From an uncultured Acidobacteriota bacterium (GTDB lineage: Bacteria > Acidobacteriota > Vicinamibacteria > Vicinamibacterales > UBA2999): a DNA stretch of 64,000 nucleotides. Below are positions 1 through 64,000 of this stretch, one piece after another. Location of the stretch: contig CAVRPA010000006.1 of assembly GCA_963723005.1 (NCBI GenBank), positions 81,280-145,279 of the forward strand, given 5' to 3'. The position numbers and the translations under genes were made by a program. The notes beneath the pieces were generated by a model. The model did no database searches and was not told the origin of the DNA. It worked only from the letters and a program-made list of their open reading frames with translations. Position 1 is the stretch's first letter. Each line of letters starts with the position of its first letter.

Positions 1-99
1 GATCGAGAGGGCGGCAGCGACGCTGCGAATCACAACCGGATTCACACGGGGATGGCGAGTCACGCGGGCCTCCTGTTGAGATTGGGTCGAACCTGAATC

Positions 100-1350
100 C
101 TACCCCGCGAGCTCGCGCTTGAGCGTGGCGAGGTCGAGCTCGTTCTCCCACCGTGATACGACGACCGCGGCGACCCCGTTACCAACGAAGTTGGTGAGCG
201 AGCGCGCTTCGGACATGAAGCGGTCGATGCCCAGGATGAGCGCCAGGCCGGCGACCGGAATCGTCGGCACCACCGCGAGGGTGGCAGCCAACGTGATGAA
301 CCCGGCGCCGGTCACGCCCGAGGCTCCCTTGGACGTCAGCATGGCCACGCCAAGAATCGTCAGCTCCTGCCTCAGCGTCAGATCGATGTTCAGCGCCTGC
401 GCCACGAACAGCGAGGCCATCGTCAGGTAGATGTTGGTGCCGTCCAGGTTGAACGAGTAGCCGGCGGGCACGACCAGGCCGACGACCGACTTCGAGCAGC
501 CCAGCTGTTCGAGCTTCTGCATCAGCGGGACGAGCGCGGACTCCGATGACGAGGTGCCGAGCACGGTCAGCAGCTCTTCCTTGATGTAGAGGATGAAGCG
601 CACGATGCTGAATCCGGTCAGCGCGGCAATGCCGCCGAGCACGACGAACACGAACAGGATGCAGGTGAGATAGAAGCTACCCATCAGCCATGCCATTGGC
701 TTCAGCGCGTCCACCCCGTAGCGCCCGATGGTGAACGCCATGGCGCCTCCGGCCCCGAGCGGCGCCAGCTTCATGATCACGTTCATGATGCGGAAGAAGA
801 CGTGCGAGCTGGTGGCGATCACCTGGTGGACGAGGTTTCCCTCCTTCCCCATGTGGGTCATGGCATAGCCGAACAGCACGGCAACGAACAGCACCTGGAG
901 CAAGTCGCCCGAGCCCGTGAACGCGTCGAAGAACGTCCGCGGAATCACGTGCAGCAGGAACTCCACGGTGCTCTGGCTGGCGGCCACCTTGGCGTAGTCG
1001 GCCACCGCGCGTGAGTCGAGCGTGGCGGGATCGGCGTTGAACCCCGCGCCGGGCCGGATCAGATTGGCGACGACCAGGCCGATCACCAGCGCGAACGTGG
1101 ACACCACCTCGAAGTAGAGCAGCGCCTTGCCGCCGACGCGGCCCACCTTCTTCATGTCTCCCGCGCCGGCGATGCCCAGCACCACCGTGCAGAAGATGAT
1201 CGGACCGATCAGCATCTTCACGAGCGCGATGAATCCGTCGCCGAGCGGCTTGAGCGCAACGCCCGTCTCGGGAGACACGTAACCAATCGTTCCGCCCGTG
1301 ACGATCGCGAGCAGCACCCAGAAATAGAGATGTCCAGTCAGGCTTTTCAT
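100..1350 (-). CDS. dctA: C4-dicarboxylate:H+ symporter DctA (DAACS family)
   Basis: Motifs '[24 protein letters not shown]', '[11 protein letters not shown]', '[12 protein letters not shown]', '[19 protein letters not shown]', '[10 protein letters not shown]'; start trimmed to [10 protein letters not shown]. Confidence 0.95.
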
Positions 1351-1413
1351 GCGTGGCTTCAGTCCGGCCATATGATGGACCGGTTCCGGCACCGCCCGCG
1401 TGATAATGAGCGC

Positions 1414-2867
1414 TTGACCACCATCGAGCTCACGCCGGCGGAACGCGAAGCACTTGGACGCGCGGCCCTGAACTGGGTCCTCGAGTACTTCCGCACCACC
1501 AGCGAACGCTCCGGTCTACCCTCCGGTCTCGATGCGCGAGCTCGCCGGCCTCGTGGGCGAGAGCCTCCCGGAGGAGCCGCAACACGCGGACCTGGTGCTC
1601 GAGCAGTTCGCGGCGCTCGCGGCGCTCGGACGCAAGAACGGGCATCCGCGCATGTTCGGCTACGTGCAGTCGTCCGGCAGCTTCGCCGGGGTCATCGGCG
1701 ACTTCCTGGCCTCGGCGCTCAACCAGAACGTGACGTCGTGGCGATCAGCGCCGTCGGCCACTGCCGTGGAGCATCAGGTGGTCGACTGGATGAAGGCGCT
1801 GGTCGGCTTCGATGCCAACGCGGGCGGCATCCTGTTGAGCGGCGGATCGCTGGCGAACTTCGCCGGACTGGCGGTGGCGCTTCGCGCCAGCACGACGGCG
1901 GACATCAACTCGCTCGGCGTAGCGGCCTTACCTGGCCGGCCGCGTATCTACACCTCGACGATGACGCACATGTCCACGCCGAAGGCCGCCGCCATGATGG
2001 GGATTGGCCGCGATGCCATCGTGCACATTCCGGTGGACGCGGAATTCCGCATGCGCCCCGAGGCGCTGGCCAGCGCCGTCGAGGCAGACCGCGCAGCGGG
2101 ACTGCACCCGGTCTGCGTGGTGGCCAATGCAGGTGATGTCAACACCGGCGCCATCGACCCGCTCGACGCCATTGCCGACGTGTGCGCGCGGCACCGGCCT
2201 GTGGCTGCACGTGGACGGTTCGTATGGCGGCTTCGCCGCGGGAGCGCCGAGCATTGGTGGTGCGCTCGCGGGGCTTGGCCGCGCCGATTCGATGTCACTC
2301 GACCCGCACAAGTGGCTCTACGCTCCGCTCGATGCGGGTTGCCTGCTGGTGCGCGACGCCGCGCACCTCGGCCGTGCGTTCGCGCAGAGCGCCGCGTATG
2401 TGGATGTGATTGCCGATCAGGACATGTCGTCGTACGCGTTCTGGGATCACGGGCCGGAGCTGTCGCGCCGCTTCCGCGCACTCAAGATCTGGTTCCTGCT
2501 GAAGATCCACGGCGCACGCGCCATCCGCGACGCCATCGAACAGAACATCGTCGTGGCGCGGGCCCTGGCGCGGACGATCGACGACAGCGCGGACTTCGAG
2601 CGGCTGGCGCCGGTGCCGCTGAGCATCGTGTGTTTTCGCTACGTGCCGCCGCATCTGCGAGGACGAGACGCTGCCGCGGAGGACCTGAACGCGCTGAACC
2701 GCGAGATCATGCTCGGCGTGCAGCGCGAAGGCGAGGCCTACTTGTCGAATGCGATGATCGGCGAGCGCTTCGCCCTCCGCGCGTGCATCGTCAATTTCCG
2801 GACGCAGGTCGCGGACGGCGAGGCGCTGCTGGCCGCCATCCGCCGCGTGGCGTCAGGGCTGGCCTGA
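1414..2867 (+). CDS. PLP-dependent group II amino-acid decarboxylase (DDC/GAD family); frameshifts near 1510 and 2195
   Basis: 'HPRMFGYV', 'SGGSLANF' and '[12 protein letters not shown]' in ORF 1532-2878 continue as '[10 protein letters not shown]' and '[11 protein letters not shown]' (PLP lysine) in ORF 2004-2867. Confidence 0.88.
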
Positions 2868-2874
2868 GGGCGGC

Positions 2875-3681
2875 CTAGGCGATCATCTCGGGCTGCAGCA
2901 CCTTCTCGACCGCGCGGCCGTTGGCGACGCTGACGTAGTAGACCTTGGCCTCGGCCCTGGCCGCGACCACGCGCTTCACCTCGTTGTCCTCGAAGTAGAG
3001 GCCGGCATCGTTGTCGCAGGCATAGCCCGGCTTCATCGCGCCGCTGCCGATCAGCTTCTGATAGAGCGGGCGGCGTCCGGGCTCCGCGTCGTAGTGCGGC
3101 GAATGGCTCCCCTTCAGGAAGCCGAGGCACTGCACGATCGACAGTTCCTTCGGGCGCGAGTCGGTGGTGCCTTCTTCGAACCAGCACAGCGACCCCGCGC
3201 TGGCGCCGCCGAGCACGATGCCGCGATCCCACGCCTGCCGCAGCACCACGTCGATCCCCTGTGCTTTCCAGATGGCCTGCTGGTTGAGCGTGTTTCCTCC
3301 GGAGCAGACGATGCCGTCCACGGAGAGCAGCACTTCTTCCCAGCTGCGCACCTGACTGAGGCTCTCGATGAAGCTGTCCTGCGCCGAGGCTTCGACGTTC
3401 AGCGGCGCGCAGTTCTTGAACCAGGTGATGGTGCCGGCCTGCGAGTCCGCGGAGGCAGTGGGAAGGTAACAGAGCTTCGGCCGCGGCTTGCCGGTGAGCT
3501 GCGCCATGTAGCGGATGAAGGCGGTGTTGAAGCCGCCGCCGGCGACCAGGATCTTGCGGGTGCCCGTCGGGGGCGTGGACTGCATCGATGAACCCTCGAG
3601 TGTGGAGACGGTCAGTCGGCCGGCGCCTGCCGCCACCGATCCCAGGATGGACGACCTGATGAATTCCCGGCGTGTGGCCAT
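2875..3681 (-). CDS. Tat-exported peptidase E (S51) family protein
   Basis: N-terminus MATRREFIRSS (twin-arginine); 'YLPTAS', 'SGGNTLN', nucleophile 'GASAG', 'SPHYD'. Confidence 0.88.
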   Translation of the reverse strand: MATRREFIRSSILGSVAAGAGRLTVSTLEGSSMQSTPPTGTRKILVAGGGFNTAFIRYMAQLTGKPRPKLCYLPTASADSQAGTITWFKNCAPLNVEASAQDSFIESLSQVRSWEEVLLSVDGIVCSGGNTLNQQAIWKAQGIDVVLRQAWDRGIVLGGASAGSLCWFEEGTTDSRPKELSIVQCLGFLKGSHSPHYDAEPGRRPLYQKLIGSGAMKPGYACDNDAGLYFEDNEVKRVVAARAEAKVYYVSVANGRAVEKVLQPEMIA

Positions 3682-3688
3682 GGTGGTT

Positions 3689-4174
3689 TCAGCGTCGGAC
3701 GGCGCGAGGCGTGAGGCCACCCGCGTTTCCGCGGGCGGGCTGCGGGCGGCTCGGCCCGGCGCTCGATGGCGGCACAGGCCGCTGCCCCTGGCCGGGCGGC
3801 GGAATCCGGGAAGCGTCCTTGCTCCATCCGTCCCGCCGATACGGTAGACGGCTTCCGTACCATCCGCCGCCAATGTAACCGGAGCCGTACCAGGCGTTGT
3901 TCTGCCAGTTCGGATCCAGCGGCTGCGCGGGTGTGACCTCGAGCGGCCCGAACGGGCCATGCGAGGGATCGCCGGCAATGATCAGGACGGTTGGGTTGTC
4001 GGGAAACACCGGCGGCGCCACGAACTGGCGCGCCGCGAGTGACGCCAACTCTTGCGCCGTCGCGGTGTGGGACCACGTCCGCGGCTTCCCCAGGTCGGCG
4101 TTGGTATACACGCGCGACTGCGCGAACGCCGGGGCCGCAAGCAACAAGCAGGCGACGGTGAGTCGTCCGACCAT
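3689..4174 (-). CDS. Hypothetical secreted protein
   Basis: Signal peptide 'ACLLLAAPAFAQ' followed by 'VYTNADL'; Pro/Gly-rich tail. Confidence 0.65.
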   Translation of the reverse strand: MVGRLTVACLLLAAPAFAQSRVYTNADLGKPRTWSHTATAQELASLAARQFVAPPVFPDNPTVLIIAGDPSHGPFGPLEVTPAQPLDPNWQNNAWYGSGYIGGGWYGSRLPYRRDGWSKDASRIPPPGQGQRPVPPSSAGPSRPQPARGNAGGLTPRAVRR

Positions 4175-4222
4175 GGGGCTGACGTGGAGTATGGCTCCCG
4201 GTCCGCAGCCCGTCAACCCGAG

Positions 4223-4693
4223 CTACGGCAGGTGGTAGGTGAAGGTCAGCGACGCGATTCGGAACTGCCCCTGTGATTCGACCATCATCAGCATCAGGCG
4301 GCCGCGCCTGGTGGTGCCGCCGCTCGTGAAGTCGAACCCGGCAAGCACGTGCGCCAGCCTGCCGACGCGCGTGATGCGCACGTCGTGGAGCGTCTCGGTC
4401 ATCGCCGCGCGGGCGAAGCCGGCGCGCTGGCTCTCGTAGAACTCCTCCAGCGTACGGGTCGTGACGCTGCCGTCGGCGTTGGTATAGGTGGCGGTGAAGC
4501 CGGGCAGGAACAGCGCCCTCCACTCGGCCAGGCGCTCGTTCGTGTAGAGGCCGATGTAGTCGTCCAGCACGCGCTGCACGACCGCGTGGTCGGTGACGCT
4601 CGCCGCCGGGCCGGCGGCCGCGCCCTGCGCGCGCGGGCTCGCCGTCGCCGCGAGAAAGAGACAGAGGCCACCAAGAACCAGGAGGCGGGCCAT
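4223..4693 (-). CDS. Secreted NTF2/SnoaL-like fold protein
   Basis: Signal peptide; helix-then-strand pattern typical of NTF2 ('VQRVLDDYIGLY..WRALF..DVRITRVGRLAHV..QFRIASLTF'). Confidence 0.7.
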   Translation of the reverse strand: MARLLVLGGLCLFLAATASPRAQGAAAGPAASVTDHAVVQRVLDDYIGLYTNERLAEWRALFLPGFTATYTNADGSVTTRTLEEFYESQRAGFARAAMTETLHDVRITRVGRLAHVLAGFDFTSGGTTRRGRLMLMMVESQGQFRIASLTFTYHLP

Positions 4694-4701
4694 CAGCTCT
4701 G

Positions 4702-5304
4702 TTACTGCGGTCTCCTGAACAGCCCTACGTAGACTGCCTTCCCGAGAACGTGCCCTTCCATGGCCTTCCAGATGGCCGTTCTCGTCACCCATGCGTCCGC
4801 GCCGGCCGGCACATCGAGCTTGGTGTCGAGCGCGAACACCTCGAAGGTGTAGTGATGGACCGGGCCGCTGGCCGGAGCGCCGGGACCGCGGTACACCGGG
4901 CCGCTTGCGCTGATCTGATGGCTGCCGTCCGGCAGGTCGGCACCCTTTGGCACTCCCTCGGGCAGGCCGGTGGCCGTACCCGGGATGTTCCAGACGAGCC
5001 AGTGCACCTGGTCCTCGGTGCCCTTGTTGCGCGCCACGTCAGGGTCGCGCATATGCAACACGAAGCTCTGCGTGCCGGGCGGGACGTTGTTCCACGTCAG
5101 CGCCGGCGAGATCTGGTCACCGGCCTGCGTGTGCTTCGCGGGAATCGGGTCGCCATCCGGGAACGCGGTCGTGGTCAGCGTCATCGCCGGGCGGGGCGGC
5201 GGCGCCCCGGGGGCTGGCGGTTGTCCGGCCGGGGTCTGAGCGGACGAGGACGCGGGCAACGCGCACGCGACCGTGAGTGTCAGAGCAAGGGCATGAAGGC
5301 GCAT
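4702..5304 (-). CDS. YbhB/YbcL family Raf-kinase-inhibitor-like (PEBP) protein, secreted
   Basis: 'SPALTW..P.GTQSFVLHMRDPD', 'HWLVWNIP', 'YRGPGAP..GPVHHYTFEVFALD'. Confidence 0.9.
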   Translation of the reverse strand: MRLHALALTLTVACALPASSSAQTPAGQPPAPGAPPPRPAMTLTTTAFPDGDPIPAKHTQAGDQISPALTWNNVPPGTQSFVLHMRDPDVARNKGTEDQVHWLVWNIPGTATGLPEGVPKGADLPDGSHQISASGPVYRGPGAPASGPVHHYTFEVFALDTKLDVPAGADAWVTRTAIWKAMEGHVLGKAVYVGLFRRPQ

Positions 5305-5341
5305 AGCGAGAGAGCATACGGCCTCCGCTATAATTTTCCCA

Positions 5342-5782
5342 ATGACTGCTCGTGCATGCTTTCGTCTCTCGGGTGCGGCGGTGGCCGCGTCTCTCCTTGC
5401 CTTCTCCGTGGCCTGCGGCTCGTCCGAGGCGCCAGCGCCGGCATCTACGGCAGCCCCCGCGGCTGGCAAGGCCCCGACATCATCGGCCGCCAGCCCCGCT
5501 GGCGAATTGAAGATCGTCGAACCTGCGGAAGGGTCGTCGTCGGGGCACATCGACCTGTTCAGCTGGACCGCGGTGCCTGGTGCCGACGGCTACCGCATGC
5601 ACCTGGCCGCCGCCACCGACAATCGCACCGTGTGGGATAGCCCTCTGCTGACCACCACCGAGGCGCACCTGCCGAACACGGTCGCCCTCGAACCGGAAGC
5701 GTACGTGTGGCAGATCACCGCCCTCAAGGGCAACGAGGTGGTGGCCACCTCGCCGCTCTCACGCTTCACGGTCACGCCGTAA
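5342..5782 (+). CDS. Hypothetical lipoprotein with Fn3/Ig-like C-terminal domain
   Basis: Lipobox 'FSVAC'; 'FSWTAVPGADGY..YVWQITA'. Confidence 0.7.
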   Translation: MTARACFRLSGAAVAASLLAFSVACGSSEAPAPASTAAPAAGKAPTSSAASPAGELKIVEPAEGSSSGHIDLFSWTAVPGADGYRMHLAAATDNRTVWDSPLLTTTEAHLPNTVALEPEAYVWQITALKGNEVVATSPLSRFTVTP

Positions 5783-5817
5783 CGGCGTCAACCCCTCAGC
5801 TCAAGGGAGCTGTGGGG

Positions 5818-6510
5818 TCAGATTGCCATGCGCCGCGCGACCGAGGCCACCGGTGCCGGCGCTTCGCGGGCGAACTCCGCCCACGGCTTGGTCGCATCCG
5901 GAAGGTCCCCCTCGATCGTGCCGCCGCACCGTGCGAGCGCGGGGCCAACCGGCACCAGCCACGCCCGTTTCACCACGACGTGCACTCCGAACGAGGCCAC
6001 GCGCAGTTCGAAGTACGGCGGCAGCACAGCCTGCCGGGGGCCAGTGACTTCGATCCCCACGCCGCCGACGCTGGCTTCCCGCACGGTCACGGCCATGCCG
6101 TGCGCCACCGCCGGAATCGGCTCGACGTCGCGACGCGGAAAGCGGCGGGCGGGACGGCCCTCGGCCAGCGCCAGGCCCACCGAGAGCAGCAGCCCCTCGC
6201 GGGTGAGGGGGCGGTTGATCACACTCAGGTCTCCCCTCACCGCCTTCGGCAGGCGGCTCGCGTCACCCAGGATCATCAACGGGCGATTGCTCCCCAGCCG
6301 CCGCATCAAGCCGCGGACATCGTCCTCGCGCGGAACCAGGGCCATCTCCGCGATCAGTGCTTCCACGGGGTTGGTGTGCAGGTCCTCGTCGAGCCGGGAG
6401 AGATCGGACACGGCAACGGGGTCGTAGCCGGACTGCGACAGCCAGTCGGAGACTGACGCGCGTTCGGCGGGTTGGAGGCAGGCAACGGCGATGCTGGCGC
6501 GGTTGGTCAC
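5818..6510 (-). CDS. Receiver-like + PilZ-like domain protein
   Basis: N-terminal receiver-like alpha/beta pattern without the canonical Asp; 'RRFPR' and 'EASVGG' resemble PilZ RxxxR and DxSxxG. Confidence 0.55.
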   Translation of the reverse strand: MTNRASIAVACLQPAERASVSDWLSQSGYDPVAVSDLSRLDEDLHTNPVEALIAEMALVPREDDVRGLMRRLGSNRPLMILGDASRLPKAVRGDLSVINRPLTREGLLLSVGLALAEGRPARRFPRRDVEPIPAVAHGMAVTVREASVGGVGIEVTGPRQAVLPPYFELRVASFGVHVVVKRAWLVPVGPALARCGGTIEGDLPDATKPWAEFAREAPAPVASVARRMAI

Positions 6511-6623
6511 GAGAGCCTGAGGGCAAAACGCGCACCAGAATGGATCATCACGCAATTGCGCGGGATTGCCCGCTTCGCGTCTCCGACGGTCGGGCTGGTC
6601 TCACCGTTACCGTCGGGCTGATT

Positions 6624-7988
6624 TCAAGACTGTCCGACCGGCGGCAGAGAGTCGACCAGATGCAGTTGATCGAGCAGCGCCTGGAACCGTGGCTCGCCGC
6701 GGAGGCCGTCGAGGCCAGGGTCAACGTTCAGCAGGGACAGCCCGGCATCGCGAACGTCCCTGGCCGTCTCGAGCCACTGCAGCGCCCGCGGTAGATCGCC
6801 GACCGCGGCATACAGGCGCGCCCGCACGTAAGGCGAGCTGTAGACCTCGCTCGACGGCGACTCTGCCAGGTCCAGGAAGGCGCGCCAGTATCCGCGGACG
6901 CCGGAGCGCGCATACGCGGCGTCCAGCGTGGCCGCGACGTCACGGCTGAACATCTCCGGCGCGCGCAGGAACTCCGAGACGGGCTGGCTGGCCATCCCCA
7001 TTTCCCCGTACGCCATCAGGAGGCCCATCTGCGCGTCGGTGAACGCGGCGTCAAGGTCGATGGCAGCCCGGTACTGGGCCACCGCGTCCTCGAAGCGGCG
7101 CGCCAGGTAGAGAACGAGCGCCAGGTCGGTATTGATGGCCACCGACAGCGGCTCCAACTCCTGCGCCCGCTCCAGTTCGGCGATCGCCTCGTCGAACCTT
7201 CCACCCGCCACCAGCCACATGCCGTGCCAGTGATGCGCGGTTGCGTAGGAGGGATTGAGCGCAAGGGCGGCGCGAAACCCGGCCTGGGCACCGCGCCAGT
7301 CCCAGTCGTACAGCATCCTTACGAGCGCCAGCGTGGTGTGCGCCTCCGCCAGCGACTCGTCGATCCGAAGCGCCTCGAGCGCGGCTGCCCGAGCCTTGGG
7401 CATGGTCTCCGCCGGCGGCAACCGGCTGCACTGGCTGAGGATGGCATAGCAGTCGGCCAGCCCCGCGTAGGCCTTCGCGTGCCGCGGATCCTTCTCGAGC
7501 GCCTGCTGAAAGCAGCGGATGGCCTTCTCCACCGAACCGGCCGTCCGGCGCTCCCAGAAATGGCGGCCCTTCAGGCACAACTGGTACGCCTCGGTGTTCT
7601 CGGTGTGGCGCCTGCCGAGCAGCGCACGCGCCGCCGAGTGGGCCCCCGTCGCCACATCGTCTGCCTCGGCCCGCTCTCGCACCTCGGCGACGAAGCAGTA
7701 GCCTCGCTTCGGCACGGTGACGATGAAGCGATGATCGCGGACGGAATCGCCCAGAGCCTTGCGCAGCATGAAGATCGTCTGCGTCAGGTTCGATTCCTCG
7801 ACCACCGCGTCGGGCCAGACCTGCCGCAGCAGTTCGTCCTTGCCGACCACGGTCCCGACGTGGCGGACCAGAGTCAGGAGCGCCTCGAATGCCTTGGACG
7901 TGAGGGGCACCACGGCGCCGTCCCGCATCAGCAGCCGGCTGGCGGGGTGCAAGGCGAACGGCCCGAAGTGGTAGGTAGCTCGCGCCAT
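6624..7988 (-). CDS. OmpR/CadC winged-helix transcriptional regulator with TPR repeats
   Basis: 'YHFGPF.L..LLMRDG..VPLTSKAFEALL..KDELL..VWPD..VEESNL..LRKALGD..FIVTVPKRGY' followed by TPRs. Confidence 0.92.
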   Translation of the reverse strand: MARATYHFGPFALHPASRLLMRDGAVVPLTSKAFEALLTLVRHVGTVVGKDELLRQVWPDAVVEESNLTQTIFMLRKALGDSVRDHRFIVTVPKRGYCFVAEVRERAEADDVATGAHSAARALLGRRHTENTEAYQLCLKGRHFWERRTAGSVEKAIRCFQQALEKDPRHAKAYAGLADCYAILSQCSRLPPAETMPKARAAALEALRIDESLAEAHTTLALVRMLYDWDWRGAQAGFRAALALNPSYATAHHWHGMWLVAGGRFDEAIAELERAQELEPLSVAINTDLALVLYLARRFEDAVAQYRAAIDLDAAFTDAQMGLLMAYGEMGMASQPVSEFLRAPEMFSRDVAATLDAAYARSGVRGYWRAFLDLAESPSSEVYSSPYVRARLYAAVGDLPRALQWLETARDVRDAGLSLLNVDPGLDGLRGEPRFQALLDQLHLVDSLPPVGQS

Positions 7989-7996
7989 CTGCGGCT

Positions 7997-8022
7997 CTAA
8001 TAAAATTTGAGAAGAATTTATC
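7997..8022. promoter_or_regulatory. AT-rich divergent promoter/operator between the regulator and the AprA-like gene
   Basis: TAATAAAATTTGAGAAGAATTTATCA in a GC-rich background; imperfect inverted repeat. Confidence 0.45.
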
Positions 8023-8068
8023 ACGCGGCCAATGACGCGTCCCCACCCTTCCTCCTAGGCTCTGGGGC

Positions 8069-10006
8069 ATGTCCGACGCCGTCAGCTGGCCATACCCGAT
8101 CGAGTGGGACAAGACCGAGGAGGTCGACACCGACGTGCTGGTGATCGGCGGCGGTGCCTCGGGATGCTTTGCCGCCATGGGCGCGGCCAGCCGTGGCGCA
8201 CGGGTCGTGATGTGGGAGAAAGCCGCCACCATGACGAGCGGCGCGATGGGCTCGGGCTGCGATCACTGGGAAATGGCCGCCACCAATCCCTGCTCCCTCG
8301 TGACGCCGGAGGAACTCGCCGACGCGATGATCCGCGGCCACCATGGCTACAACAACGGCATCTCGCACTACATCGAGGCGCGCGAGTCGTACGACCGTCT
8401 GCTGGACCTCGAACGATACGGCGCGAAGATCCGCGACACGGACGATGAGTTCAAGGGCGCGGAGTTCAGGGACGAGGCGACGAAGTTCATGTTCGCGTAC
8501 GACTACGTGAACCGCTTCACGCTGCGTGTCTGGGGCACCACGTTCAAGCGGGCGATGTATCGCGGCGCCAAGATCCTGAGGGCGCACGTCGTGGACCGCA
8601 CCATGGGCGCGGGCCTGCTCACCGAAGGCGGCCGCATGGGTGGGCGGGTGGTCGGCGCCGTCGCCATCAACGGCCGCACCGGCAAGTTCACCGTCTGCCG
8701 GGCGAAGTCGGTGGTGTTCTGCATGTCGCGGCCGACGCGGCTCTGGCTGTTCGCGCCGGGCGCCACCGGCATCTCGGAGTTCCGGCCGCCGCAGTGCACG
8801 GGCGACGGCCACGCCATGGCGTGGCGCGTGGGCGGCTCGTTCACGATGCTCGAGAAGTCGCTGCGCGGAGAGTGGTCGGGCCTGCGCAGCTTCCCGCCGT
8901 ACAGCACCGGCAACAACCACAACACGTGGTACGCCTGCACGATGATCGACGCCGAGGGCCGTCAGATTCCGTGGCTGGATCGCGACGGCCGCGAGCTGCA
9001 GAGCGTGGCCGATCGCTACCGTCCGTCGCCCGGACAGAAGTTCTACATGAAGGGCGGCGGCGAGCCCGACTTTCCCTTCTACGAATTCCAGGGGCCGGAG
9101 ACGCTGGCGGTCGAGGAAGCGCTGAAGCGCGGTTACAAGCTGCCCTTCTACGCGGACCTGACGAGCATGCCCGAGACCGAGCGCCGCGTCATCTGGGGGA
9201 TGATGGTCGGCAACGAGGGCAAGACGCGCACGCCCGTCTACCAGGCCTACAACGACGCGGGCTTCGACCCGTCGCGCGACGCGCTCCAGAGCTACGGCGA
9301 CGGCTGGCGCTCGGGCCAGTTCCTGCCGCAGGAGCGGCAGTTCTTCGGCATTCCCGGCGGCATGGTCAACGACTGGCGGCTGATGACCAACCTCGAGGGG
9401 CTGTTCGCCGCCGGAGACGTGCTGTTCGCTTCCGACTGCGTGGGCCACGCCGCCGCCACCGGGCACTACGCCGGCCGGCACGCCGCCGACTACGCCGCCT
9501 CGCACGGGGCCGTCACCATTCATCAACCGCAGGTGGACGCGGAACGCGCCCGCCTGTTCGAGCCGCTCAGCCGGCAGAAGGGCCTCAGCTGGCAGGCGCT
9601 GGCGGAGGCCATCACCCGCGTGATGCAGAACTACTGCGGCGCGGTGAAGAGCGACGACCTGCTGCACGAAGGCCTGCGCGGGCTGGAGGAGCTGAAGAGG
9701 AGTCGAAGGCGCTCTTCGCGCGGAACCCGCACGACCTGCTCCGCGCCCAGGAGACGCTGAACGTGCTCACCAACGCGGAGCTGGTGATCCACTCGTGCCT
9801 CGCGCGCAAGGCCAGCTCGCACCAGTTGCAGTTCACCCGTCTCGACTATCCCGAGATGGACCCGCCGGCGTGGCACAAGTTCGTCACGGTGTGGCAGGAC
9901 GAGGGCGGCGTTCGGAACGGCGAGCTGCCCATCGACTACTACGGCGACCTCACCGCGAACTACGAGCGGCACAACGCCGACTACATCGCCGGAGCGCGGC
10001 GCATGA
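8069..10006 (+). CDS. FAD-dependent oxidoreductase, AprA/SdhA-like flavoprotein; frameshift near 9697
   Basis: FAD motif 'DVLVIGGGASG', 'CTGDGHAMAWRVG', 'TNLEGLFAAGD', 'RVMQNYCG'; C-terminus 'ARNPHDLLRAQE..RLDYPEMD..W' lies in the next frame. Confidence 0.85.
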
Positions 10007-10287
10007 GCAAGGTGATGGCCGTTCCGGATCAGGCGCTGGTCGATCCGATCACGATCTTCCCGGACATCTGCACAGGCTGCAATCTGTGCCTGCACGTCTG
10101 CCCGGTGGACCTGTTCCTGCCGAACGAGGAGAAGGGCGGACCACCGCTGGTGCTCTGGCCCGGGGAGTGCTGGTACGAAGGCAGCTGCGTGGACATCTGC
10201 CCCGAGCCCGGCGCCATCGTGCTGAACCGGCCTCCGGCCACGCGCGTCAACTGGAAGCCGCGGAGCGAGTGCAAGCCGCGCCAGTGA
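10003..10287 (+). CDS. AprB-like dicluster ferredoxin
   Basis: 'CTGCNLCLHVCP' and 'ECWYEGSCVDICP..GAI'; in this assembly it is in frame with the flavoprotein C-terminus. Confidence 0.85.
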   Translation: MSKVMAVPDQALVDPITIFPDICTGCNLCLHVCPVDLFLPNEEKGGPPLVLWPGECWYEGSCVDICPEPGAIVLNRPPATRVNWKPRSECKPRQ

Positions 10288-10300
10288 GGGCGCGGGCGTT

Positions 10301-11692
10301 CTAGGTTCCAACCTGCTCCCTCGTGGCCGCGCTCACGCTCACGAAGGCCAGCGCCGAGACGGCAAACGCGATCAGCAGCGCGAGGTCGATGTTGACCAGC
10401 CCCTGCAGCGGGCCCGGGACGCCGGCGAGGAACGCGCCCACGCCGATGGCGCCGCCGACCCACATCGCCGCGTAGGCGCCCCTTGTGGTGCCGCCCTTCC
10501 ACAGCAGGCCGCCCAGCAGCGGCACCAGCATGCTCCCCATGTAGGGATAGTTGAAGATGATGATGGTGTCGAGAATGCCCCGGGCCCGAAGCGCCACGGC
10601 CACGCCCAGCACCAGCGACACCGCCACTGCCATGCGGGCGTAGAGCGTGGCCCGCGGCAGGTCCTCGATCCGCGCTTCCGGATTGAGCACCATGTTGTAG
10701 AAGTCGCGCGAGAAGCACCCCGCCATGGAAATGAGGAGCGCGTTCGCCGTGGACATCGCGGCGGCCAGCAGCGCCGACACCACCACGCCCGCCAGCACCG
10801 GCGACAGCGTGGTCGTCACGACGTGGGTGAGCACCTTGCCGTTCTCGACGTCGGGGAACGTCTGCTTGCCGACGGCGCCGACGAGCGCGGCACAGAAGCT
10901 GACGAGGATGACCATGATGCCCGAGAGGATGCAGCCCCACTTCGCGATCGCGGCGCTCTTTGCCGACTGGTAGCGGATGAACGCGTCGTACGACACCGAG
11001 ATCGAGAACAGGAACGGGGTGATCAGGAAGATGGCTCGCGTGGCCATGCCCGACGGGATGAACGGCGTGGCCAGCGCCGCCGCTGCCGCGCCCGCGTCGG
11101 CGTGGCTCACCGCCGCCCATGCGGTGAGCGGGATGCCGACGACGATGATCGCGACCTGGAGGAAGTCCGCCGCGACCACGCCCCACATGCCGCTCATCAC
11201 GTTCGAGAAGAAGATGACCGCGCCGATGGCGAGCACGGCGTGGGTGAAGTCGATGCCGAATCCGGAGAGAACGCTGCCCGCGGCCATCAACTGCGCGGCA
11301 AAGATGCCGAGCAGGCTCGGGATGTTCGACAGCGACGCCCACAGCCGGACGCCGCGACTCTCGCCAAAGCGGTGCGCGAAGAAATCGATTGGCACGATGC
11401 CGCCGAGCGAGCGCATGCGCTCGGCCGCGAACAGGCCGGCCAGGATCAGGCCCAGGCCGCAGCCGAGGCCGTACCACATGCCAGGCCAGATGCCGGACGA
11501 GGCGCCGACCTCAGCGCCTCCGAGCACCACGCCGGCGCCAATCTGCACAGCAGCAAGCGAGGCAGTGGTAAGCGCCAGCCCCAGATTGCGGCCGGCGATC
11601 AGGTAGTCCGAGACGCTCTTGATCCGGCTGCTCAACACCGCGCCGGCGATCAGCGTTCCCAGAAGGTAAACGACGACGACGGCAACGATCAT
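10301..11692 (-). CDS. Sodium:solute symporter (SSS) family protein
   Basis: 'DYLIAGRNLG', 'SGMWGVVAADFLQ', 'ALLAAAMSTANALL..SRDFY'; about 13 TM helices. Confidence 0.92.
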   Translation of the reverse strand: MIVAVVVVYLLGTLIAGAVLSSRIKSVSDYLIAGRNLGLALTTASLAAVQIGAGVVLGGAEVGASSGIWPGMWYGLGCGLGLILAGLFAAERMRSLGGIVPIDFFAHRFGESRGVRLWASLSNIPSLLGIFAAQLMAAGSVLSGFGIDFTHAVLAIGAVIFFSNVMSGMWGVVAADFLQVAIIVVGIPLTAWAAVSHADAGAAAAALATPFIPSGMATRAIFLITPFLFSISVSYDAFIRYQSAKSAAIAKWGCILSGIMVILVSFCAALVGAVGKQTFPDVENGKVLTHVVTTTLSPVLAGVVVSALLAAAMSTANALLISMAGCFSRDFYNMVLNPEARIEDLPRATLYARMAVAVSLVLGVAVALRARGILDTIIIFNYPYMGSMLVPLLGGLLWKGGTTRGAYAAMWVGGAIGVGAFLAGVPGPLQGLVNIDLALLIAFAVSALAFVSVSAATREQVGT

Positions 11693-11792
11693 CGTGGGAG
11701 GATACGCGGTGTGCATGAGTCGGCAAACTGGAATCTCGCGCTGCACGTCAGCGCGCCGGCAGAGCGGCGCTGAACCAGAGTAGGCTCACCGG

Positions 11793-12420
11793 ATGCCCTA
11801 CCCGGTCACGGTCCACGTCGAACCAGCGCCGGCAACCCGGAACCGGCTGACAACGGCGTTCCGCTTGATCCTGGCGATCCCGCATCTGATCCTCGTCGGC
11901 GGCGCGGGATTCGGCGTGTCGTACAGCGGCGACACGGAGACCTCGGCGGGGGCCGAGGGCGGCCTGCTTGGCGCCGTGGTGCTGATCCTCGCGATCGTCA
12001 GCTGGTTCACGATTCTCGCCAGCGGCCGGCACATTGCCGAGATCCGGCAGTTCACGTCGTTCTATATGCGCTGGCGGACGCGCGCGCTCGCCTATCTGAT
12101 GCTGCTCGCCGATCCGTACCCGCCGTTCGGCGACGTGCCATATCCGGCCTCCATCTCAATCGACGAGCCGCAGGAGCCGAGGAATCGGGTGAGCGTCGCG
12201 TTTCGCCTGTTCCTGGCGATTCCCCACTTCATCGTGCTCGTGTTCGTGATGCTGGCGTGGTATTGTCACGACCGCCGTCGCGTGGGTGATGATCCTGGTG
12301 ACCGGCCGCTATCCGAGCAGCCTGTACGGGTTCAGCGTCGGCGTGCTCCGGTGGCGTCTGCGCGTGGACGCCTACCTGCTGCTGCTCGTTGACGACTACC
12401 CGCCGTTTTCGCTGAAATAG
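11793..12420 (+). CDS. DUF4389 domain membrane protein; frameshift near 12265
   Basis: Two repeats of 'NRLT.AFRL.LAIPH' ... 'AYL.LL.D.YPPF'. Confidence 0.85.
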
Positions 12421-12478
12421 CTGACCTGGCGCCAAAGATTGGCGCCAACCCTCTGCCGGCCCCGCCCGTCCAACAGCC

Positions 12479-14981
12479 ATGTCGCTCCTGTCCCAGGACC
12501 TCCGTCTCGCGGTTCGCGGTCTCGTTCGCAGCCCGCTCTTCGCCATCGTGGCCATCCTGTCACTGGCCCTGGGCATCGGCGCCAACACCGCCATCTTCAC
12601 GCTGATCGACCAGCTGCTCCTGCGCAAGCTGCCGGTGAAGAACCCCGAGGAGCTGGTGATGCTCTACCAGCAGGGCCCGCATGCCGGCAGCAACATGGGC
12701 ACGCGCATGCACTCCTATCCGATCTACCAGGAGTACCAGAAGCGCGCCGAACCGCTGGCCGAGGTCATCGCGCGGCGACTCGTGTCCACGTCGATCAGCG
12801 TGGACAACCAGACCGAGCGCGTCGAGGCGGAGATGGTCTCCGGCAACTTCTTCACCATGCTCGGCGTGCCGCCGGCCGCCGGCCGCGTCTTCAACTCGCA
12901 GGAAGACGACCAGGTGTACGAGGGCCATCCGGTGGTGGTCCTCGGCTACGACTACTGGACCACCCGCTTCAACCGCGACCCCGCCGTCGTCGGCCGCAAG
13001 ATCCTGGTCAACAACTACCCGATGACCATTGTCGGGGTGTCGGCGGCGGGATTCGCCGGCATCGACCCGGCGCGCGCGCCGGCGCTGCGGATTCCAATCC
13101 AGATGAAGCCGGCCGTCGTGCCCGAATGGCAGTGGGTGCGGATGGACGCCGAGCGGACGCGTTGGGTGCAGGTGTTCGCGCGGCTCAAGCCGGGATACAC
13201 CGCGGAAACGGCGCAGGCGCCGTTGCAGGCGCTGTTCCTCCAGATTCGTCAGCACGAACTGACGTTGCCCGGCGCGAAGGACTTCACGCCGTACATCCGC
13301 GAGCAGTTCCTCAAGGGCCGTCTCGTCGCCGAGACGGCGGCGGTCGGCTTCTCGCCGCTCCGCAACGACTTCTCGCTCGCGCTCGTCGTGCTGATGTGCA
13401 TGGTCGGACTGGTGCTGCTGATCGCGTGCGCGAATGTCGCCAACCTGCTAATCGCGCGTGCCTTTGCGCGGCAGCGCGAGATCGCCGTCCGGCTGTCGCT
13501 TGGCTGCCTCGCGTGGACAGCTCGTCCGCCAGATGCTCGTTGAGAGCCTGCTGCTCTCGTTCGCCGGCGGCGCGGTGGGCCTGGCGGTGGCCGTGGGCCT
13601 CACCCGCATGCTCATCGCCTTCGTGCCGACCGACGGCCAGCCGCTGCTGATCCAGCCGTCGCCCGACTGGCGCATTCTCGCGTTCACCTTCACGCTCACG
13701 CTGATCACCGGCGTGGTGTTCGGCCTGCTGCCGGCGCTGCGGGCGAGCCGGCCGGATACGTGGGGCACGCTGAAGGACACCGCCGGGGCGGTAACCGGGG
13801 CGGGCAGTCATCTGTACTTGCGCAAGGGCCTCGTCGCCGCGCAGGTGGCCCTCAGCTTCCTGCTGCTGTTCGGCGCCGGGCTGTTCGTGCGCAGCCTCGG
13901 CAACCTGCGCACCACCGACACCGGCGTCGCCATGGACAATCTGGTGATGTTCCAGCTGTCGCCCGCGCTCAGCGGCTATACGGACGAGACGACCGGGCAG
14001 TTCTACCAGCAGCTGCTCGACCGCCTCCGCACGGCGCCCGGCATCCGGTCCGCGGCGCTCGCGAACGTGGCCATTCTGGCCGGCGACGAGTGGGACAGCA
14101 CGATGTCGGTCGAAGGGCATCAGTCCAAGGACGGCGAGGACATGCAGGCCTACATGAACATGCTGTCGCCGGGCTACTTCGAAACCATGGGCGTCCGCCT
14201 GCTCGATGGCCGCGACTTCCGGCCCGGTGAAGGGAAGGAAAAGGCCAGCGTGGCGATCGTCAACCGCCGCTTCGCCGAGCACTTCTTCCCCGGACAGAGT
14301 GCCGTGGGCCGCCACCTGGCGTTTGGCGACCGGCCGGGCGTGAAGCTGGACATCGAGATCGTCGGCGTGGCCGAGAACTCGCTCTACGAAGGCCCGCGCG
14401 AAGGCGTGCGCCGCCAGGTGTTCCTGCCGAACTGGGGCCGCAACAGCGCGACGTTCTACGTGCGAACGACGGAGGCCTCGACGAGCGCGTTCAACCTGAT
14501 TCGCGGCGAGGTCCGCGCGCTCAGCGCCGGCATGCCGGTCTACTCGATGAAGACGCTCGAAGGGCAGCTGGACGAGACGCTGATGACCGATCGCCTCATC
14601 GCCACGTTGTCGGCGGGATTCGGCCTGCTCGCGACGATCCTCGCGTCGGTCGGCCTCTACGGCGTGATGGCGTTTGTCGTCGCCCGCCGCAAGAAGGAAA
14701 TGGGGATCCGCCTCGCGCTCGGCGCCGAGCCCAACCTGGTGATCTGGCTGGTCATGAAGGAAGTGCTCGTCCTGCTGGCCATCGGGTTGGCGGTGGGGCT
14801 GCCGGCCGCTCTGGCGCTGGGACGCTACGTCTCGTCGCAGCTGTACGGCATCCAGCCGAACGACCCGTGGATGGCCACGGCGACGATGGCGGTGCTGGCG
14901 ATCGTGTCGGCGGTGGCGGGGCTGATTCCGGCCCGGCGCGCCAGCCGCATCAATCCGGTGCTGGCGCTGCGTTACGAGTGA
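12479..14981 (+). CDS. ADOP/MacB-like duplicated ABC transporter permease; frameshift near 13505
   Basis: 'QDLRLAVRGL..SLALGIGANTAIF', 'LVLLIACANVANLL.AR..R.REIAVRL', 'GLYGVMAFVVARR.KEMGIRLALGA', ends 'ALRYE'. Confidence 0.93.
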
Positions 14982-15256
14982 TTCCAGAGCGGGTGGCGGA
15001 CACCCGTCTGGCGGCCGGGGGCTGGCGGACGGCCAGCCCAGGTGGCATCTGCCCTATCGTGATATACTCCCGGGGTCAGGTGGAAGACAGCTAGTGCAGT
15101 TGGTTACGTCAGCGCCCGGAATCCGAGTCTCGTTTCAGTCTCGCCTCTCTCCGCAACGTGTTCCCTTAGCTTCAGCCGAATCCATCCCCGATCCATTCCG
15201 GATCACACACGCACGTTTGCAGCCTCGCCCTGCGAGGCGGAAGAGAGACAGTACAC

Positions 15257-15574
15257 ATGGCTCGAAAACTCTACGTGGGCAACATGCCCTATGAAGCTGG
15301 CGAACAGGACCTCCGCGAGCTCTTCGCCAGCGCCGGCACCGTCGAGACGGTCACCGTGATGCGCGACATGGCCACCGGCCGTGCTCGTGGCTTCGCGTTC
15401 GTCGAGATGGCCAGCGATGATGACGCCCAGGCGGCCATCAGCGCGCTGAACAACTACTCCTACAACGGCCGCAACCTCACCGTGAACGAAGCCCGTCCCA
15501 AGACGGCCGGCGGCGGTGGTGGTTACGGTGCGGGCGGCGGCGGCGATCGTCGCCGTTCGGAACCCCGCTGGTAA
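15257..15574 (+). CDS. RRM (RNP-1) RNA-binding protein with glycine-rich tail
   Basis: RNP2 'KLYVGNM', RNP1 'RGFAFVEM', 'LTVNEARPK'. Confidence 0.95.
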   Translation: MARKLYVGNMPYEAGEQDLRELFASAGTVETVTVMRDMATGRARGFAFVEMASDDDAQAAISALNNYSYNGRNLTVNEARPKTAGGGGGYGAGGGGDRRRSEPRW

Positions 15575-15602
15575 CAAGCCCCACCCGGGCTTGACGGATC
15601 GA

Positions 15603-15640
15603 AGGCCGGCACCCGTATGTGGTGCCGGCCTTTTTGTTTG
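15603..15640 (+). terminator. Rho-independent terminator
   Basis: AAGGCCGGCACC-cgtatgt-GGTGCCGGCCTT followed by TTTGTTT. Confidence 0.85.
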
Positions 15641-15674
15641 TTCGTGAGAATGACCGCCGCGCGGATGCGCGGCG

Positions 15675-16073
15675 CTACGGCTTCTCGACGCTGAACGTGC
15701 GCTTGCCGACGGAGGCGCCGTCGAGGAACGCTTCGACGCTGTACTTGCCCTCGGGGAAGCCGCCGGAATTCTGGATGTGGAACTCGGTGGCCGCCGCACC
15801 TTTGTACGACACTTCACGCGACGGCTCGCTGATGAGCCGGTCCCCGAACAGCCACTTCACGCCAATCGTGCCCGACCCGGTGTCGGTCGTCAGCACCGAG
15901 ACATAGATGGTGTCGTCCGGCCTGAACACCGTGGTGTGGCTGCCAACCTGGTTATCCGAGCTGATCGCCCGGCCCACCTGAATCGTCGAGACCTGGAGCG
16001 GTGCATTCGAGCGGCACGCGCCGAGCGCGATGCAGACCAGCACGACCGTGAACGTGCGCAGTAGAAGCTTCAC
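15675..16073 (-). CDS. Hypothetical lipoprotein (Ig-like)
   Basis: Lipobox 'LGAC'; 'G.Y.VE.FLDG' beta-sandwich pattern. Confidence 0.7.
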   Translation of the reverse strand: MKLLLRTFTVVLVCIALGACRSNAPLQVSTIQVGRAISSDNQVGSHTTVFRPDDTIYVSVLTTDTGSGTIGVKWLFGDRLISEPSREVSYKGAAATEFHIQNSGGFPEGKYSVEAFLDGASVGKRTFSVEKP

Positions 16074-16086
16074 GATTCCATTGTAG

Positions 16087-16890
16087 TCAAGGCAGGTGCT
16101 CCAGCAGGAGCGCCGTGACCACATCCGGCCGTTCGGCATGAATCCAGTGCCCGCCATCCCGATGATGCAGGTGCACGTGCGGCCCCGTGGCCTTCTCGAT
16201 CCGCGTCACCGCCTCCGGCGAGATCGCGTTCGATTGCGAGGCCTTCAGGATGTGGACATCGTGCAGCGGCGAGGGATGCTCCACCGCACGCCACATGTCG
16301 GTGCGGAAGAAGTCCAGCAGCAGCCGCTCCATGACAGTGAAATCGAGCTGCCAGCGGAAGCCCTCACCGTCGCGTACCAGGTTGGTGCCCATCCACTGCG
16401 CCACGGGCAGGTCGTAGCCGTTGGCCATCAGCGCCCGCTGCGCCTCCTCGCGGGTGGCGAAGCGATCCGGAAGGCTGCGGACCACGCGGAGCATGTCCCA
16501 GGCGCTGCCCGACGGCTCCTTCACCTCCGGCGTCGAATCGATCACCCAGGTCTGCAGGGGCCGATCCTGCGCGTGCGCGGCCAGCGCCAGCGCCACCTTG
16601 CCGCCATACGAATGCCCCAACACCACCGCGGGCGTGATCGCGTTCGCGGACATCCAGTCGGCGACGTCCTGGGCCAGCCCCTCGATCGTGTCGCCGTGCG
16701 CGCCTGGTCCGGACTGGCCGTGATACGGCAGATCCACCAGCCAGCAGGCACAGTCGGGACGCGCGGCCACGAGGCTGCGGGCGATGCCCTGCCAGTTCCG
16801 CCCGCGCCCATAGATGCCGTGCAGCATCACCAGCGCCCGTGGCGCATCGTCGTGCTGCGCCACCCGCGTCGCATTCAATGTCGGTGTCAT
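16087..16890 (-). CDS. Alpha/beta hydrolase (YbfF/ABHD11-like esterase)
   Basis: 'LHGIYG.GRNW', nucleophile 'GHSYGGK', 'GHWIHAERP'. Confidence 0.9.
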   Translation of the reverse strand: MTPTLNATRVAQHDDAPRALVMLHGIYGRGRNWQGIARSLVAARPDCACWLVDLPYHGQSGPGAHGDTIEGLAQDVADWMSANAITPAVVLGHSYGGKVALALAAHAQDRPLQTWVIDSTPEVKEPSGSAWDMLRVVRSLPDRFATREEAQRALMANGYDLPVAQWMGTNLVRDGEGFRWQLDFTVMERLLLDFFRTDMWRAVEHPSPLHDVHILKASQSNAISPEAVTRIEKATGPHVHLHHRDGGHWIHAERPDVVTALLLEHLP

Positions 16891-17819
16891 CGGATCGACT
16901 GCACCACGATCTCGACGGGACCGGCCTGGGTTCCGTCCTGCAGGACCGGGTGCATCGTGGTGGTTCGGAAGCGCGCGCGCCCGTCGATGGTCAGCGTCGC
17001 CTCGATGATGTAGCGATGGCCCTTCTCGATCACGGCCGGGGCATACGTCAGGGTGAACGGCAGCGGCACCTGCTCGCCGGCGGTGACGACCACGGCACGC
17101 GCGAGTGGTGTGGACGGCGCGTCGGCCCTGGACACGTCGAGCAGTCGCGCTTCGAGCACGGCGCCAGCGGGCAGCGCCTGGCGGGTGCGGTAGGTGACGG
17201 TTCCGGTGAGGGTGGCGGTGTTGTTCATGACGTTTGGCCGGCAGCCGCGGGCGAACACGGCATCGCCGTCGGCCTCCGCGAACATGCGGCTGGCAACGGC
17301 GCCACGCCACGCGCGGACGCCGTCGGTGTAGAGATTGCCGCTGGCGGTGGGCACCTCGCGCATGCGGTAGGTCTCGCCCCGAAACACCAGGGTTGCGGAC
17401 TCCAGCGCTGGCGTGACCTCAACGCTGAGGCCGTCCTCACAGGTGTAGCGCAATGCCGCCAGCGCCTGGCGCCACGACGACAGTGGCACCCGCTGGCACT
17501 CCTGCTGCGACGGCCGGCTCTGCAGCGCGGCCGAGTAAGTCGCGCCATTGCCCTTCGTCGTCCAGTCGAAGCGGCCGCCGCTGTATTTGCCGGTGGAGCC
17601 TTGCGCCGCGGTGAATCGCTCGAGCCGGCCATCCATGAACAGGACCGCCACCTTGGGCTCGTACCACGCCGACACTCGCCCGCCGGAGGATCCGCACGCG
17701 TAGTCGGACCGTGGTGAGAACCCGCTGCCCGCGGGCGGTCGGACACTGGGCGCCGACTGCGCCGCCAGGACGAATTGAATCGCGCCCACCAGCGCCACGG
17801 CCCACGCGAACGGCTTCAC
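16887..17819 (-). CDS. Secreted MliC-like + YbaY/YscW domain protein
   Basis: 'LRYTC..ASGNLY' (MliC-like); 'LTGTVTYRTRQALPAGAVLEARLLDVSRADAP..GEQVPLPFTL.Y' (YbaY). Confidence 0.8.
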   Translation of the reverse strand: MKPFAWAVALVGAIQFVLAAQSAPSVRPPAGSGFSPRSDYACGSSGGRVSAWYEPKVAVLFMDGRLERFTAAQGSTGKYSGGRFDWTTKGNGATYSAALQSRPSQQECQRVPLSSWRQALAALRYTCEDGLSVEVTPALESATLVFRGETYRMREVPTASGNLYTDGVRAWRGAVASRMFAEADGDAVFARGCRPNVMNNTATLTGTVTYRTRQALPAGAVLEARLLDVSRADAPSTPLARAVVVTAGEQVPLPFTLTYAPAVIEKGHRYIIEATLTIDGRARFRTTTMHPVLQDGTQAGPVEIVVQSIR

Positions 17820-17961
17820 ACTCTGATTCTCTCCCGATTCGGCCCGGCGCCCAACGGCCCAGAGGCCGGGTTCGCCTCGGCCGATTCGAGCGGACGACGC
17901 GGTCGACTGACGCGGGAACGCCGGCGCGGTTGCGCGAGCGCCACAGCGTCGGAGGCACGCT

Positions 17962-18849
17962 ATGCTCGAAGAGGTGAAGCCTCCCGGATCGCACGCGCCG
18001 CACCGCGTCGTGCTGGACTACGAACCGCCTTACGAGTGGGACACGCTGATCGCGTTTCTCGCTGCGCGCGCCACACCGGGGGTGGAGATCGTCGAGCCTC
18101 ATCGTTACCGCCGCGCGGTGTCCGTCGGTGACGCGTCTGGCACAATCGACGTCAGCGCGGTCGAGGGACGTTCCTCACTCGCGCTGGACGTGCGGATGGA
18201 TGACCCCGCGGCGATCCCGCAGGTGGTCGATCGCGTCCGCCGGATGTTCGATCTGGAGATGCGGCCGTCGCTGCTGGCCGATCATTTCGCAGGCGACCCG
18301 CTCCTGGCCCCTCGCCTCGCCACTCGCCCCGGCATCCGGCTGCCGCGCGCGTGGGATCCATTCGAGCTCGCCATCCGCGCGGTGCTGGGCCAGCAGGTGT
18401 CGGTCCGCGCCGCCACCACGCTCGCCACTCGCATCGCCACCACCTACGGCACGCCGCTCGATCGCGGCGACGGGCTGACGCGGCTGTTCCCGCGTCCGGC
18501 GCAACTGGCCGACGCGCCCCTGGAGTCGTCCGGAGTGATGCCAGCCCGGGCGCGCACGATCCGGGCCCTGGCCGCCGCCGTCGATGACGGCCGCATCGCG
18601 CTCGACGCGGCAGGCGACGGTCATGCCATCGCGGCAAGCCTCACGGCGCTTCCGGGCATCGGTCCGTGGACGGCGTCGTACATCGCGATGCGCGGCTTCG
18701 GCGAAAACGACGCGTTCCCGAGCGGCGATCTGATCCTGCAGCGCGCCGCCGGAGGCTGCACCGCACGAGCGCTCGAGCAACGATCGCAGGCCTGGCGTCC
18801 GTGGCGTTCCTACGCGGTGATGCTGCTCTGGCTCGCACCCCTACAATAG
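17962..18849 (+). CDS. alkA: DNA-3-methyladenine glycosylase II (AlkA_N + HhH-GPD), no Ada domain
   Basis: 'DPFELAIRAVLGQQVSV', HhH 'LPGIGPWTA', 'DAFPSGD', 'WRPWRSYA'. Confidence 0.9.
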   Translation: MLEEVKPPGSHAPHRVVLDYEPPYEWDTLIAFLAARATPGVEIVEPHRYRRAVSVGDASGTIDVSAVEGRSSLALDVRMDDPAAIPQVVDRVRRMFDLEMRPSLLADHFAGDPLLAPRLATRPGIRLPRAWDPFELAIRAVLGQQVSVRAATTLATRIATTYGTPLDRGDGLTRLFPRPAQLADAPLESSGVMPARARTIRALAAAVDDGRIALDAAGDGHAIAASLTALPGIGPWTASYIAMRGFGENDAFPSGDLILQRAAGGCTARALEQRSQAWRPWRSYAVMLLWLAPLQ

Positions 18850-18856
18850 CGACGAC

Positions 18857-19522
18857 GTGGCGTTCTCTCCTGGATCCCGCGGCCGCCTGACCGAGTACGA
18901 TCTCGGACGGTTTCCGGCCGACACGCTCTTCGACCGCATCGGTCGCGCCGTGTGTGCGGCAGGTTGTCTGCCGCGCAAGGAGCTGTACGAGGCCTGGGAA
19001 GTGGCACGGCGGGCGCGCCGGCTGTTCCGCGGCGGGCGGGTCGTCGATCTGGGCTCCGGTCACGGGCTGCTCGCGCACGTCATGCTCCTGCTGGACGACT
19101 CGTCGCCGCTAGCGGTGGCGGTGGACGCGGCGCTGCCACCATCGGCGCCGGCCGTGCACGAGGCGCTGGTTCAGGCGTGGCCGCGCCTCGAGGGCCGCGT
19201 CACGTTCCTGAAGGCTGCGCTCGAGGATGTGCCGCTGACGTCCGAGGACGTCGTGGTCTCGAGCCATGCGTGCGGGGCCCTGACCGACATCATCCTGGCC
19301 CGCGCCACCGAGGCCCGCGCGCGTGTCGCGGTCCTGCCCTGCTGCCACGACGTCGAGACCTGCGAGGCCGGCCCGTTCGCGGGCTGGGTGGATCCGCCGC
19401 TGGCCATCGACCTGCTGCGCGCCGTGCGCCTCGAGCAGCAAGGCTACCGGGTCTGGACCCAGATCATCCCCGCGGCCATCACGCCGAAGAACCGGCTGCT
19501 GCTCGGCACGCCTCGCGAGTGA
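18857..19522 (+). CDS. SAM-dependent methyltransferase
   Basis: 'VVDLGSGHG', 'HACGALTD', 'VLPCCH', 'TPKNRLL'. Confidence 0.85.
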   Translation: MAFSPGSRGRLTEYDLGRFPADTLFDRIGRAVCAAGCLPRKELYEAWEVARRARRLFRGGRVVDLGSGHGLLAHVMLLLDDSSPLAVAVDAALPPSAPAVHEALVQAWPRLEGRVTFLKAALEDVPLTSEDVVVSSHACGALTDIILARATEARARVAVLPCCHDVETCEAGPFAGWVDPPLAIDLLRAVRLEQQGYRVWTQIIPAAITPKNRLLLGTPRE

Positions 19523-19536
19523 TCGAAGGAGACCGC

Positions 19537-20004
19537 ATGCCCCGCCGTTACTGGCTGATGAAGTGTGAGCCGAGCTCCTACACCATCGACGATCTGCAGC
19601 GAGACAAGACCACGAGCTGGGAAGGCGTGCGGAACTACCAGGCGCGCAACATCATGCGCGACGAGATGCAGGAGGGCGACGGCGTGCTGTTCTATGCCTC
19701 GAACGCGGATCCGTCCGGCGTGACTGGTCTGGCGACGATCGTGCGCGCCGGTTATCCCGACCATTTCGCCTGGAAGAAGGGCCACGCCTATTTCGACAAG
19801 GCCGGCTCAAAGGACGCGCCGGTCTGGTTCATGGTGGACATCGGATTCGTCGAGCGATTTCCCGCGGTCGTCTCACTCGAGACGTTGAAGGCCCACAGAG
19901 GGCTCGAGCACATGACGGTGACCCAGAAAGGGAGCCGGCTGTCCGTGCAGCCCTGCACCCGGGCCGAGTACGACATCGTCGTGAAACTGGGGCGAGCAGG
20001 CTGA
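19537..20004 (+). CDS. EVE domain protein
   Basis: 'YWLMKCEP..YTIDDL..WEGVRNYQARN..GD.VLFY.S..RLSVQP'. Confidence 0.93.
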   Translation: MPRRYWLMKCEPSSYTIDDLQRDKTTSWEGVRNYQARNIMRDEMQEGDGVLFYASNADPSGVTGLATIVRAGYPDHFAWKKGHAYFDKAGSKDAPVWFMVDIGFVERFPAVVSLETLKAHRGLEHMTVTQKGSRLSVQPCTRAEYDIVVKLGRAG

Positions 20005-20081
20005 CGGGCGTGGCGCGGCTCGCCGAAGGGGCGGTCGCGCACGATGCGCAGCGCGTAAGCTAGGGGCGGAGACGCGCCCGC

Positions 20082-20954
20082 ATGTTCGAGATCATCTATC
20101 GCTACGACCCCGCTCACCCCCTCGAGACGAAGAGGCCCACCACCTCCGTCGAGGCGCAAGGCTGGCTGGAATCCGGCAACGACGCGTTCGCGCACCTGAG
20201 CAGGCAGGATCTCGAGGACAGCGCGCCGAGCACCTGGCTGCTGCCGCTCGATCCACGCGATCTGGGGTTGGGTGGCGGCGGGCAGGCGCTCACGCAGGAA
20301 CCGTTCGCGGCGGTGCTGGGATGCGCCGACGCCCGGGTGCCGCTGGAGACCATCTTCCAACGCGGCATGAACGACATCTTCGCGGTGCGCGTGGCCGGAA
20401 ACGTGCTGGGCGCCGAGTGCCTGGGCAGCATGGAGTACGCCGCCCGCCACCTTCACAGCCTGAAGCTGGTGGTCGTGCTGGGACACAGCGGGTGCGGCGC
20501 TGTCACCGCCACCGTGGACGCGTTCCTCGCCCCTGCCGACTACACGCAGATCGTCGCCACGCAGTCGCTGCGCGCAATCATCGACAAGTTGTTCGTGATG
20601 GTCCGAGGCGCATCGACCAGCCTGGCTGGCGTGCACGGCGAGGCGGTGGTTCATCGGCCCGGCTACCGCGCGGCGTTGATCGACCTGGCGATCGCGGTGA
20701 ACGCGATGGCTACGTCGTCGATGCTCCAGCGCGAGCTCGGCGTCGACCACAGCGACCTCGGCGTGGCCTGGGGAGTTTTCGACCTGAGTTCCCGGCGAGC
20801 CGGCGCGTGGCTGGCAGGCGCGGACGGAGGTGAGGACGAGTTGACCGGGCTTCTGCCGCCGCCTCACGGAGTGGACGAGACGCGCGCGATGGCCGTGCGG
20901 CTGGCGTCGAGCCGTCGTATCAAGGCGCTGCTCGATGGGCACGGCACGGACTAG
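20082..20954 (+). CDS. Beta-class carbonic anhydrase
   Basis: Zn ligands 'LGCADARV' and 'LGHSGCGAV'; 'VRVAGN'. Confidence 0.9.
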   Translation: MFEIIYRYDPAHPLETKRPTTSVEAQGWLESGNDAFAHLSRQDLEDSAPSTWLLPLDPRDLGLGGGGQALTQEPFAAVLGCADARVPLETIFQRGMNDIFAVRVAGNVLGAECLGSMEYAARHLHSLKLVVVLGHSGCGAVTATVDAFLAPADYTQIVATQSLRAIIDKLFVMVRGASTSLAGVHGEAVVHRPGYRAALIDLAIAVNAMATSSMLQRELGVDHSDLGVAWGVFDLSSRRAGAWLAGADGGEDELTGLLPPPHGVDETRAMAVRLASSRRIKALLDGHGTD

Positions 20955-23900
20955 CGCGTCCGCGCGAGGCCTTGCCTGGCCGTAGCCGAGTCCGGCGTCA
21001 ACCACAGCGCCTCGGCGAAGAATCCGCGCGCGGCTGCCTGGTTCCCGGCCGCCAGTTCCAACAGACCGAGGTTCGTGTAGGCGCTGCTGTCGTGCGCGTC
21101 GAACGTGAGCGATCGTTCGAAGGCCCGCCGCGCCAGATCCACTTTCTCGAGCCGGGTGTAGGCCGCGCCAACCAGGTCGTAGGTGGGCGCGTAGCCGGGA
21201 TCAGCGGTCACGGCTCGCTCCGCCAGGCGCACGGCCTCCTCGGAGTTGCCGTGCAGGAACGCGGCGACGGCCGCGAAATACAGCGTTGGCGCACGCTCGG
21301 GAGCCAGGGCCTGCAGTGACGTCACCGCCGCATCGAGCTGGACGGTGTTGCCGGAATCCGCGAAGAGTGTCGCCAGTTGCTCGAGGGCGCCCGTATCATC
21401 GGGAGCCTGTCGCGACGCCTGCCGCGCGGTTTCAACCGCGGACTCGGCAGCGCCCGAAGCCGCCTGCAATTTCGAGATCGCAACTGCGATACGCACCCTG
21501 GCTCCTCCGTCCGCGAGGTCGTGGCCCTCGCCGGCAGAAGTCGCCGCGTCTGTGGCGCGCTCCGACAACGCGCGCAACGAGGTGAGCGCCTCCGCCGCCC
21601 GAGTGGTCAGCACCGCGGTCCGCACGAAGCCATCGAGCGCGCCGCGATCGGTGACGTCCAGTCCCAACGCGTGCAGGTAATCGTCGTAGGCGCGCGGGTG
21701 AACGTCCGACTTCGCCATCATCGCGCCTCGATTGCGCCACTGGGCCGCTCCGGCGGTCGCGCGTGCCTCTCGAATCACGCCGGGCCCGCCATCCGGCGCC
21801 AGCAGCCCAAGCAGCGTGGCGCCGTTCTCGCCGGCGTTGCGGTTGTGCAGCTCGCGCGGCGCGGAGAACTCCAGCCGCATCGTGTCGTCGGCCAGCAGCG
21901 GCGCAGCGGCCGCGTAACGCTGCAACTCGGCGGGACCGGCGGCGTAGAGCGACCACAGCGAGAACGGCTCCATCACGGAAACCAGTGCCAGGTCCTCGGC
22001 CACTCCGGGTCGCGACCACGCGTCGCGCACGCGTTCAAGGCGCTCGTCGAGCGGACCATCCGACGCCATCATCAGCACATCGTCACCGCCGATCAGCCAG
22101 ACCGTGCCATGAGGAAACACCGAGATGAACGTGGCGATGATCGAGCGGAGATCCGGATCGCTGATGTTGTAGGCGTTGGCCCATTGGCAGAGGATGCCAC
22201 CCGGGGCGAGCCGGGCCCGCGCGCCCTCGAAGAACTCGCGGGTGAAGAGCGCCGCGACACCGGCAATCCAGGGGTTCGACGGCTCCGAAATGATCACGTC
22301 GTACTGGCGGCGAGTCAGCAGCAGGTGCGAGCGCCCGTCACCAACGATCAGATTCGTGCGCGGGTCCGACAGCGCGTCGTGATTTTCGGTCGTGAAGAAG
22401 CGAGAGGCTTCCACGACTTCCGGGGAGATCTCGAGGACGTCGGCGCGGGCAATCGGATGGCGCAGCGCGGCGCCGACGCTGACGCCGCTGCCGAGCCCGA
22501 TGATGGCCACGTCGCGCGGGTTCTCGTGCACCAGGAGCGGCAGGTGCGCCACCAGCTTCTGCGTGAGCATGTCGCCGCGATTCGAGGCGTCCACCTTGCC
22601 GTCCACGGCAAGCGTCGTGGTGCCGGTCAGCTTCTTCACCGAGACCGTCGCCGACGCGCCCTCGCGGTAATAGAGCATCGTCCCAGCCTTGAGCTGGGTG
22701 GTGAGGTCGAGATCCTTCGGCACGAATGGCGCGTACATGTACGGTCCGCTTGCCAGCAGCTCGCGATCCCACGCGGGACTGATCACCAGCAGCACCGCGG
22801 CGGCGAGCGCGGCCGCCAGTCCCGCCGCACGAGCGACACCGGTCAGCGCGGTGCGCAGGACCACGATCACTGCCGCGGCGATCAGGCAGCCGCTCACCAC
22901 CTGCAGCGTGACCTGGAGACCGAACCACGGGATGAAGAGAAACCCTGCCGCGAGTGAGCCGGACACGGCGCCGATCGTGTTGATGGCATAGACCGCTCCG
23001 AAACGGCCGGTAACGCCTTCGGCGGCGCTCTCCGCTCAATGCCAGCGCGAGGGGAAATGCCGCGCCAAGGCACATCGCGGTGGGCAGGATCAGGGCGGCG
23101 GTCAGCCACAAGCCGTGGCGCAGCAACTGGGCAAAGGGTTCGTCGGCGCTCGCCATCTGCACCGCGACGATCGACGGGATCTGCTGTCCGGCCAGCGAAT
23201 AGGTGTAGCTCGTGGTCATCGCCGCCAGGGCGAGCGCGATGGCCAGCCACGCCGCGGGCCGGCGGGCGCGGCTCACCATCCACGATCCCGCCGCGGATCC
23301 GATGGCGACGCCGCCGATCACCGCCGCGAGCGTGGCCGCGAACGCATAGGTGGTGGGACCCAGCACGAGCGCCAGGATGCGCGTCCAGGCAATCTCGTGC
23401 ATCAGCGACGCAAAGCCCGAGAGTCCCAACACTCCCGCGGCCAGCCACCGCGCATCGACGGGCACGGCCGAAGGGTTCGCGGTGACGTTCCGCGTCGCCG
23501 TTCGCGACTGAGCGCGAACGCGCGCGGCATTCCGGGCCTCGGTGATCGCTTCGCCCGGGACGACGGCCACGGGCGGCCCGGAAAGCTGGCTGGTTGTCCG
23601 GGACGCCGTCGGCGCGGATCACGAGATAGACGGCCAGCGCGGCGAGCAGGCTCGCGGCGACGCCGATGTAGGTGGTGCCCGAGACCCCAACCGCTGGAAT
23701 CAGGATGAAACCGGCGAGCATCGCGCCGACCGCCGCTCCCGCGGTGTTCAGCGCGTAGAGCATCCCGCTCATGCGCGCCGGCGCCGGGCCTTCGCTGGCG
23801 AACCAGCGAATCGCCATCGGGAACGTCGCGCCCAATGCCGCCGCCGGGGCAAACACCATCAGCAGGCACGACACCAGTCGCATCAACGGGAAGATGAGTC

Positions 23901-24219
23901 CGGCACCACCGTCGCCGTAGGCCCACGACAGCACGGGCGTCAGCAGCCGCAGCTCCCACGGCAACAGCAGCGCCGCCACCGCCACACCGAGCTCGAGGCC
24001 AACGTAGGCTCGAAGCGCGGACGCGCGCGACAGCCTCGAGGCGATGCGACCGCCCCAGGCCGCCCCAACTGCCAGGCCGCCGAGAAACGCCGCCACCACT
24101 GCGGCGGCGGCCGCCGTCGTGTGCCCGATGTAGAGGGTGAGCAGCCGAGTCCAGCTGACTTCGTAGACGAGGCCGGCCAGGCCCGAGCAGACATAGGCGA
24201 GGAGAAAGAGCCACGGCAC
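20951..24219 (-). CDS. Fused MFS-like / spermidine-synthase-like methyltransferase / TPR protein; frameshifts near 23570 and 23020
   Basis: 'SGLAGLVYEVSWTR', 'GATFP', 'LYALNTAGA', 'IIGLGSG', 'GDGR..YDVIISEPSNPW..LFTREF', C-terminal TPRs. Confidence 0.85.
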
Positions 24220-24266
24220 GGTGGAGGAAAGTCTATCCGAGCCCCACTCGCGAGCCCCAGAGCCGG

Positions 24267-24611
24267 CTACGCGCTCCCGTCCAGTGGCGGGAACAAATGG
24301 CGGCCGTCCTGGCCGAGCGGGAGCGGCTCGACCCAGACGACAGCCGACAGCGGCAGCACGCCGTACAAGTGAGGAAACAGGTCACCGCCACGGGACGGCT
24401 CCCATCGCAGGCCTGCTCCCAGCGCATCGGCGTCGATCGCGGCCAGCAACAGGCCCGCTTGTCCCGCGAAGTGCCTCGCGGCCGTTTCCGGCGCCTGTGC
24501 CGCGGTCGAGAAATGAATGAAGCCGTCGGCCAGATCGACCGGCGAGCCGGCGAACTGCCCCGCCGCTTCGGCGTCGGCCCACAGGCTGGCCGGCACAATC
24601 TTGAAGATCAT
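24267..24611 (-). CDS. DUF952 family protein
   Basis: 'IFKIV..W..GSPVDLADGFIHFST..QA.ETA.RHF..WEPSRGG.LFPHLYG'. Confidence 0.92.
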   Translation of the reverse strand: MIFKIVPASLWADAEAAGQFAGSPVDLADGFIHFSTAAQAPETAARHFAGQAGLLLAAIDADALGAGLRWEPSRGGDLFPHLYGVLPLSAVVWVEPLPLGQDGRHLFPPLDGSA

Positions 24612-24714
24612 CGCGCTCACGTCCAGCACGATACACCGCCATGCCGGCGTGGCATGCCAGCCATCGGCACGAAGCGCAACACACCCGGCCGCCGGTCTGT
24701 TAACGTGACGCGCG

Positions 24715-26310
24715 ATGACCACGTTCCTCCGCGCCTTCACGCTCGCCGCCGCGCTCCTTTCCCTGACGATGACGCAGGGCTCCGCCGCCAAGGCGGTGGA
24801 GTACGACCAGGCCACCATCGCGGACCTGAGCGCCGCGATGACCGCCGGCACGCTCACCTCCGAGAAGCTGGTTGAGCTCTGCCTCGCCCGCATCGACGCG
24901 TTCGATCGCAAGGGCCCGTCGCTGCACGCGGTGCTCACCCTGAATCCCAAGGCACTCGAGACCGCGCGAGCGCTGGACGCCGAGCGCAAGGCCAAGGGCC
25001 CGCGCTCCGCGCTGCACGGCATCCCGATCGTGCTGAAGGACAACTTCGACACCTTCGACATGCCCACCACCGGCGGCTCGGTGCTGCTCGAGGGCTCGAT
25101 TCCTCCCGACGATGCGTTCGTGGTGAAGAAGCTGCGGGACGCGGGGGCGATCATCCTGGCCAAGGTCAACATGTCGGAGTTCGCGTCGGGCGCCGCGCTC
25201 AGTTCGCTCGGCGGCCAGACGCTGAACCCACACGACCTGGGGCGCACGCCGTCCGGATCCTCCGGAGGCACCGGCGCCTCGGTCGCGGCCGGTTATGCGC
25301 TGGCCGGGCTCGGCACCGACACCGGCGGCTCGGTGCGCGGCCCCTCCACCTCGAACGGCATCGTCGGGCTGAAGCCGACGCTCGGGCTGCTCAGCCGTGA
25401 CGGCATCATTCCGCTGGCGCTGACGTTCGACACGGCCGGCCCGATGGCGCGGAACGTGTCGGACCTCGCCACCGTGCTCGGCGCGATGACCGGAGTGGAC
25501 GCGGCCGACGCGGCCACCGCCGCCAGCCAGGGCCGCTCGGAAACCGACTACACGAAGTTCCTGAAGGCCGACGCGCTGAAGGGCGCCCGCATCGGGGTGG
25601 CCCGCGATTTCTTCGGCGCGGACGAAGACGTGGACTGGGTGATGGAGGCGGCGCTCGACGCGATGCGCCGCGCCGGCGCGACGATGGTGGACGTCCGCTA
25701 TCCGAAGTGGCTGCTCGACGCCAAGGGCGACTTCTATACCGCGGTGCGGTGGCCCGAGTTCGCGCCGCAGATCGCCAAGTACCTGGCCACGACCGGCCCG
25801 CGCTACCCGAAGACGCTGGCCGAGATGATCGAGCGCTCGAAGCAGTTCACGTCCACTCGTCCGGACGGCGCGATGCCGAACCCGCCGCGCTGGGCGTTGT
25901 TCGCGCGTGAAGCCGGAAGCGGCACCCTGGAGGATGCCCGGTACAAGGCCGTCCACGATCACGTGCTGCCCGCGGTGCGGATGCTGGTGGAGGGCCTGAT
26001 CGAGACCAACAAGCTCGACGCCATCGTCTACCCGACCTCGTCACGACGCCCGGGCCTCATCGCCGGCCCTCCGGATCCATCGGGCACGCCGTCCGCCACC
26101 AACATCGCGAACCTGACGGGTTTCCCCGACCTGATCGTGCCGGCGGGCTTCACCAGCGACAAACTGCCGGTGGGCCTGTCGTTCTTCGGCCCCGCGTTCA
26201 GCGAAGGGAAGCTGCTGGGGCTCGGCTACAGCTTCGAACAGGCGTCGAAGGCGCGACGCCGGCCGGTGCACACGCCGGCGCTGCCGGGGGAAACGATTAC
26301 GGTGCCCTGA
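24715..26310 (+). CDS. Secreted amidase-signature family enzyme
   Basis: 'LHGIPIVLKDN', 'GSSGG', 'GTDTGGSVRGP'; signal peptide. Confidence 0.93.
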   Translation: MTTFLRAFTLAAALLSLTMTQGSAAKAVEYDQATIADLSAAMTAGTLTSEKLVELCLARIDAFDRKGPSLHAVLTLNPKALETARALDAERKAKGPRSALHGIPIVLKDNFDTFDMPTTGGSVLLEGSIPPDDAFVVKKLRDAGAIILAKVNMSEFASGAALSSLGGQTLNPHDLGRTPSGSSGGTGASVAAGYALAGLGTDTGGSVRGPSTSNGIVGLKPTLGLLSRDGIIPLALTFDTAGPMARNVSDLATVLGAMTGVDAADAATAASQGRSETDYTKFLKADALKGARIGVARDFFGADEDVDWVMEAALDAMRRAGATMVDVRYPKWLLDAKGDFYTAVRWPEFAPQIAKYLATTGPRYPKTLAEMIERSKQFTSTRPDGAMPNPPRWALFAREAGSGTLEDARYKAVHDHVLPAVRMLVEGLIETNKLDAIVYPTSSRRPGLIAGPPDPSGTPSATNIANLTGFPDLIVPAGFTSDKLPVGLSFFGPAFSEGKLLGLGYSFEQASKARRRPVHTPALPGETITVP

Positions 26311-26345
26311 AGGCAAAAGGCAGAAGGCAGAAGGCAGAAGGCAAA
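26311..26345. repeat. Heptamer tandem repeat (AGGCA[G/A]A) x5
   Basis: aggcaaa-aggcaga-aggcaga-aggcaga-aggcaaa directly after the amidase stop. Confidence 0.9.
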
Positions 26346-26410
26346 AAGGAAGCGGGGCCGGCAGACGGCAACCGGCAGACGTGGAAGCCGTCTTCGAGCT
26401 CGCGCTCGCC

Positions 26411-26465
26411 CGATCGCTGATCCCTGATCCCTGATCCTGATCCCTGATCCCTGATCCCTGATCCC
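26411..26465. repeat. Heptamer tandem repeat (TGATCCC) about x8
   Basis: cgatcgc, then tgatccc units, one of them 6 bp. Confidence 0.9.
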
Positions 26466-26506
26466 CGACTCTGTAATCCCTTAGAATTGTCGCGCGAGGA
26501 TTGTTC

Positions 26507-29119
26507 ATGTTGAAACGATGCATTTTTGTGATTGGGGCGATGCTGCTGGCCCACCCGGTGCTGGCACAACCTGCGGCACCGGCGCGCGCTGGCGCGGCTG
26601 CCGTACCGACGGTGGAGGACCGCGTCAGCGGCCTGAAGAAGATTGACGGCTACTTCCCTCTCTACTGGGAAGAGCGCACGGGCTCGATGCTGCTCGAGAT
26701 TCCGCGCTTCGACGCCGAGTTCCTGTTTTCGACCGGCCTCTCGGCCGGCCTTGGTTCGAACGACCTCGGGCTCGATCGTGGCCAGGGCGGTCAGGGCCGC
26801 ATTGTCACGTTCCAGCGCGTCGGCCCGCGCGTGATGCTGGTGCAGGGCAACCAGTCGTTCCGCTCGAGCAGCAAGAACCCGCTGGAGCGCAAGTCGGTCG
26901 AGGATTCGTTCGCCAAGTCGGTGCTGTGGGGCTTTACCGTGGCCGCCGAGTCGAACGGCAAGGTGCTGGTGGACGCCACCGAGTTCCTGCTGCGCGACAT
27001 TCATGGCGCCAGCCGCGGACTGCGGCCCGGCACCTTCCGCGTGGACCGCACCCGCAGCGCGTTCTACCTCCCGAACACCAGGAACTTTCCCAAGAACACC
27101 GAGATCGACGTGACGCTCACCTTCGTCAACGAGGCGGGCGGCGGCGGGCGTGGCGGCGGTGGTGGTCCGGCCCAGGGTCCGGCGGCGATCGCTCCGCCTG
27201 AAGTGGCGGGCGAGTTCGGGCGCGGCGGCGGGCTGTTCTCCGGCTCGGTCGCGAGCGTCACGCCGTCGCCGGATTCGGTGACCCTGCGCGAGCACGTCTC
27301 GCTGGTCGAGCTGCCGGACGGCAACTTCAAGACCCGCATCGACGACCCGCGCGCCGGCTACGGCGGCATCAGCTTCGTCGACTACAGCGTGGCCATCGGC
27401 GAGCCGATCGTCATGCGCTACATCCGCCGGCACCGGCTGGTGAAGAAGGACCCGTCGGCCGCGATCAGCGAGCCGGTGACGCCGATCCGCTACTGGGTGG
27501 ACTCGGGCGCGCCGGAAGACGTGAAGAAGGCGCTGATCGAAGGCGCGATGTGGTGGAACCAGGCGTTCGAGGCGGCCGGCTTCCGGAACGCCTTCATCGT
27601 CGAGGTGCTGCCCGGTGACGCGGACCCGATGGACATCCGCTACAACATGATCAACTGGGTGCATCGCTCCACGCGCGGCTGGAGCTCAGGCGGCTCGGTC
27701 ACCGATCCGCGCACGGGCGAGATCATCAAGGCCACGGTCACGCTCGGCTCGCTGCGCGATCGGCAGGACTACATGATCTTCGAGGGCCTGCTCTCGCCGT
27801 ACACCACCGGCAACGAGAAGCCCTCGATCCTCTACGAGACGGCGCTGGCTCGCATTCGCCAGCTCTCCGCGCACGAGGTGGGCCACACGCTCGGGCTCGG
27901 CCACAACTACTACGACAGCACCAAGGGCTGGATCTCGGTGATGGACTACCCGCACCCGCTCGAGGAACTGAAGGCGGACGGGTCGATCGACATCTCCAAG
28001 GCCTATGAGGCGCGGATCGGCGAGTGGGACAAGGTGACCATCAACTACGGCTACCGCGAGTTCCCCTCCGGCACCAGCGAGACGGCGCCGCTCACCAAGA
28101 TCCTCGACGAGGCGTGGGCCGAGGACGTGCGCTACTTCACCAACCAGGACACCGACATCCACCCCCGCACCGAGCAGTGGTCGAACGGCGCCAATCAGGC
28201 GGATGAACTGAACCGCTTGATGCAGGTCCGGCGCTCGGCGCTCGGCCGCATCGGCGAGCACACGATTCGGAACGGCGCGGCGATGACCACGATCGAAGAG
28301 CCGCTCGTGCCGATCTTCATGTATCACCGCTACGCGGTCGAAGGCGCCGCCTCGATGGTGGCAGGCCAGGACTTCGTCTACGCGATGCGCGGCGACGGCC
28401 GCACGCCCACCAAGTGGGAATCCGCCGTCAATCAGCGCAAGGCGCTCGAGGCGCTGGCGGGCACGCTGAAGCCGTCGGAGCTGACCATCCCGACCAAGCT
28501 GCTGAGCCTGATTCCGCCGCGTCCGCCGGGCTTCGGCATTCACCGCGAGCTCTTCCCCCGCAACACCGGTGAGGGCTTCGACCCAATCAATCCCGGCGCC
28601 ATCGCCGCCGACGTCACCATCGGCTTCGTGCTGCAGCCCGATCGCGCCGCCCGCATGGTGGCGCAGCACGCCGTCGATCCCACGCTCCCCGGACTCGAAG
28701 AGGTCATCGACCGGATGGCCAAGGCGATCTTCGACGCCCCCACGGCCTCGCCCTACGAGGCCGAAGTGCGTCGCGCCGAGGAACGAGTGCTGGTCGATCG
28801 GCTGTCGTGGCTCGCGGCCGCGGCCCAGAGCGGCCAGGTGCGGGCGATCGCGTCGCTCAAGCTGCAGCGTCTGTCCACGCGTCTGAAGGCGAACGGCACC
28901 AAGGACGACGCCGACATCGCGCAGCACACGCTGCTCGCCGCCGACATCAAGCGGTTCCTCGAGCGTCCCGCCGAAACGGCGAAGATGCTGCCCGCCGCGC
29001 CGGCTCCTCCAGGGGCGCCGATCGGCGACACCGGCCAGGATTGGCTGTCGCGGCCGCCCGTCTGCTCGTGGGACGAGGCCAATCCGGGACAGTGGCTCTT
29101 CTACCAGCCGCCGTTCTAG
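26507..29119 (+). CDS. Secreted zinc metalloprotease (Met-zincin, DUF5117/DUF4953 EcxA-like)
   Basis: 'HEVGHTLGLGHN', Met-turn 'SVMDYP', 'WNQAFEAAGF', 'DPRTGEII'. Confidence 0.92.
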   Translation: MLKRCIFVIGAMLLAHPVLAQPAAPARAGAAAVPTVEDRVSGLKKIDGYFPLYWEERTGSMLLEIPRFDAEFLFSTGLSAGLGSNDLGLDRGQGGQGRIVTFQRVGPRVMLVQGNQSFRSSSKNPLERKSVEDSFAKSVLWGFTVAAESNGKVLVDATEFLLRDIHGASRGLRPGTFRVDRTRSAFYLPNTRNFPKNTEIDVTLTFVNEAGGGGRGGGGGPAQGPAAIAPPEVAGEFGRGGGLFSGSVASVTPSPDSVTLREHVSLVELPDGNFKTRIDDPRAGYGGISFVDYSVAIGEPIVMRYIRRHRLVKKDPSAAISEPVTPIRYWVDSGAPEDVKKALIEGAMWWNQAFEAAGFRNAFIVEVLPGDADPMDIRYNMINWVHRSTRGWSSGGSVTDPRTGEIIKATVTLGSLRDRQDYMIFEGLLSPYTTGNEKPSILYETALARIRQLSAHEVGHTLGLGHNYYDSTKGWISVMDYPHPLEELKADGSIDISKAYEARIGEWDKVTINYGYREFPSGTSETAPLTKILDEAWAEDVRYFTNQDTDIHPRTEQWSNGANQADELNRLMQVRRSALGRIGEHTIRNGAAMTTIEEPLVPIFMYHRYAVEGAASMVAGQDFVYAMRGDGRTPTKWESAVNQRKALEALAGTLKPSELTIPTKLLSLIPPRPPGFGIHRELFPRNTGEGFDPINPGAIAADVTIGFVLQPDRAARMVAQHAVDPTLPGLEEVIDRMAKAIFDAPTASPYEAEVRRAEERVLVDRLSWLAAAAQSGQVRAIASLKLQRLSTRLKANGTKDDADIAQHTLLAADIKRFLERPAETAKMLPAAPAPPGAPIGDTGQDWLSRPPVCSWDEANPGQWLFYQPPF

Positions 29120-29127
29120 ACTGGGAG

Positions 29128-29154
29128 ATGGGGACGGCGCTCCGCCGTCCCCAT
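29128..29154. terminator. Hairpin after the metalloprotease
   Basis: ATGGGGACGGCG-ctc-CGCCGTCCCCAT; weak U-tract. Confidence 0.55.
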
Positions 29155-29194
29155 TCGTTCCAACGCGTGATGTTGGTCCCCAACTGGCATCATC

Positions 29195-30107
29195 ATGACT
29201 ATCCACCGTCTACTCTGCCCCACCGACTTTTCTGAAGTCTCCGATCACGCACTGCAGCAGGCTGCGGCGCTCGCCCGCTGGTACGAGGCGAGGCTCACCG
29301 TGCTGCACGTCAGGCACACGGTCACGCCTCACCCGGACATGCCGGCGGGCGGACCGATGGCGCCGTGGCTCGAGACCGAAACCGAGGCACTGCGCAAGAA
29401 GACGACCGAAGCGTGCCGGGCGATCATCGACGCCGGCACGCCCGTGGACGTTGCGGTCCTGCACGGCGAGCCCGTGCCGCTCATCCTGGCCATGGCGGAC
29501 TCGCTTCCCGCCGATCTCATCGTGATGGGCACCCACGGCACCAGCGGGTTTCAGCACCTGTTGCTGGGCTCGGTCACGGAGAAGGTGCTGCGGAAAGCCA
29601 CCTGTCCGGTTCTGACCGTTCCACCGCGCGCCCTGACCGCGGCGCCGCGGCCGTTCACGTCGGTGCTGTGCGGCGTGGACTTCTCGGACTGCTCGATCAA
29701 GGCCGTCCAGCTCGCGGCGTCGATCGCCAGGCAGTCGGGAGCCGCGCTCACGCTCCTCCACGTTCTCGAATGGCCATGGCACGAGCCGCCGGCGCCGGCC
29801 ATGGTCGGCGTGTCCACCGGAACAGGCGCGCGCGCTCATCGAGTACCGCGAGTACCTCGAGTCGAGTGCGGTCTCGCGGCTCGCGGACATCAGCACCACC
29901 GCGATCACCGCCGGCCCACTGCCCGCGTTTGACGTGCGGTTCGGCCGGTCGTACGTGGAAATGCTGGATGCGGCGCGTGAGCAGCACGCCGACCTCATCG
30001 TCGTGGGCGTGCATGGGCGCAGCGCGGTCGATCTGGGCTTCTTCGGCTCGACGGCGAATCAGCTGGTGCGCAGCGCGACCTGTCCGGTGGTGACCGTGCG
30101 CGGGTAG
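29195..30107 (+). CDS. Tandem universal stress protein (two USP domains); frameshift near 29815
   Basis: 'LLCPTDFS', 'DLIVMGTHG..GSVTEKVLRKA.CPVL'; second domain 'DLIVVGVHG..FGSTANQLVRSA.CPV'. Confidence 0.9.
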
Positions 30108-30111
30108 TCGG

Positions 30112-31572
30112 TTACGGTGTTGGCCGCTGCGAGCCCGCGGCTCGTTCGCGATCGGCCACGCGCGCGCGGGTGGTCTCGAGCAAGCCGTCCAGCGCCGCGC
30201 GGTTCAGGTGCCGGCCGTGCAGCACCACCCCGCGGACCGCGCGAGTCGCCCGGATGTCTTCCAACGGATTGCGATCGAGGATGGCCAGGTCCGCGACGCG
30301 GCCCGCCGCGACGGCGCCATAGGCGTCACTCTTCCCCAGGAATGCCGGCCCCGCGAGCGTTGCAGCCTGCAAAGCCTGCAGGGGGGTCAGGCCGCCGTTG
30401 ACGAAGAGCTCCAATTCATCGTGGAGCCCGATACCTGGATAGTTGAACGAGTTCAGGAAGCCGGCATCGGTGCCGGCGATGATCCGGACGCCGGCCTCGC
30501 GCAGCAAGGGCAGCAGCGTGACGCTCTTCTCGTAACGCGCATGCCGCCGCGCCACCGTTGCCGCATCGTCCTTCGCGGCGCGTTCGACACGGCCTGTGTA
30601 GGTGGCCTTCAGCCCGGGCCCCAGATACTGCAGGTAGGCGTCGCCGGCGTGGGTGTCCTGATCGAGGTAGGCCAGGATGCGACTGCCGTTCAGTGTCGGC
30701 ACCACGCTCGTGCCGCGTGACGCCAGCCGCCGGTAGGTGGCAATCGCGACCGACGGATCGAAGCCATCGATCAGAGCCGTGGTCGCATCGCCCGGTGTCA
30801 TGGTGCCCGCTGCCACCGCGGCGCTGATCTCCGCTTCACGAGGCGAACCGCCGCGCAGCAGATAGGACATGTGCTCGATCGTGCCGAGGCCTGCCTCCGA
30901 CACCTGATCCAGGGTGAGCGCCGCCGGCACGTGTGCGGAGGTCCGGAACCCGCGCTGACGCGCCTCGCGCAGCGCGAACATGAAGAGGTCGGCGCCGAGC
31001 GTGTTGTCGGTGATCTTCACGAAGTCCACGCGCATGCGCTGCAAGGAATCCAGCCCGGCGCGAACCTCGGTTTCGCTGCCGACCTCGAGATCACCGGGCC
31101 AGATCGAGTCGATGCCTTCGAGCTTCGGACCCGATGTGAAAATGGTGGGCGCCTGCAGGGATCCCGCATTCACTGCTTCGCGCCAGGCGAGCACGCTGGG
31201 GCTGAGGTCGCCCGCGGCATCGCGGACCGTGGTGATGCCATGCGCCACGTACAACGGCAGCAGGTCCTTGTTCTCGTCGATGAGGGCCTCGCCGCCGCCG
31301 AAGTGGACGTGCATGTCCCACAATCCGGGCATCACGTAGGCGCCGGACACGTCGACGACATCGGTCGCCGGCATCGTCGCGGCTTGCGGCCCGACAGCGG
31401 CGATGACGTTGCCGCGAACGGCGACCGCCTGGTCGGGCGTCAGCTGACCGGTCTGGACGTCGATGATGGTGGCGTGCGTCAGCAGGAGATCGGCGCGCGC
31501 AGCCGGTGGCGCAGGCGCGCAGGCACTCGCGACCACGGCGCACGCGGCCGCCAGCAGCCATGGTTTCGGCAT
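30112..31572 (-). CDS. Amidohydrolase family lipoprotein
   Basis: 'PGLWDMHVH', 'HGITTVRD', 'IEH', 'AGTDAG', 'G.VADL..LD.NPL'. Confidence 0.92.
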   Translation of the reverse strand: MPKPWLLAAACAVVASACAPAPPAARADLLLTHATIIDVQTGQLTPDQAVAVRGNVIAAVGPQAATMPATDVVDVSGAYVMPGLWDMHVHFGGGEALIDENKDLLPLYVAHGITTVRDAAGDLSPSVLAWREAVNAGSLQAPTIFTSGPKLEGIDSIWPGDLEVGSETEVRAGLDSLQRMRVDFVKITDNTLGADLFMFALREARQRGFRTSAHVPAALTLDQVSEAGLGTIEHMSYLLRGGSPREAEISAAVAAGTMTPGDATTALIDGFDPSVAIATYRRLASRGTSVVPTLNGSRILAYLDQDTHAGDAYLQYLGPGLKATYTGRVERAAKDDAATVARRHARYEKSVTLLPLLREAGVRIIAGTDAGFLNSFNYPGIGLHDELELFVNGGLTPLQALQAATLAGPAFLGKSDAYGAVAAGRVADLAILDRNPLEDIRATRAVRGVVLHGRHLNRAALDGLLETTRARVADRERAAGSQRPTP

Positions 31573-31605
31573 CCGCCGATTGTAGCGGCTTCGCGTGGGG
31601 GCGCG

Positions 31606-32031
31606 TTACTTCAGCGGGCAGTCGCCGACCAGCGGGCGCCAGCCTTCGACGTCGAGGACCACCTGGGAGTAGCTGGGGTCGCGGCCCATGCTGCCGCCCA
31701 TCGGCCCGGGGCTGATGCTGACCCCTCCGCCGAGGGCGACGCCGGTCTGGTCAACCTGACCCTTGCGGATCAATCCGGTCACCTCGATCAGCCCGCCTTC
31801 GCGTTCCTTGATTTCCTTCAGCAGGTCCTTCTTCCCCGACAGCCGGAAGCGGCGGCCGGGCGGGACCGAGGAGCGGGACTCGTGTTCCGGACTCTCCGTC
31901 ACGGTGAACATGACCCCTTTCGGGCAGCCGGGGATCGAGATGCGGATGGAGTCCTTGGGGACGGGCTTCTCCTGTGCGGCCGCCATGGCCGCGAGCCCGA
32001 CGACGAGAGCAAGGGTGTGGAGCGTCCTCAT
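31606..32031 (-). CDS. Hypothetical secreted protein
   Basis: Signal peptide; two Cys; host-like codon usage. Confidence 0.7.
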   Translation of the reverse strand: MRTLHTLALVVGLAAMAAAQEKPVPKDSIRISIPGCPKGVMFTVTESPEHESRSSVPPGRRFRLSGKKDLLKEIKEREGGLIEVTGLIRKGQVDQTGVALGGGVSISPGPMGGSMGRDPSYSQVVLDVEGWRPLVGDCPLK

Positions 32032-32121
32032 GGCTCCAGTCTAGCGAAGAACCGGTCGAGGCGTTTCGCGTCCCCGTGGCAGAAACTGCCGCGTTTTCGG
32101 CCCTATCGTGCCAGACCCCGG

Positions 32122-32697
32122 TCAGGCGCGGCCGGCGAACTCCCGGGTCTCCGTGTGCACCTTCACTTTTTCGCCCTCCTTGATGAAGAGCGGCACCCGG
32201 ATCTCGAGGCCGGTCTCGAGCACGGCCGGCTTGGTCACGTTGCCGCTGGCGGTGTCGCCGCGGACACCGGGCTCGGTGGTGGTGACGACCAGCTCGACCA
32301 GCGGCGGCAGCTGCATGCCGATCGGACGGCCGTTGAACTTCTGCAGCTGCACCACCAGGTTGTCGGAGAGCATCAGCCGGTCGTCGCCGAGGATGTCGGC
32401 GCCGAGCGTCATGGTCTCGAAGTTCGCCTGGTCCATGAAGTGATAGTCGTCGCCGTCGTTGTAGAGGTAGGAGGCCGGCAGGAAGTCGAGATCGGGCTCC
32501 TTGAACTTCTCGCCCGCCTTGAAGGTCTTGTCGAACACCGCGCGCGTCAGCAGGTTGCGCATCTTCAGGCGGACCAGGGTCTGCCCGCCGCGGGCCGTCG
32601 GCTTCGACACCTCGACGTCGAGGCAGTGGTACGGCGCGTCCTCGAACTCGAAGTACATCTTCCGCTTGATCTCGATTGCTTCCAGCAGTCCCGCCAT
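32122..32697 (-). CDS. Elongation factor P-like protein (EfpL/YeiP-type loop)
   Basis: EF-P fold: 'YLYNDG..YHFMD..FE', 'PGVRGDTA..KPAVLETGLEIRVPLFIKEGE'; tip loop is 'PTARG', not 'PGKG'. Confidence 0.9.
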   Translation of the reverse strand: MAGLLEAIEIKRKMYFEFEDAPYHCLDVEVSKPTARGGQTLVRLKMRNLLTRAVFDKTFKAGEKFKEPDLDFLPASYLYNDGDDYHFMDQANFETMTLGADILGDDRLMLSDNLVVQLQKFNGRPIGMQLPPLVELVVTTTEPGVRGDTASGNVTKPAVLETGLEIRVPLFIKEGEKVKVHTETREFAGRA

Positions 32698-32804
32698 GGC
32701 GCTCCCATTCCTCAGACCCGCCCCGGCGGCGAATCGCACCCGCCATGGTAGCAGGTCGCCAGCCCATTACGGTATTCACGGTAGTCGTTACGTATAATGC
32801 CGTA

Positions 32805-33971
32805 ATGGGACAGGAGAACCCGTTCGTCTACGGCGAGATCGTCACCGCCGCGGCCTTCGCGGATCGCGACGTGGAGCGCGAGCGTCTGGCGCAGGACCTG
32901 GCCGAGGGCCAGAAGGTGTTCCTGATCTCGCCGCGCCGCTACGGCAAGTCGTCGCTCATCCGTGACGTGATGCGCGGCCTGGCGCGGCAGAAGGTGCTCA
33001 CGGTCGAGGTCACGGTGGCCGCGTCCAGCTCGTACGTCGGCTTCCTCGAGGCCTACGCCCGCGCCCTGCTCACCGCCGAGACGCCGGTCGGACGGCTCCG
33101 CCGCTGGGCCATGGACCTGATGCAGGGCGTGCGGCCCGAGGTGCGCATCGACGGTCCCTCGGGCGGTCCGGGCGTCTCCTCCACCGGCAGGGTCACGGTG
33201 GCGTTCCCCGCGGTGCGAACGGCCCGCGACACCGCGCGCCTTGCCGCGGAAGTGTTCGCGCTGCCGGGCCGCATCGCCGCGGCCAGGAAGCAGCGCCTGG
33301 CCGTGGCGCTCGACGAGTTCCAGGCGGTCGCGGCGTTCGACGGCGGCAACGTCGAACACGCCTTGCGCGCCGCGGTGCAGGACCAGCGCAGTGTCGGCTA
33401 CGTGTTCGCCGGTTCCGAGCCGTCGCTGATGGAGCGCATGCTCGAGCCGCGCCGCCCGTTCTACAAGGCCGGCCCCGTGGTCAGGCTGGAGAAGATTGAC
33501 GAAGACCTCTTCGCGAACTTCATCGACTCGCGCTTCACGGCGACCGGACTCAAACCGGAGGAGGGCCTCGGCGCGGCGATCGTGGATCTGGCGGCCAACG
33601 TGCCGTACGACGTGCAGCGGCTGGCTCACGAGACTTGGGATGACGTGCGGGTCTCCGGCCGCAAGAGCGCGGGACTGGACGATCTGCACGCCACGCTGAC
33701 GCGGCTGCTGGGCGAGCAGCGCACGTCGTTCGAGGAGTCGTGGCAACGGCTCACGCTGGCGCAGCGAGCGGTGCTGCGCGCCCTGGTGCTCGAGAGCGGT
33801 CGCGAGCTGCTGTCTGGGGACGTGCGCACGCGTCATCGCTTGCCGGGGACGTCGAGCGTGCAGTCGTCACTGGCCGCGCTGGTCCGCCAGGATGTGGTGA
33901 TGCGGCACGACAACCGCTACGTGGTCAGCGATTCGTTGTTCCGGGAGTGGGTGGCGCGCAAGACCTTCTAA
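32805..33971 (+). CDS. AAA+ ATPase (archaeal-ATPase type) with C-terminal winged helix
   Basis: 'NPFVYG', Walker A 'SPRRYGKSS', Walker B 'ALDEFQ'. Confidence 0.88.
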   Translation: MGQENPFVYGEIVTAAAFADRDVERERLAQDLAEGQKVFLISPRRYGKSSLIRDVMRGLARQKVLTVEVTVAASSSYVGFLEAYARALLTAETPVGRLRRWAMDLMQGVRPEVRIDGPSGGPGVSSTGRVTVAFPAVRTARDTARLAAEVFALPGRIAAARKQRLAVALDEFQAVAAFDGGNVEHALRAAVQDQRSVGYVFAGSEPSLMERMLEPRRPFYKAGPVVRLEKIDEDLFANFIDSRFTATGLKPEEGLGAAIVDLAANVPYDVQRLAHETWDDVRVSGRKSAGLDDLHATLTRLLGEQRTSFEESWQRLTLAQRAVLRALVLESGRELLSGDVRTRHRLPGTSSVQSSLAALVRQDVVMRHDNRYVVSDSLFREWVARKTF

Positions 33972-33992
33972 GGCTTTACGCGCCACCATCGC

Positions 33993-34827
33993 TCAGCGTG
34001 TGCGTTCGAGCGGCACCTCGGTGTCGAAGCGCACGCGCAGCACGGTGCCGACCGGCAGGTCCACGTCCTTGCCTTCGGTGGCGACCAGCACGCCGCTGCC
34101 ACCGATCAGGATGCCGGCGATGGCGCCCTTCGCCCCGCCGAGGATGCCGCCGATAATCGCGCCGACACCAGCGCCGGCGCCGATGCGTCCGGCTTCGCCC
34201 TTCAGCCCGGCGCTTTCGAGCGCCTTCGTCACCGACACCTGCACGTCGTGCGAGCGCCCGTCGACCGAGAGCCGCGTGAACTTCAGCGCTACGCTGCCCT
34301 TGCGATCGGTGCGCGACGCCGAGTCAACCGCGGCCACGTAGCCGGTCAACAGCGATCCGGCCGGTACCAGCAGGTCGTCGCCCTGATAGAGGTCCACCAT
34401 GGTCGTGGCCTCGACCCGGTCCTCCACACTGCGCCCGCCCGGAGTTCAACGGCGTTTGCAGCCGGACGTCGAGCTCGGTCGAGACGGGAATCGCTCTCCG
34501 CCCAGACGTGCTGGTGGTGAGGCTGCGCCCGTTGGCGCGCGCCAGGAAACGATCGATCCGCTCGGTGAGCTCCTTGGTCTCGCGGTCGGTGATGCGCTCA
34601 CCACGGCGGCTCTTCACCCGCAGATAGGTGAGATCGTCGCGCATGTCGCTCAACTCGCGTTCCAAACTCGTCCGTTCCGAGGCGGTCACCGAGTTTTCGA
34701 CTCTCGAGTAGGCCGCCTGGGCATCGTCGAGTCGCTGCTCGAGGCTGACGAGATCGTCGCTCGGTTGAGCCAGCGCAACGGTGCTGACGAGAAAAAGTGT
34801 CCCCACGAGTGTCCAGGCTCGGTGCAT
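33993..34827 (-). CDS. Secreted protein with glycine-zipper/TrbI-like beta domain; frameshift near 34430
   Basis: Signal peptide and coiled coil, then 'ELDVRLQTPL', 'IGAGAGVGAIIGGILGG.KGA', 'GKDVDLPVGT.LRVR'. Confidence 0.7.
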
Positions 34828-34869
34828 TTCGCCCTCCTTGGCTTCGATTACGGTCTCGCGGGCTACTAC

Positions 34870-34885
34870 AGCAAGTGACATGCCC
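34870..34885 (-). promoter_or_regulatory. Sigma54 (-24/-12)-like promoter
   Basis: Minus strand GGGCATG-TCAC-TTGCT, about 45 bp upstream of the 34827 start. Confidence 0.6.
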
Positions 34886-34924
34886 ACGCTGGAGGGCGGT
34901 ACAATTCATGCGAGAGCACACTGC

Positions 34925-36349
34925 ATGAACCGACTACCTCGACCGTTGGACCGGACTCGCTTCGCCATCAAGGTGGCGGCACTGGTGGCATGCACGGCCG
35001 TGGTTGGCGCTCAGACGCGCATCACGCCGCCCAAAAACAAATACACGCCTCAGCAGGATGTGGAGATCGGGCGGGAAGCCGCGGCAGAGGTGCGCCGTGA
35101 GTATCCGATTATCGACGATCGGCAGATCGATTCTTATCTCGACGGTTTGGGCCGCCGGCTGGTGGCAGCCGCTCCTGCCGAGCTCAAGCAAGAGGTATTC
35201 GAGTACTCATTCACGCCCGTGAACCTGAAGGACATCAATGCCTTCGCGCTTCCCGGCGGGCCGATGTTCGTCAATCGCGGGATGTTCGCCGCCGCGACGA
35301 CCGAAGGCGAGGTCGTGGGCGTCATGGCGCACGAGCTCAGTCACGTGCTGCTGCGGCATGGCACCGCGAACGCCACCAAGGCACAAGGCTTCCAGCTCGG
35401 CGCGCTCGCCGGCGCCATTGCCGGCGCGGTGATCGGCGGCGGAGTTGGCGAGATCATCTCCCAGGGTTCGCAGTTCGGTCTCGGCACCTGGCTGCTGAAA
35501 TACAGCCGCGAGTACGAGAAGCAGGCCGACCTGCTGGGTGCGCAGATCATGGCGCGCGCGGGATACGACCCTCGCGACCTGGGCCGCATGTTCGAGACCA
35601 TCGCGAAGCAGGGAAATGGCGCGCCGCCGCAGTGGCTGAGCAGCCATCCCAACCCCGGCAACCGAACGCAGTACATCGCCGACGAAGCCAGCAAGCTGCA
35701 GATTGGCCCGCGTCCCAGCCAGGCCGGCTTCGCATCGACGAAAAGCCGCTTCGACACGTTACCGCCCGCGAAGTCGATGGCTGACGTCGAGCGGGGTGGC
35801 GGAGGGAGCGGAGGCGGCCGGGAAGGCGAGGCCCCGGCCTCGGTGGGCACCGTTGGCGAACCCGTGCCTCCGCCCGCGCGGCAGTACCGCACGGCGCGCG
35901 GTGGTGATCTGTTCCAGGTGAGCGTGCCCACGAACTGGACGGCGGTCTCGTCGAACAACTCCGTGAAGTTCGTGCCGCAGAACGGCTATGGCTCCGCGCG
36001 TGGTCAGACGGTGCTGACGCACGGGGTCGAACTGGGCGTGGCCCGCGCCACGTCACGCGACTTGAGGGAGGCCACCGACTCGCTGGTGCGCGCCTTCGTC
36101 CAGAGCAATCCCGACATGCGTCAGGTCGGGGAATCTGTGGCGGTGAGGATTTCGAATCGCAGCGCGATCGGCACGCCGCTGGTCGGCCGATCGGCCCTTG
36201 GCGGCAGCGAGCGCGTCGGGGTGTACACCACCCTGCTCGCGGACGGCAACCTCTTCTACTACTTGACCGTCGTCCCCGAGGGCGATGCGCCGACGTATGC
36301 CACGGTCTTCGATCGCGTCGGGCAATCGATTCGATTGACCGACCGCTAG
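34925..36349 (+). CDS. M48 family metalloprotease
   Basis: 'INAFALPGG', 'HELSH', 'YSREYEKQAD', 'SSHP'. Confidence 0.92.
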   Translation: MNRLPRPLDRTRFAIKVAALVACTAVVGAQTRITPPKNKYTPQQDVEIGREAAAEVRREYPIIDDRQIDSYLDGLGRRLVAAAPAELKQEVFEYSFTPVNLKDINAFALPGGPMFVNRGMFAAATTEGEVVGVMAHELSHVLLRHGTANATKAQGFQLGALAGAIAGAVIGGGVGEIISQGSQFGLGTWLLKYSREYEKQADLLGAQIMARAGYDPRDLGRMFETIAKQGNGAPPQWLSSHPNPGNRTQYIADEASKLQIGPRPSQAGFASTKSRFDTLPPAKSMADVERGGGGSGGGREGEAPASVGTVGEPVPPPARQYRTARGGDLFQVSVPTNWTAVSSNNSVKFVPQNGYGSARGQTVLTHGVELGVARATSRDLREATDSLVRAFVQSNPDMRQVGESVAVRISNRSAIGTPLVGRSALGGSERVGVYTTLLADGNLFYYLTVVPEGDAPTYATVFDRVGQSIRLTDR

Positions 36350-36454
36350 CACGACGATGGGGTACCGGTGAAGACGGCCAACCCCCGGCCGTGAAGCCAG
36401 GGGCTGGAGAGACCGGGGGGAGCCGGGGGGAGCCCGACGGAATTCCAGACGGCG

Positions 36455-36815
36455 TCAGTCGGCGCCGAGTGCCTGCAGTGCGCGCGCGAGGCGGGCCCTC
36501 ATTTGAGTCGTCCATGTCGATGAAACGAACGGCAAACCCGAACCCGGGCCGGCGATAGAGCGTCTTTGCCTTCAGCTCCAGCGTGCCCTCGCCGGGCAAC
36601 TGAACCTCCAGCATGACGATGACGCCGGGCACCTGCTCGTGCATGGCGTTCACGAAACAGCCGCCAAGGCTGATGTCGTAGATGCGGACGGGGGTGTGAA
36701 GGACACCGACGCGCCAGGCGTCGAAGGGACCGGGGATGCGATCGGACTCGCGGCGGTTGGTGGCCGCCAGCCCGATCGCCCCGTTGAAGCCGCTGGTCTG
36801 CTGTTCGCTAATCAT
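36455..36815 (-). CDS. PilZ domain protein; frameshift near 36500
   Basis: 'RRESDR' and 'DISLGG' c-di-GMP motifs, 'GFAVRF'. Confidence 0.75.
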
Positions 36816-36915
36816 CGTCTGCCGTTCCCTCTGGAAGTGACAGACGGATACTACCGTAAAGTCAATCAGTCGTCAATAGTGTCATATAGAGTTCTTCAAA
36901 TGACCTCTTTCAGGC

Positions 36916-37737
36916 CTACTTCTTGGTAGCGGTCCAGGCACCGGAGCCCCCGGACGTTCCCTTGATGGCGTTCCCGGAGACTGTCCCGGTGTAGCGGACG
37001 CCGCCCGCCGAGAACATCACCTGATCGCCACGGACGCGAGCGTCGGAGACCACCGCGCCGCCCAGCGTGCCGGAGAGCATCTGGAAGGCCTGGGTGAGCT
37101 TCAACTCACCTTGCGGCGTCTGCCACGACCCTTCGACCTTGGCGGGGACAATCCACAGCAGCGCCGTGCACCAGCTCTGGCAGCCCTCGGTGACATTCGA
37201 CGTCTCGTCGGCCACCCAGTCTTCCATCGTGAAGGAGTTCGCGACGATCCGTGTGCCGGGCTTCAGCTCGAGCAGCTTTGGCCGGAGCTTCATGTTGATG
37301 GAAGGGAGCAGGAACATCGTGATGACCTGAGCCTTCGAGAGGTCGGTCTCGAACAAGTCGGCCTTCTCGAACGTGGCCCGATCGCTCACCTTGGCCTCGG
37401 CCGCGGCGCGCTTTGCCAGTTCGACCATGTCCGGGTTGTATTCAATGCCCAGGGCACGAGCGCCGCGCTTCGCGGCGGTGATGACCGTGCGGCCGTCGCC
37501 CGAACCGAGGTCCATGAGGAAGTCCTGCGGGGTGAGCTTCGCCATGTCGAGCATCTTGTCGACGAGGGCCTGAGGCGTAGGCACCCACACGACGTCCTTC
37601 CCGGCCTGTCCGACCTGCGGCTCGAAAGGCTTGGCCGGTGCCTGGGTCTGGGCGTGCGCGATGGAGGCAACGGACAGGCACAGGAGAAAGAGCGAGGTTC
37701 GGAACGCCGGATGCTGAGTCATGGTTGATCTCTCCAA
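36916..37737 (-). CDS. Class I SAM-dependent methyltransferase with signal peptide
   Basis: 'DVVWVPTP', 'DLGSGDGR', 'GIEYN', 'LKPGTRIV'. Confidence 0.88.
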   Translation of the reverse strand: MERSTMTQHPAFRTSLFLLCLSVASIAHAQTQAPAKPFEPQVGQAGKDVVWVPTPQALVDKMLDMAKLTPQDFLMDLGSGDGRTVITAAKRGARALGIEYNPDMVELAKRAAAEAKVSDRATFEKADLFETDLSKAQVITMFLLPSINMKLRPKLLELKPGTRIVANSFTMEDWVADETSNVTEGCQSWCTALLWIVPAKVEGSWQTPQGELKLTQAFQMLSGTLGGAVVSDARVRGDQVMFSAGGVRYTGTVSGNAIKGTSGGSGAWTATKK

Positions 37738-38990
37738 GGGTCATTGCGGCTCTGCCGCAGACGATAGAGCGAGCTGTCGCTGCGCATGATAATAGCGTCG
37801 TCGGCAACGGCCATCGACGCAAGCAGTGAGCCGTCGAGGGTATTTCGCGCCACGCGCCGATACTCCCGGCCCGGCTGTATGACCGTGGTCACCCCCTGTT
37901 CCGACGGGAAGAACAAGTAGCCTGCCGCCAGGACTGGTGATGCCGAATAGGTGCCACCCAACCTTTGCTGCCACAGGGTCGCACCGGTGGCCGCATCCAC
38001 GCAACTGGCAATACCGCCGTCACTGACGAAGTAGATCTCGGCGCCCACCGCGATCGGCGATGGCGTGAGCGGCGCACCGCGACTCAGCTGCCATGCCACG
38101 TGCGTCTTCGTCACGTCGCCCGTCCCATCGGGCCGTACCGCCAGCAGCGATGGCTGCTGGAACCCGGTCGCGATCAGCACGAGGCCGTTGGTGAACACCG
38201 GGCGCGGCACGTTGGAAAAGCCGTCCCCGTACGACACCCGCCAGATCTCGCGGCCGGTGGCCGGCTCGTAGGCCGCGGCGCGGAACGCGCCCACGCTGAC
38301 GATCTGTTCGCGTTCGCCAACGCGGATGACGAGCGGTGTGGAATACGCCTGATCGAAAGGCACTCGCCGGTCGCGCCGCCACTTCACCTTCCCGGTCGCG
38401 GCGTCGAGCGCGATGACCGCGGCGTTGTCGCTGCCGTCGGCGTTGAAGATCAGCAAGCCGCCATGCAGCACCGGCGAGCCGCCGCCACCGTGCTGGGACT
38501 GATACGGGAAGCGGGATTTCCAGATCAGCTGACCACTGGTGCCGAGCGCCGCGGTTCCTTCGGCGCCGAAGTGCACGAAGACGCGATCGCCCTCGACGAT
38601 CGGCGTCGGGGACGCCCAGCTGTTCTTCGGGTTGATCTCGTTCGCCGAGTGGACGGTGAACACCACCACGTTCACCAGCTCGCGCCCGCTGGACTCGTCG
38701 TATCCGAGCAGACGCAGCGACACGTCGCCCTTCCGCGAATCGTCTTCGATGGCCGTCGTCAGCCACACCCGGCCGTCGGCCACGACCGGCGACGACCAGC
38801 CCAACCCCGGCACGGGCACCTTCCACGCGACGTTGCTGGTCTCGCTCCACTCGAGGGGCAGAGCCGCGGCGATCGCTTCACCCTGCCCGCCTGGACCACG
38901 AAACTGCGGCCACTGCTCCGCGGTGAGGCCGGTGCCGAGCAGCAGCACGGACGCACCAGCGGCGACGACTGCAAGGGACACGCGCGTCAT
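37719..38990 (-). CDS. PQQ-like beta-propeller (BamB-like) secreted protein
   Basis: 'WPQFRGP', repeated 'SSP/STP' and 'D..TG...W' blades. Confidence 0.9.
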   Translation of the reverse strand: MTRVSLAVVAAGASVLLLGTGLTAEQWPQFRGPGGQGEAIAAALPLEWSETSNVAWKVPVPGLGWSSPVVADGRVWLTTAIEDDSRKGDVSLRLLGYDESSGRELVNVVVFTVHSANEINPKNSWASPTPIVEGDRVFVHFGAEGTAALGTSGQLIWKSRFPYQSQHGGGGSPVLHGGLLIFNADGSDNAAVIALDAATGKVKWRRDRRVPFDQAYSTPLVIRVGEREQIVSVGAFRAAAYEPATGREIWRVSYGDGFSNVPRPVFTNGLVLIATGFQQPSLLAVRPDGTGDVTKTHVAWQLSRGAPLTPSPIAVGAEIYFVSDGGIASCVDAATGATLWQQRLGGTYSASPVLAAGYLFFPSEQGVTTVIQPGREYRRVARNTLDGSLLASMAVADDAIIMRSDSSLYRLRQSRNDPWRDQP

Positions 38991-39009
38991 CGGCTGGTGG
39001 CCCGGTCTT

Positions 39010-39486
39010 TCAGCGCGGCGTCAACACCGCGCTGCCTGCCAGCGCGGGAGCAAGCGCCGCCCACGCTTGTGCCTCTCCGGGCGCCGCCGGCCCCTTGCCG
39101 AAGACTTCGACGATCGTCGCCGCGACTGGGCCGATGTTGACGAAGGTGTGCTGAGCGCCGCCCTTCAAGTAGAGCGCCTCGCCCGGGTTCACCTCCACCG
39201 GGCTCTCGCCGTCGATGGTCAGACGCAGCTTGCCGGTGATCAGCACGAACACGTGGTACGTCGCATCGTTGTGTGAGTGCATGCGACGGGTCGCGGCCGG
39301 TTCCGCATAGTCGCGGAGAATCCGGAACTCCGGACGATCGAGCACCACCATCGACGAAATCCCGGGATCGCCCTGCACCGGACGCGCCTTCTCCGGCCCC
39401 GCGACCGCCTGCGCCCACGCCGTGGACGCCCCCAGTGCGCACATCAGGATCTGTGCGGCCGTCCACGCGCGAAAAGACGTGACCAT
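39010..39486 (-). CDS. Secreted cupin domain protein
   Basis: 'MHSH..HVFV..G..PGEALY..GGAQH..N'. Confidence 0.8.
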   Translation of the reverse strand: MVTSFRAWTAAQILMCALGASTAWAQAVAGPEKARPVQGDPGISSMVVLDRPEFRILRDYAEPAATRRMHSHNDATYHVFVLITGKLRLTIDGESPVEVNPGEALYLKGGAQHTFVNIGPVAATIVEVFGKGPAAPGEAQAWAALAPALAGSAVLTPR

Positions 39487-39581
39487 GTTTGCCCACTCCT
39501 TGTGCCGGCGGAACTCACCCCGGATGAGGTGAGGAGGGCCAGCCAGAGGAGCGATTGTAGATAAAATGCGCCGGAGGTCAC

Positions 39582-40518
39582 ATGGCTCAATTACTCGCGC
39601 GCGCCGCCGTCGTTGTCCTCCTTGCCGCCGGCGCCGTTCCCGCGGCCGCCCAGGACGTGAAACCGGTCCCCACCGCCGTGTGGGCCCCCAAGCCGCGACA
39701 ACTGGCGCCCTACACCGCACCGCAGCGGCCGTGGATCACACTGGCAGAGGTGAAGAAGGGCGCATGCCGGCCAGCCGAACTGGCGCGCGCTGCTCGTCGA
39801 CGATGGCCGGCTGATGGCGGAGTATGTGTCGGCGGCGCCGGGCACCACGGTGGGCCGCCGCTTCCACCCCGACACCCGGGAATGGTTCGCGGTGGTCGAG
39901 GGCGAAGTGCGCGTCGACATCGAGGGGCAGGCGCCATTCACGGCAACGCGCGGCTCGCTCGTCAACATTCCGCGGCAGACGCTCTACTCGGTGGAAACCA
40001 TCGGCACCTCACCCAGCCTGCGCTTCGTCGTCAACGTCGCGCACGCGAAGACGGTCTTCACCCAGGATGCCGCGCCGCCCACGCCGCCGGAGGGCAGTGA
40101 ATGGGTGCCGGCCACGATCAACCGCACGCCCGGCCGCTACGACGAGTTCAACAAGCCGCACCTGAACATCCACGAGGAAGCAGCGAAGAACGAGAAGTAC
40201 GCGGGCGGCCGCTTCGTGCGTGACGACAAGTCCGAGATGCTGGTGCTCTACGGCCACGAGAAGAACATGCCGCCGCTCGACCCCACCGACAAGGGGCACT
40301 TCCACGAAGAGAGCGCGGAGTTCTGGCTCGTGTTCACGGGGAAGATTCGCTACGCGTTCGAGGGGCAGGAGCCGTTCGTCGCGAGCGAAGGGGACGTGGT
40401 TTACGTCCCGGCCGGCACCTGGCACGCGACGCGTTACACCGGTCCGGATCCGTCCTGCCGGCTGTCAATCACCGAGTACGTAGGCAATACGCTGGTGCTG
40501 CCTCGCCGGACGCCGTAG
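39582..40518 (+). CDS. Secreted bicupin protein; frameshift near 39760
   Basis: 'FHPDTREWF.V.EG' and 'HFHEESAEFWLV..G..EGDVVYVPAGTWH'. Confidence 0.8.
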
Positions 40519-40527
40519 TCGCGGGCG

Positions 40528-41695
40528 TCAGCGCTTGACGACGACTTCGTTCGAGGCGGCGCCGACGCCCTGTGGGTTCACGGCGCGAACCCGCACGTAA
40601 TAGACACCGGGCGAGGCCGTCGTGCCGAAGGCGGTGGCCGCACCGACGTTCAGCGTGCCCACATCCCTCAGGCCTGGCGCCGAGCCGGCCTCGATGACAT
40701 AGCCCGAAACCTGGCCGGCCGGGGCCGACCACGTCAACGACACCGACGAACCCTCGCCCGACGCCGCCAGGTTCGAGGGAGCGGCCGGGACGTCCGCGGC
40801 CTTGACGACGACCTCGTTGGAGGGATCGGAGATGCCACCGGGTCTGATGCCACGAACGCGAACGAAGTAGGTTCCAGCGGGCACGGGCGTCGCGTAGCTC
40901 GTGGCGGCGCCGACATTGATGCTGGCGACATCGGTCATCCCGGTCGCGGAACCAGCCTCGATCACGTAGGCAGCCGGCATCAGACCAACCCCACGCGGCG
41001 CCGTCCACGTCAACACTGCGTTGGCGCCTTGCCAGGCCAGCGACAAGTTAGTCGGACCGTCGATCCGGAGCACGGAACCGGCCCGGAATGCGAGGTCGGG
41101 CGTCGGTGGTCCGACGCCGATCAAGTTGAGCGCCCGGACGCGGGCGAAGTACACGCCGGGTGGCAGCACACCGCTCGCGGAGTGAACCATCCCGACCGAA
41201 TAACCGTTGAGGACGTCGGCCGCGCCGGGCGCGGTGCCCACCGATACCAGGTACGCCAGCGGGCTTCCGCCACCCGACGGAGGGTTCCACTCCAGCGTCG
41301 TATGTTCCGCCGAGGTGTTGGCCCGGAGTGCCGTCGGCTGCCGCGGCGGAGCCGGTGAGATCGATCACCATCTCGGGCGAGGGCGGACCAAATCTACCGA
41401 GCGCGTCGTAAGCACGAACGACGACGTAATAAGCGCCGCCGTGCGGCAGATTGAGCTGCAGCCGGTTCTGCGTGCCGACGTTGAACTGGGCGACGTAGTT
41501 TCCCGAGCTCACGCCCGCCGAGACCACATACCCCAAAGTGTGCGGGTCGGCGTTCCGATCCCACTCCAGATTCACTCGCCTTTGGGCCTGCGCGGAGTTC
41601 GCGACCAGAAGCGTGATCAGCGCGACCGCGGCGGGAACGCGACACCGTCGCGCCCAGACTGCTTTCCGTCGTGCCTCGTTCTTGGCGAAATCCAT
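40528..41695 (-). CDS. Secreted fibronectin type III repeat protein (paralogue 1); frameshift near 41345
   Basis: 'WDRN.D..GY', 'YVIEAGSAPGL.D', 'YYVRVRAVN..G.ASNEV'. Confidence 0.85.
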
Positions 41696-41714
41696 CCGAA
41701 GCCTCGTCCAGCTC

Positions 41715-41730
41715 TGCTTGATTCGAGCCA
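41715..41730 (-). promoter_or_regulatory. Sigma54-like motif upstream of Fn3 paralogue 1
   Basis: Minus strand TGGCTCG-AATC-AAGCA (GG-N10-GC spacing). Confidence 0.45.
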
Positions 41731-41868
41731 GATTCGGGAAACTCGAGCGTACTCTTTCGAGCGACCTAACGGCGCTTGAGCCGGCTGAAAGCCGTCTACT
41801 GCAACGTCAGGCCGCCCGAAACCATATCAAGGTCGCGCCGAAAATGTAAGGGTGCCGAACCCTGCGTT

Positions 41869-43314
41869 TCAGCGTTGTACGAGGATTTCGTTGGAGGCCG
41901 GACCCGCGCCGCGCTCGTTCACCGAGCGCACCCGCACGTAGTAGGCTCCCGGAGGCGCCTCCGTGGAAAACTCGGTCACGCTCGTGACCTGCAGCTTGGC
42001 GATGTCGGACAGGCCCGGCTCGGAACCAGCCTCGACAATGTAGCCCAACGGGGCCGGGCCGTCGGGCGCGGTCCAGCGCAGATTAACGGTGGCTGCGCCT
42101 CCTCCGGCAGCCGACGTCTCGACGAGGGCCGCCGGTGCTGCCGGCGCTCCAGGCGCGATCAACGCGATGTCCGTGGTCACGTGCGAGGTGCCAAGGTCGT
42201 TCACGCTGCGCACGCGAACGTAGTAGGTGCCGGCGCTGACCTCCCCTGACACCGAGGTGACGTTGCCGACATTCACCGCACCGACGTCCGAAAGCCCGGG
42301 ATTACTGCCGGCTTCGAGGACGTATCCGGTCGGCGTGTCCTCGAGCGAGTCGGCGGCCGTCGCTTTCCAGCGGAGCGTCGCCGTCGTCCCGGACCAGGTC
42401 ACCGTGAACTCGGTGGGCGCGACGAGCGTCTTGCCGACGATGAACGAGACCTGATTCGAGCTGATGGAAGTACCCGCGGCATTCCGCGCCCGCACGCGCG
42501 CATAGTAGCGGCCGTTCGGCAGACTGCCCGAGATGGTCAGGACGTTGCCAAGGCTATGGCCGTCGACCACATTCTGTCCGCCGGAATCGGTGCTCACGTA
42601 GAGCAGATATTCGGTGGCGGGGGTTCCACCCGATCCGGGGTTCCAGTTCAGGGTCACCTTCGGGCCGGCAACGCCGGCCGTCAAGGATGCTGGCGCAGGC
42701 GGTCCCGGCGTTGTCGTCGGAGACACCGTAGCACTTGCTCGAGCTGTCGCGCCACCCGCGCCCGTGGCGACGATCGTGAACGTCGTTGTCGCCGTCACCG
42801 TGACCGTCTGCGAGCCGCTCGTGCCGACCGCCGCGCCGTTGATCGACGCCGACGTCGCATTGGTGGTCTGCCAGCTCACGAGCGCGGTGTTGGCCGACTG
42901 CAGCACCGCCTGAATCTGCGCGGTCGGAGCGCTGGTCGGAGTGCCAAGGTTGATCGTCGCCTCGCTCGACGGCGGACCGAATTCATAGCGTGAGTTATAG
43001 GCGCGTACGCTCATGTAGTAGGCGCTGCCTGGAGTGAGGTTCACCGGCGCGCTCGTCTGGTTGCCGGCATCGAGGCTCCACTGGTAGTTCCCGGGCGCCG
43101 TGCCGTAATACAGCCGATAGCCCGCCGTATACGAGTCGGTATTCCTGTCCCAACTGACCGTCACCGTGGATTGCGCGTGAGCGGCTGCCGCCGCGAGTAG
43201 CACGAGGGTGAGTGCAACGATGGACCGAGATGACACCTTGATCAGGCGCCGGGCAAAGCGATCGGAGCAGCGCTCTGCGCGCTGGGAACTTACACGAATT
43301 TGCACAGTCATCAC
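41869..43314 (-). CDS. Secreted fibronectin type III repeat protein (paralogue 2)
   Basis: Signal peptide 'AAAAAHAQ'; four Fn3 units and an Ig-like linker. Confidence 0.9.
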   Translation of the reverse strand: MMTVQIRVSSQRAERCSDRFARRLIKVSSRSIVALTLVLLAAAAAHAQSTVTVSWDRNTDSYTAGYRLYYGTAPGNYQWSLDAGNQTSAPVNLTPGSAYYMSVRAYNSRYEFGPPSSEATINLGTPTSAPTAQIQAVLQSANTALVSWQTTNATSASINGAAVGTSGSQTVTVTATTTFTIVATGAGGATARASATVSPTTTPGPPAPASLTAGVAGPKVTLNWNPGSGGTPATEYLLYVSTDSGGQNVVDGHSLGNVLTISGSLPNGRYYARVRARNAAGTSISSNQVSFIVGKTLVAPTEFTVTWSGTTATLRWKATAADSLEDTPTGYVLEAGSNPGLSDVGAVNVGNVTSVSGEVSAGTYYVRVRSVNDLGTSHVTTDIALIAPGAPAAPAALVETSAAGGGAATVNLRWTAPDGPAPLGYIVEAGSEPGLSDIAKLQVTSVTEFSTEAPPGAYYVRVRSVNERGAGPASNEILVQR

Positions 43315-43410
43315 CTAGGGCCGGGGCCGTGAGGGGCACCAACGTCGAACGGGTTTTGATTGCGCTCGGGGGGAGGCGAGCAGAGGTGGAGGGGGACCCG
43401 ATCGGCACGT

Positions 43411-43426
43411 TGCCAGAATCGGGCCA
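43411..43426 (-). promoter_or_regulatory. Sigma54-like motif upstream of Fn3 paralogue 2
   Basis: Minus strand TGGCCCG-ATTC-TGGCA. Confidence 0.55.
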
Positions 43427-43587
43427 ACCGCAGCGTCGATGGAGTCGGCCACTGCTGTCCGTTCAAGTTCGCTTACGGTCTGTCGCGAGGTCAATTGCGG
43501 GCGCCAGCGGGTCCGTGCTTGGGAAAGCGCTATGTAAACCCGTCAACGTCCCTGCGTAAATGACACGGTGGGGGCCCGAAAACGTCG

Positions 43588-43612
43588 CTGGCGCCCCGTC
43601 GTGGGGCGCCAG
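43588..43612. terminator. Hairpin downstream of Fn3 paralogue 3
   Basis: CTGGCGCCCC-gtcgt-GGGGCGCCAG. Confidence 0.55.
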
Positions 43613-43675
43613 TGTCCGTTTTGTCATGTTGCCGATCCGCGCGCACCGTGGCGTTCGCCGGCTGTGCCGCGGCGT

Positions 43676-45088
43676 CTAACGCCTGACGATGACCTCGTTC
43701 GAGGGCTCGCCGGCGCCGCGGTTGTTCACGCCGCGCACCCGCACGTAGTAGACGCCCGACGGCGCCACGGTCGAGAACCTCAGAACATTGCCAACCGGGA
43801 ACCGACCGAGGTCGGAGAGCCCCGGCGCGCTGCCTGCCTCAATCACATACGAGGTCGCAGCGGAACCGCCGCGGGGCGCCGTCCAACGCAGGTCCACCCT
43901 GTTGCCACTACCTGAAGCCATGAAGGCCGTTGGCGCATTCGGAGCGCCGGGCGCCACCAGCATGAGGTCGGCAGTGGGATCTGACTCGCCGTAGTCGTTG
44001 GTGGCGTGGACACGCACATAGTAGGTCCCCGAGGTGACATCGGCCCTGAACACGGTGTTTCTGCCGGTTTGAACGGTGGCCACGTCGCTGAGGCCCGGCG
44101 CACTGCCGGCCTCGAGGATGAAATTGGTCGGCACATCCTCGGGCGTCGCGCCTGCGGGGGCGGTCCAGCTCACCGTGGCGGTCGAGCCCGACCAGGTGAC
44201 CTTGAGGCCGTTCGGCGTCGCCAGCTGCCTGCCGATACGGAGGACGATCTGGTTGGAATCAGGCGACGTGCCCACGCCGTTCGCGGCCCGCACCCGGATG
44301 TAGTAGCGGCCCTTTGGCAGATCGCCATAGGCGCTGAGGACGTTGCCGACCGCCATTCCGTTCGCGACATTCGTCCCGCCCGCTGCGGTGCCCGCGTAGA
44401 TCAGATAGTTCTGAGGTGCGCCGCCACCGGCCGGCGCCCGCCACGCCAGCGTGGCACGGCTCCCGGAAACGCTGCCCGTGAGACTCTGGGGCGCCGTCGG
44501 AGCGGCCGGCGCGGTCAACGCGACCGTTGCGCTCGCCGTGGCCGTCGCGCCGGAAGCGCTCGTCGCCGTAATCGTGAACGTCGTCGTCGCGCTGATTGCA
44601 ACGGTGGTCGAACCCGATGTGCCCACCACATACCCGTTGATTACGGCGCTGGCCGCGTTGGTCGTGGACCAGGTCACCAGGGCGTTGTTGTTTGCCTGCA
44701 GGACGGCGGTGATGGTGGCGGTGGGGCCCGCGAGGTCGATCGTGACCTCCGTCGACGGCGGACCGTACTCGTAACTCGCGCTGTACGCCCGCACCGCCGC
44801 GTAATACCTCGTGCCCGGAGTGAGCGCGAGCGGCGCGGAGACCTGGTTGCCAGCGTCCAGGCTCCACTGGTAGCTCCCGGGAGCCGTGCCGTAGTACAGC
44901 CGGTAGCCGGCCGTCGTGGTATCGGTGTTTCGATCCCAGGTGGCCGTCACCGTCGTCTGCGCCTGAGCCGCGGAGGCGCTGGCGAGAATCACGACGAGAG
45001 CGGCGCAAAGGGCGAGGGTTCTCTGGGCGCAGCGGACGAGAACATCCGAAGCACGATGAGCGATCAGCAGATCTTGAATCACGGCCAT
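43676..45088 (-). CDS. Secreted fibronectin type III repeat protein (paralogue 3)
   Basis: Closely similar to 41869-43314 ('WDRNTD..TAGYRLYYGTAPG.YQWSLDAGNQ.SAP'). Confidence 0.9.
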   Translation of the reverse strand: MAVIQDLLIAHRASDVLVRCAQRTLALCAALVVILASASAAQAQTTVTATWDRNTDTTTAGYRLYYGTAPGSYQWSLDAGNQVSAPLALTPGTRYYAAVRAYSASYEYGPPSTEVTIDLAGPTATITAVLQANNNALVTWSTTNAASAVINGYVVGTSGSTTVAISATTTFTITATSASGATATASATVALTAPAAPTAPQSLTGSVSGSRATLAWRAPAGGGAPQNYLIYAGTAAGGTNVANGMAVGNVLSAYGDLPKGRYYIRVRAANGVGTSPDSNQIVLRIGRQLATPNGLKVTWSGSTATVSWTAPAGATPEDVPTNFILEAGSAPGLSDVATVQTGRNTVFRADVTSGTYYVRVHATNDYGESDPTADLMLVAPGAPNAPTAFMASGSGNRVDLRWTAPRGGSAATSYVIEAGSAPGLSDLGRFPVGNVLRFSTVAPSGVYYVRVRGVNNRGAGEPSNEVIVRR

Positions 45089-45268
45089 CACCTGAGCCCG
45101 GAACCGGGCTGCGAACGTCAAATGGACTTGAGTGGGGCCTTGAAGAGCCGACAGGACGTCGAGGGGGGCGACGGTGCCGCGGACATGGAGCAACCGCTCC
45201 ACGCCTGCACGGTCACGCGGTCTGCACATATCGGCTCGCGAGGTGAATCCCATACCGCGCAGCCAAAT

Positions 45269-45284
45269 TGCCAGAAGTGGGCCA
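45269..45284 (-). promoter_or_regulatory. Sigma54-like motif upstream of Fn3 paralogue 3
   Basis: Minus strand TGGCCCA-CTTC-TGGCA. Confidence 0.55.
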
Positions 45285-45588
45285 CACGGCCCGGGTGGCT
45301 TTATTCGCGTTTTATCGTCTGCTCATGTGCGTTAGCTGCACTCAACTGCACGGGTTTGACCTGACTCCGGGTGCCGTGAAGAACAATGCAGCTTGTGCTT
45401 TTTCAGCACATGCCAGTTGCGAAACTGTTTGTGCAGGTGGCCCCTAGGGACCGCGCGCAAGGGTTGAAGCCCGCGAATCCAGGCCTCACGACCTGGCAGA
45501 TAACTGCATCGTTTTCGAGCCGATCGTGCCAGACCCCATGCGGAGGGCGTTGGTCTGTGCAAGCATGCGGCAAGCTGGAGGGCTCACC

Positions 45589-45822
45589 ATGGTCAAGGCT
45601 GGACGCAACGACAAGTGCCCCTGTGGCAGCGGGAAGAAGTACAAGCAGTGCTGCGCGGCCAAGCAGACGCAGGCGTGGACCGGGCGCGTGATGATGGGCA
45701 TGGTCCTCGTCATGCTGCTGGGCGCCGTCTACGCCGGCATCACCGCCGTCACCTCGGACCCATCCTCGACGACCGGCGGACCGGGCAAGGTCTGGTCGCC
45801 CGAGCACGGCCACTATCACTGA
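45589..45822 (+). CDS. Small SEC-C motif membrane protein
   Basis: 'GRNDKCPCGSGKKYKQCC', one TM helix, C-terminal 'GKVWSPEHGHYH'. Confidence 0.88.
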   Translation: MVKAGRNDKCPCGSGKKYKQCCAAKQTQAWTGRVMMGMVLVMLLGAVYAGITAVTSDPSSTTGGPGKVWSPEHGHYH

Positions 45823-45841
45823 GAAAGCGTCTGAAGCAGGT

Positions 45842-46300
45842 ATGAGGTTCTTCCTCCTGGCGCTCACGACTGTCGCTTCGCTCACTCCACTCTGGGCGGC
45901 GCCTCAGCAGGGTGGCGCAACGGCACCTGCCGCCACGCAGCCATCCGCCGACAAGCCGATGCTCGAGGGACCGTACTGGCGCCTCAAGACCCTGGGTGAA
46001 ACCACGCCGACGTTCACGGCGAACGCCCGGGAACCGCACCTGACCTTCTATCCAGGCGGATCGGTCACCGGCGCGGATGGATGCAACACGCTCAAGGGAA
46101 CGTATCGCGCGGACGACGAGGCGTTGACCATCGGACCGCTGATGGGAACCCTCATGGCGTGTCCGGGGCTCGACCGGCTCGACCGACGCTTTCTGGACGC
46201 CCTCGGCGCCACGAAGAAGTGGAAGGCGTCGAAGAACGAGCTCACCCTGTTCGACGCGAAGGATCAGCGGCTGGCCACGTTCGACGCTCGGCTGCCCTGA
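45842..46300 (+). CDS. META/HslJ domain protein
   Basis: 'W.L..L', 'G.DGCN...G.Y', 'TLMAC', 'FLDAL'. Confidence 0.9.
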   Translation: MRFFLLALTTVASLTPLWAAPQQGGATAPAATQPSADKPMLEGPYWRLKTLGETTPTFTANAREPHLTFYPGGSVTGADGCNTLKGTYRADDEALTIGPLMGTLMACPGLDRLDRRFLDALGATKKWKASKNELTLFDAKDQRLATFDARLP

Positions 46301-46342
46301 TCGGTTGGCCCACGACGCGGCGCGGCGGGTACCATCTACTCG

Positions 46343-47332
46343 ATGATCCCGTTCTCCGTGCTCGACCTTTCACCCGTCGTCAAAGGCAGTACGCCGGCGC
46401 AGGCGTTCCGGAACACGCTCGATCTGGCCCGTCACGTCGAGCGGGCGGGCTACCGGCGGTTCTGGCTGGCTGAGCACCACAACATGCCGGGTATCGCCAG
46501 CGCCGCGACCGCGGTGCTCATCGGTCATGTGGCGGGAGGCACCACCACCATTCGCGTTGGCTCCGGCGGCGTGATGCTTCCCAACCACGCGCCCCTCGTC
46601 ATCGCCGAGCAGTTCGGCACCCTCGAGTCGCTCTATCCGGGCCGCATCGATCTCGGGCTGGGCAGGGCGCCGGGCACCGACATGCTGACGACGCGCGCGC
46701 TGCGCCGCGATCCCGCCGCGGGTGCCGAGCACTTCCCTCAGGACGTGATGGAGCTGCAGGGCTATTTCGCGGCGCCGAGTCCGGGGCAGGCCGTGCGCGC
46801 GGTGCCGGGCGCGGGACTGAACGTGCCGATCTGGCTGCTCGGCTCCAGCATGTACAGCGCGGAGCTCGCCGCGTACATGGGACTGCCCTTTGCCTTCGCG
46901 TCGCACTTCGCGCCGGACTACCTGCTGGCGGCCCTCGACGCCTACCGGCGCGGCTTCAAGCCCTCGGCCGGGCTCGACGCTCCTTATGCGATGGCGGCCA
47001 TCAACGTGATTGCCGCGGACACCGACGATGAGGCGCATCACCTCTTCAAGTCGCTGCAGCAGCAGTTCATCAATCTGCGGCGGGGCGTGCCGAGTCGTCT
47101 GCAGCATCCCGACGAGGTGAACGACGGCGACTGGCGGGACGAAGACCACTTCGCCTTGAGCCGCATCATCAAGTATTCCGTCGTCGGCTCCCCGGCGTCG
47201 GTGCGCTCGGGTATCGACGCGTTCCTGGCGCTCACCCAGGTGAACGAACTGATGGTCACCGCCCACGTGTTCGATCACGCCGCCCGACTGCGGTCGTTCG
47301 AGCTGGTCGCCGGCGTCCGAGACGCCGGATAG
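46343..47332 (+). CDS. Luciferase-like (LLM class) flavin monooxygenase, YhbW-like
   Basis: 'SVLDLSP', 'WLAEHHN', '[21 protein letters not shown]', 'GLGRAPG'. Confidence 0.93.
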
Positions 47333-47354
47333 CATATCCACGAAGATAGATATG
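47333..47354. promoter_or_regulatory. Palindromic operator CATATC-N10-GATATG (SahR/SamR-like) upstream of the met operon
   Basis: catatc-cacgaagata-gatatg, just upstream of an extended -10-like TGGTATAGC. Confidence 0.55.
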
Positions 47355-47400
47355 TTGCTTTATGGTATAGCCTAGGGTTCCCGAGCGCGCCTCGGGGACC

Positions 47401-49753
47401 ATGGCCATCACCTCTGCCTCTGTCGTGCCTCGCCCGCTGACCGTCGAACGGGCGTCCCTGACCATCGAAGGTCACACCCTCCGCGAGGTGTCGCTCGGCG
47501 GCTGGGCCTATGGACCCGAACTGGGGACCGCACCCGTCATCGTCGTCGTCGGCGGGATCACCGCCTCGCCGTTTCCGTTTGGCGACGGCCGATCGGAGGC
47601 CGAGGGCGGCGTGGAGCCGTGGTGGCCGGCGTTACTCGGTCCGGGTCTGATCGATCTCACCCGGGTGACGGTGCTCTGTCCTGCCTGGCCGGGTAACGGA
47701 TCGACATGGCGCGACTTCGAGGGCCAGGAGGCGCCACCGGCGTTGTCGGTGCTGGGTCTGGCGGATCTGGTGGCGTCCTGGCTGGACGGTTGCGGATGCG
47801 TTGACGCCGTGACGTTCGTCGGCGCCAGCCTGGGGGGCATGGTCGGGGCGGCCTTTGCGGTTCGGCACCCATCACGTTGCACGCGGCTGATCTGCATCTC
47901 GGCAGGACTGCGCCCCGACGGCTGGGGCACGGCCACGCGTCACCTGCAACGCGAGCTGGTGCGCGATGCGATCGCCAACGGCGATGTGGCGACGGGGATG
48001 AGCCGGGCCCGGCAGCTCGGGATGCTCACTTACCGGGGGCGCGACGAGCTCGATTCGCGGTTCGGCAAGCTGGAGCCGGGGCTGGAACGCCCGCCGGTGG
48101 CGGAGTACCTGGAGCACCATGGACGCCGCTTCGCGGAGCGCTTCCCCGTCCGCACGTTCCTGCTGCTGAGCGAGGCGATCGACCGCGGCTCCATCGCGGA
48201 GAGCCCGACCGCGCTCCGGAAAGCGCTCGAGCTCGTCACCGCCGAGACCATCGTCGTCGGCGTGCCGGGCGACATGCTCTTCCCGTGGCCGCTGCAGGAG
48301 GAGCTGCATCGGCAGCTGCAGGCAGCCGGCGCGCATTCGTCGCTGTGGAAGCTCGATTCGGTGTACGGCCACGACGCGTTCCTCGCCGACCAGGAGCGGC
48401 TGGCTGAACTGCTGCGCGGCGCCCGGGCGTTCGGCGGCGCGCCGTCGGCTGGCACGCGTCCGCGCTTCGAAGGCGTCGGCGAGGAGCCGATCCGCGAAAT
48501 CCGCATCGGGCTGGTTGGATGCGGCACCGTGGGTGGCGGGCTGCTGGAGATGATTGCGCGGCAGCAGGCCGCGGTGGCCGACCGTTATGGGGTGCGGTTC
48601 CGCGTGACGCACATCGCGGTCCGCGATGTCCTGAAGCCGCGGAGCGAGCGAGCCGCCGGTATTCCGCTCACCACGGATCCGCTCGACCTCGTGAGCGACC
48701 CGGAAGTGGACGTCGTCGTCGAGGTCGCGGGAGGCGCGGCGATGGAGCCGGTCCTGGCCGCCGCCCTGGCGTCGGGCAAACCGGTGGTCACGGCCAACAA
48801 GGCGCTGCTCGCACTTGAAACTGGCGGAGCTGGGGGTGCTGGCGCAACGGACCGCGACGCCGCTCTATTGCGAAGCCGCGGCCGCGGCCGCCCTCCCGAT
48901 CCTCCGGCATCTCAGTCATCGCGCCGACGAAGTGGACAGCCTTGCCGGCATCCTCAACGGGACCTGCAACTTCGTGATCACGCGCATGGAGCAGACCGAG
49001 TGCTCGCTCGCGGATGCAGTGCTGGAAGCGCAGTCACTCGGCCTGGCGGAAGCCGACCCCGCCGCCGACTTGAACGGGCAGGATGCGGCCGCCAAGCTGT
49101 CGATTCTCGCCTACCGCGCGTTCGGGGCCTGGGTCCGGCCCGATGCGTTCACGGTGAGAGGGATTCTCGAACTGGGCCCGCACGATTGCGATCTCGCCGA
49201 GGCGATGGGGTGCCGCATTCGTCTGATCGGCAGGGCCGCCCGCGTGAACGGATCGCTCGACATGGCCGTCGAGCCGCTGCTGATGCCGGCCTGGCATCTG
49301 CTGGCATCCGTCGAAGAGGAGTACAACGCGGTCTACCTGCGCTGCGCTTCCTCTGGCGATCTCAGCCTGTTCGGCAAAGGCGCTGGAGCGCTGCCGACGG
49401 CGACCGCGGTCCTTGGCGACCTGATTGACCTCGCGCAGGACAACTCGGTGCGCTGGCCGGTGCCTCGCGCGCTTCCGCTCGTGGACCCGAACGGCGCTAC
49501 GCCGCCGACACCGCGGCGGCATTACCTGCGCGTCACCGGCACCCACCACGTGGGGCTGGATCGCCGCGTGGAGAGCCTGGTGCGGCGAGCGGGCTTGACG
49601 GTTCAGAACCGCGCCACCCGTGACGAAGAGAACCGGACGCACCTCGCGTTCACGATCTCCGCCAGTTCCGATTCGAGCATCGCGTCCGTGCGTGACGGCG
49701 TCGCGCAACTGGCCCGCGTGGACGAATGCCTGTGCCTGGGAGTGTTCGAATGA
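47401..49753 (+). CDS. Fused homoserine O-acyltransferase (MetX family) / homoserine dehydrogenase; frameshift near 48815
   Basis: 'GASLGG', 'GD.LFP', 'YGHDAFL' run in frame into 'GLVGCGTVG', 'VVTANKA'; after the shift 'GILNGTCN', 'AEADP..D..G.DAAAK', 'GKGAG'. Confidence 0.88.
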
Positions 49754-51123
49754 TCGCGCTCCGCGAATGGTTGCAGCCTGAAGCGTGCCCGGCCGAAAGG
49801 CCACCGCTCTCGTCGATGAGCTCACGGACGAGGCAACTGCACGACAGCATCGACGCGCACACGCGACGAAGCGGGCTCCCCTATCTTCATCCCGACGATC
49901 CCACCGTCCAACTGGATCTGTTCGGGTCGACGCGGGCGATCGCGTGGCAGGAGGGGAAGGCGGCGTTCATGTTCGCCGGCGACGGCTGCTGGTCCGAGCT
50001 GCCGCACCTCTATGCCCGCTACGGCACCACTGCGACAGGCGCGCTGATCTCGCGCGTCAGGACGCTGGAGCACGCCGGCGCCGCGCTCGTGTGCGATTCC
50101 GGCATGCAGGCCACCGCGCTGGTATTCGACGTGCTGATGGAGCCCGGCCGGCACGCGGTGCTGATGCGTCAGGTCTATAACAAGACGCGCTCCTACCTGG
50201 AATGGCTGGCCAGCCGCGTCGGCGCGACGATCACCATCGTCGATGATGGCGATCGGGATCAGTTGGCCGCGGCGATTACGCCGGAGACGGTGTGCGTCTT
50301 CGCCGAGACCTTCACGAACCCGCTGGTGCGCGCCCAGGATCTGGACATGCTGCGCGAGGTCGTCGCGGAGGCCCGCGATCGGGCGCCGGGCCTTCGCTTG
50401 ATCATCGACTCCACGATTGCGACGCCGTGGGCCTTCTCCACACCATTGCTCGATCAGGGCGTTGACGTGGTGCTGGCCAGCGGCACCAAGGCGCTCGGTG
50501 GCACGGACCGGGATCTCTGGGGATACGTGGCCACGAACGACACGCATCTGGCCACCGGCGTCATGGACCTGCTGGCGCTTCGCGGCGGCATCCTCGATTG
50601 GCGGCGCGCGCAGGCCATCCTGGACACCTGGGACGATGCCGAACCGGCGCACGCGCGGCGATCGGCAACGGCGACTCGGGTGGCGGCGTTCCTGGCGTCG
50701 CATCCTCGGGTCAGTGAGGTCCATCACCCGTCGCTGCCCTCACATCCCGACGCCTCCGCCATTCGCCGCCATTACATCCGGCACGGCTCGCTGCTCTCGT
50801 TCCGCATCAAGGGCGCCGACGAAGACCGCACGCGGCACTTCGCGGACGTGCTCGCCACGACGGTAGTCGTGCGCTACGCACTGTCGTTCGATGGACTCAC
50901 CACCAAGGTGAATCATCACAAGACGGTCTCGGAGTATTTCACCGCCGCGGCGCAGCTGGCCAGGAACGGCTTCGATCGGCTGATTCGCCTGGCGATCGGG
51001 ATTGAAGACGCCGACGATCTGATTGCGGCACTCAACTGGACGCTGCACCACGCCGACAGCATCACCGCCGCCGATCTCGAAGCCTGGCAACGCGCGCGCA
51101 TCGAGAGCCTGGGTGTGGCGTGA
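49750..51123 (+). CDS. Cys/Met metabolism PLP enzyme (cystathionine gamma-synthase / acylhomoserine sulfhydrylase-like)
   Basis: 'YARYG', 'SGMQA', 'ETFTNP', 'DSTIATP', PLP lysine 'SGTKALGG', 'RLAIGIED.DDL'. Confidence 0.85.
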   Translation: MIALREWLQPEACPAERPPLSSMSSRTRQLHDSIDAHTRRSGLPYLHPDDPTVQLDLFGSTRAIAWQEGKAAFMFAGDGCWSELPHLYARYGTTATGALISRVRTLEHAGAALVCDSGMQATALVFDVLMEPGRHAVLMRQVYNKTRSYLEWLASRVGATITIVDDGDRDQLAAAITPETVCVFAETFTNPLVRAQDLDMLREVVAEARDRAPGLRLIIDSTIATPWAFSTPLLDQGVDVVLASGTKALGGTDRDLWGYVATNDTHLATGVMDLLALRGGILDWRRAQAILDTWDDAEPAHARRSATATRVAAFLASHPRVSEVHHPSLPSHPDASAIRRHYIRHGSLLSFRIKGADEDRTRHFADVLATTVVVRYALSFDGLTTKVNHHKTVSEYFTAAAQLARNGFDRLIRLAIGIEDADDLIAALNWTLHHADSITAADLEAWQRARIESLGVA

Positions 51124-51154
51124 CCGCCCGCAGCTGGGGCACGGCCTTCGTCTC

Positions 51155-51237
51155 AAGCCCAGGCCCCAAGCCCAAGCCCCAAGCCCCAAGCCCAAGACCC
51201 AAGACCCAAGACTCAAGACTCAAGACCTAAGACCTAA
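51155..51237. repeat. Drifting heptamer tandem repeat, about 12 units
   Basis: AAGCCCC to AAGACCC to AAGACTC to AAGACCT. Confidence 0.9.
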
Positions 51238-51256
51238 CGACGAGGAGATCCCCGTG

Positions 51257-53761
51257 ATGGCGGCTCGAAAGCAGCAGGGTCTGGAAGTGTGGAAGTTCGG
51301 CGGCGCGTCGCTGGCCGACGGGCAGGCGATCGCGCGCGCGGCCACTCGGATTGCCGCCCACGACGGCCCGCTGGTCGTCGTGGCCTCGGCACTCGGCGGC
51401 GTCACCGATCTGCTGCTCGACGGCGCCCAGCACGCGGTCGAAGGCCGCGATGACGAAGCGACGCGCGTCGCGCGGACCTTGCGCGACCGCCACCATGCCG
51501 CGGCGAAGACGGTGCTCGGCCGAGGCAAGGCGTTGCGCGACGCGCTGGCGGCGATCGACGCGTCCGTAGAGGAGTACCGGGACCTGTGCAAAGCGCTCGG
51601 CGTCCTGCGGCACCTGGCGCCGCGGACGCGCGACGCCCTGGTCTCGCGAGGCGAGCAGCTCTCCGCCACGATCGTCTCGGCGGCGATTGCCGGCGCACGC
51701 CGCCCGGCGCTGTTCGTCGATGCCCTCGACGTCATCCGTACCGACGATGCCCATGGCGGCGCCGCCCCGAAGCGCGGGGACACGGCGCTGCTGTCCGATC
51801 GCATCCTCAAGCCGCTGCTCAAGAAGGGCGTGGTTCCCGTCGTGCCCGGCTTCATCGGCCGCGCGCCGGATGACAGCATCACCACCCTCGGCCGCGGCGG
51901 CTCGGACCTCACCGCCACGCTGCTCGCGCGAGTGCTCGGCGCCCGCCGCGTGGTGCTGTGGAAAGACGTTCCCGGCATCCTCACCGCCGATCCGCGAGTG
52001 GTTCCGGACGCGCGCCTCATTCCCGAGCTGCACCACCAGGAAGCCGCCGAAGTGGCGCACTACGGCGCGAAGGTGCTCCACCCGCGGGCGCTGATCCCGA
52101 TTTCGGGAACGCGGATCACGCTGCACGTGCGCTCGTTCATCCATCCGGACCAGCCAGGCACCGAAGTCTCGGCGCGCCACGTGCTGCCGGGCTATCCGGT
52201 CAAGGCGCTTGCGATTCTTCCGGCCCAGGCCGTGGTCACGGTGGCCGGCAAGGGTATGGTCGGAGTCCACGGCATCGCGGCGCGGACCTTCGCCGCGGTG
52301 GACGCCGAACGGCTGTCGGTGTCCACAATCTTCCAGGCCTCGTCGGAAAGCTCGATTGGATTCACCGTTCCTTCGTCCGAGGCCGATCGCGCGGTGCGCG
52401 GCGTCAGCCACGCGTTCCGTCACGAGATCGACACCGGGTTGATCGACGGCGTGAGCGTTCGTCGCGGCGTCTCGGTGATTGCCGTCGTCGGTGAAGGCAT
52501 GGCGGGCACACCGGGGATCGCGGCGCGCGTGTTCTCCGCGCTCGAGAGCGGCGGCATCAACATCGTCGCGATTGCGCAGGGATCGTCCGAGCGCAACATC
52601 TCGTTCGTGGTGGCGTCGGAGCAGGCGACCGAGGCGGCGCGCCGTGTGCACGCGGCGTTTCAGCTGTCGAAGATTGGCGGCGGACGGGCAAGGGCGGTGC
52701 CGCACACCGATGTGGTGCTGCTGGGATTTGGCCGCGTCGGGCGCGCGCTGTCGGATCAGATCGCCGCCCTCGACGGCAACCGTCGCGTGCGCATCGTCGG
52801 GTTGCTGGACCGATCCGGCTATGTCTTCGACGCCCGCGGCCTGTCCCGATCGCGGCTGCTCCGCCTCGCCAGGCAGAAGGACGCCGGCGAGCTACTCGCC
52901 GATCTCGGCGGCACGCGCGCCTCGGCCAGGGACGCGCTGGCGCTGATGGCCAGTCACGCGGTGTCCCGGCCCGTGGTCGTGGACGTGACGAGCGAGCAGA
53001 CCGGCGATCTGCTGCGAATCGCGGCGACGGCAGGCTTCGACCTGGTGCTCGCGAACAAGAAGCCGCTCGCGGTGCCGTGGGACGAGTACGCCCGGCTGAT
53101 GGCGGCGGTCACCGGCGCGAGCCGGCACCTGCGCTACGAAGCCACCGTTGGCGCGGGGCTGCCCATCATCGACACCTTCGCGAAGCTCGCCGAAACCGGC
53201 GATCGCGTCCTGCGCATCGACGGCTGCGTCAGCGGGACGCTGATGTTCGTGCTGTCGCAGGCCTCGGCCGGCCGGCCGTTCTCCGAGGCCGTGCGTGAGG
53301 CGGTGGCGAAGGGGTATGCCGAACCGGACCCGCGTGAGGACCTGTCGGGCCAGGACGTCGCGCGCAAGGGGCTGATTCTGGCGCGGCTCCAGGGTTACCG
53401 CGGCACCGCCGCCATGCCTGACGATCTGGTGCCGGCGTCGATGAAGGCGCTGCCGCTGGAGGCGTTCATGGAGCAGTTGCCGTCGCTCGACGAGGCCTGG
53501 GCCCAGCGCGTGCAGCGGGAGTCGTCGCAGGGGCGGGTGTTGCGCTATGTCGTGACCGCGACCGCGAAGGGCGTCACCGCGAAGCTCGTGGCCGTGCCGG
53601 CAAGCAGTTCGATGGGCGCCGCCACCGGTACGCGCAACATCATCAGCTTCGTGTCGCGGCGGTATCGCGACGAGCCGATCGTGATCAGCGGACCGGGCGC
53701 GGGCGCCGCCGTCACCGCGGCCGGGATCCTCAACGACATCTGCGCGCTGTCCGGCCGCTAG
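51257..53761 (+). CDS. Bifunctional aspartate kinase / homoserine dehydrogenase (ThrA/MetL-type, two ACT domains)
   Basis: 'KFGGASL', 'TTLGRGGSD', 'YGAKVLHP', 'IAQGSSE', 'YEATVGAGLP', 'GYAEPDPREDLSG.DVARK', 'GPGAG'. Confidence 0.93.
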   Translation: MAARKQQGLEVWKFGGASLADGQAIARAATRIAAHDGPLVVVASALGGVTDLLLDGAQHAVEGRDDEATRVARTLRDRHHAAAKTVLGRGKALRDALAAIDASVEEYRDLCKALGVLRHLAPRTRDALVSRGEQLSATIVSAAIAGARRPALFVDALDVIRTDDAHGGAAPKRGDTALLSDRILKPLLKKGVVPVVPGFIGRAPDDSITTLGRGGSDLTATLLARVLGARRVVLWKDVPGILTADPRVVPDARLIPELHHQEAAEVAHYGAKVLHPRALIPISGTRITLHVRSFIHPDQPGTEVSARHVLPGYPVKALAILPAQAVVTVAGKGMVGVHGIAARTFAAVDAERLSVSTIFQASSESSIGFTVPSSEADRAVRGVSHAFRHEIDTGLIDGVSVRRGVSVIAVVGEGMAGTPGIAARVFSALESGGINIVAIAQGSSERNISFVVASEQATEAARRVHAAFQLSKIGGGRARAVPHTDVVLLGFGRVGRALSDQIAALDGNRRVRIVGLLDRSGYVFDARGLSRSRLLRLARQKDAGELLADLGGTRASARDALALMASHAVSRPVVVDVTSEQTGDLLRIAATAGFDLVLANKKPLAVPWDEYARLMAAVTGASRHLRYEATVGAGLPIIDTFAKLAETGDRVLRIDGCVSGTLMFVLSQASAGRPFSEAVREAVAKGYAEPDPREDLSGQDVARKGLILARLQGYRGTAAMPDDLVPASMKALPLEAFMEQLPSLDEAWAQRVQRESSQGRVLRYVVTATAKGVTAKLVAVPASSSMGAATGTRNIISFVSRRYRDEPIVISGPGAGAAVTAAGILNDICALSGR

Positions 53762-55416
53762 CGGCGCATCGCGGAGATCTGCTCGAGGTTCCGCCGCGCG
53801 TTCACGTGCTTCGGGTTCAACCGCAGCGCGGCCGAGAACTCGCGTTCCGCCTCCGGCAGCCGCCCGGACTGGGCCAGCGCAATCCCCAGGTTGTTGTGCG
53901 CGTCGGCGGCGTCGGGGGCAAGAGCCACCGCCGTCTGAAGCACCCGCATGGCATCGGGCAGGCGCTTGGCGCCGATGAGGGCGCTGCCGAGATTCGAGTA
54001 GGTCTCGGCGTTGTCCGGCGCCGCACGAATCGATCGCTCGAGCATGGCGATCGCCGCCGCGCTCTGCCCGCTCCGATCGAGCCAGACGCCGAGGTTGTTC
54101 ATCGCGCGCGCGTGATAGGGATTGATGTCGAGGGCGGCTTGATAGTGGGTCCTGGCTTCGTCGGTGCGGCCCATGCGATCGAGGACCGCGCCGAGGTTGT
54201 ATTCGGCGGCGGCGTCGCGCACGCGCGTGGCCTGCCGCAGCACCGACTCGGCTTCCGCGTACTGGCCGAGGTCGCTCAGCACGCGACCCTCTTCGACCAG
54301 GGTGTGGTGATCGCCGGGAACCACCTGCTGATGCTGCCTCAGGTAGTCCAGAGCTTCGCTGAACCGGCCCGAGGCCTGCAGCATGCCCGCCATCTCCATC
54401 AGGACATTCGGATCCCGGGGGTTGAACTGCAGCGCCCGGCGCACCAGGAACTCGCGCCAGGCGGCGTCGCCGCCACGTTCCGCGAGCGCGGCGTGCTTCA
54501 GCAACAGGTCGCGCATGCGCGACTGCGCAACGACGGCGTCCAGCAGCGGATCGGATGGCGGCGTGTAGGCGCGCGCGGCCTTCGTCTCGGCATCCTGTTT
54601 CGGCGCGTCGGCCGCCAACTGGACTCGCATGGTGCGGGCCGGGCCAAACGCCGGATATCTCGTGATGACCTGGTCGAGCGTCGCAATCGCCTGGGCTCGC
54701 TGACCACGGTCGATGGCCACGCGTGCCCGACCCATTTGCGCGTACGCCGCGAGGGGCGTGGCCTGCCGGGACGCGACGCCTGCCGCCACGAAAGGCGCCG
54801 CTGCGGGCGCCTTCGCGGCCAGATCGTAGGCCCGCTCCGCATCGTCCAGGCGCCCTTCCTTGAACGCGATCTCCCCGATGCGGAACCACGCCATGCCCTG
54901 CGCGGGGTCGATCGCGGTGACACGCGTGAAGGCGTCGAGTGCTTCGGGTTGGCGGCCCCGCTCCTCCAGCAGCAGGCCCCGGTAGTAGGTCCAGCGCCAT
55001 CCGGCCGGCTCCAACTGCTCCGCCAGCGCATAGGTGTCCATCGCCGGGCCCGGCAGCAGGCTGGCGTGATACGCCATGCCGAGGGCGCCGAGAGCGCCGG
55101 CCTCGCGCGGGTGAGATCGCGCCGCGGCATCGGCTTCCTCGACGTGCTGGCGCGCCGGCGCCGGAAGGCCGGACAGGTCAGCGAGCGCGGGCAGCATCGC
55201 GCCCTGCGCGCGGCGGGTGAGCGCCCCGGCGCCCCACCATGCGAGGGCGACGATCGCGACCGCTACTGCGACCGCGATGTACGGTCCCTTGTTCCTCGGT
55301 TCGACGTGCGGGGTGTCGCGCTGCGCGCGGCCTGCGTGAGCGCCCGGTGGGGATGCCGGCGCGGGAAGCGGCGAGCCCGATGGCGCCACCGCCTGCGGCC
55401 GGCGCTTCCGGCTCAT
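53758..55416 (-). CDS. Membrane-anchored TPR repeat protein
   Basis: N-terminal TM helix; many TPRs ('YNLG', 'NNLG', 'SNLG'); start overlaps the stop of the upstream FG-GAP gene. Confidence 0.88.
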   Translation of the reverse strand: MSRKRRPQAVAPSGSPLPAPASPPGAHAGRAQRDTPHVEPRNKGPYIAVAVAVAIVALAWWGAGALTRRAQGAMLPALADLSGLPAPARQHVEEADAAARSHPREAGALGALGMAYHASLLPGPAMDTYALAEQLEPAGWRWTYYRGLLLEERGRQPEALDAFTRVTAIDPAQGMAWFRIGEIAFKEGRLDDAERAYDLAAKAPAAAPFVAAGVASRQATPLAAYAQMGRARVAIDRGQRAQAIATLDQVITRYPAFGPARTMRVQLAADAPKQDAETKAARAYTPPSDPLLDAVVAQSRMRDLLLKHAALAERGGDAAWREFLVRRALQFNPRDPNVLMEMAGMLQASGRFSEALDYLRQHQQVVPGDHHTLVEEGRVLSDLGQYAEAESVLRQATRVRDAAAEYNLGAVLDRMGRTDEARTHYQAALDINPYHARAMNNLGVWLDRSGQSAAAIAMLERSIRAAPDNAETYSNLGSALIGAKRLPDAMRVLQTAVALAPDAADAHNNLGIALAQSGRLPEAEREFSAALRLNPKHVNARRNLEQISAMRR

Positions 55417-56750
55417 TGCCCCTTGCCCCAGTGGTTGGTCCACACCGTGACGCGGGACATGCGATCGTACGGATAGCTCATGTGCATCCCGCCGGTGACC
55501 AGGTCCGGCCTGGAGTCGCCGTCGATGTTCCCGATCGCCAGCGTGATCAAGTGCGTCGGCGACGTCGCGAGCGGATGCAGCGTGAAGCCCATCTTGCCGT
55601 CGTTCTCGAACCACGCCAGGCTCTGCGCGTCCGGCTGTTCCCAGTTGTTGTAGGCACTCACCACGGCGATGTCGGTGTCGCCGTCGCCGTCGAGATCCGC
55701 GGCCTGCGGGCTGGAGGCGCCCGAGAAATCGCCGATGCGGTGATAGACGAACCGCACGTTCCCGCGATTCTCGAGCCACTGCAGCCCGTTCCATCCACGG
55801 CCGGTCGGCGGCGCGTAGTCGAACGCGTCGCCGTTGCTGTAGATCACGTCGGCATCGCCGTCGCGGTCGAGATCGGCGAGGCTGATCCAGCTGGAACCAA
55901 AGTCCTCGTTGCTGGCGCCGAACACCCGCGTGGGCGAGAACGCGCCGTGCCCGTCGTTGACGAACACATAGATCTCTTCCCACTCCTGGCTGACGAGCGA
56001 GACGATGTCGAGATCGCGATCGCCGTCGACGTCGGCAATCTCCGCGTTGATGGCGCCGGACAGCGTCTGCAGCACATGGCTCTCGAAGCGCCAGCCGCCG
56101 AGGTTCTCCATCCAGCGCGTCTCGCCCTGGTCGTAGCCGAACTGCGCGACCGACAAGTCGAGGTCACCGTCCCCGTCGAGATCGCCGGCGCGGACATCCG
56201 ACACCCGCGCCACCTGATCGATCAGCACCCGGCTGGTGAAGGATTGCCGGCCGTCGTTCTCCAGCACGATAACGGAGCCGATCCTGGCGTTGTTCGGGAA
56301 GAGCACGCCCATGCTGGCCACGGCGATATCCAGATCGCCGTCGCGATCGAGATCCACCGGTTGCACGTGCGCGGGTCCGGCAATTTCCGCCAGCACCTGC
56401 TCGGTGAACGTCCCGGCAGGCGCCTGACGGATCCACGTCACACGGTTGGCGGCGCCGTCGGCGACGACGATGTCGGTGAGGCCGTTGCCGTCCAGATCCG
56501 CCAGGGCGACGTTGGCCACCAGCGGACGGTCGTCGGGGCCGACAGCTGGCCCCACCGGCATCGCGGTCAGGAAGTCGATGCGTTCGCCGACGCGCGCCGA
56601 CGCGCGACTCGCGGCGATCGTGTCGGCCAGCGTCGATGGCCGGCCGGAGAAGACCTCACCGAGGGTGAGCCCTGACTGCCGGATCTGGATCACGAAAACC
56701 AGGACGACCGCGATGGCGGTCGCCCCGACGAGCAGCCAAACACGCTTCAC
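55413..56750 (-). CDS. FG-GAP/VCBS repeat beta-propeller protein
   Basis: Seven 'D.DGDGD.D' repeats; N-terminal signal or anchor. Confidence 0.92.
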   Translation of the reverse strand: MKRVWLLVGATAIAVVLVFVIQIRQSGLTLGEVFSGRPSTLADTIAASRASARVGERIDFLTAMPVGPAVGPDDRPLVANVALADLDGNGLTDIVVADGAANRVTWIRQAPAGTFTEQVLAEIAGPAHVQPVDLDRDGDLDIAVASMGVLFPNNARIGSVIVLENDGRQSFTSRVLIDQVARVSDVRAGDLDGDGDLDLSVAQFGYDQGETRWMENLGGWRFESHVLQTLSGAINAEIADVDGDRDLDIVSLVSQEWEEIYVFVNDGHGAFSPTRVFGASNEDFGSSWISLADLDRDGDADVIYSNGDAFDYAPPTGRGWNGLQWLENRGNVRFVYHRIGDFSGASSPQAADLDGDGDTDIAVVSAYNNWEQPDAQSLAWFENDGKMGFTLHPLATSPTHLITLAIGNIDGDSRPDLVTGGMHMSYPYDRMSRVTVWTNHWGKGQ

Positions 56751-56759
56751 GCAGCGATT

Positions 56760-59018
56760 CTATGGCGTGACGGCTTCTGTTCGCATCAGTGTCTGCAACA
56801 GCTCCACAGCTGCCGGAAGGGAATGGAACGGAAGTTCGAAACAGTCGGCGGTGCGCATCCACTGAACGAGCGCCTCTGCCTGCGCCCGATCGAGCCTGTC
56901 GGTAGAAAGCCTCGATTCCGCGAGAAGTCTTCGAAGCGCTACGGGGCGTGCCATGGGCCGAAGCTCCGTCACGTTCGCCCGGTTGTACGCCGGAAAGACG
57001 ATCCACTGAACGCGATGCGGCGCATCGGTGGTCGGAAGCGAGTTGGCCGGTGGCTGCAGGTATCGGACCTCCAAGTGGTCCTCACGCCGATGGATCGCAA
57101 GCGAGTCGATGTCCGGGTAGAGGTGTCGCAGAGGCGCCAGACTACCAGCCTTCACGGTCAAGGCAAGCGGGACGGGCCGGGCGGCGAGCGAACCCTCTTC
57201 CAGAATGCCGATCTCATCGGAGAAATACGTTGCGCCGGACTGTATGAGGGCGGCGGTCAACGTGGTTTTGCCGCTTCCAGCTGCCGCAGGCATCAACACG
57301 CAACCGTTACCGAACGACACGACGCCGGCGTGAACGCTGAGCAGGCCAGGGCTGTTGTCCACGGCGATCGACCGCATCAACATCTTCAGCGTGGGCACCG
57401 CACTCCCGATCCCGTCGCACCGTGCTAGTAGCGAGGATCCTGAGAGGACGGCCAATCCGCCGTTTCGCGACAACTGAACCTTCAGCGTGACGTCCGGTTG
57501 GCCTTCTGCCTGCTCCAGGTGACCGAAGGCCTCGTGAATGCGCTGCCTGAGTGCAGCGGAGCCCACTTCCAGCGCGAATGTCGTCGCCACGAGGCGATAA
57601 AGCTTGGTTCCGGCCGTTCCGTGGTTTTCGAGCTGTCGGAAGCCGTGGTGATGAGCGCTTGCTGCGCACCCGGATTTCCTCCGCCTGGAGGTCCACTTCG
57701 TCGGGATCGAGACGAAGAAAAGCGTCGAGATCCTCTCCAACAATCTTGAGGTCGCCAGCGATCGCCGATGGGGAGTGCCTGAACTCGGCGCGCAGTCTTT
57801 CGTTCGTCAAGAGCTGCGCCAGCGCTGCGGTCAGCGGCACCGGGTTGCCGGCGTCGGTGCCAGGATGACTGACGTAGCCCTGTCCGAACCACTGCCGAAG
57901 GATGGTGCCTACGTGGCCCGATGCCTCCGCCGGCTGCCACACCGAAGGCACGTTGGTAGGCCTGGGTGATGGCATCGACTTCGAGTCCATCCTCTAGCAG
58001 GCACCACACGAGCGTGGCTTGAGTGTTGAACAGGGACAACTCCCGATGATGCGCCGAAAAGCAAACGCCTTCGTCTTCGAGCACGAACAACGAAACGTCT
58101 GGGGACAGCAGCGGTCGGTCGATCCTGGGGGTCGAAGGACTGCGTAACGGGAACTCGTGTTGGCGCTGCCTTGAGGTTCGATCCTGCGAAACGGCCGGAA
58201 GGCTCCGCAGACTACTGAACCTCGAGCAGGCGCATCCTCCGCTAGCCGGACGAGGCGGTCCAAGTCGCGCTTTCCGGGTTCTGCGTCGCCAACGCCGTCA
58301 ATCTCTTCGAGCAGCAGGTAATCGGGAGTTCCGCGCGCCAACAGGTATTCCAGGAGCACCCAGGCTTCCGCGTCTATGCTCCCGCCTCTGCGATGGCGCC
58401 ACCGACCCGCCTCCAGTTGCACGCCACCCAGGCGCGCCGCGCCGATCATTTCTGTGGGTACCTCGTCCAGCCAGCGATAAGGGCTGAAGGCGCGGTTCCG
58501 GCTATCGATCAGGAGGGTTGAAATATCGAGGAGGAGTCGGCATTCCGCCTTATGGCAGAGCCGTTTGAGAAACTCTGCTTCCTTCAATGAGCCAGGAATC
58601 CGCAGCGGAGCGGCAATCGGTTCGACCAGAATCGGCCGGCCGAGCGACTCCCGAGCCTGAATAACGTGCTCGGCCGTGGAGGAGACGGTGGATTCGCTGA
58701 AACCGATTGGAATGCTCGCGTCCAATCGGATACCGCCGGCTTTCGAGAAGCCGAGCGGCTGAACGAAGGTCGTGGCACATGTGCGCACTCGCCCAAAGCG
58801 GCTAGCGCTTGGAGTTCCTCGGGGTCGAGTGGGCCGGGCGTTCCGAGGGATAGGTGAGACGCTCGCAACAGGACGCTGCAGCGAGCACCCAACCACGCCA
58901 GGAACGCCGAGGGGCGTCCGAAGAATCCCTCGGCGGCAATCTCGATGGCCTCGGGAAGGGTCGACTCGCCCTCCGCCGCTCGCACGTCGGAGTCGCCTCC
59001 GACTGAAATGCCGATCAT
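56760..59018 (-). CDS. Probable multidomain RiPP-type maturase: degenerate DUF692/MNIO-like + PqqD/RRE + helical domain + HprK-related kinase (at least 4 frameshifts)
   Basis: 59018-58230: 'HLSLGTPGPLD', 'LGRPILVEP', 'EAEFL..LC....CRLLLDI', 'LLLEE'; 58100-57870: 'FVLEDEGV.F....L..FNTQATLVWCLL..G' (PqqD); 57650-56760: 'HAGVV..G..VLM.AAAGSGKTTL.AAL...G..YFSDE' (HprK-like P-loop). Confidence 0.75.
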
Positions 59019-59049
59019 GCAAACGTCAAATCAGGGACGGCCGACCGAA

Positions 59050-59313
<264 letters not shown>

Positions 59314-59403
59314 AAAGATTTAGCCTCGCCTCGCGTTTATGCTGTAAGTCCCTCGTTGAGGCGACTTTTGTCTGTAAGTCACCGCACTGGAGATCTGCGT
59401 CCA

Positions 59404-60631
59404 CTAGCGAAAGCGCCGAATTCCAGGTTTCAACAGCTTCCACGCTGGAACCATAGCAAAATTCATGCCCCAGGCTATCGGGAAGTACGCCCATCGTAAC
59501 ACGCCCGGCAGCGAAACGATTTCCAGGTGCCACCTCTGCGGTGAGAACAGTGTTCGGGTCACGTATCGGTATCGGTCACTCCAGTCGCTCGCGCATGCGC
59601 AGACGAAAGTTATCAAGCTGGTGATTTGGCGTGATCGCATGTGCCGGCTTGAACAGGTTCAACATTGCGCGCTGGCCTAATTTCCTGGCCAACGGGTCAG
59701 CCGCGAGTTCACGATGGATAACCGCCGGCAGGTTAGCGCCGGCGGCTCGGTGTGCAAGCCACAAGCTGAGCAATAGAATGCGGCCACAACCGGCCCGTCT
59801 CGCATCGGCTAAGCAGGTTTCCAGATCCAATTCAGTGAAGCGGTTCAACAACGCCGGCCACGTCGCGAATCCAGGAGAGTCGCTCCCAGTGATGCTTCGA
59901 CTCCGTGAATGGCCAAGGTCAGCAGAAGGTCTCCTGGCGTGAGCGACTGGACATTGCGCCCGGCAAGCACTGTCGGTTGCGCACGCGCGTACATTTTTTC
60001 ACAATCCAAATCGATCGCCAGGGCTCGCTGGCTGAACGCCCAGTGGGGCTCCACCACCATGTCGTCTGACAGACGGACGAACTGATACTCGCACTGGAGT
60101 CGCTCATACATCCGCCGTTGAGTCGGGTTCAGGCGGAATGTTCCGGGACCACGGCCCGCATCCTGATACCCGCGTGATTCGAGCACATCGCAAATCGCTT
60201 CCACATCCTGCCGACGGACGAGAAGGTCCAGATCGCCGGGCGCACGCAGCGAGACATCTCCGAACACCAGCTGCGCGAGCAATGGACCCTTGAAAGGGAC
60301 GGCAATGATGGACCGCTCTGCCAGCGCATTCAGCACGGCGAACAACTCGTCTACGAGCGCTGAACTCTGCTCGGCAAGGTGACCGCAGTGGTGACGAAGC
60401 GCCTGCTAGCAAGTCAGCGGGAACAAGAGATGGATCCGCCCGCTCAAGAGCCCCCAGTAGCGCCGGGGTCATCCGATGCCGGAGAGCAAGCTCGACCACC
60501 CGCTGCCAGTCCAATGGCTTGCGAAGTGCCTCATCGACGTCCTCCCCCGCACGATCGGCGACACTGGCGGCCGCAAGCAATAGGGCGTTTTCAGGAACGT
60601 CGATGATCGAGGATTCAGAGGACGTGGCCAC
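59404..60631 (-). CDS. Nucleotidyltransferase family protein (NTP_transf_5-like); at least 3 frameshifts
   Basis: 'LDWQRVVELALRHRM.P', 'FKGPLLA...GD..LR..GDLDLLV', 'VEPHW', 'LAIHG.KH.W.RL.W..D'. Confidence 0.85.
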
Positions 60632-60750
60632 AATGCTGCTCTCGAATCATCCTTCCGAGAGCATATCCGGATGTAATCGAGCGCACACAGCGGCACGCAG
60701 TCGCTTCGAAGCCCGGGCGGTTGAGAGTAGCAAACGCCGGATCGACCGCC

Positions 60751-61390
60751 CTAAGGTGTGACTCGCGAAACCTTCACGACCTTCGATGGGCGGCGTCAGC
60801 TTCTGGGCCTCGGTGTTGATGGTCCGGTTCGCCGACGAGGGCGCCTGCTGAATCTTCCGCACCACGTCCATCCCCGAAACCACGCGGCCGAAGGCCGCGA
60901 AGCCCTGACCATCGGGATTTCGCTTGCCGCCGAAGTCGAGCGACGGCTGATCGTTGATGCAGATGAACCAACCCGAGGTGGCGCTGTCCGCGCCGCCGCG
61001 GGCCATCGAGACGGCGCCGTCGGTGTGCTTCAATCCCGTCACGCTGGTGCGCTCGAGCGGGATGGGCGGAAAGCCGCTCTTGGCCTGGTCCTCGCGGACG
61101 CCGGCCTGGATCACCTCGATCTTCACCGGGCTCTCCGGCTGGTTGTCCATCTTGACGGTGCGGTGGAACGTGCCGCCGTCGTAGTGGCCGGCATCCACGT
61201 AGCGGAGGAAGTTCGCCACCGTTCCGGGCGCGCGTTTGCCGTCCACCTCGATGACGATGTCACCGAGTTCGGTCTGCACGCGCACGCGGGCAGTGGCTGG
61301 GGCTGCGGTCTGCGCGTGACCGAGCGGGCTGGCCCATGCCAGCCCGCCGATCACTACGAGAGCGCGAACAAACGTTCGTCGCGTCGTCAT
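60751..61390 (-). CDS. Exported cyclophilin-type peptidyl-prolyl isomerase; frameshift near the C-terminus (about 60785)
   Basis: 'AP.TVANFLRYV..G.YDG..FHR', 'H.DGAVSMAR..ADSATS.WFI', 'FGRVVSGMDVV.KI'; N-terminus 'TRRTF'. Confidence 0.9.
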
Positions 61391-61399
61391 CGGTGTGCC

Positions 61400-64000
61400 T
61401 CAGAACCGATACGTCGTGGCGAACTGGAACTGCCGCCCGGGCCAGACCGCACTGCCGCCGGTGTGTTGTCCGAAGTTGGCGGCGGTGATGACCCCGACGT
61501 AGCCGTCGGCGGTCACGTTCCACTGGTTGAACGCATTGAAGATGTCGGCACGGAACTCGATCCGGTCATCTCCCACGCGGAAGATGCGCGCCAGCGTGAA
61601 GTCCGTGTAGACGATCGAGTCGCCGCGCGCCGTGTTCCGTTCGCCGGGCCGCGCCGCCTGGCAGCCGCGGGTGCTGCACTGCGTCAGCTGCGTCCCCGTC
61701 GGGTCGCCGGCATAACGGATGGAGTAGGGCGTGCCGCTCATCGCGCGGCTGACGCCGCTCAGGCGCCAGTCCCTGGTGATGATGTTTTCCCCCGGCACGT
61801 TCCAGGTGGCGCTGGCGACGAAGTTGTTGGGCGTGTCGGCACCGGTCCGGCCGCGGTCCAGCTCGGGATCGTTGCTGTCCTCGGGCGCGAACCAGTGATT
61901 CAACCGGTCCTCGGCCTTCGACAGGGTGTAGGACACCGACAGCGTCAGGGGCGCGGTCCGGTAGTTCCCGGAGAAACGCACGCCCTGGTACCAGAAGCGG
62001 CCTTCGTTCGTGAGCACCTCGACGCGGCGGAAGCCGTTCGGCACCGGAAGCTCGGGGCGCGTCAGGTCGGCCTGCGCCACCGTACGGATGGTCGCGCCGT
62101 TGGCGGCGTTGAGGACGTCCTTCGAGATCGACGCCGGCGCGTTCTGGTCGAGGAAGCCCTGCTTCTGGCCGCGGTTGAGATTGGCGTCGATCGCCACGCT
62201 GGCTCGCGCGCCGACCTGCCGCTGGACGCCGAAGCTGGCCGTCCACGCGCGCTCGTTCTCGAGCGTCGGCGAGATCTCCTGAATCGAGCGAATCGGCAGC
62301 ACCGTGTCAGACGGCAGCGACGGGATCGCGTTCGGGTAGGTCGGGAACAGCGGGTTGCCGGGGGTCAGGTTCAACGTCACGAGGCCGTTCCGGCCGCCCA
62401 CACCACCCTTGACGATGGTGAAGATGGCCTGCTGCTGCGTGAACCAGCCGGTGCCGCCGCGCACCGCCCACTTCTGGTCGCCGGCGACGTCCCAGGCGAA
62501 GCCGAGACGCGGATCGACGTTGTCCTTGTCGGCCGGTGCCGGATAGTCGGGCACGTTCTTGATCCATTCGACGTCGTAGCGCACGCCGAGGTTGACCGTC
62601 AGGTTGCTGGCGACGCGCCAGTCGTCCTGGAGGAAGCTGGTGAGCACGTAGGCCTTCGGGAACATCAGCCGCGCCTCGGGAACCAGCGCGAACGCCTGAT
62701 CGTCCTGGAACGGCGTCGGCGCCACGTTGGGCGCGCCGGCGAAGCGGTAAACACCGTTCTGCAGCGGCGCGAACAGCTGCTCGGTGACGTCGTAGGTGAG
62801 CGAGCCGCCGGTCTTGATGGTGTGCGCGCCGAACCAGAGCGACACCGTATCGGCGACGTCATAGGTCTCTTCCGGCAGCACGCCCCACGTGCCCTGGTCG
62901 TAGCAGCCGCTGGTCGAGTAGGCGGTGCGGACAATGGCGACGCCCTCGCACTTGGCCTCGCGCGAATCGGTGTAGCGCGAGTACCTGCCCACGGACTTCG
63001 TTCAGGAACCGCTCCGAGCGCACGCTCTGGAACGTGCCGTGGATGGTATCCACGTTGTTGTCCCAGTTGAACCCCGTGCCCGGCAGGTTCAACCCGCCGC
63101 TCTCGTTGTCCTTGTGCCACCGCACCATGTTGTAGCGCACGCCCAGCGACGACTTCTCGGTGAAGCGGATGTCGGCGCGGAACTGGCCCTGGTGCTCGTC
63201 GGCCGGAGTCTGGACCACCGGCGCGGTCGCCTCGGGCGAGGTGAGCGCCACTTCGCTGCGCTCGCGGCGGCGCTCGTAGCTGCCGAAGAAGAACGCCTTG
63301 TCCTTGATCATCGGGCCGCCGAGGACGCCGCCGAACTGCTGCTGGTTGTAGGGGGCCTTGGTCGGCGCCAGGGGTGGCTTGGCGTCCCAGTCGCCGGGCC
63401 GGATCATCACGAACGCCGAACCGGACACGATGTTGGTCCCGCTCTTGGTGATCATGCTGGACACGCCGGCGGCATGGCCGCCGAACTCGGCCGAGAACTG
63501 GTTGGTGATGATCTGCATCTCCTTCACCGTCTCCAGCGCGAAGCCGCCCGACCCGAGCTGCGGCGCGCGCTGCAGCGTCAGCCACTTCGAGTGGTTGTTG
63601 GTGCCATCCACGTAGGTGCCGAAGTTCCACACCTCGCCACCGCCGACGTTGACGGCGTTGGTGCCGGGCCGGCTGGCGACGACGTTCGAGTCGAGCGTGA
63701 GGAGCCGCATGTAGTTGCGTTCCTTCACGGGCAGCGTCTCGAACTGCGTCCGATCGATCGTCGTCGACACCTCGGCCGAGGTCGTCTGCACGATCGGCGA
63801 ATCACCGGCGACGGTGATCGTCTCCTGCAGCGACGACAGCTTCATCTGGATGTTGATCACCGCCCGCTGGCCGGCGTTGAAGACGAGATTGTTCCTGATC
63901 TGGCTGGCGAAGCCGGTCAGCTCGGTTTCGATCTCGTAGCGGCCTTCGGGTGGCAGGCCGGAAAACACGTAACGTCCGGACGTGTCGGTGGTCGCCGTGC
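61400..64000 (-). CDS. Oar-type TonB-dependent receptor (5'-truncated by the window; frameshift near 62990)
   Basis: 'ETITV', 'SAEFG', 'TKSGTN', 'QDDWR..NLT.NLGVRYD', 'PRLGFAWD', 'IFNAFN', C-terminal Phe. Confidence 0.92.

Follow-up and report, generated by a model that had tools for sequence, protein, structure and literature searches.

The window, as we call the whole 64,000-nucleotide stretch of DNA analyzed here, carries a small open reading frame (ORF) for a candidate precursor peptide, a gene for an NTP_transf_5 nucleotidyltransferase, and, spread over several frames, a gene for a protein of about 770 residues with the domain order MNIO-like barrel, PqqD-like domain, helical region, and HprK-related kinase (Table 1).

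Table 1. Features of the locus, in positions of the window
Feature	Position	Strand	Remarks
HprK-related kinase domain, intact P-loop AGSGKTTLTAAL	56760..57656	-	stop codon 56760-56762
Helical region, PqqD-like domain to kinase	57622..57933	-	profile positions 353-456
PqqD-like (RiPP recognition element) domain, third frame	57932..58165	-	profile positions 276-353
Variable linker, barrel to PqqD-like domain	58166-58209	-	
Rest of MNIO-like barrel, second frame	58210..58776	-	family profile positions 83-271
FVQPL, VEP, LLDIST	inside 58210..58776	-	Pro for His; Glu kept; Asp kept and Thr for Asn
ARLGG, GRWRHRR, LLLEE	inside 58210..58776	-	Arg for His (in ARLGG)
N-terminal part of MNIO-like barrel	58779..59021	-	family profile positions 2-82; ATG at 59018
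LLRASHLSLG	inside 58779..59021	-	Arg replaces first ligand His
Small ORF, candidate precursor peptide	59053..59313	-	Tat-signal-like part ARREFL...TAPAVA...AAAQY and variable tail
Perfect 6-base tandem repeat, 12.3 copies	59067..59140	.	inside small ORF
NTP_transf_5 nucleotidyltransferase gene, five frame pieces	59413..60631	-	PF14907 in three ORFs; tblastn

The initial annotation had proposed a DUF692/MNIO-like domain with most of its iron ligands replaced, and the family assignment is borne out by profile searches. Pfam PF05114 (MbnB/TglH/ChrH; the MNIO family, formerly DUF692) matches 59018-58210 of the minus strand with 87.5 bits against a gathering cut-off of 25 (E 1.1e-24), far beyond chance; one window ORF covers positions 89-241 of the 263 in the profile, a second matches positions 24-80 (E 0.0066), and the intact orthologue from genome G018 scores 120 bits. 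A PDB sequence search with the window domain returned TglH (8hci, E 2.9e-9) and 3bww (E 5.5e-5), and the ESM Atlas labels the domain "MNIO family." None of the NCBIfam equivalog models for MNIO enzymes reached its cut-off (BufB 106 against 310, HvfB 90 against 360, ApyH 68 against 400, ChrH 18 against 600, MbnB 13 against 325), the best match being the bufferin maturase BufB, whose substrates, according to the available part of the source, also bear signal peptides (PMC12452194).

The nine iron ligands of MbnB are H54, H90, E133, D163, N166, H192, D208, H210, and E239 (PMC9060507, available part). We placed these positions with four alignments (MAFFT, hmmalign, and phmmer against 3bww and against 8hci), all of which agree in finding ligands replaced, in two cases by Arg, and since the methods concur, misalignment can be ruled out as the source of the loss. 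In the order given above, the window has R, P, E, D, T, R, H or R, R, and E, with some doubt over the exact counterpart of D208, which lies in a poorly aligning loop; three of nine ligands (the Glu, the Asp, and the last Glu) are thus kept. All seven motifs from which the replacements had been read by eye occur in minus-strand translations, LRASHLSLG within the ORF at 58584-59018, and VQPL, VEP, LLDIST, ARLGG, RHRR, and LLEEID within that at 57994-59022.

The same replacements recur throughout the family, which we represented by 26 full-length fusion homologues (724-818 aa, with 37-81% identity to the reference P0002). The first ligand His is replaced by Arg in 24 homologues, by Lys in one, and by Gly in one; the second is Pro and the third Arg in 26/26, with a His adjoining that Pro in 12. 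The bridging Glu and the Asp are each kept in 26/26, and the Asn position holds Thr (19), Ser (3), Ala (3), or Asn (1). The last Glu is found in only 3/26, so that the claimed retention of three acidic ligands (E, D, E) stands for the first two, and for the third in the window but not in the family. With six to seven of nine ligands replaced, neither the window nor the family has the nine-ligand set of MbnB that would indicate a multinuclear iron site. Conserved at the former metal site instead are R54, R197, and R207 (in "GRW"), together with E134, D166, and the near-invariant D211. Because the homologues share the replacements, including the same Arg residues (24/26 and 26/26), these are a family trait, and neutral decay of the ligands is ruled out; close homologues were not found to keep the His ligands. 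Nor are the substitutions artefacts of indels, as the initial annotation had also maintained, because intact homologues carry the same ones. The replacements have been maintained under constraint throughout the family: identity between pairs averages 0.41 in the barrel, 0.54 in the kinase, and 0.16-0.20 in the linkers, and when near-identical strains are compared, the differences listed for the barrel core comprise 10 synonymous and 5 non-synonymous changes, from a listing that left out 18 further differences.

Structural modeling places the domain in the same family. An AlphaFold model of the barrel, built from an intact orthologue and not from the window's own broken copy, has a pLDDT of 92.3 and a pTM of 0.87, and its closest structures upon superposition are TglH (8hci_B, TM 0.75) and 3bww and MbnB (0.68-0.80), followed, after the MNIOs, by metal-dependent sugar epimerases (TM ~0.5) and endonuclease IV. 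All former ligand positions lie at the C-terminal ends of the barrel strands. A Foldseek search with a model of the full-length fusion returned matches to the barrel and none to the kinase among ranks 1-49 of at least 500.

The barrel is consistently tied to the kinase, as had been surmised from the window. The system is carried by 7/194 genomes of the family, a patchy distribution; in six the two domains are fused, and in the seventh (G585, 99% complete) they are encoded by two adjacent genes, a standalone one for the ligand-poor barrel and, right after it, one for a PqqD-kinase. Three short-read genomes have the fusion as a single unbroken ORF of 833-880 codons from stop to stop. Against PF05402 (cut-off 23.4 bits) the PqqD-like domain of G585 reaches 26.4 bits and that of G011 18.6 bits, PF05402 is listed for 7/23 database homologues, and the domain consists of three strands and three helices in the full-length model. 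The helical region (helices at 405-471 in that model) weakly resembles an NHLP leader-type sequence (NF038399, E 0.003-0.005 in two of three fusions scanned). The kinase domain is matched best by HprK-related kinase A (TIGR04352), which gives 105.5 bits in the window (E 2.6e-30) and 90-113 bits across the kinases, all below the curated cut-off of 200 bits, with E-values of 1e-32 to 3e-28 in three intact fusions and 1.6e-25 in G585, and with matches restricted to model positions ~85-280. The domain is predicted to be an HprK-related kinase of the Ser/Thr type, and it looks active judging from its P-loop (GSGKT) and SDE residues, which are invariant in the 26 fusions.

A small ORF with a Tat-like signal accompanies the system in 7/7 genomes (eight copies), lying directly upstream of the fusion in six and ~2.2 kb upstream in G585, where it sits among YcaO and nitroreductase-family genes, a typical RiPP context. 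Of the marks of a Tat signal (RRxFL motif, hydrophobic stretch, and AxA site), the motif can be read directly in the eight peptides; TIGR02811 (Tat target) matched all five peptides scanned weakly, with E-values of 0.0019-0.68, all below cut-off. Comparison of the peptides revealed no conserved Ser, Thr, or C-terminal Ser in the tails, most of which are strongly cationic, and the sole invariant residue beyond the signal-like part is one Tyr. The 6-base repeat in the window ORF reads as (GN)12 in the frame of the ORF and as (RQ)12RRRR in another. Complex prediction with the barrel and PqqD part (residues 1-460) against the peptide alignment gave a score of 0.16, the mark being 0.32, a result that speaks neither for nor against binding. 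An NTP_transf_5 gene or ORF is present in each of the seven genomes, that of G014 being recognized solely by its likeness to the others; the pieces of the gene in the window were mapped by tblastn, for which the intact proteins of G002 and G018 served as queries.

In its assembled form, the window copy cannot yield the fusion protein, a point that the initial annotation had missed. The fusion gene and the NTP_transf_5 gene each require four frame changes, and because the barrel is split over two frames (Table 1), it is not one open gene. These frame changes would be explained if the copy were a true pseudogene, with frameshifts having disabled the cluster recently in this organism and the domain inert here, and such a reading would also fit the patchy occurrence of the cluster, the location of the indel sites outside homopolymers, and the same out-of-frame path in P0001, a protein of 97% identity encoded in a different assembly. 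However, we regard it as unlikely. Compared with contigs of three other runs, which do not cover the frame changes FS1 (~58779) and FS4 (~57640), 7/7 length differences are an extra base in the window, and three of these fall exactly at frame switches (58210, 57932, and 59583). No stop is found in any true-frame piece, and of the residues that are invariant or near-invariant in the family, 54/55 and 68/71, respectively, are present in the copy. The conserved flanking TonB receptor and PPIase genes are also shifted in frame relative to G002 (which may carry frame errors itself), and the genome comprises 22 contigs yet is only 88% complete, a combination that would be common in indel-rich long-read assemblies. 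Given that the contigs of the other runs lack the extra bases and that 54/55 invariant residues are kept, the breaks are most likely single-base insertions made in assembly. Recoding or a different genetic code was ruled out, as the breaks are single extra bases with no pattern of stops; a GC3 frame plot of the window was too coarse for counting frameshifts.

Beyond the fusions, ligand-poor forms concentrate on one branch of the domain tree, which holds 50 of the 132 close domain relatives sampled; 44 of these 50 have lost at least two of the six ligands scored, and related standalone barrels carry many different ligand sets. A profile of the standalone form matched 63 of 401 genomes across the phylum (a tally that includes the unpublished genome G106, on which none of our claims depends), and all 20 loci fetched were canonical HDHENDNH enzymes. 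In metagenome contigs, a search with the standalone ligand-poor barrel P0043 gave no loci, and one with the fusion-family alignment gave a single weak, kinase-only locus (L039). Literature searches, together with a term search in the available part of PMC12452194, returned no work joining DUF692/MNIO with an HPr-type kinase or a pseudoenzyme, and we found no description of the three-domain arrangement of barrel, PqqD, and kinase in the literature searched.

The MNIO enzymes MbnB, TglH, BufB, and HvfB have a common sequence family (PF05114) and TIM-barrel fold (TM 0.68-0.80) with the barrel described here, and the bridging Glu and the Asp are common to both; here too, a putative recognition (RRE-type) domain and a small upstream candidate precursor gene are present. 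They differ in that six to seven of the nine iron ligands are replaced here, two His giving way to invariant Arg, and in that MNIO enzymes pair with an MbnC, TglI, or DUF2063 partner, whereas this barrel is fused to a kinase. No oxidative chemistry would be expected of it. A second comparison is offered by lasso peptides, whose precursors are phosphorylated by HPr-kinase homologues, with a nucleotidyltransferase decorating that phosphate (PMC8498205, available part). The locus resembles the systems of the paeninodin-type kinases and of the pseudomycoidin nucleotidyltransferase in that a small peptide gene adjoins those for an HprK-like kinase, a PqqD-type domain, and a nucleotidyltransferase. 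However, neither a lasso cyclase nor a B2 protease was found in the window cluster or in the loci inspected, the peptide has a Tat-like signal and lacks a conserved C-terminal Ser, and the kinase bears an MNIO-like barrel. The kinases themselves are nearest to TIGR04352, yet at about half its curated cut-off, and our literature search found no paper on that family. Metal-free pseudoenzymes are familiar from the carbonic-anhydrase-related proteins, in which ligand His residues are replaced, partly by Arg, and which serve as binding modules. The likeness is that of a folded, conserved metalloenzyme relative without its ligand His; fold and biology are unrelated.

On balance, we think it somewhat more probable than not that a de-metallated MNIO barrel has been retained to dock the substrate of a three-domain peptide kinase. 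The barrel would be a non-oxidative module from which the multinuclear iron site is gone, the two Arg at the first and third His sites probably filling the former metal site along with the bridging Glu and the Asp. Together with the adjacent recognition domain, it would hold the Tat-signal-like peptide encoded upstream, comparable to MbnB with MbnC and TglH with TglI. The kinase domain would then phosphorylate the held peptide, and the NTP_transf_5 enzyme may extend the phosphate, a step proposed on the model of the lasso-peptide kinases and of the nucleotidyltransferase for pseudomycoidin. Counted against this explanation are the kinase scores below the TIGR04352 cut-off, the tails without a conserved Ser/Thr, and the broken frames of the window copy.

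The composition of the former metal site can also be read in other ways. Invariant R54 and R197 and the conserved R207 might line a pocket that binds an anion, as the initial annotation had proposed, be it a nucleotide, a C-terminal carboxylate, or a residue that has been phosphorylated; such a site could serve, for example, in handing a phosphopeptide over to the nucleotidyltransferase or in making several rounds of phosphorylation possible. Phosphate chemistry is likely given the partner domains, and in MbnB and 3bww a sulfate or cacodylate bridges two irons at this very place, as given in the available part of PMC9060507. However, the net charge there is close to zero because E134, D166, and D211 are kept beside the Arg residues, and most peptide tails are strongly cationic; an internal salt-bridge network among these charge-balanced residues fits at least as well, and we consider a dedicated anion site improbable. 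The same acidic residues, also counted against the docking explanation, may instead mark a reduced metal site. The barrel would then still be an enzyme, with a different or reduced cofactor or none, for instance a mononuclear Mg/Mn on Glu134, Asp166, and Asp211 as in related xylose-isomerase-like barrels, and would perform a non-oxidative step on the peptide. The invariance of the Glu and Asp, the metal-dependent enzymes among its fold neighbours, and a barrel conservation well above that of the linkers are in line with this. We nevertheless hold it to be quite improbable: six to seven of nine ligands are lost, neither the neighbouring His88 nor the last Glu is conserved, and the varied ligand sets of the standalone relatives are those expected of a dispensable site.

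MNIOs are an actively studied family, valued for their unusual iron-dependent peptide oxidations. If the docking explanation is true, the MNIO barrel also serves a purpose that is non-catalytic, most likely the holding of peptides, and oxidative chemistry should not be presumed from a DUF692 annotation, which calls for caution in genome mining. The locus points to an undescribed peptide pathway with a kinase, a nucleotidyltransferase, and a Tat-like leader. Taken to its full extent, a proposal that we put forward only tentatively, the barrel would represent the first pseudo-MNIO, descended from an MNIO but free of iron, and would clamp the substrate for a peptide kinase. It would define a RiPP-like pathway new to science in soil Acidobacteriota: the Tat-signal-like leader would be bound by the barrel and the recognition domain, and the short, hypervariable, mostly Arg/Pro-rich tail or the invariant Tyr would be phosphorylated, with nucleotidylation or glycosylation perhaps added, prior to export.

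The barrel encoded in the window belongs to the MNIO family by sequence and by predicted fold, as the initial annotation had proposed. The strings it quoted are all present in two minus-strand ORFs (58584-59018 and 57994-59022), the latter matching PF05114 (MbnB_TglH_ChrH; MNIO family, formerly DUF692) at 87.5 bits (E 1.1e-24; cut-off 25) over profile positions 89-241 of 263 and the former at E 0.0066 over positions 24-80. A PDB sequence search with the barrel returned TglH (8hci, E 2.9e-9) and a Haemophilus DUF692 protein (3bww, E 5.5e-5); the rest of the window's genome (6.10 Mb, 22 contigs, 88.1% complete) held no further PF05114 match. The AlphaFold2 model of the barrel domain from the intact orthologue in G018, a same-genus genome, was built from a 96-row alignment (mean pLDDT 92.3, pTM 0.87) and had TglH (8hci_B, TM 0.75) as its top-ranked Foldseek match, ahead of 3bww and MbnB of three species (TM 0.68-0.80), with sugar epimerases and endonuclease IV following at about 0.5-0.6.

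In MbnB (PMC9060507), E133 bridges Fe1, which H54 and H90 also bind, and Fe2, whose other ligands are D163, H192 and E239; N166, D208 and H210 bind Fe3. Canonical MNIOs of the same genus (L017 and L018; 307-309 bits on PF05114), like the majority of the top database relatives, carry the pattern H..[DE]H..EN..D..N..H. The window reads R, (Q)P, E(P), D, T, R at these columns, with E at the last position and GRWRHRR as its Fe3 loop. Across 26 full-length fusions of this barrel to a kinase, E133 and D163 are invariant, H90 is always Pro and H192 always Arg, while H54 is Arg in 24 (Lys and Gly once each), N166 is Thr in 19, Ser in three, Ala in three and Asn in one, and E239 is Asp in 10, Gly in seven, Asn in four, Glu in three and Gln in two. 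These columns come out the same with MAFFT, with hmmalign and in two phmmer alignments against solved structures. Retention of the His ligands in close homologues, which the initial annotation had named as evidence against its reading, is therefore not what is seen. Judged from these alignments, the replacements, including the His-to-Arg changes noted initially, are real and a trait shared across this family of fusions.

In the G018 model, R54, P89, E134, D166, R197 and position 239 all lie at the C-terminal end of a barrel strand or one residue past it. Mean pairwise identity among the 26 fusions is 0.41 in the barrel, 0.55 in the PqqD-like domain, 0.48 in the helical region and 0.54 in the kinase, compared with 0.16-0.20 in the two linkers. 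Among the listed differences from contigs of near-identical strains (18 more are unlisted), those in the barrel core comprise 10 synonymous and five non-synonymous changes. Taken with the regional identity, these counts show the barrel to be maintained and not decaying. Sequence, fold and conservation, to the extent that they can, support the pseudo-enzyme reading.

The fusion gene in the window is complete against the family profile, but is spread across five frame pieces, and the neighboring NTP_transf_5 gene has four frame changes.

Coordinates of the fusion gene pieces and neighboring features in the window
Feature	Position	Strand	Basis
Fusion frame piece 1	59021-58779	-	family profile
Fusion frame piece 2	58776-58210	-	family profile
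Fusion frame piece 3	58165-57932	-	family profile
Fusion frame piece 4	57933-57622	-	family profile
Fusion frame piece 5	57656-56775	-	family profile
Helical region	57622-57933		
Three-gene cluster	56760-60631		
Six-base repeat in small ORF	59067-59140		
PPIase gene	60647-61390		
TonB-dependent receptor gene	61400-63998		

Compared over 56700-60700 with contigs of three other sequencing runs (X20, X1 and X2; 90-99% alike), the window shows seven length differences, and the extra single base is in the window in all seven. Those at 58210, 57932 and 59583 fall exactly at frame switches, and that at 58143 is within the linker that separates two of these. So one-sided a pattern suggests that the assembly has systematic insertion errors. 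The true-frame pieces contain no stop codon; of the invariant residues they preserve 54 of 55, and of the near-invariant ones 68 of 71. The flanking genes are also frame-shifted relative to their orthologues in the related genome G002 (the TonB-dependent receptor gene near 62986, the PPIase gene near 60783), although the G002 assembly may itself carry frame errors. For these reasons the frame changes are probably assembly insertions. Against this, the extra-base sites are not homopolymers, a database protein 97% identical to the window's (P0001) takes the same wrong path, and coverage by the contigs of the other runs is confined to frame changes other than FS1 (about 58779) and FS4 (about 57640).

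Three short-read same-genus assemblies (G018, G011 and G014) carry the fusion as a single uninterrupted ORF of 833-880 codons, stop to stop, in the order barrel, Pro-rich linker, PqqD-like domain, helical region and HprK-related kinase. PF05402 (PqqD) scores 18.6 bits in G011 and is listed for seven of 23 database homologues. The helical region weakly matches the NHLP-type leader family NF038399 in two of three fusions (E 0.003-0.005); this segment (about residues 403-458 of the reference fusion P0002) could be a built-in leader-like segment. The fusion kinases score 99-113 bits on TIGR04352, under its 200-bit cut-off, and their P-loop is invariant in all 26. A full-length fusion model (pLDDT 86.5, pTM 0.83) falls below pLDDT 50 only in linkers 269-302 and 470-512 and the final seven residues. 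Queried with the intact G018 orthologue, a word-index search scored 8000 candidates and retrieved 23 proteins at E <= 1e-5, 22 of them 727-818 aa long and one a fragment of 539 aa; their names say no more than 'DUF692 family protein' or 'UPF0276', except that two give the taxa Acidobacteria and Vicinamibacterales. An exhaustive profile search gave 3311 matches at E <= 1e-3, 55 of them at <= 1e-30.

The system is present in seven of 194 genomes of the window genome's family, the window's own included. The split form in G585 (99% complete) consists of a 280-codon standalone barrel gene (PF05114, 108 bits; ligand pattern R, H-P, E-N, D..A, R), and, immediately after it, a second gene encoding PqqD (26.4 bits, above cut-off), helical region and kinase, and the stops inside the G585 match mark the border between the two genes. 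Being fused in six genomes and adjacent in the seventh is a classic sign, at the level of gene arrangement, that the barrel and kinase parts work together.

In six of the seven genomes the fusion has a small ORF immediately upstream; in G585 the ORF is about 2.2 kb upstream from the barrel gene, and the copies total eight. Its conserved part, ARREFLxxVGKAAVTAPAVALLLTASxxPAAAQY, resembles a twin-arginine signal (RRxFL motif, hydrophobic stretch, AxA site) and precedes a variable tail, Arg/Pro-rich in most copies. All five copies scanned matched TIGR02811, a small Tat-target family, weakly and below cut-off (E 0.0019-0.68). G018 has two copies in tandem (L013/L040, about 3440-4075) with differing tails, one ending PRPRPRPRPRRRRR. 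The G585 copy, with the Cys/Ser/Thr tail TPPSNGCGSA, is flanked by a nitroreductase-family gene and a YcaO/ThiF-like gene, a typical RiPP setting; the richer cluster there (L052, 3551-10698) comprises NTP_transf_5, nitroreductase-family, Tat-like peptide, YcaO/ThiF-like, barrel and PqqD-kinase genes. An NTP_transf_5 gene or ORF stands beside the system in all seven genomes, that of G014 recognized by likeness to the others only. Inside the window's small ORF is a perfect 6-base repeat of 12.3 copies, read as (GN)12 then AVAVS in the ORF frame and as (RQ)12RRRR-stop in another; the latter is like the Arg-rich tails that most of the homologous peptides have, so a further single-base error may be masking the real tail. 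The window's three-gene cluster sits between FG-GAP and PPIase genes, and the corresponding G002 cluster (L015, 6492-10532) lies beyond a TonB-receptor gene. Flanking proteins are 88-95% identical between the two, whereas the compared cluster proteins (barrel and NTP_transf_5) are only 45-57% identical, and cluster GC is 0.59-0.63 versus about 0.70. From these comparisons the cluster looks like a separately placed, fast-diverging island.

MNIOs work as heterodimers: an RRE-bearing partner brings the precursor to the mouth of the barrel. The barrel's best NCBIfam match is BufB, the bufferin maturase, whose partner is a DUF2063 fused to an RRE and whose substrates carry signal peptides, according to PMC12452194. 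We propose that a two-part peptide-holding device, barrel plus recognition domain, was retained while the iron site was replaced, and that the barrel would serve as a docking module of the kinase. R54 and R197 occupy the places of one Fe1 and one Fe2 ligand beside the retained bridging Glu and Asp; with R207 and D211 included, the former metal site is charge-balanced, and salt bridges would fill it. The initial annotation had suggested an open anion-binding pocket there, which we consider unlikely, and a reduced metal site formed by Glu, Asp and a second Asp seems somewhat less likely still. A review (PMC8498205) describes lasso-peptide precursors phosphorylated by HPr-kinase homologues and, for pseudomycoidin, a nucleotidyltransferase placing a hexose on that phosphate. 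The window cluster likewise has a kinase, a recognition domain and a transferase; no lasso cyclase or protease was seen with it. Literature searches, with subscription-only papers outside their scope, found nothing joining DUF692 with HPr kinase, nothing on 'HprK-related kinase' and nothing joining MNIO with pseudoenzyme. Nine papers bring up MNIO, DUF692 and kinase together; one of these, PMC12257519, names kinases only in its reference list, and a term search of the MNIO landscape paper (PMC12452194), whose supplements may list such clusters, gave zero hits for kinase, PqqD, Acidobacter, twin-arginine and nucleotidyltransferase.

The MNIO fold and RiPP kinases are kinds already known. We placed the barrel among its relatives with a maximum-likelihood tree of 132 domains (quick method, six ligand columns omitted, midpoint root for drawing only), a sample biased by being drawn from the best 150 matches to a profile of this very barrel domain. 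Of the 132 domains, 77 carry the full set of six scored ligands. The tree has a starred split (SH-aLRT 99) that separates 82 rows, 76 with all six ligands, from 50 rows: 25 labeled as fusions, one more fusion, P0027, whose first ligand is Gly, the 783-aa P0122, and 23 rows of shorter proteins. Among these 23, 20 are ligand-poor, one being the truncated G002 domain, and three (P0029, P0037 and P0050) retain at least five of the six ligands. Standalone MNIO-like proteins of 260-290 aa (P0029-P0079) show a wide variety of partial ligand sets (for example RAAENDSH, REHGNDDR, RHPENDAR and AEPENDAR), and in this group the third-iron Asn has in most cases already become Ala, even with the di-iron ligands still in place. 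Even within this biased sample, the tree points to a subfamily whose iron site became dispensable and eroded in several ways; the fusions form its most uniform branch.
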